From assembly GCA_965222605.1 (NCBI GenBank), contig OZ244960.1, positions 2,400,001 through 2,464,000 of the forward strand: DNA of 64,000 nt, written 5' to 3'. The translations under genes were made by a program, and so were the position numbers. Position 1 is the stretch's first letter. Each line of letters opens with the position of its first letter. The notes beneath the pieces are model-generated. The model saw only the letters and a list, made by a program, of their open reading frames with translations, ran no database searches and was not told the origin of the DNA. Positions 1-64,000 of the stretch are shown one piece after another. The DNA comes from Candidatus Latescibacterota bacterium (lineage in GTDB: Bacteria; Latescibacterota; UBA2968).

Positions 1-894
1 AAGTTCTTCAAGCAATTGAGGATCTCTCTTTCGTCCGCGATCACCAACCCGAAGATCGTGTTGGATCACGCGCTTAATCACGGTCTCGTTCAACTGATCT
101 GCAAGCACAGCCCATTCGACATCCTTCTGTTTGTGGACGATGGGATAGCCGCCGCGCTCTGAAAAATGCCGAAACGCCTCATTCCGAAATCCCGTGTTAT
201 CCTCACCATGAGCACGCAGTTCCCGCCAGAAATTCTTGTCAATCAGAAAACGCAGGCCGTTATCCTGCAGGAATGGCTTCGGCGTTTCCAACTCGCGCAA
301 CGCGCCGATTTCAGTGAGTGAAAGCACCCCCGCTTCAATGGTGTTAATGCGTCCTGCCAGACTATCACGGCCCCTTTCAATCCTCAGTGCAGAACTTCCA
401 GTAACGACAACTTTTACTGAAGCATGATCTACGAGAAACTTGAGTTGTGCATGCCAGCCATCCAGATTCTGAATTTCGTCAAAAAAGAGATATGCCTTCT
501 GCCCATCTCGCGCTAACGCATTGAAACGCGCCTCTGTTATCTTTCGTTCAAACCAGCGGGAAATGGCGAGAATCGGATCCTCTATCCTTTGCAACGATGC
601 CAATTCCTCAAACTGCACGCGAAGGATGCTTGTGGGGGGCACGCCTTCGTCGAGCAAATCCGCAATGATTTGAAACTGTGCCGTCGTCTTTCCTACCTGG
701 CGCGGGCCTCGCACCACGATGATAGGAGCTATCTCTGCATCCAGACGGCGACGTATCTGCGCGACCAGATGTCGGCGCGTCCGCGGTTGTGGCGGCATGA
801 GATCGCCCTCCCACCACGGGTTCAGATCACGCAAGTCAGCGACCAATTGCGGCGCGAGCCAGCTATCGGCAAAAAGCGAATCCTGACTGCTCAT
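1..894 (-). CDS. AAA+ ATPase (AAA_14/DUF4143-type), runs off the window edge
   Basis: Read manually: MSSQDSLF...NPWW...VRGPRQVGKTT (Walker A)...LFFDEIQ (Walker B)...VTGSS...LAGR...GGYP. GGAGAAAGG RBS precedes the ATG at 894. No stop before position 1, so it is absent from the ORF track. Confidence 0.85.
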   Translation of the reverse strand, partial: MSSQDSLFADSWLAPQLVADLRDLNPWWEGDLMPPQPRTRRHLVAQIRRRLDAEIAPIIVVRGPRQVGKTTAQFQIIADLLDEGVPPTSILRVQFEELASLQRIEDPILAISRWFERKITEARFNALARDGQKAYLFFDEIQNLDGWHAQLKFLVDHASVKVVVTGSSALRIERGRDSLAGRINTIEAGVLSLTEIGALRELETPKPFLQDNGLRFLIDKNFWRELRAHGEDNTGFRNEAFRHFSERGGYPIVHKQKDVEWAVLADQLNETVIKRVIQHDLRVGDRGRKRDPQLLEEL

Positions 895-1051
895 GACCAA
901 TCCTTTCTCCAAAGTCTTGCATTGCGACAACGCGAAATTCCGGTTAGCTCCACATCCCTATAATATACAGCATCAGTGCCAAATTCTGACAATTTCCACC
1001 ACATCCCGCCAAACCTGCCAAGCCCCCATCCTGTTCATCCTCCGATCCTGT

Positions 1052-1989
1052 CTATCCTGATTCAGACAGTTGCCTCTCAAAGTGTCTCCCCTGCTTCGCT
1101 GCTTGCCATTGGTCTTCTGTATCGATCTCAGCGCCGGGATCGCCCTGTTGTTTCATCCAGCAATCGAGCTCGGCAGACAGGCGTTCTTTCGCCTCTGCGT
1201 GTGCGGGATCATCAGCCAGATTGGTCAACTCGCAGGGATCCTCGTCCATGCGATACAACTGTTCGGCGGGACGATGCATGTACCGATCCACCAAAAACCG
1301 CGTATGTTCATTAAACGTCGTATCAAAAACCCACGTTGGCCAGTACTGGTGCCATCTAAACTGCCCCATCAGATGCTTCTCAATATAGATCGCCTCGGGC
1401 GTGAGATTGCGAATATAGTGATACGTGCCATCCGTCACCGCGCGGATCGGATAGGGCGGACCCTCGGGAATATTATTATGCATAAAATACGCGAACTCCC
1501 GATGCTCATCTGCCTCGTCCAAAAGAACGGACATAAAACTCGACCCATCAAAATCAATCGCACCTATATCACCGCCCGCAGCTTCAATCAGCGTAGGCGC
1601 GACATCTTCATACTGAATAACCGCATCGGTATATCCCGGTCTCACCTTGCCGGGCCAGCGCACGACAAAACCCGTATGAACACCCGTATTCCAATTCGTC
1701 CACTTGCACCCGGGAAACTGCGACCCCTGTTCAGACGTAAAAATCACCAGCGTATTATCCGCCTGCCCGCTCTCATCCAGCACGACCCATTGCGCGCCGG
1801 ATACAACCCCGTATAAAGTGCCGTACGGCACGGATTGCACATCGCCATTGGCAAATACGCCCGATTAAAAACCAGACCATCACTTGCCAATCGATCAATA
1901 TTCGGCGTCTGCACATTCTGTCCGCCGTACAGCGACAAATCGAGATACGTCGCATCATCTGCAATCATAATCAAAATATTCGGCTCCAT
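1052..1989 (-). pseudogene. Sulfatase pseudogene with internal deletion and frameshift
   Basis: N-terminus (PNILIMIADD...CNPCR...NGSCW, ORF 1744-1989) joins out of frame at ~1775 to a sulfatase C-terminal half (LDESGQADNTLVIFTSEQG...RWPG...LY...DP.EL.NLA, ORF 1052-1840). The central part is missing. Confidence 0.8.
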
Positions 1990-3428
1990 AGCCCCTCCTT
2001 TTTCAGCCCCAATCGCACCAGCAACTCTGGCGGCGCATCAATAGCGCGCAATTTTTCAACCATCAGATTTTGCATACGGGACAGGGCATCTAATTCACTA
2101 TCGGCAAGATCATTCTCCTGATCGGGATCCGAAGGCATGTGATACAACCGCGTCTTGTGCTTCTCGGGATGTCGCGCAGGCGTCTGTTTGCTCCGAAGCA
2201 CATCGGCACCCCAATCAAACTGATTGCGATTGGCAACAATACTCGTATAAGCATACACCGGCGGATTGGACTCATCCACCCCCTGTAACAGCACATACTC
2301 CCCATCGGTAATATTGCACGTCCCTGAAAACTGACCGTACAAAATCGCATCGCGTCCGGACGCATTCTCATCCCGCAGAAACGGAATCAAACTCTGCCCA
2401 TGCAAATTCACCCTGTCAGGCACCGCCAACCCCATAGCCTCCAGCACAGTCGGAAAATAATCAACCGGCTGCACAAATTGCACGGGTCGCGAACCGTGAC
2501 CAAACTCGGGATGCCAAACAATCATCGGAATCCGCGAAATCTCATCCCACAACACCCAATTTTTTCCCGTGCGCCCGTGATCGCCATTGTGCGTCCCGTG
2601 ATCCGACGCAATAATAACCATCGTCTCATCCATCAACCCCATATTCTCAACCTGATCGAGAAAATGCCCCACCCAGCGATCCACCATCGTCACCTCACCC
2701 GCGTAAATCGCCTGCACCCGCTTCAACTCCGCCTCTGTCAAATTGCCCTCCACCCAATCGTAAGGCGCGACCGGATACTCCATCACATCGCCTTCCGAAT
2801 CATCGTACAACTTCACATAGTGCCGTGGCGGATCCCAAGGCTCGTGCGGATCAAAAGAATCAATCATCAAAAAGAACTCCTGATCGGCATTGTGCTGAAG
2901 CCATCGCGCCGCCCTTGAAAACAACTGCGGCGAAAACCAGTCGCGTTCTTCCTTGCGGATATATTGCGCATTGCGAAAATGCGGCTGATCGGGCTTGTTA
3001 TGCGGTGGATAATCCAGCGTCCGATTATCAAAAACAATATCCGAATCCGTCACATATCGATCCCGCTCCTGCCCCCGTACAAAATCAAATCCAGAAAACG
3101 GACGCCAGTACCCACTGCCCGGATTGCTCGTCCAGTGGTGATACACATCCGTAAAAAAGTAGGACACCTTACCCGCCTCATGCACCGTCCCACCCAGCGT
3201 CACATCATCAGGCTCTATACCACCCCAACCCCGCCACGGAAACTCGTATCGCCCCGTCGCAATATCCCGGCGACACGGCAGCGTGGGATACGAAGCAAAA
3301 TACGCATTCTCAAAAACCGCTCCCCGCTCGGCAAAACGATCTATATTCGGCGTATGAATCCGCGAATTGCCATAACACCCCACATGATCTCGACGCCAGG
3401 TATCCAGCACAATAAGAATAACATTCAT
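1971..3428 (-). CDS. Sulfatase-like hydrolase (alkaline phosphatase superfamily) with Thr at the nucleophile position
   Basis: NVILIVLDT, TPNIDRFA, SFDPHEPW, SDHG and LY...DP.QE.DL motifs. The signature reads T-L-P-C-R instead of C/S-x-P-x-R. Confidence 0.85.
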   Translation of the reverse strand: MNVILIVLDTWRRDHVGCYGNSRIHTPNIDRFAERGAVFENAYFASYPTLPCRRDIATGRYEFPWRGWGGIEPDDVTLGGTVHEAGKVSYFFTDVYHHWTSNPGSGYWRPFSGFDFVRGQERDRYVTDSDIVFDNRTLDYPPHNKPDQPHFRNAQYIRKEERDWFSPQLFSRAARWLQHNADQEFFLMIDSFDPHEPWDPPRHYVKLYDDSEGDVMEYPVAPYDWVEGNLTEAELKRVQAIYAGEVTMVDRWVGHFLDQVENMGLMDETMVIIASDHGTHNGDHGRTGKNWVLWDEISRIPMIVWHPEFGHGSRPVQFVQPVDYFPTVLEAMGLAVPDRVNLHGQSLIPFLRDENASGRDAILYGQFSGTCNITDGEYVLLQGVDESNPPVYAYTSIVANRNQFDWGADVLRSKQTPARHPEKHKTRLYHMPSDPDQENDLADSELDALSRMQNLMVEKLRAIDAPPELLVRLGLKKEGLWSRIF

Positions 3429-3438
3429 AGAAAACTCC

Positions 3439-4134
3439 TCATGTATTTAAAATTTCTTCTACCCTCACCCGCAGATCCGCCACAGAACCACCCACGGTAT
3501 TGAGCACCACAGGCCCTTCATACCCATTCGCTTTGAGCGCGCGGACTACATCCGCATCATCTTCCCCAATCGTCACCATCCCGATGCGCCCAACATACTT
3601 ATCCACAATTCCAACAGCATTATCAACACACATCGCATTGAGCCAAATATGTGCGCGCTCGGGCAACTCTGGCATCAAAGCATCAAAATCCGCCGCACTT
3701 TCCAAACACGTATTCACCCCATTCCCTATATTCAGCGTCACATTGAGAATAGTTTCGAGCAACGCATGCACACCGCTCACCAGAGCCTCACGCGATTCGC
3801 GGGTACGCGCACCACTGAGAAAACTTGCACACCGCAAGCGCAGTGCCCGCGCCAGATGAATATCCCACTCAACCTGCCGAAAATTTGAACCTGGATCCAA
3901 CGCGCCCCTGTTATTCAACCCCGTCAAATCGCGCACATGTAACCCCATCAACGCCACACCCGCATCGTCAAAATAATCGCGAATCATCCTCACCGAAACG
4001 TCTGGATGAAATGGCGAACTCGCCGTAAAAGCACAATGCAACACCATAGCATCAAAACCCGCTGCCTTCGCAATATTCAAGGCAGCGGGCAACACGGCTT
4101 TTGGACACATAATTGGATCAAAACACAAACGCAA
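3439..4134 (-). CDS. Sugar-phosphate isomerase/epimerase-like TIM-barrel protein
   Basis: 231 aa with AKAAGFD near the N-terminus and LKANGYEGPVVL near the C-terminus, typical of AP_endonuc_2-like proteins. GGAGG RBS. Confidence 0.55.
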   Translation of the reverse strand: MRLCFDPIMCPKAVLPAALNIAKAAGFDAMVLHCAFTASSPFHPDVSVRMIRDYFDDAGVALMGLHVRDLTGLNNRGALDPGSNFRQVEWDIHLARALRLRCASFLSGARTRESREALVSGVHALLETILNVTLNIGNGVNTCLESAADFDALMPELPERAHIWLNAMCVDNAVGIVDKYVGRIGMVTIGEDDADVVRALKANGYEGPVVLNTVGGSVADLRVRVEEILNT

Positions 4135-4171
4135 AACAGACCTCCAAAAAACAAAGAGAGCGCGTAGCGCA

Positions 4172-7100
4172 TTACCGCCACGACAACATTTTTAGATCGC
4201 GTTCCAATTCGGCACTCGAGAGGTATTTCGCGTCGAGGACAACGGCTTTGCCCGACTGCGTTACCGCCTCGATATTGAGCGGTTTGCCAACCCCTGAGCT
4301 GAGTGGCAAAATGACATTGTTGCTATACGCCGTGGAAGAACGCCCCAATAGGATAAAATCGATATCTTCCGGCAACTCTGCCCGCAGACTGCTCGCCCCC
4401 TGTGTGGTAATGGTCGAAAGCGCGACCTTGCAATTCGGGATATCCAGCGCATTCAAAGCCGACCGAAGTCGGTTGAGATTCATGCGCACCGAATTGCGCC
4501 AGTGCAGGGTCACGCCCGCTGTCCTGGCCAGCCTTGCACAGTTTTCAACGCCGCTTTGGAAGGCTTGCTTATCCGGTCCCAATCTGGCGGGCAGAATCAA
4601 TGCATCTCGCAGCCTCAACTGTTTCATCTTAGAGAAAACATCCTTTAAATAAGTCTGCGTCCATTCATACTGGTAAATCTGCTGCGGCATGAAGGTGATC
4701 TCTTTGTAGCCCTGCATCGCAGAACTAAAGTCCAGGACAACCGACACACCCGTGCGCAGGATAAAGTCCATGTCTTTGGCGATACGCGCATCTGACGCAG
4801 CATACAAATAGCCGGAGTCGATTATTACGCCGCCAAAGGTATCGAAGAAGCCATCCACATGTGCCACGGCGTTGGCTATGCTGCGGATGTTTTCGCGCAC
4901 GACAATATAGCGATTGGCATTCTGCTTCTCTACTTTGCCTTTTGGCTCACTTCGATAGGGCGCGGTCTTCCAATCCCTATAAGTCGCGCCCTGCATATCG
5001 GTATAGAGCTGATCGAAACTTTGATAGTCGCGATCATAGACCGTCGCACCATCGTCTCCCAGCAGTTCAGCGCGATGGAACAGCTTCATCTTTTCTAATA
5101 TTTCAACCCGCTCCTTTTCCGAACAGCCATGGGCATCAACCCGAATCTCAACTTTGTTGCGGTTGAACAGGCGCGAGGCTTCCCTCAGATACCGCGCATT
5201 GTAATCCAGCAATGCCTCTGGGCTAAAGACAAAGCCGGAAAGGTGCTGGATGAACATGGGCCAGACGCGAAGCAACTGTGTGGCATGCGCCACCGAATGC
5301 ACCTTCACATATTGCCCCCTGGGCTGTGCCTTTGGCTTCATTTCCGCAAGCTGTTTGACCTTTTCCTCTTTGAGCTTCACATGGAAAATGCGCACATTTG
5401 AGCCACTGATATAATGCGCGTCATCCACCTGTTGCTTCAATTTGTCCTCAAACTCATGGGGAAAAAAGAACGCTTCCCGTTTCAAATCCAAATCCAAAAG
5501 CTCCCGCTCCGTTATCGCGTCAATTTCACCGACATGGGATTGAATTTTGAATGGTCGAGTATCCAGCGCATCGTTAAATATGCCAACGAGATATTCCCCA
5601 TCGCCTAAACGATTCGCGATATGAGAAAGCCCATCTCCTACGGAGAACAACTGTTGCGACCTGAATGCGGCATCCAGAACACAACGCATGTGTTCTGTCA
5701 AAACATAGGGATATGGAAGCATCCTGTCATTGTTGAACAAGTCATCAAACTCTGTGGTATATCCTTGATGATGCTTTTGAATATCTTCGCGATCGGGCCA
5801 AGCGTAGCTCAGAGCCTCGCGATTTATGCCGAACGCGCTCATCACCAGAGTGATTTTTCCCTCGCCCAGAGCGATTTCGTACACGAGGGGCTTCCCCTCT
5901 ACAGTCGAAATCACGCTTGCGCCAGCGGGAATATTATTCGCCGTAAAAAAGCTGAAGCTATTGGGTTCTACAATATTTTCTCGATCCCTATAGGCCAGGG
6001 TCATCCCGGCTTTTATCTCATATAAGAGAGTAATTCTCCATTGCGGCCACATTTTTCCGGCATTCTCTGCGGTCACCACAAATTGCCCGCCACCTCTAAC
6101 ATAGTCTTCGACCTTGTCGGCTGTGTACAGAGGATCGCTCGCAAGGTCATTCGCCGCGACCACAACGCCGTAACGCTTGAGAACCTCTGGGCGCACATCG
6201 TGGGTGAGCACATCTGCAGCATCGCCATAAGGGGTGTCTGGCAGAAAATACCGCTGGCTGTTGTGAAGCGAATTGTTGGTGTGCCCCGGATAGAGCATGT
6301 TAAAGAGATTCAGCAATAAATGGTCGCCCGCCCGATACGGCAATTTTGTCCAAACCCTGAATGTTACAGCCTCCCTTTTTACTTCTGGTGCTCGCCAGCC
6401 ACAATGATAATCGACCAGCAGGGCAATCGGTGTTTGCATCACGCCTGGCGTGCCGTATTTATCTTGAAATTTCAGAAACTGATTGAACATATAGCCCGTT
6501 GGAGAGAGTTCAGGTGCTTCGTTGTAGCCCCTTTTCAACGCGCCTGTTTCCCAACCCATAAACACGCCGTTCCACATATACATCGTATAAAGCAACCGAC
6601 GCATCGCACTGACACTGCTCTCCGCATCGGAAACTTTGTGAAAATATATTCTGCGTTCCCGCCCCGCTGGCTCGCGTAAATTGTATTTCTCAAATGGCGC
6701 ATTTGGTTCGAGCGACGCACCGGCCGCCAGAATTTTTTTTTCGAGATGTCTTTTGTGTTTTTCCGTCAGCCAAAACGGATTGCCCGAGTGGGATCCCTGC
6801 CATAGCAAGCCGTATTGTTTTCCCATTCCCCGGATAAAAGCATAATGCACGCGCGGATTGATGCTGTTGCGATAAAAACACTGAGCACCTAATAGCGCGG
6901 TTGCTGCATCCGAGCCAGCATATTGCCACAGACTTCCATTGTGGTGCGACAAAATCCGATTGCCCGTTTGTTGCCCATACCACTGGTAGTGATCCAAAAA
7001 ATCGGCTGTCTGCCCAATGCGGGTTCTCGAAAAGGGGAAGACATGACCATGTGACAAATTGAGATATGACATGTCTGATTCGCCAAAGTGCATCCCCAAA

Positions 7101-7561
7101 TAACGGCTTCCCCAAATTTTGTACAGTTCTCTCGCAACATCACTATACGAATCTGCACTTTCAACCCGCATGTTGTAATTCTGGCGATCAACGCCTTTAA
7201 CCCGAAAAACCTTAAAACCAGCCAATCGAAAATAGTATCCATTGTCAATGGCCTCGAGCATTTGATCGCGGGTTTGATCAACTATGTGAAGCGTTGACAT
7301 AGACTTTTCTTCTACCCTCATAACTTTGCCGCGAAACGGGTGATTGGCAAAATCATCCCCGAGACTGCCTCCCTTAATGTGCATCCTGTTGCCAAAGGTA
7401 TCGCGCGTTGGCGGCGGCGACTCGCGCAGCGAATATTCTGGATAATCCGCCACCCTGTGAAAAAACGGATACACAGTCGGTTGCGCCATCGCCATGCCAG
7501 TGCTTGCGGTCGCGACAACCGCAAATGCCAACATGCCCATCCGATGCCCAATCTTTTTCAT
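4172..7561 (-). CDS. Large secreted hypothetical protein (1129 aa), possibly glycoside-hydrolase-like
   Basis: Long uninterrupted ORF with a Sec-type signal peptide (MKKIGHRMGMLAFAVVATASTGMAMA|Q). No family confidently recognised. Confidence 0.7.
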   Translation of the reverse strand: MKKIGHRMGMLAFAVVATASTGMAMAQPTVYPFFHRVADYPEYSLRESPPPTRDTFGNRMHIKGGSLGDDFANHPFRGKVMRVEEKSMSTLHIVDQTRDQMLEAIDNGYYFRLAGFKVFRVKGVDRQNYNMRVESADSYSDVARELYKIWGSRYLGMHFGESDMSYLNLSHGHVFPFSRTRIGQTADFLDHYQWYGQQTGNRILSHHNGSLWQYAGSDAATALLGAQCFYRNSINPRVHYAFIRGMGKQYGLLWQGSHSGNPFWLTEKHKRHLEKKILAAGASLEPNAPFEKYNLREPAGRERRIYFHKVSDAESSVSAMRRLLYTMYMWNGVFMGWETGALKRGYNEAPELSPTGYMFNQFLKFQDKYGTPGVMQTPIALLVDYHCGWRAPEVKREAVTFRVWTKLPYRAGDHLLLNLFNMLYPGHTNNSLHNSQRYFLPDTPYGDAADVLTHDVRPEVLKRYGVVVAANDLASDPLYTADKVEDYVRGGGQFVVTAENAGKMWPQWRITLLYEIKAGMTLAYRDRENIVEPNSFSFFTANNIPAGASVISTVEGKPLVYEIALGEGKITLVMSAFGINREALSYAWPDREDIQKHHQGYTTEFDDLFNNDRMLPYPYVLTEHMRCVLDAAFRSQQLFSVGDGLSHIANRLGDGEYLVGIFNDALDTRPFKIQSHVGEIDAITERELLDLDLKREAFFFPHEFEDKLKQQVDDAHYISGSNVRIFHVKLKEEKVKQLAEMKPKAQPRGQYVKVHSVAHATQLLRVWPMFIQHLSGFVFSPEALLDYNARYLREASRLFNRNKVEIRVDAHGCSEKERVEILEKMKLFHRAELLGDDGATVYDRDYQSFDQLYTDMQGATYRDWKTAPYRSEPKGKVEKQNANRYIVVRENIRSIANAVAHVDGFFDTFGGVIIDSGYLYAASDARIAKDMDFILRTGVSVVLDFSSAMQGYKEITFMPQQIYQYEWTQTYLKDVFSKMKQLRLRDALILPARLGPDKQAFQSGVENCARLARTAGVTLHWRNSVRMNLNRLRSALNALDIPNCKVALSTITTQGASSLRAELPEDIDFILLGRSSTAYSNNVILPLSSGVGKPLNIEAVTQSGKAVVLDAKYLSSAELERDLKMLSWR

Positions 7562-7594
7562 CTCGGATTCCCTGTTTGCACCGCGTGCGACCTA

Positions 7595-8380
7595 CTACAT
7601 CCCCTCCCAATACTCCCACATATCATCCGGATCTTCAAATTTCAAATCATCCCAATTCGTCCATCGAAAACGCGTAATAATTGCCATGCGAATTTCATCG
7701 CTACAATTCACACTCGCGCTATGAACCAAATGACTATGCCAGAGCATCGCGGTTCCCGCAGGCCCGGAAATCTCCTCGTAATTCTCTTCATCCCAGTCGA
7801 GAATCTCCAGCGGCCTCGTCGAACGCGGTTCCCCTTCGTAAATCGGCAAATCGTAAAACGACTTACCCAGACTCACGCGCGAATGGGTCTTAAAATAGTC
7901 CGCCATGTACTTATGCGTACCCGGCCACACACAGGTACCACCACCCTGACGCTTCACATCATTGAGATACAGCGTAATACCCACCGTCCAATTATTCACA
8001 ACACCGCTGCCAAGCCCGTGACCGTCCATGTGATTGCCCCTGGGATCTTCCCATTTGCCATATTGTGGAAACCGCAAATTTGCCGATGTAGTTTGTGCAT
8101 GCAAAGGCGCCAAACGATCTTTGCCAGCCAACTCTTCAACCATGTCGTACAGAGGCGAATCGTAAACCAACGCGTGAAACTCCGCCTGACCATCCATCCC
8201 CTGAGACCCCTCTTTCCCGCCCTGTACCCACGTAGAAGGATCATTGCGATCCACATGCAAATGATCCCAAACCACATCTCGCGCGGCTTCCATCTGTTCG
8301 GGCGTCACCACATCGCGTTTGATCACATAGCCCTTCTCCCGAAACACCTCTTTATCATCACCTGTCAAATACGCCATCAC
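7595..8380 (-). CDS. Phytanoyl-CoA dioxygenase family (PhyH) protein
   Basis: F.EKGYVI, HMD metal motif, VWPGTH, distal LVHSA and IR. Confidence 0.85.
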   Translation of the reverse strand: MMAYLTGDDKEVFREKGYVIKRDVVTPEQMEAARDVVWDHLHVDRNDPSTWVQGGKEGSQGMDGQAEFHALVYDSPLYDMVEELAGKDRLAPLHAQTTSANLRFPQYGKWEDPRGNHMDGHGLGSGVVNNWTVGITLYLNDVKRQGGGTCVWPGTHKYMADYFKTHSRVSLGKSFYDLPIYEGEPRSTRPLEILDWDEENYEEISGPAGTAMLWHSHLVHSASVNCSDEIRMAIITRFRWTNWDDLKFEDPDDMWEYWEGM

Positions 8381-9822
8381 ACACTCCTTCCATCTGCGAT
8401 ATACCGCTCGACCATCTCCCTGAATTCGCGCACAACACCCGGTTCGCGGTTGAACAGATTATACGACTCAAACGGATCATCTCTCATGTGATAAAGCTGA
8501 CCCCTTGACCCCGGCACAGGACCCGTACCCGCACACCCATCCACACCACGCCCGCTATCCCCGGAATTATCACAATCGACAATCAACTTCCAATCCCCTC
8601 GCCGAATCGAAAACACCCCCATGCAGGAATGGTGTATCAGATCATTGCGAACAAGCTCGTTCTCATCCTTCAATGCGGGCAAAAAACTCGCACTATCTTC
8701 GCCCGCATTCTCCTCACCCACAATATCCGCCACAGTCGCCATAAAATCCTGCAGCCCGACCAACGCATCGCAAACCGAATTGGGCGCAACAACACCCGGC
8801 CAGCGCGCGATAAACGGCTCTCTGTGTCCGCCCTCCCAGATAAACCCCTTAAAACCGCGCCAATCACCGCAGGACTTATGGCCATACGTGCGACCATTAC
8901 ACCCGGGCAATGCACCATTGTCACTCGTCACTATAACCAGCGTATCATCCGCCAAACCACAGCGATCCAGCGCATCCATCACCTGCCCCACCATCCAGTC
9001 AAACAGCGCGACCATATCCCCCCGGGGACCTGCCTCACTCGCACCGCGCAAAAACTCCGGCACACACGCAACCGTACACGGTTCATGCGGCGCAGAAGCC
9101 GCCAGATAAAGAAAAAAGGGCTTATCTTCATCCTGCGCCCGCTCCTCAATATACGCCACAGCTTTCTCAGTAAAAATCGGATCCGCTTCCTTGTGGTCCC
9201 AATCCGGAACCATCAAACCGCGCCGACCACCCGCCATCTCAACCGGCTTCTGTACACTCGGAATACCCACCGTCTGATCCTGATCGATAAAACAATAAGG
9301 CGGCTGCGCCGTCGAACAACCCGATGTTCCGTAAAATCTGTCAAATCCCAATTCAACGGGTCCACCCGTAATCGGCTTTGAAAAATCGATCTTATCTTCC
9401 TCCACCGGATCAGGTGACCCACCCGGCCAGGGCAAAGGCAGATCAAAATCAAACACCTCACCATCCTTCACCCCCCAGCCCAAACCCAAATGCCACTTGC
9501 CAAAACACCCCGTGTGATATCCACATCTTTTCAACAAAGAAGCCACCGTCACGCGCTCGGGTTCAATCAATGGCAGTTCGTAATTGAACAATACATGGCT
9601 CTTCAGTTCTGTGCGCCAGCAATAACGCCCGGTCAAAATGCCGTATCGCGTGGGCGTACACACCGCCGAAGGCGAATGTGCATCCGTAAACCGCATCCCC
9701 TCACGCGCCAACCGATCCATATATGGCGTGGGGATTTTCGACTGCGGATTATAACACCCCACATCGCCATAGCCCATGTCATCGGCGAGGATATAAACAA
9801 TATTCGGACGTGTATTTGACAT
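8377..9822 (-). CDS. Arylsulfatase (Cys-type)
   Basis: PNIVYILADDMGYGD, CTPTRYGILTG, GKWHLG, TSDNG, EGGHREP. Confidence 0.92.
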   Translation of the reverse strand: MSNTRPNIVYILADDMGYGDVGCYNPQSKIPTPYMDRLAREGMRFTDAHSPSAVCTPTRYGILTGRYCWRTELKSHVLFNYELPLIEPERVTVASLLKRCGYHTGCFGKWHLGLGWGVKDGEVFDFDLPLPWPGGSPDPVEEDKIDFSKPITGGPVELGFDRFYGTSGCSTAQPPYCFIDQDQTVGIPSVQKPVEMAGGRRGLMVPDWDHKEADPIFTEKAVAYIEERAQDEDKPFFLYLAASAPHEPCTVACVPEFLRGASEAGPRGDMVALFDWMVGQVMDALDRCGLADDTLVIVTSDNGALPGCNGRTYGHKSCGDWRGFKGFIWEGGHREPFIARWPGVVAPNSVCDALVGLQDFMATVADIVGEENAGEDSASFLPALKDENELVRNDLIHHSCMGVFSIRRGDWKLIVDCDNSGDSGRGVDGCAGTGPVPGSRGQLYHMRDDPFESYNLFNREPGVVREFREMVERYIADGRSV

Positions 9823-9823
9823 G

Positions 9824-10228
9824 CTAAACCCTCATATTGACCCACGGTTCATCCCCCGACACATCAACCAACACCTCACCATCGAATTTAGCGGGAGACA
9901 AAATCGCCAGAAATACCAGATCCTCATCCCCGGCATTATACGTCCCATGCACCATATCCATCGGAATATGCGCCGCATCTCCCGGTCCCAAAATTCGTGA
10001 ATCCCTATTCACCCACTGTTCTGCTGTTCCCGAAATCACATAAATAATCTCTTCCATACACGGATGGCGATGAAACGCGTGCGCCTTGCCCGGCGGCATC
10101 GTCACCCGCACCAGCAACAAATGACCTGCCTCGGTCAATCCCTCCCGACTGATCCACTCATGCGGTCCCCACGGCAATTCATCCACCTGCACATCGTCCT
10201 GCGTGATAAACCTGAGTACATCTGACAT
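9824..10228 (-). CDS. Cupin domain protein
   Basis: HAFHRHP.MEEIIYVISG...GD..HIP...HG cupin motifs; 134 aa. Confidence 0.88.
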   Translation of the reverse strand: MSDVLRFITQDDVQVDELPWGPHEWISREGLTEAGHLLLVRVTMPPGKAHAFHRHPCMEEIIYVISGTAEQWVNRDSRILGPGDAAHIPMDMVHGTYNAGDEDLVFLAILSPAKFDGEVLVDVSGDEPWVNMRV

Positions 10229-10321
10229 GATTATCTCCTCAACGGAGTTTATAGAGCGTCACGCCCTGCCTTCTCCAAATAAGCCTCTAATTAGCCAGAA
10301 TTAGCCAATTGACCACGCGCA

Positions 10322-11698
10322 TCACTCCTGCGGCAATTCCTCGGCACTAATATCGATCTCCTCGATCAACCGCGCCAGATCTGCTTCCACTTCTGCCTGC
10401 GCATCGGCATACGCCGGATCGCCGTACACACTCGTCATCTCCCAGGGATCCTTCTCCAAATCGAACAAATCGCGCTCGCCGGTTCGATGTACTGCAAGCG
10501 TATAATTTTGCGTACGCACGCCATAGTGCTTGGTCGGCCCATCCCAATACGCATAAAAAGCCGACTGCCGCCAATCCTCTATCGTCTCTCCCTCGCACAA
10601 AGCGCGAAAACTTCGGCCCTGCACCTCTGCATCGGGTTGCAACCCGGCAAAATCGAGATACGTCGCACCAAAATCCACATTTACCACAATATCCTCATTC
10701 ACCGAACCCGGCGCAATCACCCCCGGATACCGCATCACATAGGGCATGAGAAGCGACTCTTCCAAAATCAACCGCTTGTCAAAATACGAATGCTCGCCCA
10801 AAAACATACCCTGATCAGACGTATATACCACAATCGTATTCTCCGTCAACCCCTCCTCATCCAGATAATCTAGCAACCGCCCCACACCCTCATCAATCGC
10901 CGTAATACACCGCAAATAATCCTTCACATATTTCTGATAAGCCGCGTGAATCTTCTCGGCCGTACTCATCCCCGTTGTATCCAGCCGCCCAGTAGGCCAC
11001 TCCCTTCCCCGCAGACCCTCATCCATCCGCTCGGCCTGCGAGAGCATCGTGCGATGATGATCCTCCAACGCGCTGGACACCTTGTCAAACGGCTTGTACA
11101 AATTCAACGGCTCGGGCACATCCCCATCCGCAAACAAATCCGCATGCCGGGGCGCATATTCCCACAAACCATGGGGAGCTTTGTGATGGCACAGCATCAA
11201 AAAGGGCTTGTCCGGATCGCGCGCCTTCAACCAATTGAGCGACAAATCCGTAATAATATCCGTCGCATACCCCTCATACTGCGTTGGCTCGCCATTGCGC
11301 GTAAACGACGGATCAAAATAAGCACCCTGCCCCGGCAACACCTCCCAATAATCAAATCCATCCGGATCAGACCCCAAATGCCACTTACCCGCAATACCCG
11401 TTTGATAACCAGAAGCCTGCAACTGCCGCACAAAATTGGGATGATCGTCACTCAGAGGTTGATTCAACCGCAACACCCCATTTTTATGACTATATTGCCC
11501 CGTAATAATACTCGCCCTGCTCGGCGAACACAGCGCGTTATTGCATATACAATTATTAAACCGCATGCCCTCTTCAGCAATGCGGTCAATATTCGGTGTA
11601 TCCACCACCTCATTCAGCCATCCGTTATAACAACTGATGGCATTCACGGTATGGTCATCAGACATAATATAGAGAATATTGGGACGCGAATCAGACAT
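10322..11698 (-). CDS. Sulfatase (N-acetylglucosamine-6-sulfatase-like)
   Basis: Start MSDSRPNILYIMSDDH after a GAGG RBS; CSPSRAS, GKWHL, HKAPH, TSDQG.FLGEH..FDKR. Confidence 0.9.
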   Translation of the reverse strand: MSDSRPNILYIMSDDHTVNAISCYNGWLNEVVDTPNIDRIAEEGMRFNNCICNNALCSPSRASIITGQYSHKNGVLRLNQPLSDDHPNFVRQLQASGYQTGIAGKWHLGSDPDGFDYWEVLPGQGAYFDPSFTRNGEPTQYEGYATDIITDLSLNWLKARDPDKPFLMLCHHKAPHGLWEYAPRHADLFADGDVPEPLNLYKPFDKVSSALEDHHRTMLSQAERMDEGLRGREWPTGRLDTTGMSTAEKIHAAYQKYVKDYLRCITAIDEGVGRLLDYLDEEGLTENTIVVYTSDQGMFLGEHSYFDKRLILEESLLMPYVMRYPGVIAPGSVNEDIVVNVDFGATYLDFAGLQPDAEVQGRSFRALCEGETIEDWRQSAFYAYWDGPTKHYGVRTQNYTLAVHRTGERDLFDLEKDPWEMTSVYGDPAYADAQAEVEADLARLIEEIDISAEELPQE

Positions 11699-11723
11699 AA
11701 AAATTTCCTCCATATTTACACGA

Positions 11724-12032
11724 TTAGACATACACAATACTTTCTTTGATATTCTGAGCAACGTGCGGAATTCGAATCCCTTGAATACCAGCATCTGTCA
11801 GGACATCTACCCGTTTGCCCAGGATAGCCTCAAGATATTCGCTAAACTCAATGAACCGAAAACCTATTGGATGTTCAAATTCCACAACAAGGTCAATGTC
11901 ACTCGATTCAGTGGGCGTGCCTTTCGCATAAGACCCGAACAAACCAATTCTCTTAACCCCGTACTCAGACGCCAGATACGGACTGTTTTCCAAGAGAATA
12001 TCTGCGATTTTTTCTTTTGTCAACATCGCCAA
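11724..12032 (-). CDS. Minimal nucleotidyltransferase (MNT/MntA-type antitoxin), apparently orphan
   Basis: GLFGSYAKG...SDIDLVVEF...GKRVDV, the GSx10DxD motif. No HEPN/DUF86 partner follows it. Confidence 0.88.
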   Translation of the reverse strand: MAMLTKEKIADILLENSPYLASEYGVKRIGLFGSYAKGTPTESSDIDLVVEFEHPIGFRFIEFSEYLEAILGKRVDVLTDAGIQGIRIPHVAQNIKESIVYV

Positions 12033-12336
12033 TTTCTACCTTTCGTGATAAATTTTAAACCGATGTTCCCGCGCAAACTGTCCCGCGTGATCCTGGCCAA
12101 AACCAAAACGCGGATTATAATGACAAAAAATCCAATCCCTCGGATCGCCTCGCTCGCCCCGCAACTGAGGCGAAAAACTCCGCCCATCACACGGCATCCC
12201 TTCTGGAATGGGCGTATCGGCCAAATCCATCAGCGTCGGCAAAAAATCGCTAAAATCCACCAGATCATCCAACACCGGCGTTTTATATGTCGTACTCCCA
12301 TAACAACTCAAACACTCAAAACCCATATCATCTGCC

Positions 12337-12480
12337 GTGACTACTCCCAACGCTAACGCTCTCTGCGAGTGGGCTTCTTGGCAGTCAAGCCGCCTGACGT
12401 TGTAGCCCCAACGTCAAAATGTTTATGGCAGCATTGAGGTCTCTGTCTGCTGTATAGCCACACTTTTTGCAATGATGCAC
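12337..12480 (-). ncRNA. Predicted TnpB omega/reRNA scaffold (5' boundary approximate)
   Basis: TnpB guide RNAs are known to overlap the tnpB 3' end and the element right end. Here the end reads GAAGCCCACTCGC...GCGTTGGGAGTAGTCAC. Transcription is inferred, not observed. Confidence 0.55.
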
Positions 12481-13509
12481 ACGCTGGGAGAGTTTTTTCT
12501 TTTCTCTATGTCCACATGCCGAGCAATCTTGTGACGTGTATTCAGGCTTGACGGCCTTGAATCCAATACCAGCCTCTTCCGCTTTGTATTCGAGACAGTG
12601 CCGAAACAGGGACCATGCTGCGTCTGCTATTGATTTAGACAATCGCCTGTTCTTTTGCATTTTCTGGACTTTCAATTTTTCGACGGCTATGAAGCCGTAG
12701 CGATTGACCATTTTTCTTGATTCTTGATGGGCAAAGTTATGCCGCTTATTACGGATACGCTCATGCACTCTGGCAATTATTTTACGACGCTTTTCTTTTA
12801 CAACGTCAGTCTTGGGTCTTTTTTTCACTGCGTCCCATTTGCGCTGTGCTTTGGCAAGCGTCTTTTCCTCTTTGCGAAAAAATCGCTGGTTGGCTATTGC
12901 CTGTCCTTCACTGGTTACAGCAAAGGAATTGAGACCCACGTCAATGCCAACAGCAGAGTTAGTATCGGTTTTCTTACTTATGTCGCCAATATCACAAGGG
13001 ATAGATGCAAACCATTTACCCGTCGCCGTGCGAGTGATAGTGCAAGACTTAGGAATACCTTCAAGTGGTCTGTGCTGGACAACGCGAATACAGCCTATTT
13101 TGCTCAATCGCAAGCCCTTGCCGTCCAATCGGCAACCATTGGAAAACTGAGGATAGGTGATAGAATCATAGCGATTCTGTCCCTTATATCTGGGAAAGCC
13201 AGCTTTCTCGCCAGTCTTTGCCCTCTCTTTGACGCGACGAAAGAAACCTTTGAACGCCAAATCCACTCTTGCTGATACTTGTTGCAATACCTGACTATAT
13301 ACTTGCGTAAATTCAGCATGTTGTTGCTTCAGCAATGGTATCGTATTCGTCTGGTCATACTGGGACAAAGACTTATTCTCGTTTTTCCATGCTTGCTTTC
13401 TGGCGCAGAGGAGTTGATTGTAGAGAATGCGACATTCGTTAATATGCGCCAGCAAGATTCTTTCTTGCTTTTTCGTTGGTCGCAATCTATATTTGAATGA
13501 TTTAACCAT
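12385..13509 (-). CDS. tnpB: RNA-guided endonuclease TnpB
   Basis: FKYRLRPT HTH start; RuvC-I GIDVG, RuvC-II AVEKL, zinc finger CSACG...CKKCG, RuvC-III DRDLNAA all intact; 374 aa. Confidence 0.95.
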   Translation of the reverse strand: MVKSFKYRLRPTKKQERILLAHINECRILYNQLLCARKQAWKNENKSLSQYDQTNTIPLLKQQHAEFTQVYSQVLQQVSARVDLAFKGFFRRVKERAKTGEKAGFPRYKGQNRYDSITYPQFSNGCRLDGKGLRLSKIGCIRVVQHRPLEGIPKSCTITRTATGKWFASIPCDIGDISKKTDTNSAVGIDVGLNSFAVTSEGQAIANQRFFRKEEKTLAKAQRKWDAVKKRPKTDVVKEKRRKIIARVHERIRNKRHNFAHQESRKMVNRYGFIAVEKLKVQKMQKNRRLSKSIADAAWSLFRHCLEYKAEEAGIGFKAVKPEYTSQDCSACGHREKKKLSQRVHHCKKCGYTADRDLNAAINILTLGLQRQAA

Positions 13510-13515
13510 AATAAA

Positions 13516-13544
13516 AATATATATTTATGTTCCGTTTCTGTCAA
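13516..13544 (-). promoter_or_regulatory. Sigma-70 promoter of tnpB, probably giving a leaderless mRNA
   Basis: TTGACA-N17-TATATT on the minus strand. The -10 ends 6 nt before the ATG and no SD sequence is present. Confidence 0.6.
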
Positions 13545-13820
13545 GTAAAACCAAAGGACGAATCTTGTTGATTCACCGCCCACATTGCCTTGTGCAATGT
13601 GCCGCCATGCTAAAGCACCACCCCATAAGCATGTCCCTGCGAAAGCAGGGATTCGCAAGCCCTTATATCCCAACGCTAAAGCTGTTGGGTTTTACGGGCT
13701 TGAAGGATAATCAGCACAATATTCGGTCTCGCCATACGCTCCTCCATTAAATAAACCTGAGCCAATTTAATGCGACAACATCTCTATATCAACTGTCTTC
13801 TGGCACCACTATGAATCTGG

Positions 13821-13850
13821 TTGACACACCAATGCCACAGATGATACCAT
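13821..13850 (+). promoter_or_regulatory. Putative sigma-70 promoter
   Basis: TTGACA-N18-TACCAT with an extended TG, upstream of the PhyH fragment. Confidence 0.4.
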
Positions 13851-13894
13851 ATATTTATCGTGGAAACAGAAGAACAAAGGGAAGGGCACGCAAA

Positions 13895-14107
13895 ATGAAC
13901 ATTTCGCTCACTTCAACAGAACAAAGCTCTGGTGAACTGGCAAAAGACAATTTGGCAAATGCGATAGAGGCAATTCGAAAAGACGGCTATGTCATCATCG
14001 AGCAGGTGGTGGATCACGCGATACTCGACGCCCTCAAAACACGTTTCGAATACCTGTTTGAAATGGCGTGCAGAAAGATAAAAAAAGATCCCATGCGCGG
14101 CGTCTAA
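13895..14107 (+). pseudogene. Truncated PhyH-family N-terminus
   Basis: AIEAIRKDGYVIIEQVVDHAILDALK is a typical PhyH start. The ORF stops after 70 aa without any metal motif. Confidence 0.65.
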
Positions 14108-14126
14108 TCCGCTTCATTATCCCCAA

Positions 14127-15650
14127 TCACCAGGGATTCGTCGCATCCATCTCCCACTTCATAATGTCACTCACAACAATGGACCCATCCGAAGCGAACA
14201 CCCGAACCTGGTCACTATCCTCTCGAGTCGGATACACTCTTTGAACCATACAAATCTGAGAATTGACAAAAATCTCCATCACCGATCGATCGACAAACAC
14301 ATGGAAGCGCAATAGTCCTTCGCTTCGTGGTTCAAATGGCACGATCTGCTTCATCGAGCAGACAGCCTCACCTTCCAACATTGGATAAGCGAGATCATCT
14401 GCAAGACTCGCATCCGAAAAATCGATGACAAATTCCTTCTTTGTCCCGTCGTAGGTAATGACGGTCTTTTCCTGACAGTCGGGAGAGCAAAGCAGCTTGA
14501 ACCCAAAAGTGTTTGTATCTCCAGAATCGATAGCAAACTGCAATTCCATACAGTTACCACTCAATTCTTCCAAAACAATTTCCTGTCCAGCCGTTACCTG
14601 CACCGAATCGACGGAACGCTCGTCGAATCTCAATGCTTGAAGTTCCTCAATCGGACGAATCTCGAGGCGATTATTCGCATCGGGAATAAAATGCCACGGC
14701 AGCGTCATGATGCTGCCCCACCCGTACTTTGACAAACTCCTACCCTCCCGGATCCACCCCCAGAAAATCCTCCGCCCGCGATCGTCAACGAGGGTTTCAG
14801 GACCGGCAAGAAGGCCCCCGAGATAGCTCAGCTGACCGTTCTCCTCAGGGTAGAATTGCTCATTTTCATATCGGCCGATGTAATACTGACATTTTGGAAA
14901 TGGCTTGTGGGTATGCATCACCAGCATATGTCGATCGCCAAACGGAAAAAAATCCGAGCAGGCGCAATCCTCGACCTCATCCGTCCACTTTCGATCCGAT
15001 TTGTAGAAGGGCCCGACGTACTCCCAACTTCTCAAATCCTTCGACTTGAACAGACTTGTGGAATCCCCTTCATACCCGGGCCGGTGGTTCTTGTTCCCGA
15101 TAAGCGCGTAATAAGTATCCCCTTCCTTCCAACCGCTGGGATCAAAGATCACGCATTCCGGATAGGGAGCGTCGGGCTTCAGCGTGTCCGTCACGCGATT
15201 CCAGCCTGCATCAATGGGAATGACTGGATTCTCATCGAGCGGGACCCAATGGTCGAGCCGGTCATCGTGACACTGGTAAATGCAGATCCCTTTGCGCGGC
15301 ATATTGGTGATGATCGTCGGAACTTCACATCCTTCCATCGCGTCGCCGCTGTTAAAGTAATCTCCCTTCTTGCCTTCAAGCGGCTCTCGCAGAGATGCTT
15401 TGTGGTAAGTCCAGTGAAGAAGGTCCCGGCTTGAAATGTGCTGCCAACTGGAAAAATCCCTCTCACCAGGTCCATTTGCAATCTTTTGCAGATACCCGAT
15501 ATGGTATCGCCCATTCCAGTAGATCGCGCCATTCAGGTCATTCCACCGACCTTCTGGAGGTAAAAAATGGAATCGCGGTCGATGTCGATCGGCAACCATC
15601 CTTTCCCTGGACTCATAGACGTCCATCAAAAAATCATCATAATTTTGCAC
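14127..15650 (-). CDS. Glycoside hydrolase family 32-like protein with atypical catalytic motifs
   Basis: HRPRFHF.P...WNDLNG, SRDLLHW, FDP, SKDLRSW, CACSDFF, GRRI.WGWI, VDRSVMEIF...RVYP (propeller plus beta-sandwich). Confidence 0.85.
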   Translation of the reverse strand: MQNYDDFLMDVYESRERMVADRHRPRFHFLPPEGRWNDLNGAIYWNGRYHIGYLQKIANGPGERDFSSWQHISSRDLLHWTYHKASLREPLEGKKGDYFNSGDAMEGCEVPTIITNMPRKGICIYQCHDDRLDHWVPLDENPVIPIDAGWNRVTDTLKPDAPYPECVIFDPSGWKEGDTYYALIGNKNHRPGYEGDSTSLFKSKDLRSWEYVGPFYKSDRKWTDEVEDCACSDFFPFGDRHMLVMHTHKPFPKCQYYIGRYENEQFYPEENGQLSYLGGLLAGPETLVDDRGRRIFWGWIREGRSLSKYGWGSIMTLPWHFIPDANNRLEIRPIEELQALRFDERSVDSVQVTAGQEIVLEELSGNCMELQFAIDSGDTNTFGFKLLCSPDCQEKTVITYDGTKKEFVIDFSDASLADDLAYPMLEGEAVCSMKQIVPFEPRSEGLLRFHVFVDRSVMEIFVNSQICMVQRVYPTREDSDQVRVFASDGSIVVSDIMKWEMDATNPW

Positions 15651-15679
15651 ACAGTCTCCTTCCTGTCATACATCACACC

Positions 15680-16504
15680 TTATTCACGAATCGGCCCCGG
15701 ATACGGACACACCTTCCCATTGCGGATGAGCATCCCCCGGTCGGCCTGATTCGCCTTTTCAGCCATTTCATCGAGAAACGTGATCATGACACCGCCCCAT
15801 CGCGTGCGGTCGCTCGGATTCGGGGGACTCATGTGCCACATGTGAGAATGCCAGACCACGGCATCGCCCGGTCCCAGCGGCACCGGCTCAGGCGTCCTAT
15901 CAGCCGGAAGCTCACGCGGAACCTCGGGATGAAGGCTGTCTTCATACAAGACGTGTTCGATCACTCCTCCTTTGTGTGACCCCGGCATGACGTGGAGACA
16001 GCCATTCTCCAGATCTACGGCCTCAAGTGCTACCCAGCAATTAAAATGTCGTCGCTTATATTCCCTGATTCCACGCGATGGATCGCGCTCCCACAGCCAG
16101 ATGTCCTGATGCCAGGGCGTCGCCTCACCCAGCCGAGCCGGTTTGGTGAAAAAGCGCGTCCCCTGAACGCGAATATTCTCACCCAGAAATCGCCGATTGA
16201 GCGCAACGACGTTTTCCGATGAGAGCCACTCCTCCCAGAGAACCCGGCTATAGAGGTTGCGGTCGCCCACAGCACGTACAGCATCTGCACCGTCCAGATC
16301 TGCGTTGTCAGACCGCCTTCTATCCGGGTTGAACCATTCCACCTCTCCAGCGACAGCACGTTCAATCTCGCTTCGCACCGCCTCAACGGCTTGGTCCGTG
16401 ATAAGGTTTTTGACCACAAAAAATCCGCGATTTTCCAACTGCTCCTCAGCATCTTCGGGTATAGAAAACATACCCATATCCGCTACTCCTTCCTGGTGGG
16501 TCAT
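15680..16504 (-). CDS. PhyH-family dioxygenase
   Basis: TPWHQD, WVALE....NGCL.VMPGSH, HMSPPN.S...R. The start could alternatively be 16477. Confidence 0.9.
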   Translation of the reverse strand: MTHQEGVADMGMFSIPEDAEEQLENRGFFVVKNLITDQAVEAVRSEIERAVAGEVEWFNPDRRRSDNADLDGADAVRAVGDRNLYSRVLWEEWLSSENVVALNRRFLGENIRVQGTRFFTKPARLGEATPWHQDIWLWERDPSRGIREYKRRHFNCWVALEAVDLENGCLHVMPGSHKGGVIEHVLYEDSLHPEVPRELPADRTPEPVPLGPGDAVVWHSHMWHMSPPNPSDRTRWGGVMITFLDEMAEKANQADRGMLIRNGKVCPYPGPIRE

Positions 16505-17913
16505 CGGCTGGCCGGGCTACCAGTTTCATAAATCAGTTGGACTTTGCTTAACGCAGGCTCATTGTAGCGTTTCATCTGGGCGATCAGCTCAGTTTTAAAA
16601 TTCTCAGCAATCTCTTTGTATTCGGGATCGGTGTATAAGTTGACCAGCTCATCCGGGTCCTTATGCAGATCATACAACCAGGGATCGTCAACCTGTGAGA
16701 GAACCAATTTGTACCGCTGGCTAATAGCTGTCACAGTGTTTGAAGCGGCACTGGTCATATAGACAATGCGATCGTCGTCCACCACCTTTTCGCTACTGAG
16801 AAACGCCGCAGAATCATTTAACCCATGGGCATTTGGTATTTGATCCTCAATCCCCATAATGCCCAGAATCGTCGGGCCGAAATCAACCGTCGTATAGGCA
16901 GTGTTCACAACTTTCCCCGCCGCAATCTTCTCAGACCAGCGAATCACAAACGGAATCTTTGCACTGCCCTCGTAGGGCATCCCCTTGTTGTGGCGTCTAT
17001 GTTCGCCCATCAGGTCGCCATGATCGGCGGTAAAGATTACGATCGTATTCTGATCCAACCCCCTATCTTCCAGATCTGTCAGAATGCGCCCCACATTGTC
17101 ATCGATGCATTTGACCATACCAAAATACCTCTGCATCTGACCCTGATTCAGTTCATAGGCCGTATTATTGTCTCCAATCCGGTGCCATTTCGGCATTTTT
17201 TCCACGGGAAAATCCATCGTGCGCGGATTTTGAAAAACCATGTCTTTGTACATAGTGTCGTAGGGCGCGCGAACCATGTTTGGCCCGTGCGGATCTGGGA
17301 TAGAGACCATAATGCAAAAGGGTTTATTCTGGTCGCGTTCGATAACTTCCAGGGTCCGGTCAGCCAACCAATCTGTTGTAAACGATTTTTCGTCGGCACC
17401 ATCTACTCTGCTGGCAGGTTCACCGATGTTGTTCGTTGCCGCAACATAGGGCGTGCCGTCCTCTCTTAGCCCAAGTTTCTTCCAGTGACCGCGGTTCCAC
17501 ATATACCGATTGTCCTCAAAACCGAATTTGTGCTCTGGCGCAAAGCCAGGCTTGGCTCCGCCACCCAGATGCCACTTGCCGAGGTATGAGGTGGCATAGC
17601 CCTGGTTTTTGAGCACTTCGGCAAAAGTGGTCAGCCCCTCTTTCAAGGGGATATCGTTTTTATAGACGTCGGTGGCAATCGGATAAAGGCCGGAAACAAA
17701 AGAGGCACGCGAAGGCGAGCAAACAGGCGACGACGAATAATAACTGTCGCAAATAGCACCGTCCCGGGCGAGCGAATCAATATGAGGCGTATCTACTTTA
17801 ACACCTGGTCCCCAGATAAACGCCTGATCGTCCGTCATCAGATCGCGATAGCAACCCAATGTGCGAAAGTTGTGTTCATCGGTGTGAATAATCAACAGAT
17901 TCGGCTTACTCAT
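16501..17913 (-). CDS. Sulfatase (Cys-type)
   Basis: PNLLIIHTDEH, CSPSRAS, GKWHL, PDPHGP, TADHGD; AGGAG RBS. Confidence 0.92.
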   Translation of the reverse strand: MSKPNLLIIHTDEHNFRTLGCYRDLMTDDQAFIWGPGVKVDTPHIDSLARDGAICDSYYSSSPVCSPSRASFVSGLYPIATDVYKNDIPLKEGLTTFAEVLKNQGYATSYLGKWHLGGGAKPGFAPEHKFGFEDNRYMWNRGHWKKLGLREDGTPYVAATNNIGEPASRVDGADEKSFTTDWLADRTLEVIERDQNKPFCIMVSIPDPHGPNMVRAPYDTMYKDMVFQNPRTMDFPVEKMPKWHRIGDNNTAYELNQGQMQRYFGMVKCIDDNVGRILTDLEDRGLDQNTIVIFTADHGDLMGEHRRHNKGMPYEGSAKIPFVIRWSEKIAAGKVVNTAYTTVDFGPTILGIMGIEDQIPNAHGLNDSAAFLSSEKVVDDDRIVYMTSAASNTVTAISQRYKLVLSQVDDPWLYDLHKDPDELVNLYTDPEYKEIAENFKTELIAQMKRYNEPALSKVQLIYETGSPASR

Positions 17914-18046
17914 TTAGGTCTCCTTTTGAGAATTCTCTGATTGCTTTGTGGCTGGTTTGCTTCAGTGGCTGACAGCGATTCGAATCCGAGCGGTTTTTTT
18001 TTCTCTTCATTTAGATATTCACCGACCATGATATGCTGTGGGCCTT

Positions 18047-18904
18047 TCATTTACTTTGCAGAGCCTTATCCATCTGCGTAATCGGTGATTTTGCTGGTTC
18101 AATAGGACGAATAATCTTTCTGCGGGCAGGCGTTAATCTCGCCACCAATTCATCGGAGTATTCATACCCGAAACGATCTCTGGTCCAAGAAGACGAATAG
18201 CGATAGATCAATGCACGACGTTCCCCTTCATTGGTCCGCACACTTGCGCCGTGAATCAATGCATCTGTAAAAAGAACAGCATCGCCTGCATTGAGGTGCA
18301 TTTCCTTTAAATAGGGCGTCAGTTTCGTTTCCTCAACCGCAGTCTTATGTCGCCCATTCTCCTGCTCGAAAATCAAAGGATTAACCACATTGCATTTATG
18401 CGATCCAGACACAATCATAGTACCTCCATCCCCTGGACCAATATCGTTCAGCGCAAGCAGAACATTGAAATTGCCACAATAGAAATTATCGTTATGATAT
18501 CGAAAACTGGTGCGATAACTCCTGTTGTGCCCGCCAGAATGAACAGGTACATAGCTGCCTTTCCGACTGACAGACAGATGGTTAGCCCAGATGTATAACC
18601 CATCATTATCGACATAGCGCTTCACATACTCAAGCCAGTTGGGATTATCGATCAACGCCTCAAAAGCTGGTCCACCCTCAATAATATTCGCAAACTTAAT
18701 ATCGGGACCCTGTACAGGTTCGGGATCGCTACCGCGAACATGGCCGATCCATTTGTGTCCGGCCTCGTGTAAAGTAACCCATTCATCGACCGTCTCATTA
18801 ATCTCCGCAATCAGCTCTGAAGAAACCACATTCTTCAGAACGAGATATCCCTGAAGGTCAAAAAGATAGTCATCCCATTCAGTGGGTGCAGGAACCTGTG
18901 TCAT
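18047..18904 (-). CDS. PhyH-family dioxygenase with HxG metal motif
   Basis: YLFDLQGYLVL, HSGG, GGTMIVSGSHK, AGDAVLFTDALIHG, ERR. Confidence 0.85.
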   Translation of the reverse strand: MTQVPAPTEWDDYLFDLQGYLVLKNVVSSELIAEINETVDEWVTLHEAGHKWIGHVRGSDPEPVQGPDIKFANIIEGGPAFEALIDNPNWLEYVKRYVDNDGLYIWANHLSVSRKGSYVPVHSGGHNRSYRTSFRYHNDNFYCGNFNVLLALNDIGPGDGGTMIVSGSHKCNVVNPLIFEQENGRHKTAVEETKLTPYLKEMHLNAGDAVLFTDALIHGASVRTNEGERRALIYRYSSSWTRDRFGYEYSDELVARLTPARRKIIRPIEPAKSPITQMDKALQSK

Positions 18905-19101
18905 ATCTTCTCCTTTCGCCCTTGTTTATCAATCCACGCGAATACTCCACGCAAACTCATCTAAAACACTGAGGCCCCCAGTGTGCCCAGATCCCAATCG
19001 AAACCACTGAGGGCAATTGTGCTACTGCAAAAATTTTCACGTCGCCTCAAACTCTGTGCTGAAATGTTTTAATTCAGCATCTGCCATATAATCTCCTTTT
19101 T

Positions 19102-20184
19102 TTATTCACAATGCAGCTTCGCCACGGCAATAGCATCCTCTTCCCAACAGGTATAAAACAAATACAACTGACCACCTTCTTTGAACGCATAAGAATCATG
19201 CACCACATCGCCCTCCCAATCCTCCTCGGCGCGAATCATATCTTCGGGAGGATAGCTCGTCTGCCACGCCTGCCAATCGCCCGCACTCAAATCCACAGTC
19301 GAACGCATGATATATTCCGGCTCCTCCCACTTCCGGCTGTAAAACGCCTCCAGCGTCTCGCCATCTTCCATCACCCGCACAGACCCGTGGCGCAGACCCA
19401 AACCCCCATTGGGAAGATGATCACCCGCCAGCCCATCGGCGACGAGATCATCTTCAATAGGCGACGATTCAGCAGACACCCACAAAGGATCACTCGTATT
19501 CCAACCCTCTGGCGCATCCCACGGACATCCGGGATTAGCTGGCTCTAAAAAAAATCCGCGCTGTGCAAAACCGTACCAATCGCCATGACAGGTAAACACG
19601 CGCAAATAATTTCGATCCGCAAATTTCAACCGCTTCAAACCACAACCTTCTTCGCCCCCCACTTCGGGACGGTTAAAATTCAACCCGTACTTCGACGTCG
19701 CCACAAATGATCGCTGATCATCATTGCTCTTCCCGTGAACCACCATGATAAAATGCTGACTCTCCTCATCCACAATCACCTCAGGAGACGACACATGCCC
19801 CGTCAACACAATACCATCCACCACATCAATCGTCTCAGTCGCATTGCCCAGCCGCAAATCAAACACGCCGCGCCCGGGAAAACGCGGATCATCCAACCGG
19901 CCAGCATTAAAAAGCGTCCAATCCGCCGAATCCACCCGATCTGACCACGCCATGTGAATACTCGTCCCGTGATGCGACGCACAATAGAGATAATAATTCG
20001 CATTCGGATGTGCCCGATCATCCGCAGGCACCCAGTCGGGTATCCGAACCACCGTGGGAAACATCGCATCGCCGCGCAATCTCGAGCGATTGGGATCCGC
20101 CCCAATCCTGAGCCGCCGCACATCACTTCCATCGACAATCGGCCTGCCGTGCAATTTCTCAACCCGATAAGTTACTTCAGCCAT
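19102..20184 (-). CDS. Hypothetical beta-propeller glycosidase-like protein
   Basis: YYLYCASHHG..IHMA, HVSSPEV, LRHGSV, VHDSYAF..GGQLYLFY. Start MAEVTY follows a GGAGG RBS. Confidence 0.6.
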   Translation of the reverse strand: MAEVTYRVEKLHGRPIVDGSDVRRLRIGADPNRSRLRGDAMFPTVVRIPDWVPADDRAHPNANYYLYCASHHGTSIHMAWSDRVDSADWTLFNAGRLDDPRFPGRGVFDLRLGNATETIDVVDGIVLTGHVSSPEVIVDEESQHFIMVVHGKSNDDQRSFVATSKYGLNFNRPEVGGEEGCGLKRLKFADRNYLRVFTCHGDWYGFAQRGFFLEPANPGCPWDAPEGWNTSDPLWVSAESSPIEDDLVADGLAGDHLPNGGLGLRHGSVRVMEDGETLEAFYSRKWEEPEYIMRSTVDLSAGDWQAWQTSYPPEDMIRAEEDWEGDVVHDSYAFKEGGQLYLFYTCWEEDAIAVAKLHCE

Positions 20185-20224
20185 ACATTCCTCCATCGAT
20201 CCATTATAAACGCAGCTTGGAAAG

Positions 20225-20674
20225 CTACAACCTTCGACGCAACGCCATGCCATCGCTGGGAAAACGCTCGTCAAAGGTGTAGATCACGCTCGCACCATCT
20301 GTCTGAGCGGCTGCCCATATCATCGCGTCTGCAATAGACACCCTACCAGACGGTCGGCACATCCGCAGCCCCTCCAACACGCGATTCTTATCCATTGCAT
20401 AAGTGGCAATATTGTCTCGCTGAACGAGATCTATTAGCCGATCAACCGTAGTTTCCCTCGAAACCTGATAATGACTTCTCAAAACGTATGCCGTTTCGGT
20501 CAGTACGATGTCAGTAATCTGAAGATCGTCAACTTGATGTATAATTCGGACTGCCTCTGCAGCAGTTTCTGGAGGGCTGCCGGTCAGATATCGAACAACG
20601 ACGCTTGTATCCAAGAATCCTCTCAACTGTCCTTCTTTCTCATCCCCATCTTTTTCTTTCCTGATTATTTCCAT
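20225..20674 (-). CDS. vapC: PIN-domain toxin (VapC family)
   Basis: FLDTSVVVRYL, VLTE, SIADAMI, IYTFD acidic PIN residues; overlaps the upstream antitoxin gene. Confidence 0.85.
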   Translation of the reverse strand: MEIIRKEKDGDEKEGQLRGFLDTSVVVRYLTGSPPETAAEAVRIIHQVDDLQITDIVLTETAYVLRSHYQVSRETTVDRLIDLVQRDNIATYAMDKNRVLEGLRMCRPSGRVSIADAMIWAAAQTDGASVIYTFDERFPSDGMALRRRL

Positions 20675-20937
20675 TTATCAGCTTCTTCTTCAATGGCCTT
20701 TGCCCAGGCGTTTTCCTTTATCTTATGCCAATCCTTATCATCAAATGCGTTGTCTTCATTCACATACTCAGCAAGACTACCCTTTAAGGATTTGTTATGC
20801 TCCGGCGGAAAGAATTGAATTTCTATGCGATTATCCACCAAGCGCTGTAACGCAATCCACCCGGGTTCTATACCCAGTTGATCACGAAGTTCCTTTCTTA
20901 TTACAACCTCGCCCTTGCCCCCAACTTTATAAGTCAA
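20665..20937 (-). CDS. AbrB/MazE-type antitoxin
   Basis: KVGGKGEVVIRKELRDQLGIEPG, a swapped-hairpin AbrB motif, directly upstream of the PIN gene. Confidence 0.85.
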   Translation of the reverse strand: MTYKVGGKGEVVIRKELRDQLGIEPGWIALQRLVDNRIEIQFFPPEHNKSLKGSLAEYVNEDNAFDDKDWHKIKENAWAKAIEEEADKWK

Positions 20938-20985
20938 AGCGATCCTCCTCTCTGATCGTGAGCTATTTATGTAAATTCTCCATAT

Positions 20986-21942
20986 TCAACGACGTTCATT
21001 CAACGGCGTCCAACCGCGTCCGGGAACATGAACTTTCTTTCTGTCCCACTCTTTCCGCATCGCGGCAAATGCCTCGGGAGCTCGCATCTCTCGCTCGGGA
21101 TTTTGCGTATCCTGAATCACAAAATACGCCTCACCCGGATGGCACGCCATCGTCACCGGCTCGCGCTCTGGTATATAATCTTCGGGCACTTCGCCGATAT
21201 TGCTCGGCACGCCAAAATCCTGATATCGCAAATCCATACTCCACCGCACAATATCGGTCTTGTTTTCAAACGAGGCATGCGGTGTCAGATTCGTCAGAAA
21301 CAAAACCGATCCCGCCGACATCTCCACCGGTATCGCACCCCTGGGAACATTTTCAGGTGCAATTTCCAAAAAGCCCGCGTGACCACCCGTATAATGTCGG
21401 ATAATCCCCTTATCCTGCACCTTTGGAATCACCCACAAACACCCATTATCCAGCGTCGCATCCACCAGCGGTATCCAGCACGTCACCATCAAATAATCGT
21501 AACAATGCGCCATTGAATAACCCGAATCCTGATGCCACGGCACTTCCCCGCGCGAATAGCCCGGCACCTTGGGGCGTATGCGATAAATCGATGTACCGAC
21601 AATATCGGGACCGATAATATCCTCAATACACGCAATTAAAGGACGATGTCGCAACGCGCTCAAAATCCCCGGCCCGTGAAATCTACCCGACCAGATCGAC
21701 ATCAACACCTTGTGAGCGGCCTCCGGGTCGTATTGGTGGATCCGGGTCAGGCGCGTCTCAAACGGCTCTTCGGCAAAATCGCGATCCAGCTCGCCTTCGG
21801 CAATCAACTCATCGCACTTCTCCTGAATCGCACCCGTCAACCCATCTTTCAGAAGCTGCAAATCGTCCGAAGAATAGATGGATTCTTTAACGACATAACC
21901 CAACTCGTTGAATTGTTGAACTTCTTCTGCTGTAAGCCCCAT
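20986..21942 (-). CDS. PhyH-family dioxygenase
   Basis: VPWHQD, WIPLVDAT.DNGCL, TPHASFEN, RWSMDLRY. GAGAGG RBS before MGLTAEE. Confidence 0.9.
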   Translation of the reverse strand: MGLTAEEVQQFNELGYVVKESIYSSDDLQLLKDGLTGAIQEKCDELIAEGELDRDFAEEPFETRLTRIHQYDPEAAHKVLMSIWSGRFHGPGILSALRHRPLIACIEDIIGPDIVGTSIYRIRPKVPGYSRGEVPWHQDSGYSMAHCYDYLMVTCWIPLVDATLDNGCLWVIPKVQDKGIIRHYTGGHAGFLEIAPENVPRGAIPVEMSAGSVLFLTNLTPHASFENKTDIVRWSMDLRYQDFGVPSNIGEVPEDYIPEREPVTMACHPGEAYFVIQDTQNPEREMRAPEAFAAMRKEWDRKKVHVPGRGWTPLNERR

Positions 21943-21969
21943 GATATGTCCTCTCTTCATCTTCGGCGA

Positions 21970-22719
21970 TCAGATCACCACTTTTTGCCGTCCACCAATC
22001 GATGGCGGCTCCATAATCCGTCGCTGCTGATCTGTCACATTGGGATAATCGTCTGGATTATAATAATTCTGCGACCACGCCGAATGCCCCGGACTGAACT
22101 TATACAGCAATGAGCGGCGCTCGTGCTCGCCTTCCCAGGGCATTGTTCCATGCACCAACGCCTCCGTAAAAATGATCATATCCCCGGCTTCAGCTTCGGG
22201 CTGATGTACATAGTGCGCCGGTCGCTCAAAATTGCGCACATCGCTGGGGATATCAGCGATAAAATTGCTCTTATGCGTCCCGGGAATACAGGCAAACCCG
22301 CCATCCCCTTTGCGCGCAGGCGCGAGATTATACGTAAACACCGTCAACCCATTGCGCATCACGCCATCGCGGTATTTATACCAGTGATCGCCCGGCACAC
22401 CCCCCTGCAATGTTGGCCCACCGTGCAATCGCCCGCGTCTTGCGCCCTTCTTCATAAAGATAGAATAATCGTGATCCACGCGAAATGTAGGCCCCAGCAA
22501 TTCAATCATATACGGCAACGCATTGGGGTGATCGAACAACGCCTGCGTTTCTGGACCCCACATTGAAACGCGACTCGTGCGGCGGTTCCCATCATCTTCG
22601 CCAGCGGGCCATACCTCATCGGCCAACTCATTCAACGCCTTCACCTCATCCGCACTCAATACATCTTTAACAACCAAAAACCCCTGCAAATCAAATCGAA
22701 ATTTCTCTTCTTTTGTCAT
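21970..22719 (-). CDS. PhyH-family dioxygenase with HxG metal motif
   Basis: FRFDLQGFLVV, LHGG, FACIPGTHK, AGDMIIFTEALVHG, ERR. Confidence 0.85.
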   Translation of the reverse strand: MTKEEKFRFDLQGFLVVKDVLSADEVKALNELADEVWPAGEDDGNRRTSRVSMWGPETQALFDHPNALPYMIELLGPTFRVDHDYSIFMKKGARRGRLHGGPTLQGGVPGDHWYKYRDGVMRNGLTVFTYNLAPARKGDGGFACIPGTHKSNFIADIPSDVRNFERPAHYVHQPEAEAGDMIIFTEALVHGTMPWEGEHERRSLLYKFSPGHSAWSQNYYNPDDYPNVTDQQRRIMEPPSIGGRQKVVI

Positions 22720-22757
22720 AATCTCCTCCTATGTCAGCGGTCAGCAGTTAGCTGTTC

Positions 22758-23144
22758 TCAATTTAGCTCACAAATATGCTCTCTCAACCATTCGACAAGT
22801 TGCTCGCGGGAAACTTCTCCTGATGCGACGCCCAAAATGATTTGTTCTTGAATATCTACGGTAGCATCAATTCTATATCCATTGAAAATCAAGAATACTT
22901 CCATTGCTGCATGCCCCACCCGTTTATTCCCATCTAAAAAGGGATGGTTCCGAATCACAGAAAAACACAAAGCCGCCGCCTTCTCTTCAACAGTAGGATA
23001 AAGGTCCTGTCCCCCAAACGTCATACGGGGTTGTGCGATGGCCGATTCCAATCCGCTATGATCACGCACTCCTGCAGATCCGCCACTTGTTTCAATAATA
23101 CGCCTGTGAAGTGCCATCACTGCATCCAAGCTGATATAATACAT
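22758..23144 (-). CDS. doc: Death-on-curing (Doc/Fic family) toxin
   Basis: GVRD...LESA, YPT..EKAAAL, NHPFLDGNKR (the NKR Doc-type motif). Its ATG overlaps the upstream stop (TGATG). Confidence 0.92.
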   Translation of the reverse strand: MYYISLDAVMALHRRIIETSGGSAGVRDHSGLESAIAQPRMTFGGQDLYPTVEEKAAALCFSVIRNHPFLDGNKRVGHAAMEVFLIFNGYRIDATVDIQEQIILGVASGEVSREQLVEWLREHICELN

Positions 23145-24238
23145 CAACTTAGCCTTTGGTAAAGTTCGCTATTCTTCTCAAGCACTTGTTCACAGATCTC
23201 CGCAAACCTCTGTTCCCGAAATACACCGTTTTGAAAAAAATTAATAAGGTCATCTTTTACCTGATAATACGATCCATAGCCCCCTGCTATCAATCCCAAA
23301 TGTTGACCAATGACAATACGTATGAGTTTGGGAACTACGGCAGCAACTATGTTGACGGTGTATCTTTCGGACTGCTCATCATCAAGTTCTTTTAGATTTG
23401 GTATCCGACCAGTGTGAGTCAGGACATTACGTACCCGGTCAACATATTGAACACGAGTCTTTTGATCAGGTGTTGGCGACGGGTCTATAATCTCAAGTGA
23501 TTCCAGAAGCGAAAACAATTTATCTAACAAAGATGGGCCACGATCAATCTGACCATATAGCAAATTTCTATACCGTTCCACTTGATCTGGTTGAAGTCCT
23601 GTTGTTTTTGTGAGAAGATCGCTTATCTCTCTTTTAAGTTTCTTACGGATAGGCTTGCTGACCTTTTCATAGACCATCTCATGCTGGTCGAGAATAATGT
23701 TGAGTGCTGTGCAGTACAACGCAGCGCGGGATTGCAAGAGGTTGGCGTTCATTGCCTCATTGTATAAGTGCAGGACAATGTGCAAATTTTTGGATACCAA
23801 GCACTCCCTATTTTGCCAGGCATGTGCTGCTGCAGGCAAGGTCTCAATTGGAGTCACTGCATAGCAGTCACCATATATATCAGGTCTATACCTTTCCTGG
23901 TACTCTCCTGTAACTACGCTTCTACCTGTCATAAAAGTGAGCAAATTGCATAAATCCCATAGTCCTCCATCGTCGGCTACCTTGTCGAGAAGAATACTTT
24001 TTTCTCCAGGCCCTTTCCAGGACACAGTTGCTGTGGCTTGCCAGGTACCTTTTTGTGTTGGCGAGCGTTGTAGCCCTGTTTCATTGAGGGTCAACATTGG
24101 AGGTTGAGGCAGTTGAGAAACTCTGGCATTGTAATCATCTGTGAGACGCACCTTAAGACAGCCGATACTACTCTCTGACGATGAAGGGCCGGGGCGTGAA
24201 TCGCCCATATAGAGATTGAAGAGGTCAATTGTTTTCAT
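23144..24238 (-). CDS. HEPN-motif (ApeA-like) protein with Phd-like C-terminal tail
   Basis: 364 aa from MKTIDLF (GAAGGA RBS); LLTFMTGR, RNVLTHTG (RxxxxH), C-terminus FAEICEQVLEKNSELYQRLS. Confidence 0.65.
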   Translation of the reverse strand: MKTIDLFNLYMGDSRPGPSSSESSIGCLKVRLTDDYNARVSQLPQPPMLTLNETGLQRSPTQKGTWQATATVSWKGPGEKSILLDKVADDGGLWDLCNLLTFMTGRSVVTGEYQERYRPDIYGDCYAVTPIETLPAAAHAWQNRECLVSKNLHIVLHLYNEAMNANLLQSRAALYCTALNIILDQHEMVYEKVSKPIRKKLKREISDLLTKTTGLQPDQVERYRNLLYGQIDRGPSLLDKLFSLLESLEIIDPSPTPDQKTRVQYVDRVRNVLTHTGRIPNLKELDDEQSERYTVNIVAAVVPKLIRIVIGQHLGLIAGGYGSYYQVKDDLINFFQNGVFREQRFAEICEQVLEKNSELYQRLS

Positions 24239-24305
24239 ATTTATTCCTTCTGGATGACTGGCGTTGTGCCTGCGGCGTGGCGGCTCAACACCATGCCGCA
24301 ATGAC

Positions 24306-24329
24306 GGGCGAGGCATGCCTCGCCCCTAC
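24306..24329 (-). repeat. GTAG-type REP palindrome
   Basis: GTAGGGGCGAGGCATGCCTCGCCC on the minus strand. Confidence 0.75.
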
Positions 24330-24384
24330 GCAGTTTTACCGCTCGAAACCTGCTATGGGTCACTGACCGCCTGCCTGCTGATTG

Positions 24385-25188
24385 CTACAAATTCTCAACC
24401 GCATAAACAGCTTTCAATATCTGTTCCTCCCCGACGGTTTTAGCCTTCGCATCAAAACCGAGCAACAGGGCAATATCGCAAATATTGTTTATATCTCGTG
24501 GAATACCATTGGACGCTTGATAGAGCGCATCGAGCGCGTCCTCGCCAAACAAGGACCGCTTGGCCCCCGCTTTTTCCAGGCGTGTTTGCACATACGCGTG
24601 GATTTCTTCGCGCTTAAACGGCGCGAGGTGATATTGGCGCGCGACCTGTTGCGCCAATGACTCAATGCCCTCGACCCGGTACTTGAGACCTGTCTGTCCA
24701 ATGAGGAGAAGGGTAAGAAAAAAACGACCGTTGCGTTGAAAACTGAACAGGGATTGCAACTCCTCAAATGTATTCTCATCCTCCAGAGCATCGGCATCAT
24801 CGACAATGACGACCGTATATTTGCCCGCATTGGCACTTTTGACAGCCTGGACCTCAAGTGCCCGTTGCAGGGCTGGTCTTGCGTCCGATTGGATATCAAC
24901 TCCCAATTGCCCCAGCATATCCCGAAGAAAGTCAATCGGCGAAAGACTGGGTCTATTTATAAGCGCGATTTCATACTGGTCTGATGACAGTTCATGGATG
25001 AGCATGCGACTCACAACGGTTTTGCCACAGCCCATGTCGCCCGTGAGCACGGCAGCCCCCATGCGAGTATTGATCGCGTAAAACATCTGCAATAGTGCTC
25101 TCTGGTGATCTACCGAAGAATAAAAAAAACGCGGATCCGGCACACTTTCAAACGGCAATTCTGTCAGATTCCAATATTCCTGGTACAC
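24385..25188 (-). CDS. ExeA/GspA-family AAA ATPase
   Basis: Y.EYWNL.ELPF..VPDPRFFY, GDMGCGKT, LLIGQ..L, SNGIPR.IN.ICD.AL. Walker B reads DDA rather than DEA. Confidence 0.85.
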   Translation of the reverse strand: MYQEYWNLTELPFESVPDPRFFYSSVDHQRALLQMFYAINTRMGAAVLTGDMGCGKTVVSRMLIHELSSDQYEIALINRPSLSPIDFLRDMLGQLGVDIQSDARPALQRALEVQAVKSANAGKYTVVIVDDADALEDENTFEELQSLFSFQRNGRFFLTLLLIGQTGLKYRVEGIESLAQQVARQYHLAPFKREEIHAYVQTRLEKAGAKRSLFGEDALDALYQASNGIPRDINNICDIALLLGFDAKAKTVGEEQILKAVYAVENL

Positions 25189-25463
25189 GGTTTTAATCCT
25201 TTATTTTAAGTCCGATCCTGGAACATTGCAGCCAATCGGAGTAGTGGTTTAACGCTGCTCGCTGCACCTATTTTATCGCAATCCAATATAGTTACCTCAA
25301 ACGGTCTGTGTCAAGTAATCGGCAAAGCGATTTGAGGGCTTCCCAATGTTTTATACAACACGGGGCATTGGCACAAAATACTTTGACGGAACGTATCCAA
25401 ACCCTATATTTTGCTGCACTGCGCTGGTGATACATCTGTTTGACTTTCATTTTGGAGATCTGT

Positions 25464-26960
25464 ATGGCCTGGTGGCAATCCGTTTTGCTGGCCACTTACA
25501 GCCTTGTGTTTGCATTGCTGATGCTCGTAAGCCTGCATCGACACTTGATGGTACACCTCTATTACAAGCACCGTCGCAAACGACCCATTCCCCGCGGTAC
25601 CTTTGATGAATTACCCGTTGTGACCGTGCAATTGCCCGTATTTAATGAACAATATGTGGTCGAGCGACTGATTCGCACGGTCGCCAAACTGGATTATCCA
25701 GCCGACCGCCTCGAAATTCAGGTCCTGGACGACTCGACCGATGAAACAACCGCCATTGCCGGGCAGTGTGTAGATGAACTGCGGCGTTCGGGACTGGATA
25801 TCGCGCTGATACACCGCAAAACGCGCACCGGGTATAAAGCCGGTGCTCTCGCAGAGGGATTGCGGGTTGCACGGGGTGAATTGATCGCAATTTTTGACGC
25901 CGATTTTCTGCCACCACCAGACTTTTTGAACAAAACCATCCCGCATTTCGTCGAACCGCAGGTCGGCATGGTTCAGACGCGCTGGGGGCATCTGAATCAG
26001 GACTATTCCATTTTGACACGCGTACAGGCCATTTATCTCGACGGCCATTTTGTTATGGAACACGGTGCGCGAAGCCGCTCGGGTCTGTTCTTCAATTTTA
26101 ACGGCACAGCAGGTGTCTGGCGCCGGGCTTGTATCGATGAAGCCGGCGGCTGGCAGCACGATACCTTGACCGAAGACCTCGATTTGAGCTATCGCGCGCA
26201 ATTGGCGGGCTGGAGATTTGTCTATCTTGAGGATACTGTAACACCGGCGGAAATCCCCGTGGAAGTAAATGCCTGGAAGTTACAGCAATTTCGGTGGGCA
26301 AAAGGCTCAGTTCAGACGGCCAAAAAAACACTAAAGACCCTGTTGAAAAGTCATCTCCCCTGGCGCGTGAAGGGCGAAGCCGCTTTTCATCTGGTAACCA
26401 ATTTCGCATATTGTTTGATGGCAATGATCGCCATTCTCATTTTTCCCGCAATAGTTCTGCGGGAAGACCTGGGATGGCTCAGGGTGTTCATAATCGATTT
26501 TCCCCTATTTATAGGCGCGACGGGCGTAATCTCGAGGTACTACATCCACTCGCAACGAGAAATTTATTCGGATTGGAAATCGCGCATCCTGTATTTGCCA
26601 TTCGTACTCGCCCTGGGCATGGGGATTTCATTGAACAATACGCGCGGAGTGATTCAGGCACTGCGAGGGCACGAGACCGCATTTAATCGCACCCCTAAGT
26701 ATCGCGTTATCGGACGAAATGGAAGTTGGTATCGCAAAAATTACGCCCTGCGAAAAAACATGACGTCATTTTTGGAAATTGGACTCGGTTTTTATTTACT
26801 CATCGCCATGGTATATTCGATTGCGCGAGGTCTGTATTTCCCCGTGCCATTCCTGATTTTGTTTGCCTCCGGCTTTTTTTACGTAGGGGGCATGTCTTTG
26901 TTCCAGGGCATTTGGGCGAAGATGCATTCGCAATCAATTGAAGTCGCGGAAGCAAACTAA
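25464..26960 (+). CDS. Processive glycosyltransferase family 2 (cellulose-synthase-like, CslA-like)
   Basis: VTVQLPVFNE, DDSTD, KAGAL, FDADF, LTEDLD, QQFRW (QxxRW) and C-terminal transmembrane helices. Confidence 0.92.
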   Translation: MAWWQSVLLATYSLVFALLMLVSLHRHLMVHLYYKHRRKRPIPRGTFDELPVVTVQLPVFNEQYVVERLIRTVAKLDYPADRLEIQVLDDSTDETTAIAGQCVDELRRSGLDIALIHRKTRTGYKAGALAEGLRVARGELIAIFDADFLPPPDFLNKTIPHFVEPQVGMVQTRWGHLNQDYSILTRVQAIYLDGHFVMEHGARSRSGLFFNFNGTAGVWRRACIDEAGGWQHDTLTEDLDLSYRAQLAGWRFVYLEDTVTPAEIPVEVNAWKLQQFRWAKGSVQTAKKTLKTLLKSHLPWRVKGEAAFHLVTNFAYCLMAMIAILIFPAIVLREDLGWLRVFIIDFPLFIGATGVISRYYIHSQREIYSDWKSRILYLPFVLALGMGISLNNTRGVIQALRGHETAFNRTPKYRVIGRNGSWYRKNYALRKNMTSFLEIGLGFYLLIAMVYSIARGLYFPVPFLILFASGFFYVGGMSLFQGIWAKMHSQSIEVAEAN

Positions 26961-26980
26961 AACAAAGGTGGAATAGGCAC

Positions 26981-27835
26981 ATGGTAATGCGACTCGACAA
27001 TCCATACCTCTGGGCATATACCGCAGCCATTCTGTTGCACATTCTACTCCTGCTCCTGGAAAACCCGCTGTGGCGGGCTGCGATCATTGTGCCGCAACCA
27101 GAAAAAATACCCGTGTCACCGCCCCTGACATTTGAATTTGTCGATGTGTCCCAAAATCGAGACGACGCCCCGCCCGAAGAAACCCCGTTGCTCGCACAGC
27201 GCGATAATATCTCTCGCGATCAACAAACGGCTCCCTTGCCCGAAAGCCACTTGCCATTTTCCGATGGCATATCACGGGCAAAGAACATAGCGACACCAGC
27301 GCAGGGTAAGTCGCGCAGTGAAACACAGAGCGCAGACCGCTCATCGGAAACCACCGACAATCCCTTTAGCTTTCTGGAGGTATTGCAGAAAAATCCCGAT
27401 GAAGCGCGAAAAGAGCGAGAACGCGCGGTGCTGGGTGGGGAGGTACTGCCCCAATCCCGCATAGATATGGACAACCGCAAAACCCGCGCAATCGAACGCG
27501 GTGGCTTGCAACTGAGCACATATGCCTGGGACTATGCGCCCTATATGCAATATCTCAAGCGCCATATTGACCGCCATATTTATCCGCCCCGCGCATTCGA
27601 GTTGGGTATAATTGATGGCACGACCAGGGTGAAGTTTAGAATCTGGCGCGATGGTCGGCTTGAAGGCCCCGAATTAATCGACTATGAGGGCCATAACCTG
27701 TTGCGCGATACGAGCCTGAAAGCTGTTGAACTCTCGGCACCATTCAAGGCATTACCACCCGATTTCCCGGATGAGTACCTCGAAATTGTGGGTACTTTTG
27801 AATACTTAATTTTTAGAAAAGGGCAAAGGCGATAA
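26981..27835 (+). CDS. TonB-family energy transducer
   Basis: N-terminal TM helix with His (AILLHILL), Pro-rich linker and TonB-C domain (YPPRA...G.TRVKFRI.RDG...APF..LP). Confidence 0.8.
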   Translation: MVMRLDNPYLWAYTAAILLHILLLLLENPLWRAAIIVPQPEKIPVSPPLTFEFVDVSQNRDDAPPEETPLLAQRDNISRDQQTAPLPESHLPFSDGISRAKNIATPAQGKSRSETQSADRSSETTDNPFSFLEVLQKNPDEARKERERAVLGGEVLPQSRIDMDNRKTRAIERGGLQLSTYAWDYAPYMQYLKRHIDRHIYPPRAFELGIIDGTTRVKFRIWRDGRLEGPELIDYEGHNLLRDTSLKAVELSAPFKALPPDFPDEYLEIVGTFEYLIFRKGQRR

Positions 27836-27839
27836 TAAT

Positions 27840-28466
27840 ATGGGCTGGGCACTATTTGAACAGGGTGGTCTCATGATGTATCCTCTGACCTTGTGCTCAG
27901 TACTGGCTTTGGGCATTGCGATTGAGCGCGGATTTGCACTGCGCCATCGCGCCATCATCCGATCCGAAATTGTCAGTGTGATCGACAATATTCAAGGACC
28001 AGAAGACATTGGGCTGGCCTTGAGCGTCTGCCGACAACACAAAGGTCCTTTCTCTGCAGTGATGCGCGCGGGGCTGGACAATCGACATTTGTCCTTAGAA
28101 GAGATCCGAGAAAGTATTCTGGATCAGGGACGTCAAGAGATGGGGGTATTGCAAAAGGGACTGGTAGTGCTGGAAACCGTAGCGGGCGTTTCGCCGCTTT
28201 TGGGACTTTTGGGCACTGTTTTGGGCATGATTAAAGTTTTTCAACAGGTTTCGGAAGTGGGCGTAGGACAGGCCAATCTCCTGGCAGGGGGCATTTCCGA
28301 AGCGATTCTAACAACTGCCGCCGGACTTTTTATTGCAATTCCATCACTCGTATTTTACAATTTATACAGCAGTCGGGCAGAAAGCCTGATTTTGGAAATT
28401 GAAAAATACGCCAACACCCTTTTGAAAAAGCTCCGAGGGTTTCAAGACGCCGGCAAAGGAGAATAG
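27840..28466 (+). CDS. exbB: MotA/TolQ/ExbB proton channel
   Basis: GG..MYPL, SPLLGLLGTVLGMI, LAGGISEAILTTAAGL. Confidence 0.9.
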   Translation: MGWALFEQGGLMMYPLTLCSVLALGIAIERGFALRHRAIIRSEIVSVIDNIQGPEDIGLALSVCRQHKGPFSAVMRAGLDNRHLSLEEIRESILDQGRQEMGVLQKGLVVLETVAGVSPLLGLLGTVLGMIKVFQQVSEVGVGQANLLAGGISEAILTTAAGLFIAIPSLVFYNLYSSRAESLILEIEKYANTLLKKLRGFQDAGKGE

Positions 28467-28468
28467 GG

Positions 28469-28879
28469 ATGCGATTGCAAATGCCCCTCAAGCGCCGGCC
28501 GGCCATCAATGTGACCTCTTTGATCGACGTCCTGTTTTTATTGCTTACATTTTTTCTCGTAACCACGCAATTTATCGATCAATCCGCGCTCAAAGTCGAA
28601 CTGCCCGCCATGGCACACGCGGAAAAAACGCATCACGCGAAGCGTTATATTCTCAACATATCGGCAGATGGTCAAATGGCATTGGATGGTCAGATCGTCG
28701 ATCAACCGACATTGCGGGAATTATTAAAACAACACGTGACAGATATCGATGAAAGCGGGGGCCTGATTTTGCGGGCAGACCGCCAATTGCCTTATGGCGA
28801 TGTGATGTCGATTCTGGACCTCGTCAGAGGTGTGGGAATCAGACGGATTACCAATGCCACAGCAGAACCCGATAAATAG
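28469..28879 (+). CDS. exbD: ExbD/TolR protein
   Basis: INVTSLIDVLFLLLTFFLV, LRAD..LPYG.VM.ILD. Confidence 0.9.
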   Translation: MRLQMPLKRRPAINVTSLIDVLFLLLTFFLVTTQFIDQSALKVELPAMAHAEKTHHAKRYILNISADGQMALDGQIVDQPTLRELLKQHVTDIDESGGLILRADRQLPYGDVMSILDLVRGVGIRRITNATAEPDK

Positions 28880-28905
28880 CGGTTTAGATCTAAGGGGTCG
28901 GAACA

Positions 28906-29514
28906 ATGCGCGATTCCAAATCGTCCAATTTTTCACATATTGAAGATATCCAAATCGTTGCCCGGGTTTTAGAAGGCAACACAGAGGCTTTTTCCGTGCT
29001 GGTTCAGCGACACCATGAACGCGTGTACAATACGGTTTACAGTCTCATTGGCGATCTCGACGAAGCCGACGATTTGGCGCAAGAAGCATTTCTCAAGGCA
29101 TTTCACGCCCTGAAACGATTTCGAGGGCAATCGCTATTTTCAACATGGCTGCACCGCATCGCTGTCAATTGCTGCTTAGATCACCTCAAATCCAGACATC
29201 GGCGCAGCTTTGTTTCTCTGGATGAATATCGAGAAAATTGGGACGCACCGCGCATCTGGACAGGTCAACCCCAAAATGCAGATGTGCGCGTTGAACGGCG
29301 AGAACTCCAGGAAATTCTCGAATGCGCCCTGAATGATCTATCGGAAGAATATCGCGTGACCTTCGTTTTGAGAGAAATAGAAGGTCTGGCCTACGAAGAA
29401 ATTGCCGAAATGCTCAAATGCTCGATAGGAACCGTTAAATCTCGCCTGTTTCGAGGGCGAACAAAACTCCGCGAAATTTTGCAGGTACAGTACGACAACT
29501 GGATTGAGGCGTGA
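28906..29514 (+). CDS. ECF RNA polymerase sigma factor (RpoE/SigW-like)
   Basis: ADDLAQEAFLKA, FSTWLHRIAVN, LREIEGLAYEEIA, GTVKSRLFRGR. Confidence 0.92.
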   Translation: MRDSKSSNFSHIEDIQIVARVLEGNTEAFSVLVQRHHERVYNTVYSLIGDLDEADDLAQEAFLKAFHALKRFRGQSLFSTWLHRIAVNCCLDHLKSRHRRSFVSLDEYRENWDAPRIWTGQPQNADVRVERRELQEILECALNDLSEEYRVTFVLREIEGLAYEEIAEMLKCSIGTVKSRLFRGRTKLREILQVQYDNWIEA

Positions 29515-29990
29515 ATATGGACGCAGACAACACCATTGACATCAACCGCGAATTGTTGTCGGCTTATCTCGACGATGCGCTTACAGAAGCAGAACGGACC
29601 AGGATTGAAATGCTGTTGCGCGTGTCCGACAGTCTCAGGCGTGAACTGGCCGAGATGGTACGGGTGCGACAACTATTTGCTGCCTGGTCTCCACCTGCAC
29701 CCGATCAATTTTTTGTGCGGCGTATAGATATAAAAGTCCGGGAAGAAATGGCGCGAATGAAGAACAGATGGGGGCTTCAAAAATTCGCCACTGCCGCAAT
29801 ATTGCTGATTTCTATTGGCTCTCTGGCATTTTTGACCCAACGCCTGGACAGAAATGTTGAACCTGTCACACTGGATGCTTTTTTGCAAGGGTCACTCGAC
29901 CGTGAGGTTCGAGAAGTTGCGAGTTTGACCGAAGATGATTTTTCCAAAGACCGCGTGCTCGACCTCGTCCTATCAGACAACACGCGTTAA
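29511..29990 (+). CDS. Transmembrane anti-sigma factor
   Basis: ELLSAYLDDALT..ER (zf-HC2-like fold without the His/Cys ligands) and one TM helix; overlaps the sigma gene. Confidence 0.75.
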   Translation: MNMDADNTIDINRELLSAYLDDALTEAERTRIEMLLRVSDSLRRELAEMVRVRQLFAAWSPPAPDQFFVRRIDIKVREEMARMKNRWGLQKFATAAILLISIGSLAFLTQRLDRNVEPVTLDAFLQGSLDREVREVASLTEDDFSKDRVLDLVLSDNTR

Positions 29991-30002
29991 AAGGTTTTTA
30001 TT

Positions 30003-30389
30003 ATGTTTATTTCTCGTTTCCGCTTTATATGCCTGATTGTATTGTGTTTTTTGATTGGCGCAGTGATAGGAACTGTTTACGAAAGTCTCGCGTCTGGTGA
30101 TTTTGGAAAGAAACGGGTGCGCATGTCTGAAATGGTGGCAAAACTCGACCTGTCAGATGATCAGAAAGCGCAACTGGACACGATCCTCGAGCAAGGGCGC
30201 AAATGTATGGTCGATATCAACACAACCTACCGCTCTGAGTTTGGAAAAGTGAGAAATACAACCCGCGCTCAAATTCAGAAAATTTTGACGCCTGATCAGC
30301 AAAAACAGTTTGATGAGATGATGGCCGAACAAGATGCTCGGCGGCGTCATCAGCGCAAAAACATGACCCCCGGCAATCAGGCCGAGTGA
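30003..30389 (+). CDS. Spy/CpxP-like periplasmic protein
   Basis: Hydrophobic N-terminus with LDLSDDQ and ILTPDQ (LTxxQ) motifs. Confidence 0.7.
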   Translation: MFISRFRFICLIVLCFLIGAVIGTVYESLASGDFGKKRVRMSEMVAKLDLSDDQKAQLDTILEQGRKCMVDINTTYRSEFGKVRNTTRAQIQKILTPDQQKQFDEMMAEQDARRRHQRKNMTPGNQAE

Positions 30390-30456
30390 AAAGAATTTTG
30401 TGCAAAAATAAGTGAGTAATTATTTACTTTCTTCAAAGATTTGAGAGGACGGAAGA

Positions 30457-31893
30457 ATGATAAAAAAAATAGCTAATTGCCGATGGTTCGTGCTGCTTTT
30501 TCTCGCGCTCTTTGCCTGTGGCGAAGAAGAAGCACAACAGGCAGGAGGACAAGGCGGACGTGCTGGACGTACTGGACGCGGTGGTGGTGCTGCTGCGCCC
30601 GTCAAGGTCGAGACTGTACAACGAGGGGATATTTCTGCATATATTCTCAAAAACACGACACTCGAAGCCGAAAGATGGATTGACGTTCGAGCACGCAGAC
30701 CGGGGCAGGTCATCGCGCTCCTGAAAGAAGAAGGCGATCCCGTACGCGAGGGTACTGTCCTGGCGCGGCTCGACGCCGACGCTGCCCAAATCAGTGTTGC
30801 ACAGCGAGAAATTTCCTATCGAGAAGCCGAACAGCGATATGAACGCGAAGATGCTTTATTTCAACGCAATCTGGGCAGCAAACAGACTTACGAAAATGCC
30901 AAAACCCAGTTCGCATCGGCCAAATCGCAACTCGAACAGGCCAAACTCGATTTGAGTTATACGACGATTAGAGCACCCATTGAAGGCATTATGACGCTGA
31001 GAAATATTGAGGTGGGCAATATGGTCACCAACAATCAAGTGGTGGCCTCTGTAGCCAAATTCGATCCCCTGCTTGCACGCATCCAGGTGACAGAAAAGGA
31101 CTTTGGTAAAATCATTGTAGGGCAGACTGCACGCATTACTGTTGAAGCCGCACCTGAAAGAGAATTTACGGGCACAGTAAAAATGATCAGCCCGGTGGTA
31201 GATCCCGAAAGTGGCACGGTCAAAGTAACCGTTGAGATACCCCGAATAGATGAAAGCCTGCTGCGCCCGGGAATGTTTGCCTCGGTTTATATCATCACGG
31301 AAACGCGAAGAAACACCCTCGTTATTCCCAAAAAAGCCCTCGTGCTCGAAGGGGAAGGCAACCAGGTATTTACCTTTGAAACCGATCCCGAAACTGGACG
31401 CGGGCAGGCGCAACGCAAGCGCATTGAAATTGGGTTTACTGACAGCGATCGTTTAGAGATTCTCAATGGCCTTTCCCAGGGAGAACAAGTCATTACCGTA
31501 GGTCAAGAAGGTTTGAGGCCCGGTTCTCCCGTGCGCCTCGTAGGAGAAGCCGCACCTCCCGCATTTGCCGGACGCGCTGGACGCGGACAAATGGATGAAG
31601 GTGGACAAGGTCGCGCTGGACGCGGACAAATGGATGAAGGTGGACAGGGCAGGCAGGGACGCGGACAAATGGATGAAGGTGGACAACAAGGTGGGGGCAG
31701 AGGGCAAGGTGGCGGTGATCCCACAGACCGCATGAAACGCATGATTGAGCGCTTCCCCGAAGTCAAAGCCGAATACGACAAGCGCGTAAAAAAGGATCCT
31801 GAACTCGCAACAAATATGGATAAACTTCGCTCTTTCATAGCTGAAATGCGAGAAAAAGGGTTAATACCAGCACGAGGCAGACGAGGTAATTAA
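30457..31893 (+). CDS. RND efflux periplasmic adaptor (lipoprotein)
   Basis: Lipobox LFAC, TTIRAPIEG, ISPVVDPESGT, LRPGMF; Gly/Arg-rich extensions at both ends. Confidence 0.92.
   Translation: MIKKIANCRWFVLLFLALFACGEEEAQQAGGQGGRAGRTGRGGGAAAPVKVETVQRGDISAYILKNTTLEAERWIDVRARRPGQVIALLKEEGDPVREGTVLARLDADAAQISVAQREISYREAEQRYEREDALFQRNLGSKQTYENAKTQFASAKSQLEQAKLDLSYTTIRAPIEGIMTLRNIEVGNMVTNNQVVASVAKFDPLLARIQVTEKDFGKIIVGQTARITVEAAPEREFTGTVKMISPVVDPESGTVKVTVEIPRIDESLLRPGMFASVYIITETRRNTLVIPKKALVLEGEGNQVFTFETDPETGRGQAQRKRIEIGFTDSDRLEILNGLSQGEQVITVGQEGLRPGSPVRLVGEAAPPAFAGRAGRGQMDEGGQGRAGRGQMDEGGQGRQGRGQMDEGGQQGGGRGQGGGDPTDRMKRMIERFPEVKAEYDKRVKKDPELATNMDKLRSFIAEMREKGLIPARGRRGN
31570..31686 (+). repeat. 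In-frame 39-bp tandem repeat, three copies (GRAGRGQMDEGGQ)
   Basis: GGACGCGGACAAATGGATGAAGGTGGACA at 31579, 31618 and 31657. Confidence 0.92.
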
Positions 31894-31898
31894 AACCT

Positions 31899-34800
31899 AT
31901 GAAACTCATTGAATTTTCGACCCGGCGACGGGTAACAGTAACGATGTTTGTGGCTGCGGCAGTACTATTTGGCACGGTGGCTTTTCAACGCCTATCGATT
32001 AACCTGCTGCCCGATATCACCTATCCCACCCTGACTGTGCGCACAGAATACGAAGGCACGGCACCCTCAGAGATGGAACGCTTAATCACCGAACCGATTG
32101 AGGGGTCTGTAGGTGTGGTAAACGGAGTTATTCGGGTAACCTCGGCCTCGCGCCCTGGCATATCGGATGTGGTTGTGGAATTCGCCTGGGGCACGGACAT
32201 GGATTTTGCTTCACTCGATATCCGAGAAAAGCTCGATCAGGTGCGCCTGCCACAGGACGTGAGAAAACCCGTGCTGCTGAGATTTGACCCTTCGCTCGAC
32301 CCGATCATGCGTATCGGCCTCTACGGCGACGAAAGCCTGATTTCGCTGCGCCTCCTGGCCGAAGAAGAAATTAAGCCCGAGTTGGAAAGCCTTGAAGGAG
32401 TCGCATCTGTGCGCGTCAATGGCGGGCTGGAAGAAGAAATTCAAGTTGAGATTGACCAGCCCAAATTAGCTGCATTGCGCATTCCACTGGCTCAGGTCGT
32501 CAACCGCTTAGCCCAGGAAAATGTGAACTTAACGGGTGGAGAACTTAAAGATGGCGAGGCAGAATACCTGGTTCGCACATTCAACGAATTTAAAACAATA
32601 GAAGAAATTCAGGATATTGTGGTGGGCCAGCGGCAGGGCACAGTTATCACATTAGCCGATGTGGGCAGGGTGATCCGAGGGCATCGCGAACGCAAGGTGA
32701 TTACGCGTATTGATCGGCAAGAGAGTGTTGAACTGGCCGTATATAAAGAGGGCGATGCCAATACGGTAACAGTTGCACAAGCTGTTAAAGAAGCCATCGC
32801 GCAATTCCGCCGGACATCTGGCGATTTGCTGGGTAATTCGCGTATGGAGGTCGTATCTGATCAATCGACATTCATTCGAGACTCGGTTTCCGAGGTCCTC
32901 AATACCGCTATTTTAGGCGGTTTTTTGGCCATCATCGTTCTCTATCTGTTTTTGCAAAGCCCCAAAAGCACGGGCATCATCAGCGTATCTATTCCCATTT
33001 CGGTTGTTGCGACATTTTTCCTGATGTACGCATCGGATGTGAGTCTCAATATCATGTCATTGGGTGGCCTCGCCCTGGGGATTGGCATGCTGGTTGACAA
33101 CTCAATTGTCGTACTCGAAAGTGTACAGCGTTACCAGGATAGGGGCATGAGTCTGCGTGAAGCGACCAATAAAGGGGGGGCTGAAGTGGGGCAGGCTGTG
33201 GTGGCTTCTACAATGACGACGATATGCGTATTTGTCCCCATTGTTTTTGTAGAAGGCATTGCCGGGCAGCTCTTTCGAGATCAGGCACTTACCGTGACCT
33301 ATTCGCTCGTCGCCTCCCTGCTCGTTGCCCTCACGGTCATACCCATGCTGGCTTCGTTGGAATTTTCATGGATCGGCGAATTTGCCGCCGTAGAAAAAAG
33401 AAAAAAGGAAAGTGGACACAAGGGAGGAGTAGAAGGCCCCGCCCGCATAATGGGATTGCTCGGGACGGTCGCGGGATGGCTCGGGCGCGGTATTCTGGCC
33501 TGTCTGGCACCTTTATTCTGGATTTTTGACAGGGTGATTGGACGAGCTTATCTCATCTATCCGCATATTATCCAGTGGGCACTCAAGCATCGCCTTGCTG
33601 TCATCGGGTCGGCAATAGCCCTCCTGGGCGGCACTGCGACACTTGGCAATAGATTGGGCAGTGAACTGATCCCTGAAATGAGCCAGGGAGCGTTCTCAAT
33701 TTCAGTTGAAATGCCGCTGGGCACGCCCCTTGCTGCGACCACGCAATCCATTCAAGCCATAGAGGGGATTGTTCGCAGCCAACCCGAAGTGCGCCTGGTT
33801 TACAGCATTGTCGGTACGCAATCGGCATCTGGGGGAAGCGGCGGAGAAGAAAGGGAAAATGTGGGCGAAGTCAATGTCGTACTCCACGAAGGCATTATTC
33901 GAGATCGCGAAATTGCCGTAATGGATCGCTTGCGCCAACTGATCCTGGAAATTCCCGCCGTGGATACAAAATTTACCCGCCCATCATTATTTTCGTCCCG
34001 CACGCCAATCGAAGTGGAAATCGCCGGTTATAATTTGGTGTCACTACAGACGATCGCCGGGGAAATGATGGCGCGCATGCAAACCATTCCGGGACTGACA
34101 GATATTAAAACAACGAGCGAGGGCGGTACACCCGAAGTGCAAATTCGGTTTAACCGCAAGCGCGTGGCGCAAATGGGTACGACGATCAATGCCATCGGTG
34201 AGATTCTCCGCAATCAGATCCAAGGAGAGGTTGCCACACAATTTACCCGAGGAGATCGGCGGGTCGATATTCGCGTCCGCGCCGAAGAGGAACACCGAAG
34301 CACGGTTGATGATTTGCGGCGGTTGATCATCAGCCCCAACAATGCCCCATCGCCCGTTCCTTTGAGCGTGGTCGCCGATTTACAGGTGGAAATGGGGCCT
34401 GCCGAAATTCGCAGAATTGACCAGGAGCGCGTGGCATTGATTTCGGCCAACCTGGTGGGTCGAAGTCTGAGTGCTGTCGTCGCAGACCTCGAACGCGAAA
34501 TTGATCGGATGGAGTTGCCCGCCGATTTTGCGATTAAAGTGGGCGGACAAAATGAAGAGCAACAGCGGTCGTTTAAAAGTATGCAATTGGCGATTGGATT
34601 GGCGATTTTTCTCGTATATCTGGTGATGGCATCGCAGTTTGAATCGCTCGTTCACCCTTTCGTGATCATGTTTGCCATACCTTTTGCGCTGGTAGGCGTT
34701 TTTGCCATGCTCCTCCTGACCGGGCAGACCATCAGTGTGGTCGTGCTCATTGGTTTGATTATGTTGGCTGGCATTGTCGTCAACAATGCCATCGTACTCA

Positions 34801-35174
34801 TCGATTATATCAACACGCTTCGAAGAGATGAGGGCATGCCCAAAATGGAGGCCATTGCAGAAGCGGGCAAAGTGCGCCTGCGTCCCATTTTGATGACCAC
34901 CTCGACAACCGTGCTCGGTTTGTTGCCCATGGCACTGGGCATTTTCAATTTTCAGCCCCTTGTCAAAAGCATCCGAGGCGCGTTGGACGGCATATTGTCC
35001 GGGCAGGTATTCACTGCGATCATGACTGTGGTGGGTATGATATTCCCGGTGGGACAGGGCGCTGAGATACGCGCGCCTATGGCTATTACCGTTATTGGCG
35101 GTCTGGTCGTATCAACGCTGGTGACCCTTGTACTGATCCCAACGCTGTATTCGCTAACCGACCGCAAGGAGTAG
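31899..35174 (+). CDS. RND efflux permease (AcrB/SwrC-like)
   Basis: 1091 aa; LPDITYP, GMLVDNSIVVLE, GIVVNNAIVLID, RLRPILMT, PMAITVIGGL. Confidence 0.95.
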   Translation: MKLIEFSTRRRVTVTMFVAAAVLFGTVAFQRLSINLLPDITYPTLTVRTEYEGTAPSEMERLITEPIEGSVGVVNGVIRVTSASRPGISDVVVEFAWGTDMDFASLDIREKLDQVRLPQDVRKPVLLRFDPSLDPIMRIGLYGDESLISLRLLAEEEIKPELESLEGVASVRVNGGLEEEIQVEIDQPKLAALRIPLAQVVNRLAQENVNLTGGELKDGEAEYLVRTFNEFKTIEEIQDIVVGQRQGTVITLADVGRVIRGHRERKVITRIDRQESVELAVYKEGDANTVTVAQAVKEAIAQFRRTSGDLLGNSRMEVVSDQSTFIRDSVSEVLNTAILGGFLAIIVLYLFLQSPKSTGIISVSIPISVVATFFLMYASDVSLNIMSLGGLALGIGMLVDNSIVVLESVQRYQDRGMSLREATNKGGAEVGQAVVASTMTTICVFVPIVFVEGIAGQLFRDQALTVTYSLVASLLVALTVIPMLASLEFSWIGEFAAVEKRKKESGHKGGVEGPARIMGLLGTVAGWLGRGILACLAPLFWIFDRVIGRAYLIYPHIIQWALKHRLAVIGSAIALLGGTATLGNRLGSELIPEMSQGAFSISVEMPLGTPLAATTQSIQAIEGIVRSQPEVRLVYSIVGTQSASGGSGGEERENVGEVNVVLHEGIIRDREIAVMDRLRQLILEIPAVDTKFTRPSLFSSRTPIEVEIAGYNLVSLQTIAGEMMARMQTIPGLTDIKTTSEGGTPEVQIRFNRKRVAQMGTTINAIGEILRNQIQGEVATQFTRGDRRVDIRVRAEEEHRSTVDDLRRLIISPNNAPSPVPLSVVADLQVEMGPAEIRRIDQERVALISANLVGRSLSAVVADLEREIDRMELPADFAIKVGGQNEEQQRSFKSMQLAIGLAIFLVYLVMASQFESLVHPFVIMFAIPFALVGVFAMLLLTGQTISVVVLIGLIMLAGIVVNNAIVLIDYINTLRRDEGMPKMEAIAEAGKVRLRPILMTTSTTVLGLLPMALGIFNFQPLVKSIRGALDGILSGQVFTAIMTVVGMIFPVGQGAEIRAPMAITVIGGLVVSTLVTLVLIPTLYSLTDRKE

Positions 35175-35175
35175 C

Positions 35176-35997
35176 ATGGATCAGAGCCAAAATGAAGCGT
35201 TTGTCGAATCGCTACAGAACTATTCGCTTTCAGAACTCGAAGATATTTATGCACACCTGGACCGCGACCTATTTCCAGAGCGATTCGATCAAGTCAGGGC
35301 CGAAATCGAAGCGCGCTTAAAGGACTTTGATTCAAAAGCTGCGGGTATAAGTGCGCTGACGGATCCACCAGGGATCTTGAGACGCCTCACGTCGAGCGCG
35401 ATTGATTTCTCCATGCAAGTGCTTGTTCCTTTTTTAATTTTTTTTCTCCTCAAAAGCGTTCTTTTTCCAAGCACCCCAACCGCAAGTGCCGGCGGTGGAC
35501 GAGGCGGCGGACGAGGTGGCGGTGGACGAGGTGGACGAGGTGGCGGTGGCGGCAATCAATCCGATGACCTCTGGTCAGACATCACGGGGTTTGTGGGAAA
35601 CGCGAAGGATATCGCTGTTGGATTGATCGAGGGAGACCCCGCGGCGCAGAGCCGGGCGATGCTTATCTGGAACGATTTTGGCATCATTTTGGTCATTTTA
35701 CTCGTTTTCCGAGTCTTCATGACCCTATCGGGATGGGCGCGCTCCGGGTTTACCCCTGGAATGCGCGAATTGGGTATTCGAGTCGAGCGCGTTGGGGGAG
35801 GTGTTCCAACCTGGTCACAGGCGGTGGGCAGATTTGTTCTACAGCCTCTGCTTTTTGTCGCAACACTGGGGCTTAGCGGATTTTGGGTGCTGTGGGATCG
35901 CGACAGCCGAGCACTTCACGATAAAATTCTCGGCACAAGGCTCGTTCGCGTGGTGCGTACCTGGGAAAAGGCAGAAGCTGAGAGAAGATTTGAATAG
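35176..35997 (+). CDS. RDD-family membrane protein with an RGG-rich loop
   Basis: RRL.S.AID, TPGM..LGIRV, RALHDKI.GT; GGGRGGGRGGGGRGGRGGGG at ~35491-35553. Confidence 0.8.
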   Translation: MDQSQNEAFVESLQNYSLSELEDIYAHLDRDLFPERFDQVRAEIEARLKDFDSKAAGISALTDPPGILRRLTSSAIDFSMQVLVPFLIFFLLKSVLFPSTPTASAGGGRGGGRGGGGRGGRGGGGGNQSDDLWSDITGFVGNAKDIAVGLIEGDPAAQSRAMLIWNDFGIILVILLVFRVFMTLSGWARSGFTPGMRELGIRVERVGGGVPTWSQAVGRFVLQPLLFVATLGLSGFWVLWDRDSRALHDKILGTRLVRVVRTWEKAEAERRFE

Positions 35998-36071
35998 AAT
36001 ATGTCAGTTATCCGAAACTTTTGGTCATGTGCTCTCGTCTAAACCCTCGAATTATCAGAGAAGGAGTCAGT

Positions 36072-36509
36072 ATGTATAGGCGGATGTATAAAGTGTGTTG
36101 TGTCGTGCTGGCAACCGCATTTTTTCTGGGGTGTTTGGCCCCTGTTGCCGAAGCGCGGTCTTTTTTTACTGCACGGCGCACATTGGGTGTCTTATTTCTC
36201 GGTGGCAGTGCGTTTATGGCCAAGCGCGCCATTGATTTTAAGCGCGATGCAAACGACAATTACGAAGCCTACAAGGCGGCGACAGATGCGCGGGAAGCCG
36301 AACGGCTTTTTAACCGCACAAGTGATCGAGACACCAAGAGCCAGATGAGTATTGGATTTTCCGCAATTTTGTTGATCAGTGGTTTGCGTTTGCTCATGCA
36401 CAGCGGCGTGGATGATAAAATGCCCAAAATTGATCGACGAATCAAAATTGATCTCAACAGTGATATTCGCAAAAAGTCTGTTGGGATTGTGTTAAAGAAA
36501 AAATTTTAA
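36072..36509 (+). CDS. Hypothetical membrane or exported protein
   Basis: AAGGAG RBS, signal-like N-terminus, two hydrophobic segments and a C-terminal Phe. Confidence 0.65.
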   Translation: MYRRMYKVCCVVLATAFFLGCLAPVAEARSFFTARRTLGVLFLGGSAFMAKRAIDFKRDANDNYEAYKAATDAREAERLFNRTSDRDTKSQMSIGFSAILLISGLRLLMHSGVDDKMPKIDRRIKIDLNSDIRKKSVGIVLKKKF

Positions 36510-36539
36510 TCATCAGTAATGGGCCATGAGGAGATTATT

Positions 36540-39500
36540 ATGAATCACTGGTGGACGCGCCGACTACAAGTCGGCCTTTTGGGGATTGCGATAATTTTAA
36601 TTACTATGTGGGGATGCGGACGCGAGCGCGTAAATCCAATTGACTCACAATATGAGGGTGAGGGCGGCGTAACTCTGAATTCGCCGGGCAATATTCGCGC
36701 CCAGGGCGGTATTGGGCGAATCACTTTGAACTGGAATCCGGTAAATAGCACCACCCTTGCGGGATACGGGATATGGCGGTCAACATCGGCTACGGCCGAC
36801 TTCGTGCTATTGCGCGGCGAATCATCTGTCCCCGACGTGACGACAGCACGGACGACATTTGTGGATTCAACAATAGATGTCAGTGTATCGAAAATATACT
36901 TGTACAAACTCAGCACCGTAGATGTAGATGGACAATCGAGCGAATTGTCCGCATTTGTGAGCGCAGAAGTCCTCGATGACACGCGCGCACCGGCTATGCC
37001 GGCAAATCTCGTCGCTATCACCGATGTCGATGGCAAACAGGTGACACTCGGCTGGTCAGCGCCAGAAAGTGATGAGGGTAATCAGGAATTGACCGGCTTG
37101 TCCGGGTACAGAATTTTCAGGATTAAAGATTCGCAGGGCAAACTCCAGATACAGGGTCCGGAAACAGCGCTGGTCGCACTCGCGACAGAACTGGGCATTG
37201 ACCTCGATAATCTGGGAGAACTATCCGACGATTTGAAAGATGTTTTTGTCGAACTTGGGACAGTGCCAGCCGACCAGACTTATTTTCTCGATACCGATGG
37301 GCTCGAAGCTGGCGTGCTTCACGTTTATGTGGTCATCGCTGTTGATTCAAGTGGCAACACAGGACCTCCAGCACTTACTTTAGTGATCATAAGCGCACCG
37401 GGCGCGAACCTGCCAGTGCCTGCTGGCTTGCGCGCGACGAAAAATGAACAGGCGCGCATTGTCATATCCTGGAATCCCGTGAATGATCCCAATTTGCTGG
37501 GCTATCTGGTCTTGCGGTCACAATCGACACAAGGCCCATTCACACCCGTAACAAGCGATACGCTCTTTACCACGGGGCAGACGACCTATGTCGATTCGCT
37601 CGTTGTAACCGATCAAGTGTATTTCTACAAAGTTCAAACCGTTGTGCAAGATCCTGAACTTGGACTATTGCGCAGTGATACTTCCACTTTCACCGACGGA
37701 CAGGCACTTGCCGATCAAAGTGCTCCTGGCGCGCCCTCAGATCTCATCATCAGCCTGGACGAGGCAAATTTCCAGCGGGTGATGCTGAACTGGACTACAC
37801 CTGTAACAGACAGAAATGGCAATGAGTTGACCGGACTGGCCTCCTTTGAAATCTACCGGTCACGCGATAACAATACATCCTTTGCGCTAATCGCCACAGT
37901 ATCGAGCGATCAAATGAGTTTTGTAGATACTTCTGTCGAATTACTCACGACGTATTTCTATGCAATCAGAGCATTGGATCAGGCCGGCAATGCCGGACCC
38001 CGGTCTCAGCCGATATCTGTGACGACCAAAGGATTTGCCATCCCGCGCAACGTGCGGGCAACTCCTGGTGTGCAGAAAATCACCTTGACCTGGACGGCGA
38101 ACACCGAGCCGGAATTAACGGGATATGAGATATTGCGCTTTGCAGATCCCACAGACGAAACACCTGACAAAACTTTCTCTTCTGTATTGACGACGTATGT
38201 GGATACCCCTGTCACTGCAGACCGCCCCTTTGTCTATCGGGTGCGTGCGGTTGGCACCGCCAATGTGAAGAGCGAATTGTCGCCCCCTGTCTCTGCCCAG
38301 GCCAATGAATCTGCTCCGGTTCTGGCAGCACCGCGCAATGTGCAGGCAAGAGGTGGGATTGGTCACATTACCATCACCTGGTCTGCCAATACAGAACCAG
38401 AACTGACCGGGTATCGCGTAATGCGCTATACAGACCCGGCACAGACAGTGGCCGAAGCGACCTTTGCGACCGTGCAGACGACTTATGTCGATTCGCCACT
38501 GATATCGGGACAGACCTATGTATATCGCGTACAGGCTGTCGGTACCAATAACGAAGAAAGCGAACGGTCACTCTATGCCTCCGCAACGGTCTCAGCCGAT
38601 CAGAGTCCTCCCGGCGCGCCCTCGGATCTCATCGTCAGTCTGGATGAGGCGAATTTCCAGCGCGTGCTTATCAGCTGGACAGCTCCCACGAGAGATAGCA
38701 ATGGCAATGAGTTGACCGGATTGACCTCCTTTGAAATCTACCGGTCACGCGACAACAATACATCCTTTGCGCTTATCGCCGCAGTATCGAGCGATCAAAC
38801 GAGTTATGAAGACACATCTGTCGAGTTATTGACGCGATACTTCTATGCGGTCAAAGCATTGGATCAGGCCGACAATGCCGGACCCCGGTCTCAGCCAGTA
38901 TCTGTGACGACCAAGGGATTTGCTGTGCCGCGCAACTTGCAAGCGACTGCTGGGGTGCAGAAAATCACCTTGACCTGGGCGGCAAATACCGAGCCGGAAT
39001 TGACCGGATATGAGATCTTGCGCTTTACAGATCCCTCACAAGAAACACCTGACAGGATCTTCTCTTCTGTGTTGACGACGTATGTGGATACACCCGTCAC
39101 AGCAGATCAGCCCTTTGTCTATCGGGTGCGTGCGGTTGGTCCCTCAAATTTGAAGAGCGAACTGTCGGCCTTTGCATCTGCACAGGCCATCGAGCCGCCT
39201 CCGGTTTTGGCAGCACCGCGCAATGTGCGAGCGACTGCTGGGGTGCAGCAAATAACCTTGACCTGGGCGGCGAACACCGAGCCTGAATGGACGGGATATG
39301 AGATATTGCGCTTTGCAGATCCCTCACAAGAAACACCTGACAGGATCTTCTCTTCTGTGTTGACGACGTATGTGGATACACCCGTCACAGCAGATCGCCC
39401 CTTTATCTATCGGGTGCGGGCGGTTGGTACCTCCAATGAGAAGAGCGAACTATCGGCCTTTGTCTCTGCACAGGCCATTGCGCCGCCTCCGGTTTTGGCA

Positions 39501-40397
39501 GCACCGCGCAATGTGCGCGCAAGCGCTGGAATTGAGTACATTACCATCACCTGGTCGGCCAATACAGAAGCAGAACTGGCCAGGTATCGCGTAATGCGCT
39601 ATACAGACCCGGCGCAAACCGAGGCCGAAACGACCTTCACGACCGTGCATACGACTTATGTCGATTCGCCGCTGGTAGCGGAGCAGACCTATGTATATCG
39701 CGTGCAGGCGGTTGGTGTAAATAACACAGAAAGCGACCCATCGCTATTTGCCTCTGCAACGGTACTGATCGATGATATTCCACCTGCTACCCCCGGCAAT
39801 TTTGTCGCTGTTTTGGCGAGTAGTGGCACAACAATTGAGTTAATTTGGGACGCCCCCATAAGAGATGCAAATGGCGGTGCCCTGACGGGACTTGCCCGCT
39901 TTGTGATTTATCGCGCGGACCCATTGAATAATAATGTGCTGACTTATCTAACAACCGTAGATGAGACATATCGAGGATATCGAGATACGGGCCTGCAAAA
40001 CCGCACGACTTACAGGTATCAGATCTCTGCCATTGACCACCACGGCCACGAAGGTCCGCGATCACCCAGCAAGACGGTGACCACAACTGATAATATCGTT
40101 GTGCCACCATCGAACCTGCAGGCTTCTTATAATGGCAGTGTTACCGAGATCAACCTGAGTTGGACGGCTCCTGATGAATACGATAGTTTCGTGGTTCAAC
40201 GGGCAGAACTCGCCCCGGGTACTTCCAGTCAAGATTTAACAGACGGAGATTATATAGGTGTGGCAAGTTCGCATCGGTCCACTTTTTATGACGATAACGA
40301 CATTAAAAGTGGCACCATCTATGTCTATCGCGTCCGCACATATCTTTCCGGGCGGATCAGCGATCCTTCCAACATCGTAATTATCGTGGTCCCATAA
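36540..40397 (+). CDS. Fibronectin type III repeat lipoprotein (about 12 FN3 domains)
   Basis: Lipobox-like MWGC followed by RERVNPID; repeated P.N.RA...ITLTW...GY.I.R...YVD...Y.YRV.AV...S. Confidence 0.9.
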   Translation: MNHWWTRRLQVGLLGIAIILITMWGCGRERVNPIDSQYEGEGGVTLNSPGNIRAQGGIGRITLNWNPVNSTTLAGYGIWRSTSATADFVLLRGESSVPDVTTARTTFVDSTIDVSVSKIYLYKLSTVDVDGQSSELSAFVSAEVLDDTRAPAMPANLVAITDVDGKQVTLGWSAPESDEGNQELTGLSGYRIFRIKDSQGKLQIQGPETALVALATELGIDLDNLGELSDDLKDVFVELGTVPADQTYFLDTDGLEAGVLHVYVVIAVDSSGNTGPPALTLVIISAPGANLPVPAGLRATKNEQARIVISWNPVNDPNLLGYLVLRSQSTQGPFTPVTSDTLFTTGQTTYVDSLVVTDQVYFYKVQTVVQDPELGLLRSDTSTFTDGQALADQSAPGAPSDLIISLDEANFQRVMLNWTTPVTDRNGNELTGLASFEIYRSRDNNTSFALIATVSSDQMSFVDTSVELLTTYFYAIRALDQAGNAGPRSQPISVTTKGFAIPRNVRATPGVQKITLTWTANTEPELTGYEILRFADPTDETPDKTFSSVLTTYVDTPVTADRPFVYRVRAVGTANVKSELSPPVSAQANESAPVLAAPRNVQARGGIGHITITWSANTEPELTGYRVMRYTDPAQTVAEATFATVQTTYVDSPLISGQTYVYRVQAVGTNNEESERSLYASATVSADQSPPGAPSDLIVSLDEANFQRVLISWTAPTRDSNGNELTGLTSFEIYRSRDNNTSFALIAAVSSDQTSYEDTSVELLTRYFYAVKALDQADNAGPRSQPVSVTTKGFAVPRNLQATAGVQKITLTWAANTEPELTGYEILRFTDPSQETPDRIFSSVLTTYVDTPVTADQPFVYRVRAVGPSNLKSELSAFASAQAIEPPPVLAAPRNVRATAGVQQITLTWAANTEPEWTGYEILRFADPSQETPDRIFSSVLTTYVDTPVTADRPFIYRVRAVGTSNEKSELSAFVSAQAIAPPPVLAAPRNVRASAGIEYITITWSANTEAELARYRVMRYTDPAQTEAETTFTTVHTTYVDSPLVAEQTYVYRVQAVGVNNTESDPSLFASATVLIDDIPPATPGNFVAVLASSGTTIELIWDAPIRDANGGALTGLARFVIYRADPLNNNVLTYLTTVDETYRGYRDTGLQNRTTYRYQISAIDHHGHEGPRSPSKTVTTTDNIVVPPSNLQASYNGSVTEINLSWTAPDEYDSFVVQRAELAPGTSSQDLTDGDYIGVASSHRSTFYDDNDIKSGTIYVYRVRTYLSGRISDPSNIVIIVVP
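37712..39770 (+). repeat. Near-identical intragenic FN3 duplications (885-bp and 288-bp periods)
   Basis: Module order B-C-D-B'-C'-C''-D'. Antisense shadow ORFs recur at 38215/39100 (885 bp apart) and 39100/39388 (288 bp apart). Confidence 0.9.
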
Positions 40398-40410
40398 ACC
40401 AGCAGCAGAT

Positions 40411-40451
40411 AAAAAAATGGCGTTCTTCTTTTGAAGGACGCTATTTTTTTT
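40411..40451. terminator. Intrinsic terminator, possibly bidirectional
   Basis: A7-TGGCGTTCTTC-TTTT-GAAGGACGCTA-T8 directly after the FN3 gene. Confidence 0.8.
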
Positions 40452-40572
40452 ATAAAAATAGCGACAGATCGAGAGCCAACTGTCGCAACTCATGCGTCAG
40501 ATATCAGAGTCGAAAATTTTCATACTCTCTTTAACTGATTCTTTATCAACATGTTATAAAATTTGTCAACTC

Positions 40573-40588
40573 TGGCACAAAATGTGCA
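40573..40588 (+). promoter_or_regulatory. Sigma-54 (-24/-12) promoter
   Basis: TGGCAC-AAAAT-GTGCA gives GG-N10-GC, ~36 nt upstream of the activator ATG. Confidence 0.65.
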
Positions 40589-40624
40589 TGATGTCTCTTG
40601 TAAAACTTACACATTGGAGGTTTT

Positions 40625-41974
40625 ATGGGAGACATATTGGTTGTTGATGGAAACCCGCAACGCGCAATGCAATTGGCGCAACTGCTAAAAGAACTGGGCG
40701 CAAACGCGCGCATAGCTGGTTCTTTTTTTCACTGCTTGAAACGCATTGAAGAAAGAAACCCCGAACTCGTCCTTATCGCTGAAACACTCCCCGATGGACG
40801 GGGATTAAAACTGCTTCCCGTATTTGATGGCCTGTGTCCCGTAGTGATTGTGGGTGAATATATGGCATCTGATAAAATACTCGAGGCTTTGTCGTTGGGA
40901 GCGCGTGATTTTCTCGTACATCCCATTGAGCGGCAGACGCTGGATATTCTGATCTCTCAATTGCAGGTTGGGGGTAAAATCGCGCTACACTATCTGTCTC
41001 AGAATCCCAGGAACGAGTCACCGACAGGGATGGTGATTGGATCGTGTCCAGACATGTTATCTGCGCTCAAGCGCGCGGGCCTGGCAGCGCGAACATCGGC
41101 TTCGTTCCTGATTTATGGTGAAAGTGGAACAGGAAAAGAGTTGATGGCGCGAGAAATACATCGGGCTTCGGGGCGGTCAGGGGCATTTGTAGCACTCAAT
41201 TGTGCGGCAATAGCAGAAAGCATTGCCGAAAGTGAACTTTTTGGGCATGAGCGAGGAGCTTTTACCGGCGCCATAACCCGTCGAGCAGGGTGTTTTGAAC
41301 AAGCCGACGGCGGCACGCTTTTTCTCGATGAAATTGGCGAGGCTTCGCCTGCATTTCAAGCCAAGCTGTTGCGGGTGTTAGACCGCGGTGAATTTGTCAG
41401 AGTTGGCGGACAATCACCTATACAAACGCAGGTTCGGATAATTGCAGCCACCAACCGCGACCTCAATTCCATGATCGAACAAGGCGAATTTCGCCTGGAT
41501 TTGTTTTACAGGCTCAGCGCCGTGACCATATCTCTCCCCCCTCTGCGAGAACGCAGCGAAGATATTCCACACATTGTTCAAGCAATGCTAACGCGTTTGA
41601 AAACCGATACGGGCGTGGAGGTTCAAGGGGTTTCTGAAGCGGCGGTTGCATATCTGGCGGGATGTGAATGGCCGGGAAATTTACGAGAATTGCAACACGC
41701 CATTTACCGCGCAGCCCTGGCCTGTCAGAAAGGGGTAATCCGACCTGAACATCTCGATGTACTCAGGTCCACACAGTCCAGCGCACCGGACAAAATTGAA
41801 ACCCTGAATGAAATTGAGCAGGCGCATATTGAACGGGTGCTACTTACTACCGGTGGCAATCAGGGACGAGCCTGTGAGTTGCTCGGGATATCGAGACCAA
41901 CGTTGAGACGAAAAATACGCCGATACGCGTTTGAAAGAGCAAAAAATGGTCAGGTGAGTTCGACCTTGACTTAA
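40625..41974 (+). CDS. Sigma-54-dependent transcriptional activator (NtrC/AtoC family) with atypical receiver
   Basis: [37 protein letters not shown] and a Fis-type HTH. The receiver reads [11 protein letters not shown]. Confidence 0.92.
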
Positions 41975-42028
41975 AAAAGAGTGCGACTCATACTATGACG
42001 AGTTCTCAATCTTTTTCAGGAGGTATTT

Positions 42029-43195
42029 ATGGGATTTCTCATTGATCTGGTCTGCACTAAAACTGACAAAGCCTATTCAAAAGACCAGCTCTGGAATTTG
42101 AGTCCAGAAGCAGATGCGCCGTTGTTTGCCCGATATGATCTCGATGCAGTTGCAAAAGCCATGCCCCGGGAAAAACTCGCAGGACGGGTACCAACAATGT
42201 GGCGTTATGCCGAAGTTTTGCCGGTAGAAGACGAGCAATTTCAGGTAAGTCTCGGCGAAGGGTTCACCCCATTGTTGCAAGCGACATCACTGGGGCGAGA
42301 AATCGGTGTGCCAAAGCTGTACATCAAAGACGAAGGCTTAAATCCGACGGGATCATTTAAAGCGCGAGGCATGTCGGCGGCAATTTCAAGAGCTGCGGAA
42401 TTGGGTGCTCAGGCCATTGCCATACCCTCGGCCGGCAATGCAGGTGGCGCAACAGCCGCTTATGCTGCGCGAGCGGGCTTGCCAGCGCATATTTTTATGC
42501 CCAAAGATGTACCACAGGCCAATTACATCGAATGCAAGGTCCTGGGCGCGCATGTTGAATTGATCGACGGTTTGATTTCAGATTGTGGAAAAATTGTGGC
42601 ATCGCGCAAAGAAGCCGAGGGATGGTTCGATATCTCGACCCTGAAAGAACCATACCGCGTGGAAGGCAAAAAAACGATGGGCTATGAATTGGCAGAACAA
42701 TTTGATTGGGAATTGCCAGAAGTCGTCATTTATCCAACCGGAGGTGGTACGGGATTGATTGGCATGTGGAAGGCATTTAACGAAATGGAACAGATGGGAT
42801 GGATTGGCTCAGAACGCCCCCGCATGATTTCCGTACAAGCGGCGGGATGCGCGCCCATTGTTCGTGCGTATCGCGCGGGAGATGCACACGCCGAACCATG
42901 GACCGATGCAGAAACAATTGCGGCAGGCCTGCGCGTCCCCGCTGCTGTAGGCGATTTTTTGATGCTAAAAGCCATACGCGACAGCGGTGGATGTGCGCTC
43001 TCCGTCACAGATGAAGAACTGATGGCATCCGCATCAAAAATGGCTGCTGCCGTGGGTTCATTTCCCGCTCCCGAAGGCGCAGCCACCCTCGCTGCTCTTG
43101 AGAAACTCATAGAACAAAATCTGGTTAGCGAGCGCGAGCGCGTCGTGCTGTTCAATACGGGGACGGGCTTAAAATACATCGAACTATTTCAATAA
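42029..43195 (+). CDS. thrC: Threonine synthase
   Basis: SLGEGFTPL, NPTGSFKARG (PLP lysine), SAGNAG, YPTGGGTG, NTGTGLKY. Confidence 0.88.
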   Translation: MGFLIDLVCTKTDKAYSKDQLWNLSPEADAPLFARYDLDAVAKAMPREKLAGRVPTMWRYAEVLPVEDEQFQVSLGEGFTPLLQATSLGREIGVPKLYIKDEGLNPTGSFKARGMSAAISRAAELGAQAIAIPSAGNAGGATAAYAARAGLPAHIFMPKDVPQANYIECKVLGAHVELIDGLISDCGKIVASRKEAEGWFDISTLKEPYRVEGKKTMGYELAEQFDWELPEVVIYPTGGGTGLIGMWKAFNEMEQMGWIGSERPRMISVQAAGCAPIVRAYRAGDAHAEPWTDAETIAAGLRVPAAVGDFLMLKAIRDSGGCALSVTDEELMASASKMAAAVGSFPAPEGAATLAALEKLIEQNLVSERERVVLFNTGTGLKYIELFQ

Positions 43196-44497
43196 GACAG
43201 CATCTGCGGCCGCGTACCCACTTCTGACAGCACCTTCAATAGTCGGCGGCAATCCGGTATCTGTCCAATCGCCTGCGAGAAACAGACGGGGGTCTGACGT
43301 CTGGGTTTTGGGCACTGCATGAGAAAATGGCAACGCGCAAGTCGCCGCGTGCTCGCATATCACTTTGGCGTGTAATACCTCGGCGCGCTGGCTTTCGGGA
43401 AAGACCTGATGGAGTTCTTTACAAGCAAGGTCAATGAGGTCATCATTTGACATGTGTAAAAGATGATGCGCCGCAGATGCAACCAGGGTGAGATAGCCCT
43501 CAGAAGCGCGGTCGTGATCGCCATAGAGCACGGGCTTGTTAAAAACCCATTCCATTGTCGTGCCGAGCAAGCCGCACAGGGGTTCACGCATGATGGGGCG
43601 ATCGAACCACAAGTTGACGGAAAGAATAGGCGATGGCTCGTATTGACAGAGCGTGTGATGGAGTTCGGCAAAGGTTTTCGCACAGATCATTCTGGCGAGC
43701 TGTAGCGGAGGAACCGCCGCAATGCACATATCTGTGTCTATCATATCTCCCGAGCGGGTATGGATGCGAACGCCCGAGGGGTTAGGCACGATGGACGTCA
43801 CGGCTGTTCCACATTGAACTTCGCCACCCCGTTTTGAAATATATTCCCGTGCGCGATTGACAAATAAGCCGCTCAGTCCCGTCCGCGCATATCCCAAACG
43901 CGCGCCATCTGGTTCTCCCCAAAAAGCTTCTCGCAGCACGGCTTGAAGATATCGAGCACTGGCATTTTGCGGTCGCTGATTGAGGGCGGCAATGCAAAGC
44001 GGATCCCAGAAGGCCTTCCGCATGCGCGATTTTTGACCGCAATGGTTGAGCCAGGCATCCACCGTGAGACGGGTATCGAGATCCTTGTGCAACTCCGCCA
44101 CAATTTTTCTCAACGGCGGAATATCTGTCCAGTGAACCGCGCCAAATCGCAAAAACCCCGATAGCAAATTCAGCGGCACGGGCAAAAAGGATGGGAACCT
44201 CAATGTGTACGCGCCATCAACAGCGTGGCGAAAGTCTATCCTGAACTGAGGTTGAAACACCACATCGTCGCGCGCACCAATCCGATCGAGAAAATCCAGA
44301 GTTTCCCGATAGCATTTCATCAACAGATGCTGCCCATTGTCAACAGTATCGCCCGTGACGGGATCTGTAAATGAAAAAGTGCGCCCCCCCAATTGTTGCC
44401 GCCGCTCCAAAAGTGTAACGGAATATCCGGCATCGCAAAGGCGGATAGCTGCTGCAAGGCCAGCAAATCCCCCCCCGATTATAGTTACGCGTTTCAC
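43184..44497 (-). CDS. hpnE: Hydroxysqualene dehydroxylase
   Basis: GGGFAGLAAA, LGGRTFSF, DNGQH, LAGDWTDTGLP.TIEGAVRSG; lies downstream of hpnC and hpnD. Confidence 0.9.
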   Translation of the reverse strand: MKRVTIIGGGFAGLAAAIRLCDAGYSVTLLERRQQLGGRTFSFTDPVTGDTVDNGQHLLMKCYRETLDFLDRIGARDDVVFQPQFRIDFRHAVDGAYTLRFPSFLPVPLNLLSGFLRFGAVHWTDIPPLRKIVAELHKDLDTRLTVDAWLNHCGQKSRMRKAFWDPLCIAALNQRPQNASARYLQAVLREAFWGEPDGARLGYARTGLSGLFVNRAREYISKRGGEVQCGTAVTSIVPNPSGVRIHTRSGDMIDTDMCIAAVPPLQLARMICAKTFAELHHTLCQYEPSPILSVNLWFDRPIMREPLCGLLGTTMEWVFNKPVLYGDHDRASEGYLTLVASAAHHLLHMSNDDLIDLACKELHQVFPESQRAEVLHAKVICEHAATCALPFSHAVPKTQTSDPRLFLAGDWTDTGLPPTIEGAVRSGYAAADAVLLK

Positions 44498-44498
44498 A

Positions 44499-45347
44499 TT
44501 ACCCCCAGGCGAGACGACTGCCCAGCCAATAGCGCAACGCAATGCCGAGTTTGTGCAAATTGTTGAGGCGAATGGGCGTATCAAAAATATCGTAGTTGGC
44601 GCGCTGGATCTTCACGAGCAACTGGGCATAAATTTTGCCCATAATCTGTGCCGAAAACATGGTAGCTCGGTCCTCGGCTGGAAGCAATTTTTCGGCTGTT
44701 TGATAGTAGGTCCACGCGCGTTGAGCTTGAAACTGCATCAGGTCGATAAACGCGGCATTATAATCTCCCTGCGCCAGTGCCCGTTCCGTATAGCCAAATC
44801 GCGCCATCTCTTCCTGAGGAATATAAATGCGGTTCTGTTGCCAATCCGTATGCACATCTCTCAGGATATTGGTGAGTTGAAGCGCGAGACCCAGATTGAC
44901 GGCGTATTCGCGGGTCTGCGGATTGCGGTGCCCAAAAATTTCAATACAAATTAACCCCACAACCGATGCGACCCGATAACAGTATTCGCTCAACTCGTCA
45001 AACGTATCATACCGATTTTTTGTCAAATCCATCTCAACACCCTCAATAAGCGCCAGAAAATGCGCTTTGGGAATGGGGAAATCCCGCAAAACAGCCTGCA
45101 GATTCTGCGCTATGGGATGGGTGGGACTGCCCTTATAGCAGGCGTGGAGTTGCTCACGCCATGCCTCGAGACGACACCGGGCTTCTTCTGGCGAAGCCGC
45201 ATCATCCACAATATCATCGGTATGCCGACTAAACGCATAAGCCGAAAAAATGGCCTCGCGTTTTTTGCGCGGCAAAAAAACAAAGGCGAAAAAAAAATTA
45301 GTTCGGGCGCCTCGCACGATTTTGGCGATATGTCTTTTCAGGTTCAT
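44499..45347 (-). CDS. hpnD: Presqualene diphosphate synthase
   Basis: YAFSRHTDDIVD, YCYRVASVVG, LQLTNILRDV, RIYIP. Confidence 0.88.
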   Translation of the reverse strand: MNLKRHIAKIVRGARTNFFFAFVFLPRKKREAIFSAYAFSRHTDDIVDDAASPEEARCRLEAWREQLHACYKGSPTHPIAQNLQAVLRDFPIPKAHFLALIEGVEMDLTKNRYDTFDELSEYCYRVASVVGLICIEIFGHRNPQTREYAVNLGLALQLTNILRDVHTDWQQNRIYIPQEEMARFGYTERALAQGDYNAAFIDLMQFQAQRAWTYYQTAEKLLPAEDRATMFSAQIMGKIYAQLLVKIQRANYDIFDTPIRLNNLHKLGIALRYWLGSRLAWG

Positions 45348-46228
45348 GAGCGAAAGCCTTTAAAAAAAAGCGTCTTGAACAACAGGGCGGGCAAATCGCG
45401 TTTTGTAACAGTGGGCCGTCGATGAAAAATATCGCAATTGTTGTCGCGAATTTTTTTCAGAATATGCATACCGCCCAAATAGGTCAATCGCAGTTCAAAA
45501 CGCAACCGCCCACTCACCATATCCAGCAGGGGAGAACCCTGCAAAAAGAGATCCCGTGTGCGGTTGATGAGATAATCCATAAGCTTGCAAAATTGCGGCG
45601 TGACGCGCTGCTCACCCAGATCTGAAATCCCGACACCAAACCGTTTGAGATCCTCCTGCGGGAGATAAATGCGACCGCGCGAAAAATCAATCGCAATATC
45701 CTGCCAAAAATTGGCGAGTTGCAGCGCGCTACATATCGCGTCAGAATGCCGCGCATAGCGCTCGCCGCGATATCCAAACAGATGGAGAATGAGTCGCCCA
45801 ACGGGATTGGCAGAAAACGTGCAATACGTCAGCAAATCCCGATATGTCTGGTGGCGATGGGTCGTCACATCCATGCGAAAAGCCGCGAGCAAATCCTTGA
45901 GCAATTGCACGGGCAGATCATGCACGCGAATCGTTTCTGCAAGTGCCGTAAATATCGGACCAACCGGATCTGAAAGACACGCATCGAGACGCGCTTCCCA
46001 CTCGGCGAGAGAGTCCAGCCGCTCCTGCACTGTCATACCCGGTTCATCGGCAAAATCATCCGCCGTGCGCGCAAACGCATAGATACTATACACATGGGGC
46101 CGCACCGATTTGGGGATAAGCACCGAGCCAACCGGAAAATTCTCATAATGCGCGCAGGTGAGTGCCTTGCAATGGGCATAAGCATCTGCAATCGCAATTC
46201 CACCGGTTTTGTATGCAGCCTGTGACAT
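45344..46228 (-). CDS. hpnC: Hydroxysqualene synthase
   Basis: HYENFPVGS, YAFARTADDFADE, SANPVGR, LQLANFWQD. Confidence 0.9.
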   Translation of the reverse strand: MSQAAYKTGGIAIADAYAHCKALTCAHYENFPVGSVLIPKSVRPHVYSIYAFARTADDFADEPGMTVQERLDSLAEWEARLDACLSDPVGPIFTALAETIRVHDLPVQLLKDLLAAFRMDVTTHRHQTYRDLLTYCTFSANPVGRLILHLFGYRGERYARHSDAICSALQLANFWQDIAIDFSRGRIYLPQEDLKRFGVGISDLGEQRVTPQFCKLMDYLINRTRDLFLQGSPLLDMVSGRLRFELRLTYLGGMHILKKIRDNNCDIFHRRPTVTKRDLPALLFKTLFFKGFRS

Positions 46229-46332
46229 AAGATGAAGATACGACAGGGGGGTGGGAAAATCAATACGTTGAATTTCGGTGTAGCCTTGCATTTTACAGTG
46301 TGCGTATGTATCTTTGCCCGCGACAATAAGAC

Positions 46333-46430
46333 GGGACGGCACGGGGACCGTCCCCTACGACGGGGTACAACTGGCCGCTCCCCAGGCCAGTTCATACCAT
46401 AGCCTGCCCCTGCATGGTTTAAGCAGGGGC
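46333..46430. repeat. GTAG-type REP plus a second hairpin
   Basis: GGGACGGCACGGGGACCGTCCCCTAC at 46333-46358 and GCCCCTGC-N9-GCAGGGGC at 46406-46430. Confidence 0.75.
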
Positions 46431-46462
46431 CGCGATGACAACCAAAACCAAAGGAAAAAATA

Positions 46463-47662
46463 ATGTTTGAAACGCTGACAATGGCCCCTGCGGATCCCAT
46501 TATCGGGTTGACTGAAACATTCAAAAATGATCCAAATCCCGACAAAATCAACCTCGGCGTTGGCGTGTACAAAGACGGCGACGGCAACACGCCGATATTT
46601 GCCTCTGTAAAAACAGCAGAAGAACGCCTACTAACACATGAAGACACCAAAAATTATCTGGGCATTGAAGGCGACGAAGCGTATAACAAAGCCGTTCGTG
46701 AACTCCTCTGGGGAGCAAATCATGAAATACTGGTCAATGGCCGCGCAGGAACAGCCCAGGCACCAGGGGGCACGGGCGCGTTGCGCATTGCCGGCGACTT
46801 TATACATCAACACTTTCCCAATGCCCGCGTGTGGCTAAGCGATCCCACCTGGGCAAATCACCCCAAAATTTTTGAATCTGCTCGCGTACCCACAGAAACC
46901 TATCGCTATTACAACCCCGCATCTTTTGGCCTGGACTTTGACGCATTGATCCAGGACCTTGGACAAATTCCCGCTGGCGATGTGGTCTTGCTACACGGGT
47001 GTTGTCACAACCCGACCGGCGTCGATCTCTCCGCCGAACAATGGGCGCAAATAGCCGATATCACAGCCGATCGCGGCATCATCCCACTCGTGGATTTTGC
47101 CTATCAGGGCCTGGGGAATGGACTTGCTGAAGACTCAGTCGGCCTCCTATCTCTCAGCCGGCCCGGCTGCGAACTCCTCGTCGCCAGTTCCTTCTCCAAA
47201 AACTTTGGCCTCTACCGCGAACGCACAGGCGCATTGACCCTCGTCGGAAAAAACGAGACCGCCGTTGAAAAAGCCATGAGCCACATCAAAATCTGCATCC
47301 GCACAAATTATTCCAACCCGCCATCGCATGGCGCACAGGCTGTCGCAACAGTCCTCAACGACCCCGACTTGCGAACACAATGGGACGGCGAAGTAAAAGC
47401 CATGCGCGACCGCATCAACGACATGCGCACCCTATTTGTGGATACCCTCGAAACAAAAGGCGTACGGCGCGATTTTTCATTTATCGCACACCAGAGGGGA
47501 ATGTTTTCATTTTCCGGATTAACCCCCGAGCAAGTAGATGCATTGCGCGAGCAATTTGCGATATACATCGTCCGTTCGGGGCGGATCAATGTGGCGGGCA
47601 TGACAAAGGATAATATTGGGCCATTGTGCGACGCGATAGCAGAAATATTGAAGGAGAAATGA
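46463..47662 (+). CDS. aspC: Aspartate/aromatic amino acid aminotransferase
   Basis: APADPIIGL, NLGVGVY, GGTGALR, HGCCHNPTG, DFAYQG, SFSKNFGLYRER, GMFSFSGL. Confidence 0.9.
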   Translation: MFETLTMAPADPIIGLTETFKNDPNPDKINLGVGVYKDGDGNTPIFASVKTAEERLLTHEDTKNYLGIEGDEAYNKAVRELLWGANHEILVNGRAGTAQAPGGTGALRIAGDFIHQHFPNARVWLSDPTWANHPKIFESARVPTETYRYYNPASFGLDFDALIQDLGQIPAGDVVLLHGCCHNPTGVDLSAEQWAQIADITADRGIIPLVDFAYQGLGNGLAEDSVGLLSLSRPGCELLVASSFSKNFGLYRERTGALTLVGKNETAVEKAMSHIKICIRTNYSNPPSHGAQAVATVLNDPDLRTQWDGEVKAMRDRINDMRTLFVDTLETKGVRRDFSFIAHQRGMFSFSGLTPEQVDALREQFAIYIVRSGRINVAGMTKDNIGPLCDAIAEILKEK

Positions 47663-48435
47663 TGACACTCAAAGATCGCGTGGCAATCGTCACCGGCGCA
47701 AGCTCTGGCATTGGGCGGGGCATTGCATTGTCACTCGCACGGGAAGGCGCGTGTGTAGCAGTGGCCGATATTCAGGAAGCACCCAAAAAGGGCATATATC
47801 ACGACACCGACCTGACCACTTCTACGGTAGAGGAAATAGAAAAACTCGGACAAAAAGGGATCTTTGTTCAAACCGACGTATCGGATGACGAAGCGGTGAG
47901 CAATCTGATCGAACGGACCGTCTCCGAATTTGGCAAATTGGACATACTAATAAACAACGCGGGCATCACAATACCCGGAGGCATTGAAGAAACAACCATT
48001 GCCGACTACGACACCGTGATGGGCGTAAATCTAAGAGCACTGTATGTCGCCAGCAAACTTGCCATACCACACCTGAAAAAACCCTCGGGAAGAATCATCC
48101 ACATCGCATCTGTACAGGCGTTCGGCGGTGGCGGCGGCCCTGCGTATGCCGCATCAAAAGCCGGCGTCGTCAACCTCACGCGAGATACCGCCCTGGAACT
48201 GGCCCCCTTTGGCGCAACCGTCAACGCGATCTGCCCGGGCTACATCGAAACGCCCATACAGGACTATCTCACACCACAGGATATTGAAGACAGCAAAGCA
48301 AAAACCCCGCTACCCCGCCTGGGCTTGCCATCAGACATCGGCAACGCCGCGGTATTCTTCGCATCAGACGCCGCCGCCTGGATCACCGGCACAGCCCTGC
48401 CCGTGGATGGTGGATGGATGGCGTCAATCTTTTAA
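47659..48435 (+). CDS. SDR-family oxidoreductase
   Basis: TGASSGIG, NNAG, YAASK, VNAICPG, ITG..LPVDGG. Confidence 0.92.
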   Translation: MMTLKDRVAIVTGASSGIGRGIALSLAREGACVAVADIQEAPKKGIYHDTDLTTSTVEEIEKLGQKGIFVQTDVSDDEAVSNLIERTVSEFGKLDILINNAGITIPGGIEETTIADYDTVMGVNLRALYVASKLAIPHLKKPSGRIIHIASVQAFGGGGGPAYAASKAGVVNLTRDTALELAPFGATVNAICPGYIETPIQDYLTPQDIEDSKAKTPLPRLGLPSDIGNAAVFFASDAAAWITGTALPVDGGWMASIF

Positions 48436-49029
48436 TTGATTACGGATGTACCCCAAACCATTAGCGAAATTTGGCAACCGTAAGCAATCGTACTTTGCCA
48501 GATCGTTTTCAATATCCGGACTCGCAAAATCTTTGTCCTGAGTAATAAAACAGCGAAGCCCCCTGGATGCTGTAGTTAGATGCTCGAAAATTGATGCATA
48601 AATGATCGAGTCCTGAGGTTCAAGATCGCGACTCTCCTGGAATTTTATCGCTTCTCTGATGATACTCAAATTTATATGTATCACGTCAACGGTCTGTAAA
48701 ATTCTCTCCAGAATCTCATCAAGTTGGGACTTCTCTTGTTCAACACTGCTGAGCAACAAGTTTGTCAGGTCTTGAAAATCCTGAGATGACTCCTGGTAAG
48801 GTCTTGAACGAGAAAGTTCGCGAATAGTCGTACTGAGTTGTTCATGCAATCCTTGTCTCTGCTTTGAGCGACGCACCCATGTCTCATACGGCTCTCCAAT
48901 ACTGAAAGCGGGTAACACCAGGAGGATATCACCTGACTCTGATAAGCTCAAGAGTTCCTCGCAACTGTCATGTTCTTCTTGAAGAAAAGCGAGTTCAAGA
49001 ACAAAATTTGATTCTACGTACACAATCAT
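48424..49029 (-). CDS. PIN-domain protein
   Basis: IVYVESNFVLE, E.YE, PQDSIIYAS, FITQDKDF: PIN acidic positions. Confidence 0.75.
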   Translation of the reverse strand: MIVYVESNFVLELAFLQEEHDSCEELLSLSESGDILLVLPAFSIGEPYETWVRRSKQRQGLHEQLSTTIRELSRSRPYQESSQDFQDLTNLLLSSVEQEKSQLDEILERILQTVDVIHINLSIIREAIKFQESRDLEPQDSIIYASIFEHLTTASRGLRCFITQDKDFASPDIENDLAKYDCLRLPNFANGLGYIRNQLKD

Positions 49030-49481
49030 ACTGTAGCTTCAATCGCAACAGAACCGCGTGCAATTGCTTCGTACAATCCCGAGTCAAAAAGCCATTGGAG
49101 ATTTGGATCAACCCCATCTGGTTGAAGGTCTGTATGAACGATACCCTCCAGCCACGAAGTCATAATCATCTCGAAGCCATACTTACTTAGATCATTAAGC
49201 GCCCATGGTAATTGGTTAAGATATGGTGCCAGTATTCCCGTAGTCTTTATTTTATAGTCTGGTTTTGCCAGATTACTTGCAGACATGGCATCTGTCCACA
49301 AATAAAAAAAATCGGGAAGCACGAGCAGGAAGTAGGGCGCACGCGGTATGAATGAATGGACCAACAAATTGTGGCGCAGGCGGGCGGCCCATTCGGCGGA
49401 CGCGCCAGGTCTGTTTTTAATTTCGACGACCAGTTGAAGTTGTCCATCTGGATCATATACCGCAATATCGGCGCCTGTCAT
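49026..49481 (-). CDS. Hypothetical protein with PD-(D/E)XK-like motif
   Basis: GGAGG RBS; ADIAVYD..G.LQLVVEIK. ATGA overlap with the PIN gene. Confidence 0.6.
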   Translation of the reverse strand: MTGADIAVYDPDGQLQLVVEIKNRPGASAEWAARLRHNLLVHSFIPRAPYFLLVLPDFFYLWTDAMSASNLAKPDYKIKTTGILAPYLNQLPWALNDLSKYGFEMIMTSWLEGIVHTDLQPDGVDPNLQWLFDSGLYEAIARGSVAIEATV

Positions 49482-49608
49482 TTTATAAACCTCCAAAGTA
49501 TAACTGGCTACAATTCCACATCCACGAACCTGGGAAACTCTTTCCAATTAAAGCACATCTGTCAGTTTGTCAATACCGACAGTTCAAATATTTTTAATTC
49601 TTGCCGCA

Positions 49609-52083
49609 TCAATGCGATATCCCCAACTGATGCATCCGCCGGTGAATCGCTTGACGGGCTTCGATAAAGGGACGCTCCAGGTACGCGAGATGGTCTAACT
49701 CGCCGTGATGGTGCGTCGCCGTGCCGGGAGCGTGCCGGGCAGCGGTTTGACGGATATAGGATAGATCGCCATCGATGAGCGTGAGCATATACTGGGCGGC
49801 TTCCTGATCGAACATCCACCACTCGCCACCGCAGGCGATATAAATCGGCGAAGTATGGGCGAATATCCCCCGCCCCCAGCCATCGTGATGGGGAACACTG
49901 GTATAGTTGGGACCGGCACATCGGGCGGCAATCCAGGTGTGCCCATCCACTTTCACCTGTGCCTTCAACGCCAGTCGCCGCGCACCTTTATTGTCTTCCG
50001 TCGAAGCAACGACGCGCCCTGCCTGAACGATCTCGAGCGTATGAATCGGGAAAATACTCTCCGCCCACGCTTCGACCTCCACCGTACCAGCCCCCGACAA
50101 CCGCATTGTATCGCCAACGCGGTGTCCATCTGCGGTGAGGTGAATGATGGGACCTCCGCTGTGAAATGTTCGCCCCTGCGCTACACTTTTGCACCAATTA
50201 TCGTAGGTAAATTCCTCGTCGGGTAGATAGGCGTAAGTGCGGTAAATACCGACAGGTACATCGCTGCTCATCTTATCCGTTCCGCCAACCAGCGGCAAGC
50301 GGTAACCGCAGTTGAGGTAGCGGTAGTATTCCAGATGGTTAAACGGCGCATGACGCAGCATCTCCACGCCATCCGCGCGGCCGGTGGCAATCAGTGCCGC
50401 AGGTTCGCCATTCGGATTCGGGAGATGCGGGATGATGACCGAGCCTCCCTGCGCATGACACTGGTCCGCCCAATCACTCATCGTGATCTCCAGCGTTCCA
50501 CCCAGTTCGGACTCACCAGGACCGTCACTGCACCACGGCATCACCGGCTCTTTGAGGCCCCAGAGGATGAGATGCCCCAGAAAGTGCTGCCTATTCTCCT
50601 GGCCGACATAGACGATATTGTTCCCGTCTTGCGAGATACTCGGCCGACCCGTGAAATCCTCCGTATTAGTAAAAAGATTGCCCCACTGCGACGGGAGCAG
50701 ATTGACGATATTGAGATCCTCCCCCTGGGACTCCGTATGACTTCCCTGTGTCGAGAGGAAGTGAACGTGCGAATCGCCGCTGTACCATCCCTCCGCGTTC
50801 ATGTGAATCCATCGCTTGAGACGCAAAGTCAGTTCGCGTTGTCCCGGTTCGATCTTCATCCGCGTCCGCAGCGGCTCATACTCGAATCCCCGAGCGACAT
50901 CCACGATGACCTCGCCGCGCGGCAGCCACCCCTGGCAACGACCATCGATGTACGCGTAGGTGATTTGTCCGAGCCGTAGATCTCCCCCGATATCAATATG
51001 CCAGCTATCGAGGTTGGAATTGACCTGATTGTGATGCCCGTAAGGTTGATAGGGAATGCCTTCCGGCGAGCGGAAATGGACGCGGCAAGGGATGGGCTTG
51101 CCCGTGTCGTCATCGAGGACGGTAACGTGAACCCAGTTCCGTCCCCGGTCCAGGAGCTCCACGCGCATTCGCGGGGTTTCAACCACCTTCTTCTCCTCGA
51201 CATCACCCCACTTGACCTCGCCCACCTTTTCCTCACCCTGCTTCACCGTCATCGTGGCCGACGGAGTGGCAGCGACCTCGACATAAGCCGGGCTTGACCT
51301 GGGATTCTGCGCTTCTCCCCAACCGGCGAAATCATCATTGACGAAATCCTCTGCAGATGCTTCGGGCAGTGGATGAACATAAGTTGCCGTCCCCCGATCT
51401 ACTTCCACGCTAAGGTCAAACGGTTTTTCCGCGTCTTCAGGATGGGTCAGGATCAGGCGCGCTTCCCGCTTCCCGTGACGTACAAAGGGATGCTCGTCGA
51501 GGTGCGAAAGCGTGACGCCGGCGATGATAAAACGCGGACCACCCGGGATAATCTCCAGCGACTCGACTGTGCGATCCGGTTGAGGATTCTCCCAGGCCCA
51601 CAGAAAGTAACCGCGGGCCGTGCCGCGCGACACTTCGGTCTGACGTCGCCCCATATCCGCCCATTTCCCTTCGTAACGCGGCAGCAGTTGGTCGTTCCGG
51701 TCCGGAAGTGCGAGGAAGGGCGCGCCGCCGTCGGATAGATGTGCAATTTCAAATCGCTCACGGATGGGGATGCGGATCTCTTCGCCGCTCGCCATCCGGA
51801 ACAAATAATCCGCCACGGTCTTCCCCAATGCGCCGCCCTCCATCAGATCGGATTCCAGCAGGCGATGGGCAATGATCACGTAGCGTGCCGACTGGTTGAT
51901 TGGAATGGTCACGCTCCCAGAAGCGTCATCCAGCGCGATAAAACAATTCGAACCGTCGTCGTTTACCAAAAACGGCAGACCGCGGAAGGAATGTTTGCCT
52001 ATGGGGGCATTCGCGTTTGCGCCCAGGACTTCCAGCCCTGCACTGCATAACGTCGATAAATCAAGTGGTTGATAGTCAGCCAT
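49609..52083 (-). CDS. CehA/McbA-like PHP-fold metallohydrolase
   Basis: GWYSGDSHVH, GQENR, HL, LNCGYRLP.VGGTD, AHTSPIY; 824 aa. Confidence 0.75.
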   Translation of the reverse strand: MADYQPLDLSTLCSAGLEVLGANANAPIGKHSFRGLPFLVNDDGSNCFIALDDASGSVTIPINQSARYVIIAHRLLESDLMEGGALGKTVADYLFRMASGEEIRIPIRERFEIAHLSDGGAPFLALPDRNDQLLPRYEGKWADMGRRQTEVSRGTARGYFLWAWENPQPDRTVESLEIIPGGPRFIIAGVTLSHLDEHPFVRHGKREARLILTHPEDAEKPFDLSVEVDRGTATYVHPLPEASAEDFVNDDFAGWGEAQNPRSSPAYVEVAATPSATMTVKQGEEKVGEVKWGDVEEKKVVETPRMRVELLDRGRNWVHVTVLDDDTGKPIPCRVHFRSPEGIPYQPYGHHNQVNSNLDSWHIDIGGDLRLGQITYAYIDGRCQGWLPRGEVIVDVARGFEYEPLRTRMKIEPGQRELTLRLKRWIHMNAEGWYSGDSHVHFLSTQGSHTESQGEDLNIVNLLPSQWGNLFTNTEDFTGRPSISQDGNNIVYVGQENRQHFLGHLILWGLKEPVMPWCSDGPGESELGGTLEITMSDWADQCHAQGGSVIIPHLPNPNGEPAALIATGRADGVEMLRHAPFNHLEYYRYLNCGYRLPLVGGTDKMSSDVPVGIYRTYAYLPDEEFTYDNWCKSVAQGRTFHSGGPIIHLTADGHRVGDTMRLSGAGTVEVEAWAESIFPIHTLEIVQAGRVVASTEDNKGARRLALKAQVKVDGHTWIAARCAGPNYTSVPHHDGWGRGIFAHTSPIYIACGGEWWMFDQEAAQYMLTLIDGDLSYIRQTAARHAPGTATHHHGELDHLAYLERPFIEARQAIHRRMHQLGISH

Positions 52084-52128
52084 GAGAGGTATCCTTTCTT
52101 TTATGGGGTATGTATCAATGACGGCTTA

Positions 52129-53817
52129 TCACAAAAAATCCAGATCTGCACCGAGGTGAGCGGGCAAAACGCATTTGGCATACAGATGTCGCCATCCGCG
52201 CTCGGGAATTGGCGCAGGCACAAAAGCCTCGCGGCGACGCGCAAGCTCTGCTGCATTGACCAGCAAATCAATGCGGCGTTCTTTTGCATTCAACTCAACC
52301 ATATCGCCATCGCGCACAAAAGCAAGCGGTCCTCCTGTCGCCGCCTCGGGAGAACAGTGCAACACCACCGTGCCATAAGACGTCCCACTCATACGCGCAT
52401 CGGAAATCCGCACCATATCTTTGACCCCCTTTTGCGCCAGATATTTGGGAATGGGAAGAGACCCCGCCTCCGGGAACCCATCTCCCACGGGACCGGCATT
52501 TCGCAAAACCATCACATGATCGGGCGTAATATTGAGCGCGGGATCATCAATCCGCGCTGCTGCGTCCTCAGCAGAATCAAAAACAACCGCGGGACCTCGA
52601 TGGGTGAGCAATTCGGGAGATGCGGCAGCAACCTTGAGCACAGCCCCATCCGGCGCCAGATTGCCGCGAATCACAATCAACGCGCCCGTAGCGCCAAGTG
52701 GATTGTCCAGCGTGCGAATAGTACTTTGCCAGGGCTGAGGAGATTGAACCGTCTTCAAATAATCGCCCAGCGTTTGCCCCGCAATCGTCGGCACAGAACA
52801 ATCCAGCAGAGACTCCAGTGCCTTAAGCAACGCGGGAACCCCACCCGCCTGGTGAAAATCCTCCATATAACCCGCACCTGCGGGTTTGCAATCCACGAGC
52901 AAAGGCACATGTTCCGACACCTCGTGCATATCCTCAAGGGTAAGTCGAGTTCCCGCACGCCGCGCAATAGCCAGAAGATGAACAATCGCATTGGTAGAAC
53001 CACTCAGCGCATGGAGCACCGCAAGCGCATTGAGAAATGACGCCCGCGTGAGCAATTGTGCAGGACGCCGTCCTGCGCGAGCCAGAGCAACAGCCATGCG
53101 TCCAGACCGCACACCCACGCGCAGGCGATCTCCCGTACCCGAAAGCGGTGTCGCCCCACCGGAAACCATCAAACCGAGCGTCTCGACCACACTCGCCATC
53201 GTTGAAGCAGTCCCCATAACCATACAGGTCCCGGGCGTACTGCAAAGCGACTGCGACACACCTTCGATTTGCTGCTCGTTTAGTTCACCAGCGCGATATT
53301 GCGCCCAATAGCGGCGGCAATCCGTACACGCACCCAATCTTTCACCTTGCCACGAACCGGTTCGCATCGCGCCAGAAACGACCTGAACAGCGGGAATATT
53401 TGCCGAAGCAGCAGCCATCAATTGTGCCGGCACAGTCTTATCGCACCCCCCCATCAGCACCACAGCATCCATAGGTTGAGCCGTAATCAGCTCTTCGGTC
53501 TCCATAGACAGCAGATTCCGAAAAAGCATCGTCGTAGGCGAAAAGAAAATCTCATTCAGCGAAAGCGTGGGAAACACAAAAGGCAAACCACCGCCCTCGA
53601 GAACCCCGCGTTTGACCGCTTCGATCAAATCGGGCATATGCCCGTGGCATGGGTTATAATCAGAAGCCGTCGATGCAATACCAATAACGGGCCGATCCAC
53701 ATCTTCGCCATCATATCCCGCAGCCGCGAGAAACGCCCTGCGAATATATTTGCTAAATTCCGGATCGCCGTAGCTGGTCAAATTTCGATTGATACCGGTG
53801 TCTGTTGATTGGGTCAT
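52129..53817 (-). CDS. IlvD/Edd-family dehydratase (probably acting on a sugar acid)
   Basis: NPCH, GGCDKT, GTCMVMGTASTM, GSTNA, SDARMSGTSYG, HCSPEA. Confidence 0.9.
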   Translation of the reverse strand: MTQSTDTGINRNLTSYGDPEFSKYIRRAFLAAAGYDGEDVDRPVIGIASTASDYNPCHGHMPDLIEAVKRGVLEGGGLPFVFPTLSLNEIFFSPTTMLFRNLLSMETEELITAQPMDAVVLMGGCDKTVPAQLMAAASANIPAVQVVSGAMRTGSWQGERLGACTDCRRYWAQYRAGELNEQQIEGVSQSLCSTPGTCMVMGTASTMASVVETLGLMVSGGATPLSGTGDRLRVGVRSGRMAVALARAGRRPAQLLTRASFLNALAVLHALSGSTNAIVHLLAIARRAGTRLTLEDMHEVSEHVPLLVDCKPAGAGYMEDFHQAGGVPALLKALESLLDCSVPTIAGQTLGDYLKTVQSPQPWQSTIRTLDNPLGATGALIVIRGNLAPDGAVLKVAAASPELLTHRGPAVVFDSAEDAAARIDDPALNITPDHVMVLRNAGPVGDGFPEAGSLPIPKYLAQKGVKDMVRISDARMSGTSYGTVVLHCSPEAATGGPLAFVRDGDMVELNAKERRIDLLVNAAELARRREAFVPAPIPERGWRHLYAKCVLPAHLGADLDFL

Positions 53818-55658
53818 GATGTCATAGATAGAAGCGCGTGCTCTGCTGAATCGAGCATGCCATTGACAATCTCTTTGGCGAACTGATCGACATTCTCGCG
53901 TGTCTGAGCCAGATCCTCCCCAGTTAGGTCCTCATAATCAGCCGAAGTCGCCGAAACATAATACTTGATCTTGGGCTCTGTACCAGAGGGCCGAGCCGTA
54001 ACCCGCGTATGCCCTTTCTCCGTCAAGGTAAATGCGAGAACATTGCCCGTACTCCCCTGGATTGTGCGCGTAGTACCCGTCTGAAGATTGCGCACAGTAT
54101 TGGTCTGGCGATCAATAACCTCAACCACCTTGTGCCCGCCAATTGCAGCAGGCGGATCCTGGCGCAGACCATTCATAATCTGCGCGATCTCCTCATTGCC
54201 CCGCGCACCTTCTCGATACGTAGATTTCTGCACCTCGCAAAAATAGCCGAACGCGCGATAAATATCATCCAGATAATCCCGCAACGTGCGGCCTTGCCTT
54301 TTAAGTTCAGCAGCGCATTCCGCGAGCAAAACCGCAGCAACAGCCGCATCCTTATCGCGCACAAAATCGGTAAATAAATAACCGTGGCTCTCTTCCGCAC
54401 CAAACACAAAAGTCTGATCCTCTGACAAATTGTTAATCACATCGCCGATATATTTGAACCCGACGAGCAGATCATCAACCGGTGTCAGACCAAAATGCCC
54501 AGCAATAAGACTAATGAGATCTGTCGTGACAATCGTCTTGCACACAACCCCCCCATCGGACAATTTATTCTGATCCTTAAGCGAAGCCAAAATATAATAA
54601 CACAAAATAGCACCGATCTGGTTGCCATTAATCGCGAGATCTTCGGGAGCGGCATCCCAGCCCTTCTGCGGATGAGGCAGTGCACAACCCAGGCGGTCGG
54701 CATCTGGATCGCTGGCCAGAGCAATATCAGCCCGAATTAGTTTTGCATCTTCAATAGCCAGAGAAAGCGCGCCGGGATCTTCGGGATTGGCCACCCCTCC
54801 TGCCACCGTCGGAAAATTGCCATCCGGAATATCCTGCGTCTCAACAACGCGAAGATGAGCATAGCCGAGCTTCTGAAGCGCGGGCACAACACTCGTTGCA
54901 CCAACGCCGTGCAGCGGCGTATATACGACACTTATATCGCGGGCATCACAAAGGGAAAGATCGGCCAAATTTTCGACATATTGCGCGTCGAGCTTTGCAT
55001 CGAGCACCTGAATCAGCCCTCGTTCTACCCCCTCCTCATAATCAACACTATTGAGACGCTTAACCGCACCAACCTCGGCAATAATATTTTTATCGTGCGG
55101 CGGAACAACCTGCCCGCCATCTATCCAATACGCCTTAAAACCATTATCCGAAGGAGGATTGTGACTCGCGCTGATCACCACACCTGCAACAGCACCCGTC
55201 TGGCAAAGCGCGAAAGAAAGATGAGGCGTTGCGCGGGGGCCATCAAACAGACGCGCGACAATACCATTACCCGCAATAATCGAAGCGGTCTCCCGCGCGA
55301 AAACATCCGAATTATTGCGCGTGTCATACGCGATCACCACACCCTTATCTCTGGCATCTTCAATACCCGATTTGAGAATGTACTGCGCCAAACCCTGAGC
55401 CGCTTCTCCAATCGTTCTCAAATTGATACGATTGGGACCCGGCCCCATCTTACCCCGAATACCGCCCGTGCCAAACTCGATATGGGTGCGAAAAGCATCC
55501 TCGAGTTCATCTATATCCTCATTTTCAACAAGCAATTGAATTTCCGTTACAAAATCGGCAAACTCTGGATCAATAAGCCATTGTGAAAGTGCTCGAAATG
55601 CCGCGGCAGAAATCCTGTTCTCTGCCGCCCAGTTTTTGACCTGTTGGTGTATCGTCAT
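53814..55658 (-). CDS. pgm: Phosphoglucomutase/phosphomannomutase
   Basis: FGTGGIRG, SASHNP, DPDADR, EESHGY, RPSGTEPKIKYY. Confidence 0.92.
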   Translation of the reverse strand: MTIHQQVKNWAAENRISAAAFRALSQWLIDPEFADFVTEIQLLVENEDIDELEDAFRTHIEFGTGGIRGKMGPGPNRINLRTIGEAAQGLAQYILKSGIEDARDKGVVIAYDTRNNSDVFARETASIIAGNGIVARLFDGPRATPHLSFALCQTGAVAGVVISASHNPPSDNGFKAYWIDGGQVVPPHDKNIIAEVGAVKRLNSVDYEEGVERGLIQVLDAKLDAQYVENLADLSLCDARDISVVYTPLHGVGATSVVPALQKLGYAHLRVVETQDIPDGNFPTVAGGVANPEDPGALSLAIEDAKLIRADIALASDPDADRLGCALPHPQKGWDAAPEDLAINGNQIGAILCYYILASLKDQNKLSDGGVVCKTIVTTDLISLIAGHFGLTPVDDLLVGFKYIGDVINNLSEDQTFVFGAEESHGYLFTDFVRDKDAAVAAVLLAECAAELKRQGRTLRDYLDDIYRAFGYFCEVQKSTYREGARGNEEIAQIMNGLRQDPPAAIGGHKVVEVIDRQTNTVRNLQTGTTRTIQGSTGNVLAFTLTEKGHTRVTARPSGTEPKIKYYVSATSADYEDLTGEDLAQTRENVDQFAKEIVNGMLDSAEHALLSMTS

Positions 55659-55777
55659 AAATGCTCCTGTTCATCGCGTTTGCCTGACCATCTACCGCCA
55701 AATATTGCAATCTACACGCCACCGTGTCAAGTGCATAGACAAAATTACTTGACTTTAACCCTCATTTATGCCCTATT

Positions 55778-56524
55778 TTGAAAATGCTCACATCAATCTT
55801 CATCGCCATTGGCCTTGTGCTGGGTATCCCCCTCGCTATTCTAATACTTTTCATATTCTTGCCCATCCGCATACGCGCAACGGGATACTACCGAGAAAAC
55901 GACTACAACATATCTGGTTCTGCGCGTGGTTGTGCCGGGCTATGGGGTATTATTTGCGAGATAGACAAAAGAGGATTGCAATTGCGCGTGGTTATCGGAC
56001 GCTGGACCGCGTGGCATCCCCAGGAGAAACCTCTATCATCGGACTCAACAACAGAATCCAAAAAAGAAAGAGATATCTCCGCCGAACCACAACGGGACAG
56101 GCCGAAAAAAAAATCACATCCAACAGAGACCTTGCGCGCAAGGGCGAAACAATACCTGAACTATGCTACAGAAGCGCGCCCCATTCTGACGCGATTTTTA
56201 AAGCGCTTGCCCAAAACAATAGCACTCCAACACGCGGAATTGAATCTGGAGTTAGGGACAGACGACCCCGCCTTCACCGGACGTCTATTTGGATATATAG
56301 AAACGACCAAACGCATCTTTGGCAAACGCATCCACATCTCAATCACCCCTGATTTTGTGCAGCCGCGCTTTGCTGTGTCGGGGACCTTGAGACTCTCCAT
56401 TTATCTTCACCGTTTAATATTCGCTGCACTCGCTCTGGTCGTGCGCGGCGGACTCTTACGCGCAAAAATCTGGTGGACAAAGCGCAAAATCAGGCGCAAA
56501 GTCCCCTTAACTGCTAACTGCTAA
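55778..56524 (+). CDS. DUF2953/YtfI-like membrane-anchored protein
   Basis: N-terminal TM helix, LGTDDPAFTG.LFG, ITPDF; sits upstream of a ytfJ-like gene. Confidence 0.7.
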   Translation: MKMLTSIFIAIGLVLGIPLAILILFIFLPIRIRATGYYRENDYNISGSARGCAGLWGIICEIDKRGLQLRVVIGRWTAWHPQEKPLSSDSTTESKKERDISAEPQRDRPKKKSHPTETLRARAKQYLNYATEARPILTRFLKRLPKTIALQHAELNLELGTDDPAFTGRLFGYIETTKRIFGKRIHISITPDFVQPRFAVSGTLRLSIYLHRLIFAALALVVRGGLLRAKIWWTKRKIRRKVPLTANC

Positions 56525-56529
56525 TTGCC

Positions 56530-56590
56530 GGGACGGCACAGGGACCGTCCCCTACGATGATATGGTGGTTTTTGTAGGGGCGACCCCCCC
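56530..56590. repeat. Inverted GTAG-REP doublet, second copy truncated
   Basis: GGGACGGCACAGGGACCGTCCCCTAC-GATGATAT...-GTAGGGGCGACCCCC. Confidence 0.75.
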
Positions 56591-56668
56591 GTATAAAAGC
56601 ATTACGGGGCAGGCTCTGTGGTCGTCCGCTGACTGCTGATTATCGCGACTTTATTTATCGGAGGGAAT

Positions 56669-57052
56669 ATGGCCATCGAAGACATGGTACGAACAATGTT
56701 ACACGAACTGCGTGAAATCGTAAAAACCGAAACCGTGGTAGGCGAGCCTGTTGTTATAGGCGATATCACCATGATACCCGTATCCAAAATATCCTTTGGA
56801 TTTGGCGCAGGAGGTGGACAGGGAAAAAAAGACGACGGCAACAGTGGCACAGGCGGAGGCGGCTCTGTACAACCCGTGGCATTCATCGTCATACAAAAAG
56901 GCAAAGCACAACTCCTCCCCCTCGAAGACAAAAGCATGTCCCTCACCGATTTGCTCAAATACGCGCCCGATGTGCTCGAAAAAATTAAAGCGTTTAAGGA
57001 TAAGCGGAAAAAAAAGAAAGAAGAGGAAGGCGACAGCGAAGAAAAAAAATAA
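56669..57052 (+). CDS. GerW/YtfJ family protein
   Basis: TETVVGEP, IPVSKISFGFGAGGG, GGGGSVQPVAFIVI. Confidence 0.88.
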   Translation: MAIEDMVRTMLHELREIVKTETVVGEPVVIGDITMIPVSKISFGFGAGGGQGKKDDGNSGTGGGGSVQPVAFIVIQKGKAQLLPLEDKSMSLTDLLKYAPDVLEKIKAFKDKRKKKKEEEGDSEEKK

Positions 57053-57059
57053 GAATAAT

Positions 57060-59153
57060 ATGCTCTCAAACTTGAACCAGCCCCTGCGAACACTACCCGG
57101 CATCGGGCTAAAGCGCGAAAAAGTATTGGAAAACGCCGGCATCGCCACCGTGGGCGATCTCCTATTGTATGTGCCCTATCGGTATATAGATCGATCCACC
57201 GAAGTTGGGATCGCACAATTACCGCTGGAGCGGGAAGTGACCGCAGTTGGCGAGATTATAAGCATGCAAATAATCCCCGGCAAGCGTCGGCGATTCGTCA
57301 TGACAGTCGAAGACCAGACCGGATCAGTCGCCTGCACCTGGTTTGGGGGAATTCAATATTTCAAAAATTCATATCGCGCAGGCGACATCGTAGCACTCGG
57401 AGGCAAATTGACGCGGTTTGGGCGCACATTGCAAATGGTACACCCCGAAATAGAGGTACTGGCAAACGAAGAAGACGACAATCAGCGGCTGCATACCGGA
57501 CGCATTATTCCGCTGTATTCGACCACATCAAAAATGAAAGCAGACCGCCTCACAGCCCGCGCACTCCGCCGCCTGTTATTCGCCGCGCTACAAGCTATTG
57601 GAGATCAGATCGAAGACCCATTAGACGAAGGCATACGCAAACGCTGTGGCATAATGCCCCTGCGAGACGCAATTGAAAAAATCCATTTCCCAGACACAAC
57701 AACGGATATAGATACTGCGCGGCAACGCCTATCTTTTGATGAAATCTTCTATATCCAGCTTTACCTCGGACACGCAAAAAAGCTGCGCCAGCGCACCCCC
57801 GGGCGCATTCTGACATCCAGCGGACCACTAACGCGACAACTCGTGGCGAATCTGCCCTTTAAACTAACGCAAGCGCAAACGCACGCCATCGAAGAAATCG
57901 GCCGCGACTTACAGCGACCCGTCGCCATGCACCGCCTGTTGCAGGGCGACGTGGGATCCGGCAAAACCCTGGTCGCCCTCCACGCCATGTTATGTGCTGC
58001 AGATAGCGGCGCGCAAGCCGCCTTAATGGCACCCACAGAAATCCTGGCCGAGCAGCACGCCCATACCATTCGGGAACTCGTCGCCCCATTGGGCTTAGAC
58101 ATCGCACTGGTAACAGGACGCATGCGAAAGGCGCAACGCGCCAAAATACTGGACGGCTTGGGTTCTGGAAAAATAAAACTGTTCGTAGGCACACATGCCC
58201 TGTTGCAAAATGACATCGCATTTGCCGATCTCGCGCTCATCGTGGTCGATGAGCAACATCGTTTTGGCGTGGTCCAGCGCGCCCTATTGCGCGAAAAAGG
58301 CAATGCGACCCATCTTCTGGTCATGACCGCCACCCCCATACCCAGATCCCTATCGCTAACCCTGTACGGCGATCTGGATGTCACCATCATCAACGCCCTG
58401 CCGCCCGGTCGCATCCCTGTACGCACCGGATGGCGTTTTGCACAGGACCGCGCCCGAGCACTGCAATTTCTGAGTAGCGAACTGAAACAGAGACGTCAAG
58501 CATATATAGTCTATCCACTCGTATCCGAATCCGAAAAGAGCGACCTGCAAGCCGCCACCGCCGCCTTTGAAGACCTGCAACAGGGCGCACTCGCCAACTT
58601 CCGGTTGGGCTTGCTTCACGGTCGGCTAAAACGCGACGAAAAAGAGACCGCGATGTCGGCTTTCAGGCGCGGCGACCTGGACACCCTCGTCACGACAACA
58701 GTCATCGAAGTCGGCGTCGATGTACCCAATGCCACAGTCATGATGGTCGAACACGCCGAGCGCTTTGGACTGTCCCAGTTACACCAATTGCGCGGGCGCG
58801 TGGGACGAGGTCAACATCAATCCTACTGCATCTTAATTGCAGACCCCCAGGACGCGCTATCGGGTGAGGCACATGAACGCCTGGACGCCATGGCGCGAAC
58901 AACGGACGGATTCGAAATCTCAGAAGCCGATTTAAGCATCCGGGGACCCGGACATATTTTTGGCACCCAACAAGCCGGCTTCCCCAAATTTCACTTTGCC
59001 GACCTCGCCCGCGATGGCGCCTTAATCACCGCCGCACGTCGAGAAGCGCAAGCACTCTTAAGCCGCGACCCAAATTTGACCTCGCACATCGTATTGAAAC
59101 GAGAATTAGACGCAACCGCGCTCCACGACCTGCAAATTGTAGAGGCGGGGTAA
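57060..59153 (+). CDS. recG: ATP-dependent DNA helicase RecG
   Basis: RLLQGDVGSGKT, DEQHRFGV, MTATPIPRSL, QLHQLRGRVGRG, DGFEISEADL.IRGPG. Confidence 0.97.
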   Translation: MLSNLNQPLRTLPGIGLKREKVLENAGIATVGDLLLYVPYRYIDRSTEVGIAQLPLEREVTAVGEIISMQIIPGKRRRFVMTVEDQTGSVACTWFGGIQYFKNSYRAGDIVALGGKLTRFGRTLQMVHPEIEVLANEEDDNQRLHTGRIIPLYSTTSKMKADRLTARALRRLLFAALQAIGDQIEDPLDEGIRKRCGIMPLRDAIEKIHFPDTTTDIDTARQRLSFDEIFYIQLYLGHAKKLRQRTPGRILTSSGPLTRQLVANLPFKLTQAQTHAIEEIGRDLQRPVAMHRLLQGDVGSGKTLVALHAMLCAADSGAQAALMAPTEILAEQHAHTIRELVAPLGLDIALVTGRMRKAQRAKILDGLGSGKIKLFVGTHALLQNDIAFADLALIVVDEQHRFGVVQRALLREKGNATHLLVMTATPIPRSLSLTLYGDLDVTIINALPPGRIPVRTGWRFAQDRARALQFLSSELKQRRQAYIVYPLVSESEKSDLQAATAAFEDLQQGALANFRLGLLHGRLKRDEKETAMSAFRRGDLDTLVTTTVIEVGVDVPNATVMMVEHAERFGLSQLHQLRGRVGRGQHQSYCILIADPQDALSGEAHERLDAMARTTDGFEISEADLSIRGPGHIFGTQQAGFPKFHFADLARDGALITAARREAQALLSRDPNLTSHIVLKRELDATALHDLQIVEAG

Positions 59154-59159
59154 CTGCTG

Positions 59160-59231
59160 GGGACGGCACAGGGGCCGTCCCCTACGATGATATTGTTAAT
59201 CTGGTGTAGGGGCGCCTCCCTGTGGGCGCCC
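59160..59231. repeat. Inverted GTAG-REP doublet
   Basis: GGGACGGCACAGGGGCCGTCCCCTAC-N20-GTAGGGGCGCCTCCCTGTGGGCGCCC. Confidence 0.8.
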
Positions 59232-59246
59232 GCTGACCGCTAACAG

Positions 59247-59275
59247 TTGACACCCATATTGTATTATGGTAGATT
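59247..59275 (+). promoter_or_regulatory. Sigma-70 promoter for the pfkB-hflKC run
   Basis: TTGACA-N17-TAGATT with an extended TGn. Confidence 0.55.
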
Positions 59276-59350
59276 GATTTGGCTTTCTTATGCATCCCAT
59301 GTTCATCTGCGTCATCTGCGGATGTTTCTTTATTACCCGGAAACTGACTG

Positions 59351-60364
59351 ATGTTGAATCATGAGCTGCGCATTGCGTTGCTTGGCACGATTAACCGCGA
59401 TACGATTTACACCGCCGATGGCGTGACAACCGAAAGCTACGGCGGTTTGTTGTACAGCATCCTGGCATTGGCCGAGATCGCGTCTTCTCCTGTGGCGATT
59501 TATCCGATCTGCAATGTAGGAGCCGACATGGAGGCCATCGTGCGAAAAAAACTCGCGCCATACCCACATGTCAAATTCGATGGCATCCGATTTGTATCGA
59601 CCAAAAATCCCCATTGCTTTTTGGATTACGACGCAAAAGGGCGCAAATGCGAAACCCTGCACAATGATGTCCCGCAAATCTCTTTTTCCCAAATCGAACC
59701 GTTTTTAGACTGCGATGCAATATGCTTTAATTTTATCACCGGAATGGAACTCGCCCTCGAAACCGCGCAGCGCGTGCGGCGTTCTGCCACCGGTTTGTTG
59801 TTGATGGATGTCCACAGTTTGACCCTGGGCATGGATAAACAACGCCGCCGGTTCTGGCGCGTACCTCCGCAGTGGAAAAAATGGATGGGATGCGTAGATG
59901 TCGTGCAAATGAATGAGCAAGAAGGCGCTTTACTCGCTGGCGAAACACTCGATGGACAGGACGCAACACGCCGGTTTGCAAAGCAGGTACTGTGCGCAGG
60001 GCCTTCCGTATTGATGATCACGCGCAGCAATCGCGGTTCTGAGACAATTTTTCAAAATGACCGCTCAGATATTGTGATCGACAAATTCGATCCCGCGCCC
60101 ATAGCTGAACCCTGTGACGAAACCGGATGTGGCGACACCTTTTTAATGGGATATACCTGGGCCTTCTTGCAAACGGACAATCGCGCCTTTGCCAGTCAAT
60201 TTGCCAATCGGGTAGCAGGTATCAATGTGTGTTTGCGCGGCATTGAAGGCATTGCAAAAATAAGCCAATTCTTAACCCCCGACGACCTGCCTATGCAGGA
60301 CACTCAGACAGGTCAATCTGCCGTATTAAACGGCGTTCTCCCCGGTCCTGAAAGGAGGGCCTGA
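59351..60364 (+). CDS. PfkB-family carbohydrate kinase
   Basis: G.IN.D, GG, QMNEQE, DETGCGDTF anion-hole motif. Confidence 0.8.
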   Translation: MLNHELRIALLGTINRDTIYTADGVTTESYGGLLYSILALAEIASSPVAIYPICNVGADMEAIVRKKLAPYPHVKFDGIRFVSTKNPHCFLDYDAKGRKCETLHNDVPQISFSQIEPFLDCDAICFNFITGMELALETAQRVRRSATGLLLMDVHSLTLGMDKQRRRFWRVPPQWKKWMGCVDVVQMNEQEGALLAGETLDGQDATRRFAKQVLCAGPSVLMITRSNRGSETIFQNDRSDIVIDKFDPAPIAEPCDETGCGDTFLMGYTWAFLQTDNRAFASQFANRVAGINVCLRGIEGIAKISQFLTPDDLPMQDTQTGQSAVLNGVLPGPERRA

Positions 60365-61338
60365 TGCAAGAATATCAATTTCCAAATCGTCCAAATTTCG
60401 ATTTGCAATTCAACCCCAAGCTCATCTATTACGGGTTGATTGCACTGGCGTTGCTCTGGTTGGCCAGTGGCATCTATACGGTGCGACAAGATGAGCAAGC
60501 AGTGGTATTTCGATTCGGACGAGCGGTGAGCCTGAAAGATCCTGGCATCCACTACCACTGGCCCACACCCATCGAGCGCGTTGAGAAAGAGCGCGTGTCA
60601 GAGGTAAAACGTCTCGAAGTCGGTTTTCGCACCATCAGCGTGAGTCCCACGCCGAGATACCAGAAGGTGACAGCCGAATCCGCGATGTTGACCGGCGATG
60701 AGAATATCGTCGATGTAGAGTTGATCGTTCAGTATCGCATCCGCGATTTAGAGGACTATTTGTTCCAGGTCAACGATCAGCGAAAAGCCATCAAAGACGT
60801 AACCGAGGCCGCATTGCGTCAGGTCGTTGGGCAACGCACCATTGATGAGGCCCTCACAGAGGGCAAGCTGGAAATTCAGGAAGAGATTCAGAGACAGATT
60901 CAGGCGGTCCTGGATCTTTACAAAATCGGTGTGCGCGTCGATCAAGCCAAGCTGCAAACCGTGTCTGTACCCCAGGAAGTAGATCACGCATTTAAGGACG
61001 TCGCCAACGCGCGAGAAGACCGCGAAAAACTCCGCAATGAGGCCGAAGCATATCGCAACGATATTATCCCAAAAACGCGCGGCGAAGTCGAAAAGATGCT
61101 CCGAGCAGCCGACGCCTATAAAGTGGAGCGGGTCAAACGCTCACAGGGCGATGCAGACCGATTCGTCGAGGTACTCAAAGAATATCGCAAAGCAAAAGAC
61201 GTGACCGAAACGCGAATGTACCTCGAAACAATGGAAAAAATTCTGCCCGGCATGCAAAAGTACGTCGTCGAATCCGACGGCAAGGGCGGTATCCTCAATG
61301 TTCTCAATCTGCAAAAGCCTGTTGGAGGAGGAAATTGA
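60364..61338 (+). CDS. hflK: FtsH modulator HflK
   Basis: SPFH domain; MLTGDENIVDV, AF.DV..ARED, IIP.TRGE, RMYLETME. Confidence 0.93.
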   Translation: MQEYQFPNRPNFDLQFNPKLIYYGLIALALLWLASGIYTVRQDEQAVVFRFGRAVSLKDPGIHYHWPTPIERVEKERVSEVKRLEVGFRTISVSPTPRYQKVTAESAMLTGDENIVDVELIVQYRIRDLEDYLFQVNDQRKAIKDVTEAALRQVVGQRTIDEALTEGKLEIQEEIQRQIQAVLDLYKIGVRVDQAKLQTVSVPQEVDHAFKDVANAREDREKLRNEAEAYRNDIIPKTRGEVEKMLRAADAYKVERVKRSQGDADRFVEVLKEYRKAKDVTETRMYLETMEKILPGMQKYVVESDGKGGILNVLNLQKPVGGGN

Positions 61339-61339
61339 T

Positions 61340-62200
61340 ATGCGCAACCTCGTAACTCTGGCGGTCATCTTGATCGCAGCGAGTATTTTACTGAATTCAT
61401 CGTGTTATATCGTAGATGAACGCGAACAGGTCGTTGTCACAGAATTTGGACAACCCGTACGCACCGTGCAGACCCCTGGCCTGAATTTTAAAATTCCGTT
61501 TATCCAACAATTGCACATCTTCGAAGATCGCCTGCTGTACAGCGATGCCGACCCAAGGCAAATATACACGCAGGATAAGAAAAACCTCATCGTCGATAAT
61601 TTCGCGCGGTGGCGCATCACAGATCCACTCAAGTTCCTGGTATCTGTGCAAAATGTCTCTTATGCACAATCGCGCCTGGACGATATCATTTTTTCTGCCG
61701 TTCGAGAAGAACTGGGGCAACGCACGCTGGTCGAGATAGTAGCGTCGAGCCGCGAGGAAATTATGCAAAAAGTAACAGAGCGGTCCCACGAGACAGCACT
61801 CGCACTGGGCATTGATATTCTCGATGTGCGGATGAAGCGCGCAGATTTGCCGCGCGAAAACAAAAACAATGTGTTTGAACGCATGCGCGCCGAACGCACG
61901 CGGCAAGCCAAAGAATACCGCGCCGAAGGTGAGGAAATGGCCTTGAAAATTCGCGCAGAAACCGACCTGGACGTTACGCGCCTCACATCTGATGCCCTGC
62001 AAAAATCGCAGTTGATTCGCGGCGAGGGCGATGCCGAGGCATTGCGTATCTATGCCGATGCCTTTGAGCAAGACCCCCGTTTTTTTCAATTTTGGCGCAC
62101 CCTCGAAGCCTATGAAAAAACCCTGGGCGAAGGAACGACCATCGTGATGCCACCCACCAGCGATTTCTTCAAGTACCTGACCAAAAAGCGTCCGCGGTAG
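61340..62200 (+). CDS. hflC: FtsH modulator HflC
   Basis: PGLNFKIPF, DKKNLIVD, RMRAER, DP.FFQFWRTLEAY. Confidence 0.93.
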   Translation: MRNLVTLAVILIAASILLNSSCYIVDEREQVVVTEFGQPVRTVQTPGLNFKIPFIQQLHIFEDRLLYSDADPRQIYTQDKKNLIVDNFARWRITDPLKFLVSVQNVSYAQSRLDDIIFSAVREELGQRTLVEIVASSREEIMQKVTERSHETALALGIDILDVRMKRADLPRENKNNVFERMRAERTRQAKEYRAEGEEMALKIRAETDLDVTRLTSDALQKSQLIRGEGDAEALRIYADAFEQDPRFFQFWRTLEAYEKTLGEGTTIVMPPTSDFFKYLTKKRPR

Positions 62201-62212
62201 GGTGAACCATAT

Positions 62213-62234
62213 GGGACGGCCCCTGTGCCGTCCC
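62213..62234. repeat. REP palindrome, reverse orientation of the 59160 copy
   Basis: GGGACGGCCCCTGTGCCGTCCC. Confidence 0.7.
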
Positions 62235-62301
62235 GTCTGTACCCCGTCGTCCTGAATTTGTCGAAGGATATAGGCTACGCCTCAACGCAGAGGCACCCTC
62301 C

Positions 62302-63234
62302 ATGTCTGCCCGTTCAACGCAAATTTCGTATCTCTGCTTTCTCCTCCTCTTCTCTTTCTCCGCAGCAAACGCGACAGAATGGCACAGATTTGAACGCGAT
62401 GGCCTCGCGCTACACCTCGCGCATACCGATACGGTTCGGGCACAGGCATTCTTGAACGCGCTCCTGATTGGACGCAATGAAATTCGGCGCAAATTGGGCG
62501 GCGCGCCCGCAATTCCCATGGGGATTTATCTCGCACCCTCTGAAGCTGTTTTTCGAGAATTAACACACGGGCGGTTGCCACATTGGAGTGCGGGGGTTGC
62601 ATTTCTCGAATCGCGCACCATTGTTCTGCAAGCCAGCGCCGACAATTTGCTACAGGTTGCGCGGCACGAATTTGCCCATATATTTTTGCACGCCCTTGCG
62701 CCCACGCGCGTGCCCGTCTGGTTTCACGAAGGCGTGGCAATGTGGGCATCGCACGAGTGGCGCTTGCGACAAAGCGCGGCTGTGTTTTACGCGGTTTTTT
62801 CCGAAAAATTAATCCCGCTTTCCGAAATCGATGAGGTCCTATCCTTCCCCTCGGCAAAAGCCGATCTGGCCTACACGGAAAGTTTGCTGGCAGTCTCGTT
62901 TTTGATCCGTTTGGGCGGTCCCAATGCCGTGGTGGTCATGCTTTCCGAGTTGGAAGCAGACGCGCCCTTTGAAGTCGCACTATTTCGCGTAACTGGCGAA
63001 ACACCCCGCGAATTTGAGCGGCGATGGCGCGATGATGTGCAGGGGCGATTCAGTCTGATGACGCTACTCTTTTCGCCCGATTTGATCTGGCTGTATCTCA
63101 CCTTGCTCTTGCTGCTCGCTTATATATGCGTAAGACTGCGGAATCGCGCGACCTTGCGGCGGTGGGAAGCCGAAGATGCGGCTGAGGAATTGACCTTACA
63201 ATTGCGCGTATATCGCCGAGAGGACGAACAGTGA
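62302..63234 (+). CDS. Peptidase MA-like zinc metalloprotease, exported with a C-terminal anchor
   Basis: Signal peptide, HEFAH (HExxH), PVWFHEGVA and a C-terminal TM helix. Confidence 0.8.
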   Translation: MSARSTQISYLCFLLLFSFSAANATEWHRFERDGLALHLAHTDTVRAQAFLNALLIGRNEIRRKLGGAPAIPMGIYLAPSEAVFRELTHGRLPHWSAGVAFLESRTIVLQASADNLLQVARHEFAHIFLHALAPTRVPVWFHEGVAMWASHEWRLRQSAAVFYAVFSEKLIPLSEIDEVLSFPSAKADLAYTESLLAVSFLIRLGGPNAVVVMLSELEADAPFEVALFRVTGETPREFERRWRDDVQGRFSLMTLLFSPDLIWLYLTLLLLLAYICVRLRNRATLRRWEAEDAAEELTLQLRVYRREDEQ

Positions 63235-63833
63235 TTGTGGGCGTAACAGGAGGCATTGGCGCGGGCAAGAGCACCGTATGCGAAATATTTGAAGAAGCCG
63301 GCGCTCGCGTAATCGATGCCGATGCAGTAGGTCACGAAGTCCTCCGCGACCCGATTGTGATTCGCAACCTATCCGACGTGTTTGGGCAAGAAATTTTGGA
63401 TTCCAACGGACAAATCGCACGGCGGGAATTGGGCAAGCGGGCATTTGCTTCTGATGAAAGCCGCGAAAAACTCAACGCCATCGTATGGCAACCGCTTCGG
63501 CAGTTGTTGCTGGACAAAATTCACGCGGCTCTGGATAGAGAACCCAAACGCCCCGTGGTTGTGGATGCGGCCCTGCTGGTGGAGCGCGGCGATCCAAAAA
63601 AAATCGTCGATGTACTCGTGGTGGTAACCGCCCCCGAAGCATTGCGGATTCAACGGACAATGGCGCGATTGGGCATTTCCAAAGCCGAAGTTGTGGCGCG
63701 CCTATCCGCGCAATTGCCCGAAGAAGACAAAGTCGCAGTTGCGGATTTTGTCGTGGTCAATGATAAAACCCCCGCCGTGTGTCGCCAGCGCGCGCGGGCT
63801 ATTTGGAACAAATTGCAATGTGAGGAACAATGA
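63231..63833 (+). CDS. coaE: Dephospho-CoA kinase
   Basis: GVTGGIGAGKST, IDAD, R.ELG..AF, DAALL.E, ADFVVVN. Confidence 0.93.
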   Translation: MIVGVTGGIGAGKSTVCEIFEEAGARVIDADAVGHEVLRDPIVIRNLSDVFGQEILDSNGQIARRELGKRAFASDESREKLNAIVWQPLRQLLLDKIHAALDREPKRPVVVDAALLVERGDPKKIVDVLVVVTAPEALRIQRTMARLGISKAEVVARLSAQLPEEDKVAVADFVVVNDKTPAVCRQRARAIWNKLQCEEQ

Positions 63834-64000
63834 ATTATACGCCGCATACAGAGTGCGATATTCAGCACATGCTCAATGTGATCGGAGTTGCATCCACAGA
63901 TGATTTATTTGCACCCGTTCCCGAATCGCTGCGTCTGAACGCGCTCAACTTGCCCCCGGGAATCAGTGAAATGGAAGCGATGGCTTTTGTGCACTCGCTG
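63830..64000 (+). CDS. gcvPA: Glycine dehydrogenase subunit 1, 5' part only
   Basis: Read manually: MNYTPHTECDIQHMLNVIGVASTDDLFAPVPESLRLNALNLPPGISEME. ATGA overlap with coaE. Confidence 0.85.
   Translation, partial: MNYTPHTECDIQHMLNVIGVASTDDLFAPVPESLRLNALNLPPGISEMEAMAFVHSL

What the first reader, a model, noticed from the sequence alone, without database searches (positions are those of the whole stretch)
22758..24238. HEPN protein carrying a Phd-like antitoxin tail, coupled to a Doc toxin: candidate new two-toxin defence module
Seen: doc has no small antitoxin upstream. That position holds a 364-aa ORF whose stop overlaps the doc start (TGATG). It contains RNVLTH (RxxxxH) and ends FAEICEQVLEKNSELYQRLS. 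Known: RxxxxH is the HEPN RNase signature (ApeA-like anti-phage proteins), and P1 Phd neutralises Doc with a C-terminal helix ending ...NKELVNR. From memory, many Doc-linked antitoxins end in F...VL.KN.ELY.RL. Inference: a HEPN nuclease has fused to the Doc-neutralising helix and replaced the DNA-binding half of the antitoxin. One protein would then be both effector or sensor and antitoxin, so that its activation or proteolysis releases Doc. I know of no described system with this layout.
Basis: partly seen in the sequence, partly recalled or inferred. Interest (0 to 1): 0.8.

Follow-up and report, generated by a model that had tools for sequence, protein, structure and literature searches.

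The report
HEPN-like protein carrying Doc's antitoxin tail
A 364-residue protein related to ApeA-type HEPN anti-phage RNases ends in the short helix that small antitoxins use to block the Doc toxin and sits directly in front of an intact doc gene, so a likely nuclease appears to have taken over the antitoxin's job.

Summary
On the minus strand, a 364-aa ORF (23144-24238) ends in TGA, which overlaps the ATG of an intact doc gene (22758-23144).

- **The tail is a Doc-antitoxin tail.** The ORF's last 20 residues match the C-terminus of 63-71 aa ribbon-helix-helix (RHH) antitoxins. These antitoxins precede the closest Doc relatives in other Latescibacterota genomes (19 of 20 such loci). A profile built only from those small-antitoxin tails finds this ORF as its single hit in the whole genome (E 5e-5; next best 1.3).
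- **Tail and Doc travel together.** Tail-bearing homologues have Doc next door in 10 of 11 genome loci. Tail-less homologues never do (0 of 13 loci) and end differently (0 of 125 carry the tail).
- **One fusion event fits the tree.** Docs linked to the long protein form a single clade (99/98) nested among RHH-linked Docs.
- **Binding is predicted.** A complex model places the tail over Doc's catalytic loop (0.91 against 0.01 for the best control). Phd-Doc complexes are already solved, so this shows likeness only.
- **The body is probably HEPN.** R-N-x3-H is invariant in 103 sequences, and a 66%-identical homologue passes Pfam HEPN_Apea. The protein itself has no Pfam hit, and fold searches found no HEPN structure.

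Nuclease activity, the trigger and Doc release are all inferred. The closest precedent is PanA_Phd-C:Doc, so I rate this a new variant of a known kind.

The parts
23144..24238 (-). Gene for the 364-aa ApeA-like HEPN protein with a Phd-C-type tail (stop codon included)
   Evidence: ORF. 86 homologues at 56-93% identity. AF2 model from 103 sequences has pLDDT 93.3 and pTM 0.89. It is the only copy of the family in its own genome.
23789..24238 (-). N-terminal alpha/beta domain (about residues 1-150), function unknown. Holds the family-wide conserved WDLC..LLTF.TGR stretch (G105 invariant, R106 in at least 90%).
   Evidence: Secondary structure. Invariant and near-invariant columns. No Pfam or PADLOC hit.
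23219..23788 (-). Helical HEPN-like domain (about residues 151-340)
   Evidence: Pfam HEPN_Apea covers the equivalent residues 189-326 of the 66%-identical P0030 (28.2 bits, cut-off 24.4). 15 of 103 family members hit HEPN_Apea at E<=0.01. PADLOC Cas13-ApeA models PDLC01679 and PDLC01680 hit 5 and 3 of the 103 members.
23414..23431 (-). RNVLTH, the Rx4H HEPN-type motif (R270, N271, H275)
   Evidence: Read. R270, N271 and H275 are invariant in 103 sequences down to 17% identity. RN...H is present in 82 of 84 full-length distant homologues.
23147..23206 (-). Phd-C-type Doc-neutralising tail, FAEICEQVLEKNSELYQRLS (residues 345-364)
   Evidence: Aligns with the tails of 11 RHH antitoxins; F, E-L-Y and R-L are invariant. 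It matches P1 Phd in the same register. It is the only genome-wide hit of a small-antitoxin tail HMM (E 5.1e-5). pLDDT drops to 63-72 in the monomer model. Residues 344-364 contact Doc in the complex model.
22758..23144 (-). doc, a 128-aa Doc-family toxin (stop codon included). Its ATG overlaps the stop of the upstream gene by one base.
   Evidence: Pfam Fic/DOC 6.4e-22, TIGR01550 4.8e-18. PDB Doc chains 9vzc, 3k33, 3dd7 and 3kh2.
22920..22946 (-). Doc catalytic motif HPFLDGNKR (H67-R75)
   Evidence: Read. P68, F69, G72, N73 and R75 are invariant, and H67, D71 and K74 are conserved in at least 90% of 23 Docs. G72, K74 and R75 are contacted by the tail in the complex model.
24239..24252 (-). 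Ribosome-binding site (GAAGGA) in front of the ATG at 24238
   Evidence: It is the only upstream feature conserved across 11 loci from two genomic contexts.
24385..25188 (-). Context, not part of the cassette: an AAA_22 ATPase gene directly upstream. It may be co-transcribed with the pair in this genus.
   Evidence: Pfam AAA_22 1.8e-17. Conserved upstream of the pair in 7 loci of the same genus (L001-L006, L008) but absent from L007 and L009-L011. The only strong promoter-like site on this strand lies at 25314-25285, upstream of the ATPase (11 of 12).

Best explanation
This is a type II toxin-antitoxin pair of the Phd/Doc kind in which the antitoxin has been rebuilt.

The ancestral partner of this Doc lineage was a small RHH antitoxin of about 64 aa. 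Its last 20 or so residues formed the Doc-blocking helix. In one lineage that helix, together with the translationally coupled doc gene, became attached to the C-terminus of a stand-alone protein of about 350 aa. That protein belongs to an ApeA-like HEPN family otherwise found in defence and mobile-element contexts, and the helix replaced its native last 15 or so residues.

The resulting 364-aa protein holds Doc inactive. Its flexible tail lies across the catalytic loop of Doc, a kinase-type Fic protein whose P1 prototype phosphorylates EF-Tu.

- **Shown computationally:** tail homology, strict tail-Doc co-occurrence, a single origin on the Doc tree, intact catalytic motifs in both proteins, translational coupling, and a predicted tail-Doc interface.
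- **Inferred:** the body is an active, regulated RNase. Whatever activates, unfolds or degrades it during phage infection or stress also frees Doc, so RNA cleavage and translation arrest strike together. The RHH domain is gone and no conserved operator was found, so Phd-type autoregulation would no longer apply, and expression would depend on read-through from whatever lies upstream.
For: **1. Tail homology**
- 19 of 20 small ORFs directly upstream of Docs 55-73% identical to this one end in F-x6-VL-x-KN-x-ELY-x-RLS, for example FEHAAEHVLKKNRELYRRLS in L036. In all 19 the stop abuts the doc start.
- In the alignment of 4 long and 11 short proteins, F, E-L-Y and R-L are invariant.
- An HMM built from the 11 short tails alone was searched against all 85,933 six-frame open frames of at least 40 aa in the genome. 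It hits only this ORF (E 5.1e-5, 25.2 bits; next best E 1.3).
- P1 Phd (FASLFDTLDSTNKELVNR, GenBank M95666.1) matches in the same register at F, N, E-L and R.

**2. The short partners are true antitoxins**
- L049 passes Pfam RHH_1 (28.6 bits, cut-off 20.5). The other six scanned give only sub-threshold RHH, CopG or ParD hits.

**3. Co-occurrence**
- 10 of 11 genome loci of tail-bearing homologues have Doc starting at the stop codon.
- 0 of 13 metagenome loci of tail-less homologues have a Doc within 1.5 kb (best E 0.94).
- The tail motif is in 70 of 86 close homologues by a strict pattern. Seven more carry a variant or partial tail, and the other 9 are entries shorter than 351 aa.
- 0 of 125 distant homologues carry it. 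They end instead like P0087, FFNEGNWRGWKLEDRTFEEYFYE.

**4. Direction of dependence (sample of 151 genomes of the phylum)**
- 12 carry the family. 10 have the adjacent Doc, one keeps the intact long gene without Doc (G052 = L008), and one keeps only remnants of both (G018).
- None of the 10 Docs of this clade lacks the long gene.
- Antitoxin without toxin occurs, but toxin without antitoxin does not.

**5. Single origin**
- The 10 long-partner Docs form one clade (99/98) nested among RHH-partnered Docs; one change on the tree.

**6. Mobility as a unit**
- The pair sits between a GT2/AAA ATPase and PhyH genes in one genus, and between leuB/cimA and argJ in another family. DDE transposases lie beside it in L007 and L009.

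**7. Complex model (Doc + residues 325-364)**
- ipSAE 0.91, best of 3 controls 0.01. That mark was reached by 58 of 80 solved complexes and 2 of 110 mismatched pairs; these counts hold only roughly because my own alignments were used.
- The runs agree in at least 98% of contacts, and partner pLDDT is at least 69.
- Tail residues 344-364 touch Doc 72, 74-75, 78-87 and 96-104. The tightest pairs involve the conserved V352, N356, L359, Y360, R362 and L363.
- Phd-Doc complexes are solved, so the pass shows likeness only.

**8. Flexible tail**
- pLDDT is 63-72 for residues 341-364, against at least 84 for every 10-residue block before residue 341.
- A variable 11-16 aa insertion sits exactly at the junction in a subclade.

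**9. HEPN body**
- See the HEPN rows of the membership test.

**10. Defence or mobile context of tail-less relatives**
- Neighbours include AbiEii, a C5 methylase, Abi_C, and TrwC relaxase plus ArdC.
Against: - **No experiment of any kind.** Binding is a model, and the model may reflect memory of solved Phd-Doc complexes.
- **The HEPN assignment is not secured for this protein.** It has no HEPN hit in Pfam, NCBIfam or PADLOC at E<=1. Foldseek against PDB found nothing (best E 0.41) even with a pLDDT-93 model. The best BFVD hit is an unnamed protein at E 0.016. A PDB profile search returned 0 hits. hhalign against 7 canonical ApeA-like proteins of the same phylum gives probability 6% and E 0.006, although the RN..H motifs are in register.
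- **Weak link to defence here.** In this genome the pair lies among housekeeping-type genes, not in a defence island.
- **All fused examples come from one phylum.** They fall in two genera of the sample, so relatedness inflates the counts.
- **The 13 tail-less loci are not all independent.** L014, L015 and L018 are near-copies, L021 and L022 are identical, and several have short flanks.
- **The long protein can work without Doc.** G052 keeps the long gene after losing Doc, so coupled release is not required for its function.
- **No conserved promoter or operator was found**.
Confidence: 0.7

Rival explanations
1. Carrier or sensor only. The long protein is Doc's antitoxin, but its body is not a second toxin. 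It acts like the Panacea domain of PanA, as a stable scaffold or a trigger-sensing domain for the Phd-C tail. The only effector is then Doc.
For: - PanA_Phd-C:Doc shows that a globular non-DNA-binding domain can carry Phd-C. It also shows the tail alone on SUMO neutralises Doc (PMC10440598, passages).
- The HEPN assignment is weak for this protein.
- G052 keeps the long gene without Doc and without visible harm.
- ApeA itself is a ligand-activated protein with a sensing pocket outside the catalytic centre (preprint 10.64898/2026.01.26.701840, abstract and section 7).
Against: - R270, N271 and H275 are invariant across 103 sequences down to 17% identity. That is hard to explain without catalysis.
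- Tail-less relatives are stand-alone genes next to Abi, R-M and conjugation genes, as expected for single-gene effectors.
Confidence: 0.2
2. Retention lock. Doc and the C-terminal tail serve mainly to keep the HEPN gene itself. Any frameshift, nonsense mutation or deletion in the costly HEPN gene removes the C-terminal tail and frees Doc, which kills the mutant. The pair would then be an addiction device that guards a defence gene, not a coordinated double strike.
For: - The neutralising element is at the extreme C-terminus of a 364-codon gene and is translationally coupled to doc.
- The cassette moves as a unit between chromosomal sites.
- Addiction is the classical role of P1 phd/doc (established knowledge; the GenBank M95666.1 notes read 'inhibition of Doc (antidote)' and 'Host killing (toxin)').
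Against: - Decay still happens. G018 lost the first 219 codons of the long gene and most of Doc.
- G052 lost Doc cleanly.
- This reading is not exclusive of the best explanation.
Confidence: 0.15
3. Reverse polarity. Doc is the regulator and the HEPN protein is the toxin. Doc would phosphorylate or AMPylate the HEPN protein to keep it silent, as MNT does to HepT, and the tail would only be a docking site.
For: - HEPN-MNT systems neutralise a HEPN RNase by covalent modification. I know this only from the reference list of PMC10440598 (ref. 70) and from recall.
- Fic/Doc enzymes modify proteins (PMC3710099, passage).
Against: - 13 of 13 tail-less relatives live without any Doc.
- G052 retains an intact long gene after Doc loss.
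- The tail is homologous to an element whose known role is to inhibit Doc.
- In the model the tail covers the catalytic loop and is not presented as a substrate.
- The Docs of this clade are 55-73% identical to Docs that have ordinary RHH antitoxins.
Confidence: 0.04
4. Artefact: a misassembly, a chance ORF, or a chance resemblance of the tail.
For: None found.
Against: - 86 homologous proteins.
- 10 independent assemblies with the same junction.
- A genome-wide single hit of the tail HMM.
- A high-confidence fold.
Confidence: 0.01

Closest known systems
Phd/Doc of phage P1 (type II toxin-antitoxin)
   Same: - Doc-family toxin with the H-x-F-x-D-[AG]-N-K-R loop.
- The antitoxin gene is upstream and overlaps the toxin start; P1 phd ends and doc begins at the same base.
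- The C-terminal helix has the same F...N.EL..R register.
- The tail is predicted to sit on the active site.
   Different: - The antitoxin is 364 aa instead of 73.
- It has no Phd/YefM or other DNA-binding domain.
- Its body is a HEPN-like protein.
- No operator or own promoter is conserved.
- Doc is only 30% identical to P1 Doc.
RHH-Doc pairs of Latescibacterota (the sister loci L034-L054)
   Same: - Docs are 55-73% identical.
- The tails are the same, and so is the stop/start junction.
- On the Doc tree, this is the stock within which the fused clade nests.
   Different: The partner is a 63-71 aa RHH protein, and these pairs lie at other chromosomal sites.
PanA_Phd-C:Doc of Corynebacterium doosanense (Panacea antitoxins; Ernits et al. 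2023, PMC10440598)
   Same: A Doc-neutralising Phd-C element sits at the C-terminus of a globular domain that does not bind DNA and is not itself needed for neutralisation. The authors suggest a sensory role for that domain (passages).
   Different: The carrier here is not Panacea (no Pfam hit). It belongs to a family whose members match HEPN RNase models and keep an invariant RNxxxH, so the carrier may itself be an effector.
ApeA, a single-gene HEPN anti-phage system (Gao 2020 by recall; preprint 10.64898/2026.01.26.701840)
   Same: - Relatives hit Pfam HEPN_Apea and PADLOC Cas13-ApeA models.
- There is a non-HEPN N-terminal part plus a C-terminal helical domain with the catalytic motif.
- Tail-less relatives are stand-alone genes in defence or mobile contexts.
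   Different: - 364 aa against about 580 aa with three domains in Ec2ApeA (section 7).
- The canonical ApeA-like proteins of this phylum are 457-534 aa.
- hhalign to them is weak.
- This protein has no PADLOC hit.
- ApeA has no partner toxin.
RloC/PrrC-like ABC-HEPN neighbourhoods with DOC toxins (Anantharaman et al. 2013, PMC3710099)
   Same: A HEPN protein and a Doc-superfamily toxin are encoded together. The authors read this as multi-level defence acting on RNA and protein (passage).
   Different: Those are separate genes inside R-M operons, with an ABC-ATPase-fused HEPN of another family. The passages I read describe no antitoxin tail on the HEPN protein.

Membership tests
Doc toxin (Fic/Doc, TIGR01550 DOC_P1) | Profile match above the curated cut-off | tested here: met
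   Pfam PF02661 78.6 bits (cut-off 24). TIGR01550 65.5 bits (cut-off 38.65), covering 1-122 of 122.
Doc toxin (Fic/Doc, TIGR01550 DOC_P1) | Doc-type catalytic loop H-x-F-x-[DN]-[AG]-N-K-R (K in place of the Fic G) | tested here: met
   HPFLDGNKR at residues 67-75 aligns with the corresponding stretch of P1 Doc in 3K33 and is conserved in 23 Docs. The motif definition itself is recalled.
Doc toxin (Fic/Doc, TIGR01550 DOC_P1) | Toxicity through EF-Tu phosphorylation | not testable with these tools
   Needs expression and a kinase assay.
Type II Phd/Doc-type toxin-antitoxin pair | C-terminal Doc-neutralising element (Phd-C) on the upstream gene product | tested here: met
   homology; predicted interface: 0.91 against 0.01 for the best control.
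Type II Phd/Doc-type toxin-antitoxin pair | Antitoxin upstream of, and translationally coupled to, the toxin | tested here: met
   TGATG overlap. The same junction is found in all 10 fused loci and in 19 RHH loci.
Type II Phd/Doc-type toxin-antitoxin pair | Small antitoxin with an N-terminal DNA-binding domain that autoregulates the operon | tested here: not met
   364 aa with no DNA-binding family in Pfam or NCBIfam. No conserved upstream operator.
Type II Phd/Doc-type toxin-antitoxin pair | Antitoxin neutralises the toxin in vivo and is the more labile partner | not testable with these tools
   Needs rescue and stability assays.
HEPN superfamily | Conserved R-x(4-6)-H motif | tested here: met
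   R270, N271 and H275 are invariant in 103 sequences. RN...H is present in 82 of 84 full-length distant homologues.
HEPN superfamily | Profile match to a HEPN family | tested here: inconclusive
   This protein has none at E<=1. P0030 (66% identical) and P0085 pass HEPN_Apea (28.2 and 28.8 bits, cut-off 24.4). 15 of 103 members match at E<=0.01; other HEPN models hit 1-2 members each. Orthologues in G116 and G134 score 21.8 and 21.3 bits, just under the cut-off.
HEPN superfamily | Four-helix HEPN core fold resembling solved HEPN structures | tested here: inconclusive
ApeA defence system | Match to ApeA models, and the ApeA three-domain architecture of about 450-580 aa | tested here: not met
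   PADLOC returned 0 families for this protein. It is 364 aa, against 457-534 aa for canonical ApeA-like proteins of the phylum and a HEPN_ApeA region at 335-583 in Ec2ApeA. hhalign probability is 6%. I file it as ApeA-like, not as ApeA.
ApeA defence system | tRNA anticodon cleavage, oligomeric ring, ligand activation, phage protection | not testable with these tools
   Biochemistry and phage assays are needed.
PanA (Panacea) antitoxins | Panacea domain | tested here: not met
   No Pfam family at E<=1 other than two chance-level hits. That the Panacea domain has a Pfam model which would have been detected is recalled.

The most novel reading that the evidence does not exclude
This is a two-effector abortive-infection switch built from one polypeptide. 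The ApeA-like body senses infection, by ligand binding or oligomerisation as in ApeA. The same conformational change both opens its RNase site and pulls the C-terminal helix off Doc. RNA cleavage and EF-Tu phosphorylation then fire together, and a phage inhibitor or protease that attacks the HEPN protein would itself release Doc (a guard-type decoy). The body would thus be effector, sensor and antitoxin at once, a layout I did not find described (searches; listings only).
Probability: 0.25. Interest if true: 0.8.

Novelty: new variant of a known kind. Interest (0 to 1): 0.62.

Why it matters
Antitoxins are known to be modular, with a linear neutralising element joined to an exchangeable domain. 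So far the exchangeable domains were DNA binders or the Panacea domain.

Here the carrier belongs to a family with the hallmarks of a toxic defence RNase. Comparative data also capture the swap itself. Sister lineages hold the same Doc clade with its RHH partner, and the junction, a variable linker and later decay products are all visible.

If the body is active, the pair is a natural example of two toxins wired through one protein. It would offer a direct test of whether TA neutralising tails are used to chain defence effectors together. It also gives a handle on an uncharacterised family of about 350-aa proteins with an invariant RNxxxH (128 representative clusters at 50% identity).

Tried and rejected
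- **First AF2 model.** Built from 26 close homologues, it was poor (pLDDT 63.5), and its Foldseek search was meaningless. I replaced it with the 103-sequence model.
- **PDB sequence searches.** The family profile A2 gave 0 hits. The 40-aa tail alone gave only chance hits and did not find Phd; the query is too short.
- **ESM Atlas.** The nearest clusters are unnamed hypothetical proteins. One cluster at rank 23 has MauJ in 49% of its members. No structure search was possible.
- **Looking for other long carriers of the tail.** I queried the 63-aa antitoxin of L036 with lengths 'longer'. Only one 123-aa protein came back among 42 candidates. A 20-residue match cannot reach E<=10 in that database, so this says nothing about other carriers. 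One search was an out-of-range parameter, corrected.
- **RNA evidence.** Four metatranscriptome runs were laid, as contigs only. Pieces cover the ATPase gene, the 3' part of doc (one contig at about 90% identity, so from a relative) and the repeat at 24290-24330. None lies on the body of the long gene. This decides nothing about expression or co-transcription.
- **Earlier notes of this scan.** Nothing to show.
- **Promoter scan.** No promoter-like site lies between the ATPase and the long gene on the coding strand. These are consensus matches only.
- **Considered and rejected.**
  - The longer 390-aa reading from the ATG at 24316: homologues start at MKT.DLF, and only the RBS before 24238 is conserved.
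  - A misassembly.
  - A chance tail match.
Full report
**What is in the sequence**

On the minus strand, an ORF of 364 codons runs from 24238 to 23147 and stops with TGA at 23146-23144. The ATG of the next gene lies at 23144-23142, so the two genes share one base (TGATG).

The downstream gene (128 aa, ending at 22758) is a Doc-family toxin. It matches Pfam Fic/DOC at E 6.4e-22 and NCBIfam TIGR01550 DOC_P1 at E 4.8e-18 over the whole model. It also matches Doc chains in the PDB: 9vzc at 2.5e-15 and P1 Doc 3k33 at 1.1e-7. Its loop HPFLDGNKR (residues 67-75) aligns with the catalytic stretch of P1 Doc and is conserved in 23 relatives.

No small ORF lies between or beside the two genes.

**The long protein is a real, conserved protein**

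A word-indexed search returned 86 proteins at 56-93% identity. An exhaustive HMMER search of 1.84 billion representatives returned 128 clusters at E<=0.001, reaching down to about 20% identity.

With 103 of these sequences, AlphaFold2 gives a confident model: pLDDT 93.3 and pTM 0.89. It has a mixed alpha/beta N-terminal part (about residues 1-150) and a helical C-terminal part. Confidence is at least 84 in every 10-residue block up to residue 340, then drops to 63-72 for residues 341-364. An earlier model built from 26 close sequences was poor.

The protein itself matches no family in Pfam, NCBIfam or PADLOC beyond chance-level hits.

**Is the body a HEPN domain?**

Evidence for:
- Across 103 sequences, the only invariant residues are G105, R270, N271 and H275. 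RN...H is present in 82 of 84 full-length distant homologues.
- P0030, which is 66% identical to this protein, passes the Pfam gathering score for HEPN_Apea (28.2 bits against 24.4). The match covers its residues 189-326 and profile positions 11-132 of 136. P0085 also passes.
- 15 of 103 members match HEPN_Apea at E<=0.01. Two match HEPN_RiboL-PSP and one matches HEPN_Swt1.
- In PADLOC, the two Cas13-ApeA models are hit by 5 and 3 members. Single members hit Csx1/Csm6, RTasHEPN, Cas13d and Cas13a models.
- A six-frame Pfam search places orthologues in G116 and G134 just under the cut-off, at 21.8 and 21.3 bits.

Evidence against, or missing:
- Foldseek with the good model found no PDB chain at E<=0.001 (best 0.41). 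In BFVD it found only an unnamed protein at E 0.016.
- A PDB profile search found nothing.
- hhalign against seven canonical ApeA-like proteins of the same phylum (457-534 aa) gives probability 6% and E 0.006. The RN..H motifs and the N-terminal conserved stretch are in register.

I therefore call the body an ApeA-like HEPN protein with moderate confidence. I do not file it as ApeA, which is larger and has three domains (preprint 10.64898/2026.01.26.701840, abstract and section 7 read).

**The tail is a Doc-antitoxin tail**

This is the strongest result. I searched 151 genomes of the window's phylum with Doc: 64 have a match, and the 30 best loci carry Docs 55-100% identical to this one.
- In 10 of the 30 loci, the upstream gene is the long protein.
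- In the other 20, it is a small ORF. Nineteen of these are intact proteins of 63-71 aa, and one (L051) is disrupted.
- One of seven small proteins scanned passes Pfam RHH_1 (L049, 28.6 bits against 20.5). The others give sub-threshold RHH, CopG or ParD hits.

All 19 intact small proteins end in the same element as the long protein, for example FEHAAEHVLKKNRELYRRLS in L036. In all 19, the stop abuts the doc start. In a joint alignment, F, E-L-Y and R-L are invariant.

As a chance control, I built an HMM from the 11 small-antitoxin tails alone. I searched it against all 85,933 six-frame open frames of at least 40 aa in the window's own 6.3-Mb genome. The long ORF is the only hit (E 5.1e-5); the next best has E 1.3.

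P1 Phd, taken from GenBank M95666.1, ends FASLFDTLDSTNKELVNR.

**Tail and Doc go together**

- Of 11 genome loci encoding tail-bearing homologues (all Latescibacterota), 10 have Doc starting at the stop codon.
- The distant homologues lack the tail. None of 125 carries the motif, and they end like P0087, FFNEGNWRGWKLEDRTFEEYFYE.
- None of 13 metagenome loci of such proteins has a Doc within 1.5 kb (best blastp E 0.94).

Two caveats apply to those 13 loci. Some are near-copies of each other (L014, L015 and L018; L021 and L022). Five have short flanks.

Among the 86 close homologues:
- 70 match a strict tail pattern.
- Seven more carry a variant or partial tail.
- The remaining nine are entries shorter than 351 aa, cut before or inside the tail.

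A subclade has an 11-16 aa insertion exactly between the globular body and the tail. This fits a flexible linker at the fusion point.

**History**

A maximum-likelihood tree of 23 Docs puts the 10 long-partner Docs in one clade (ultrafast bootstrap 99, SH-aLRT 98). That clade is nested among RHH-partnered Docs, so one change of partner suffices.

The pair sits in two different chromosomal settings:
- Between a GT2 glycosyltransferase/AAA_22 ATPase and two PhyH genes in the window's genus (L001-L006, L008).
- Between leuB/cimA and argJ in another family (L007, L009-L011), with DDE transposases next to it in L007 and L009.

Only the ribosome-binding site and the start codon are conserved upstream. 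The cassette therefore moved as two genes, without a promoter or operator of its own.

In the same 151-genome sample, 12 genomes carry the family:
- 10 have the adjacent Doc.
- One (G052 = L008) has an intact long gene, but doc is cut after about five codons and replaced by a repeat.
- One (G018) has only the last 145 codons of the long gene and a Doc remnant at the syntenic site.

No Doc of this clade was found without the long gene. That is the asymmetry expected if the long protein is the antitoxin.

**Predicted complex**

I folded Doc (alignment of 23 sequences) with residues 325-364 of the long protein. The score was 0.91, and the best of three controls was 0.01. The mark was reached by 58 of 80 solved complexes and by 2 of 110 mismatched pairs; these counts hold only roughly because my own alignments were used. 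The runs agree in at least 98% of contacts, and the partner's pLDDT is at least 69.

Residues 344-364 contact Doc residues 8-22, 72, 74-75, 78-87 and 96-104. The contacts include G72, K74 and R75 of the catalytic loop. The tightest contacts come from the conserved V352, N356, L359, Y360, R362 and L363.

Phd-Doc complexes have been solved (3k33, 3dd7 and 3kh2 appear). The pass therefore shows likeness to those structures, not that this copy binds.

**How it most likely works**

*Shown by computation.* The long protein carries a bona fide Phd-C-type element, is translated together with an intact Doc, and is the only candidate antitoxin at the locus.

*Inferred.*
- It sequesters Doc through the tail.
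- Its body is an active, regulated RNase of the ApeA kind. The tail-less relatives sit beside AbiEii, a C5 methylase, Abi_C, and TrwC relaxase plus ArdC.
- Events that activate or destroy the body also release Doc.

With the RHH domain gone, Phd-type autoregulation by DNA binding would no longer apply. In this genome, the only strong promoter-like site on the strand lies upstream of the neighbouring ATPase gene (25314-25285).

The rivals are listed separately: the body is only a carrier or sensor (as proposed for Panacea), Doc acts as a retention lock for the HEPN gene, or Doc regulates the HEPN protein. The first two are compatible with the antitoxin role. The third is disfavoured by the Doc-less relatives and by G052.

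**Comparison with what is known**

The principle is established. A linear neutralising element can be moved between carrier domains. Ernits et al. 2023 (PMC10440598, passages read) showed that C. doosanense PanA neutralises Doc through a C-terminal Phd-C element, that the Panacea domain is dispensable, and that SUMO-Phd-C suffices.

Anantharaman et al. 2013 (PMC3710099, passages read) noted RloC-like ABC-HEPN genes in neighbourhoods with DOC toxins. They also defined the ApeA HEPN family.

I found no paper describing a HEPN or ApeA-like protein that carries a Doc-neutralising tail. I ran four full-text searches:
- 'ApeA' + 'HEPN': 20 papers.
- 'Doc toxin' + 'antitoxin' + 'HEPN' + 'fusion': 7 papers.
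- 'Phd-C' + 'Doc': 359 papers, mostly irrelevant.
- 'death on curing' + 'HEPN': 9 papers.

I judged these from the listings only. Supplementary datasets such as the NetFlax node tables were closed and might list such a pair.

**Verdict**

The fusion is real, conserved and well explained as an antitoxin-domain swap. The second-toxin and defence readings are plausible but untested. I rate it a new variant of a known kind, with interest 0.62.

Noticed in passing
window 24306-24325: A perfect 20-bp palindrome, GGGCGAGGCATGCCTCGCCC, lies between the ATPase gene and the long gene. It occurs 20 times in the 6.3-Mb genome, 12 of them within 2.61-2.67 Mb. RNA-library contigs from other places pile up on it. 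It looks like a REP-like dispersed repeat.
   Followed up: partly
window 20225-20937 (minus strand): A second toxin-antitoxin-like pair: a PIN-domain protein (149 aa, Pfam PIN 1.4e-16) overlaps a 90-aa upstream ORF that has no Pfam hit. The pair is also present downstream of the PhyH genes in L002.
   Followed up: partly
L008 5068-5330 (= G052): doc is lost after about five codons and replaced by a stretch of roughly 250 bp. That stretch recurs, inverted, elsewhere in L005 and L006 (81-88% identity), so it is a small mobile repeat. The long gene and its tail stay intact.
   Followed up: partly
L056 1832-2375 (G018): At the syntenic site, only codons 220-364 of the long gene survive, with an in-frame stop. 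Next to them lies a Doc remnant at 39% identity. This is a decayed copy of the cassette.
   Followed up: yes
L057-L064 (other Latescibacterota genomes): Canonical ApeA-like proteins of 457-534 aa with strong HEPN_Apea matches (down to E 1e-35) occur in the same phylum. One is in G083, which also carries the fused pair.
   Followed up: partly
P0002: The 86%-identical homologue is labelled Gemmatimonadetes bacterium by NCBI, whereas all 11 genome loci are labelled Latescibacterota. This could be a binning or labelling difference, or a transfer.
   Followed up: no
A1 columns 417-433 (P0004, P0007, P0016, P0018; L026-L028, L033): A subclade carries an 11-16 residue insertion between the body and the tail. 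It looks like a linker of variable length at the fusion junction.
   Followed up: no
L051 and its doc (G096): The small antitoxin ORF is disrupted, and the adjacent Doc has changes inside the catalytic loop (H to L, K to E). This is a decaying RHH-Doc pair.
   Followed up: no
family-wide: One of 103 members hits Pfam MauJ (E 0.0019). An ESM Atlas neighbour cluster at rank 23 has MauJ in 49% of its members. This suggests a possible distant link between MauJ-type proteins and this family.
   Followed up: no
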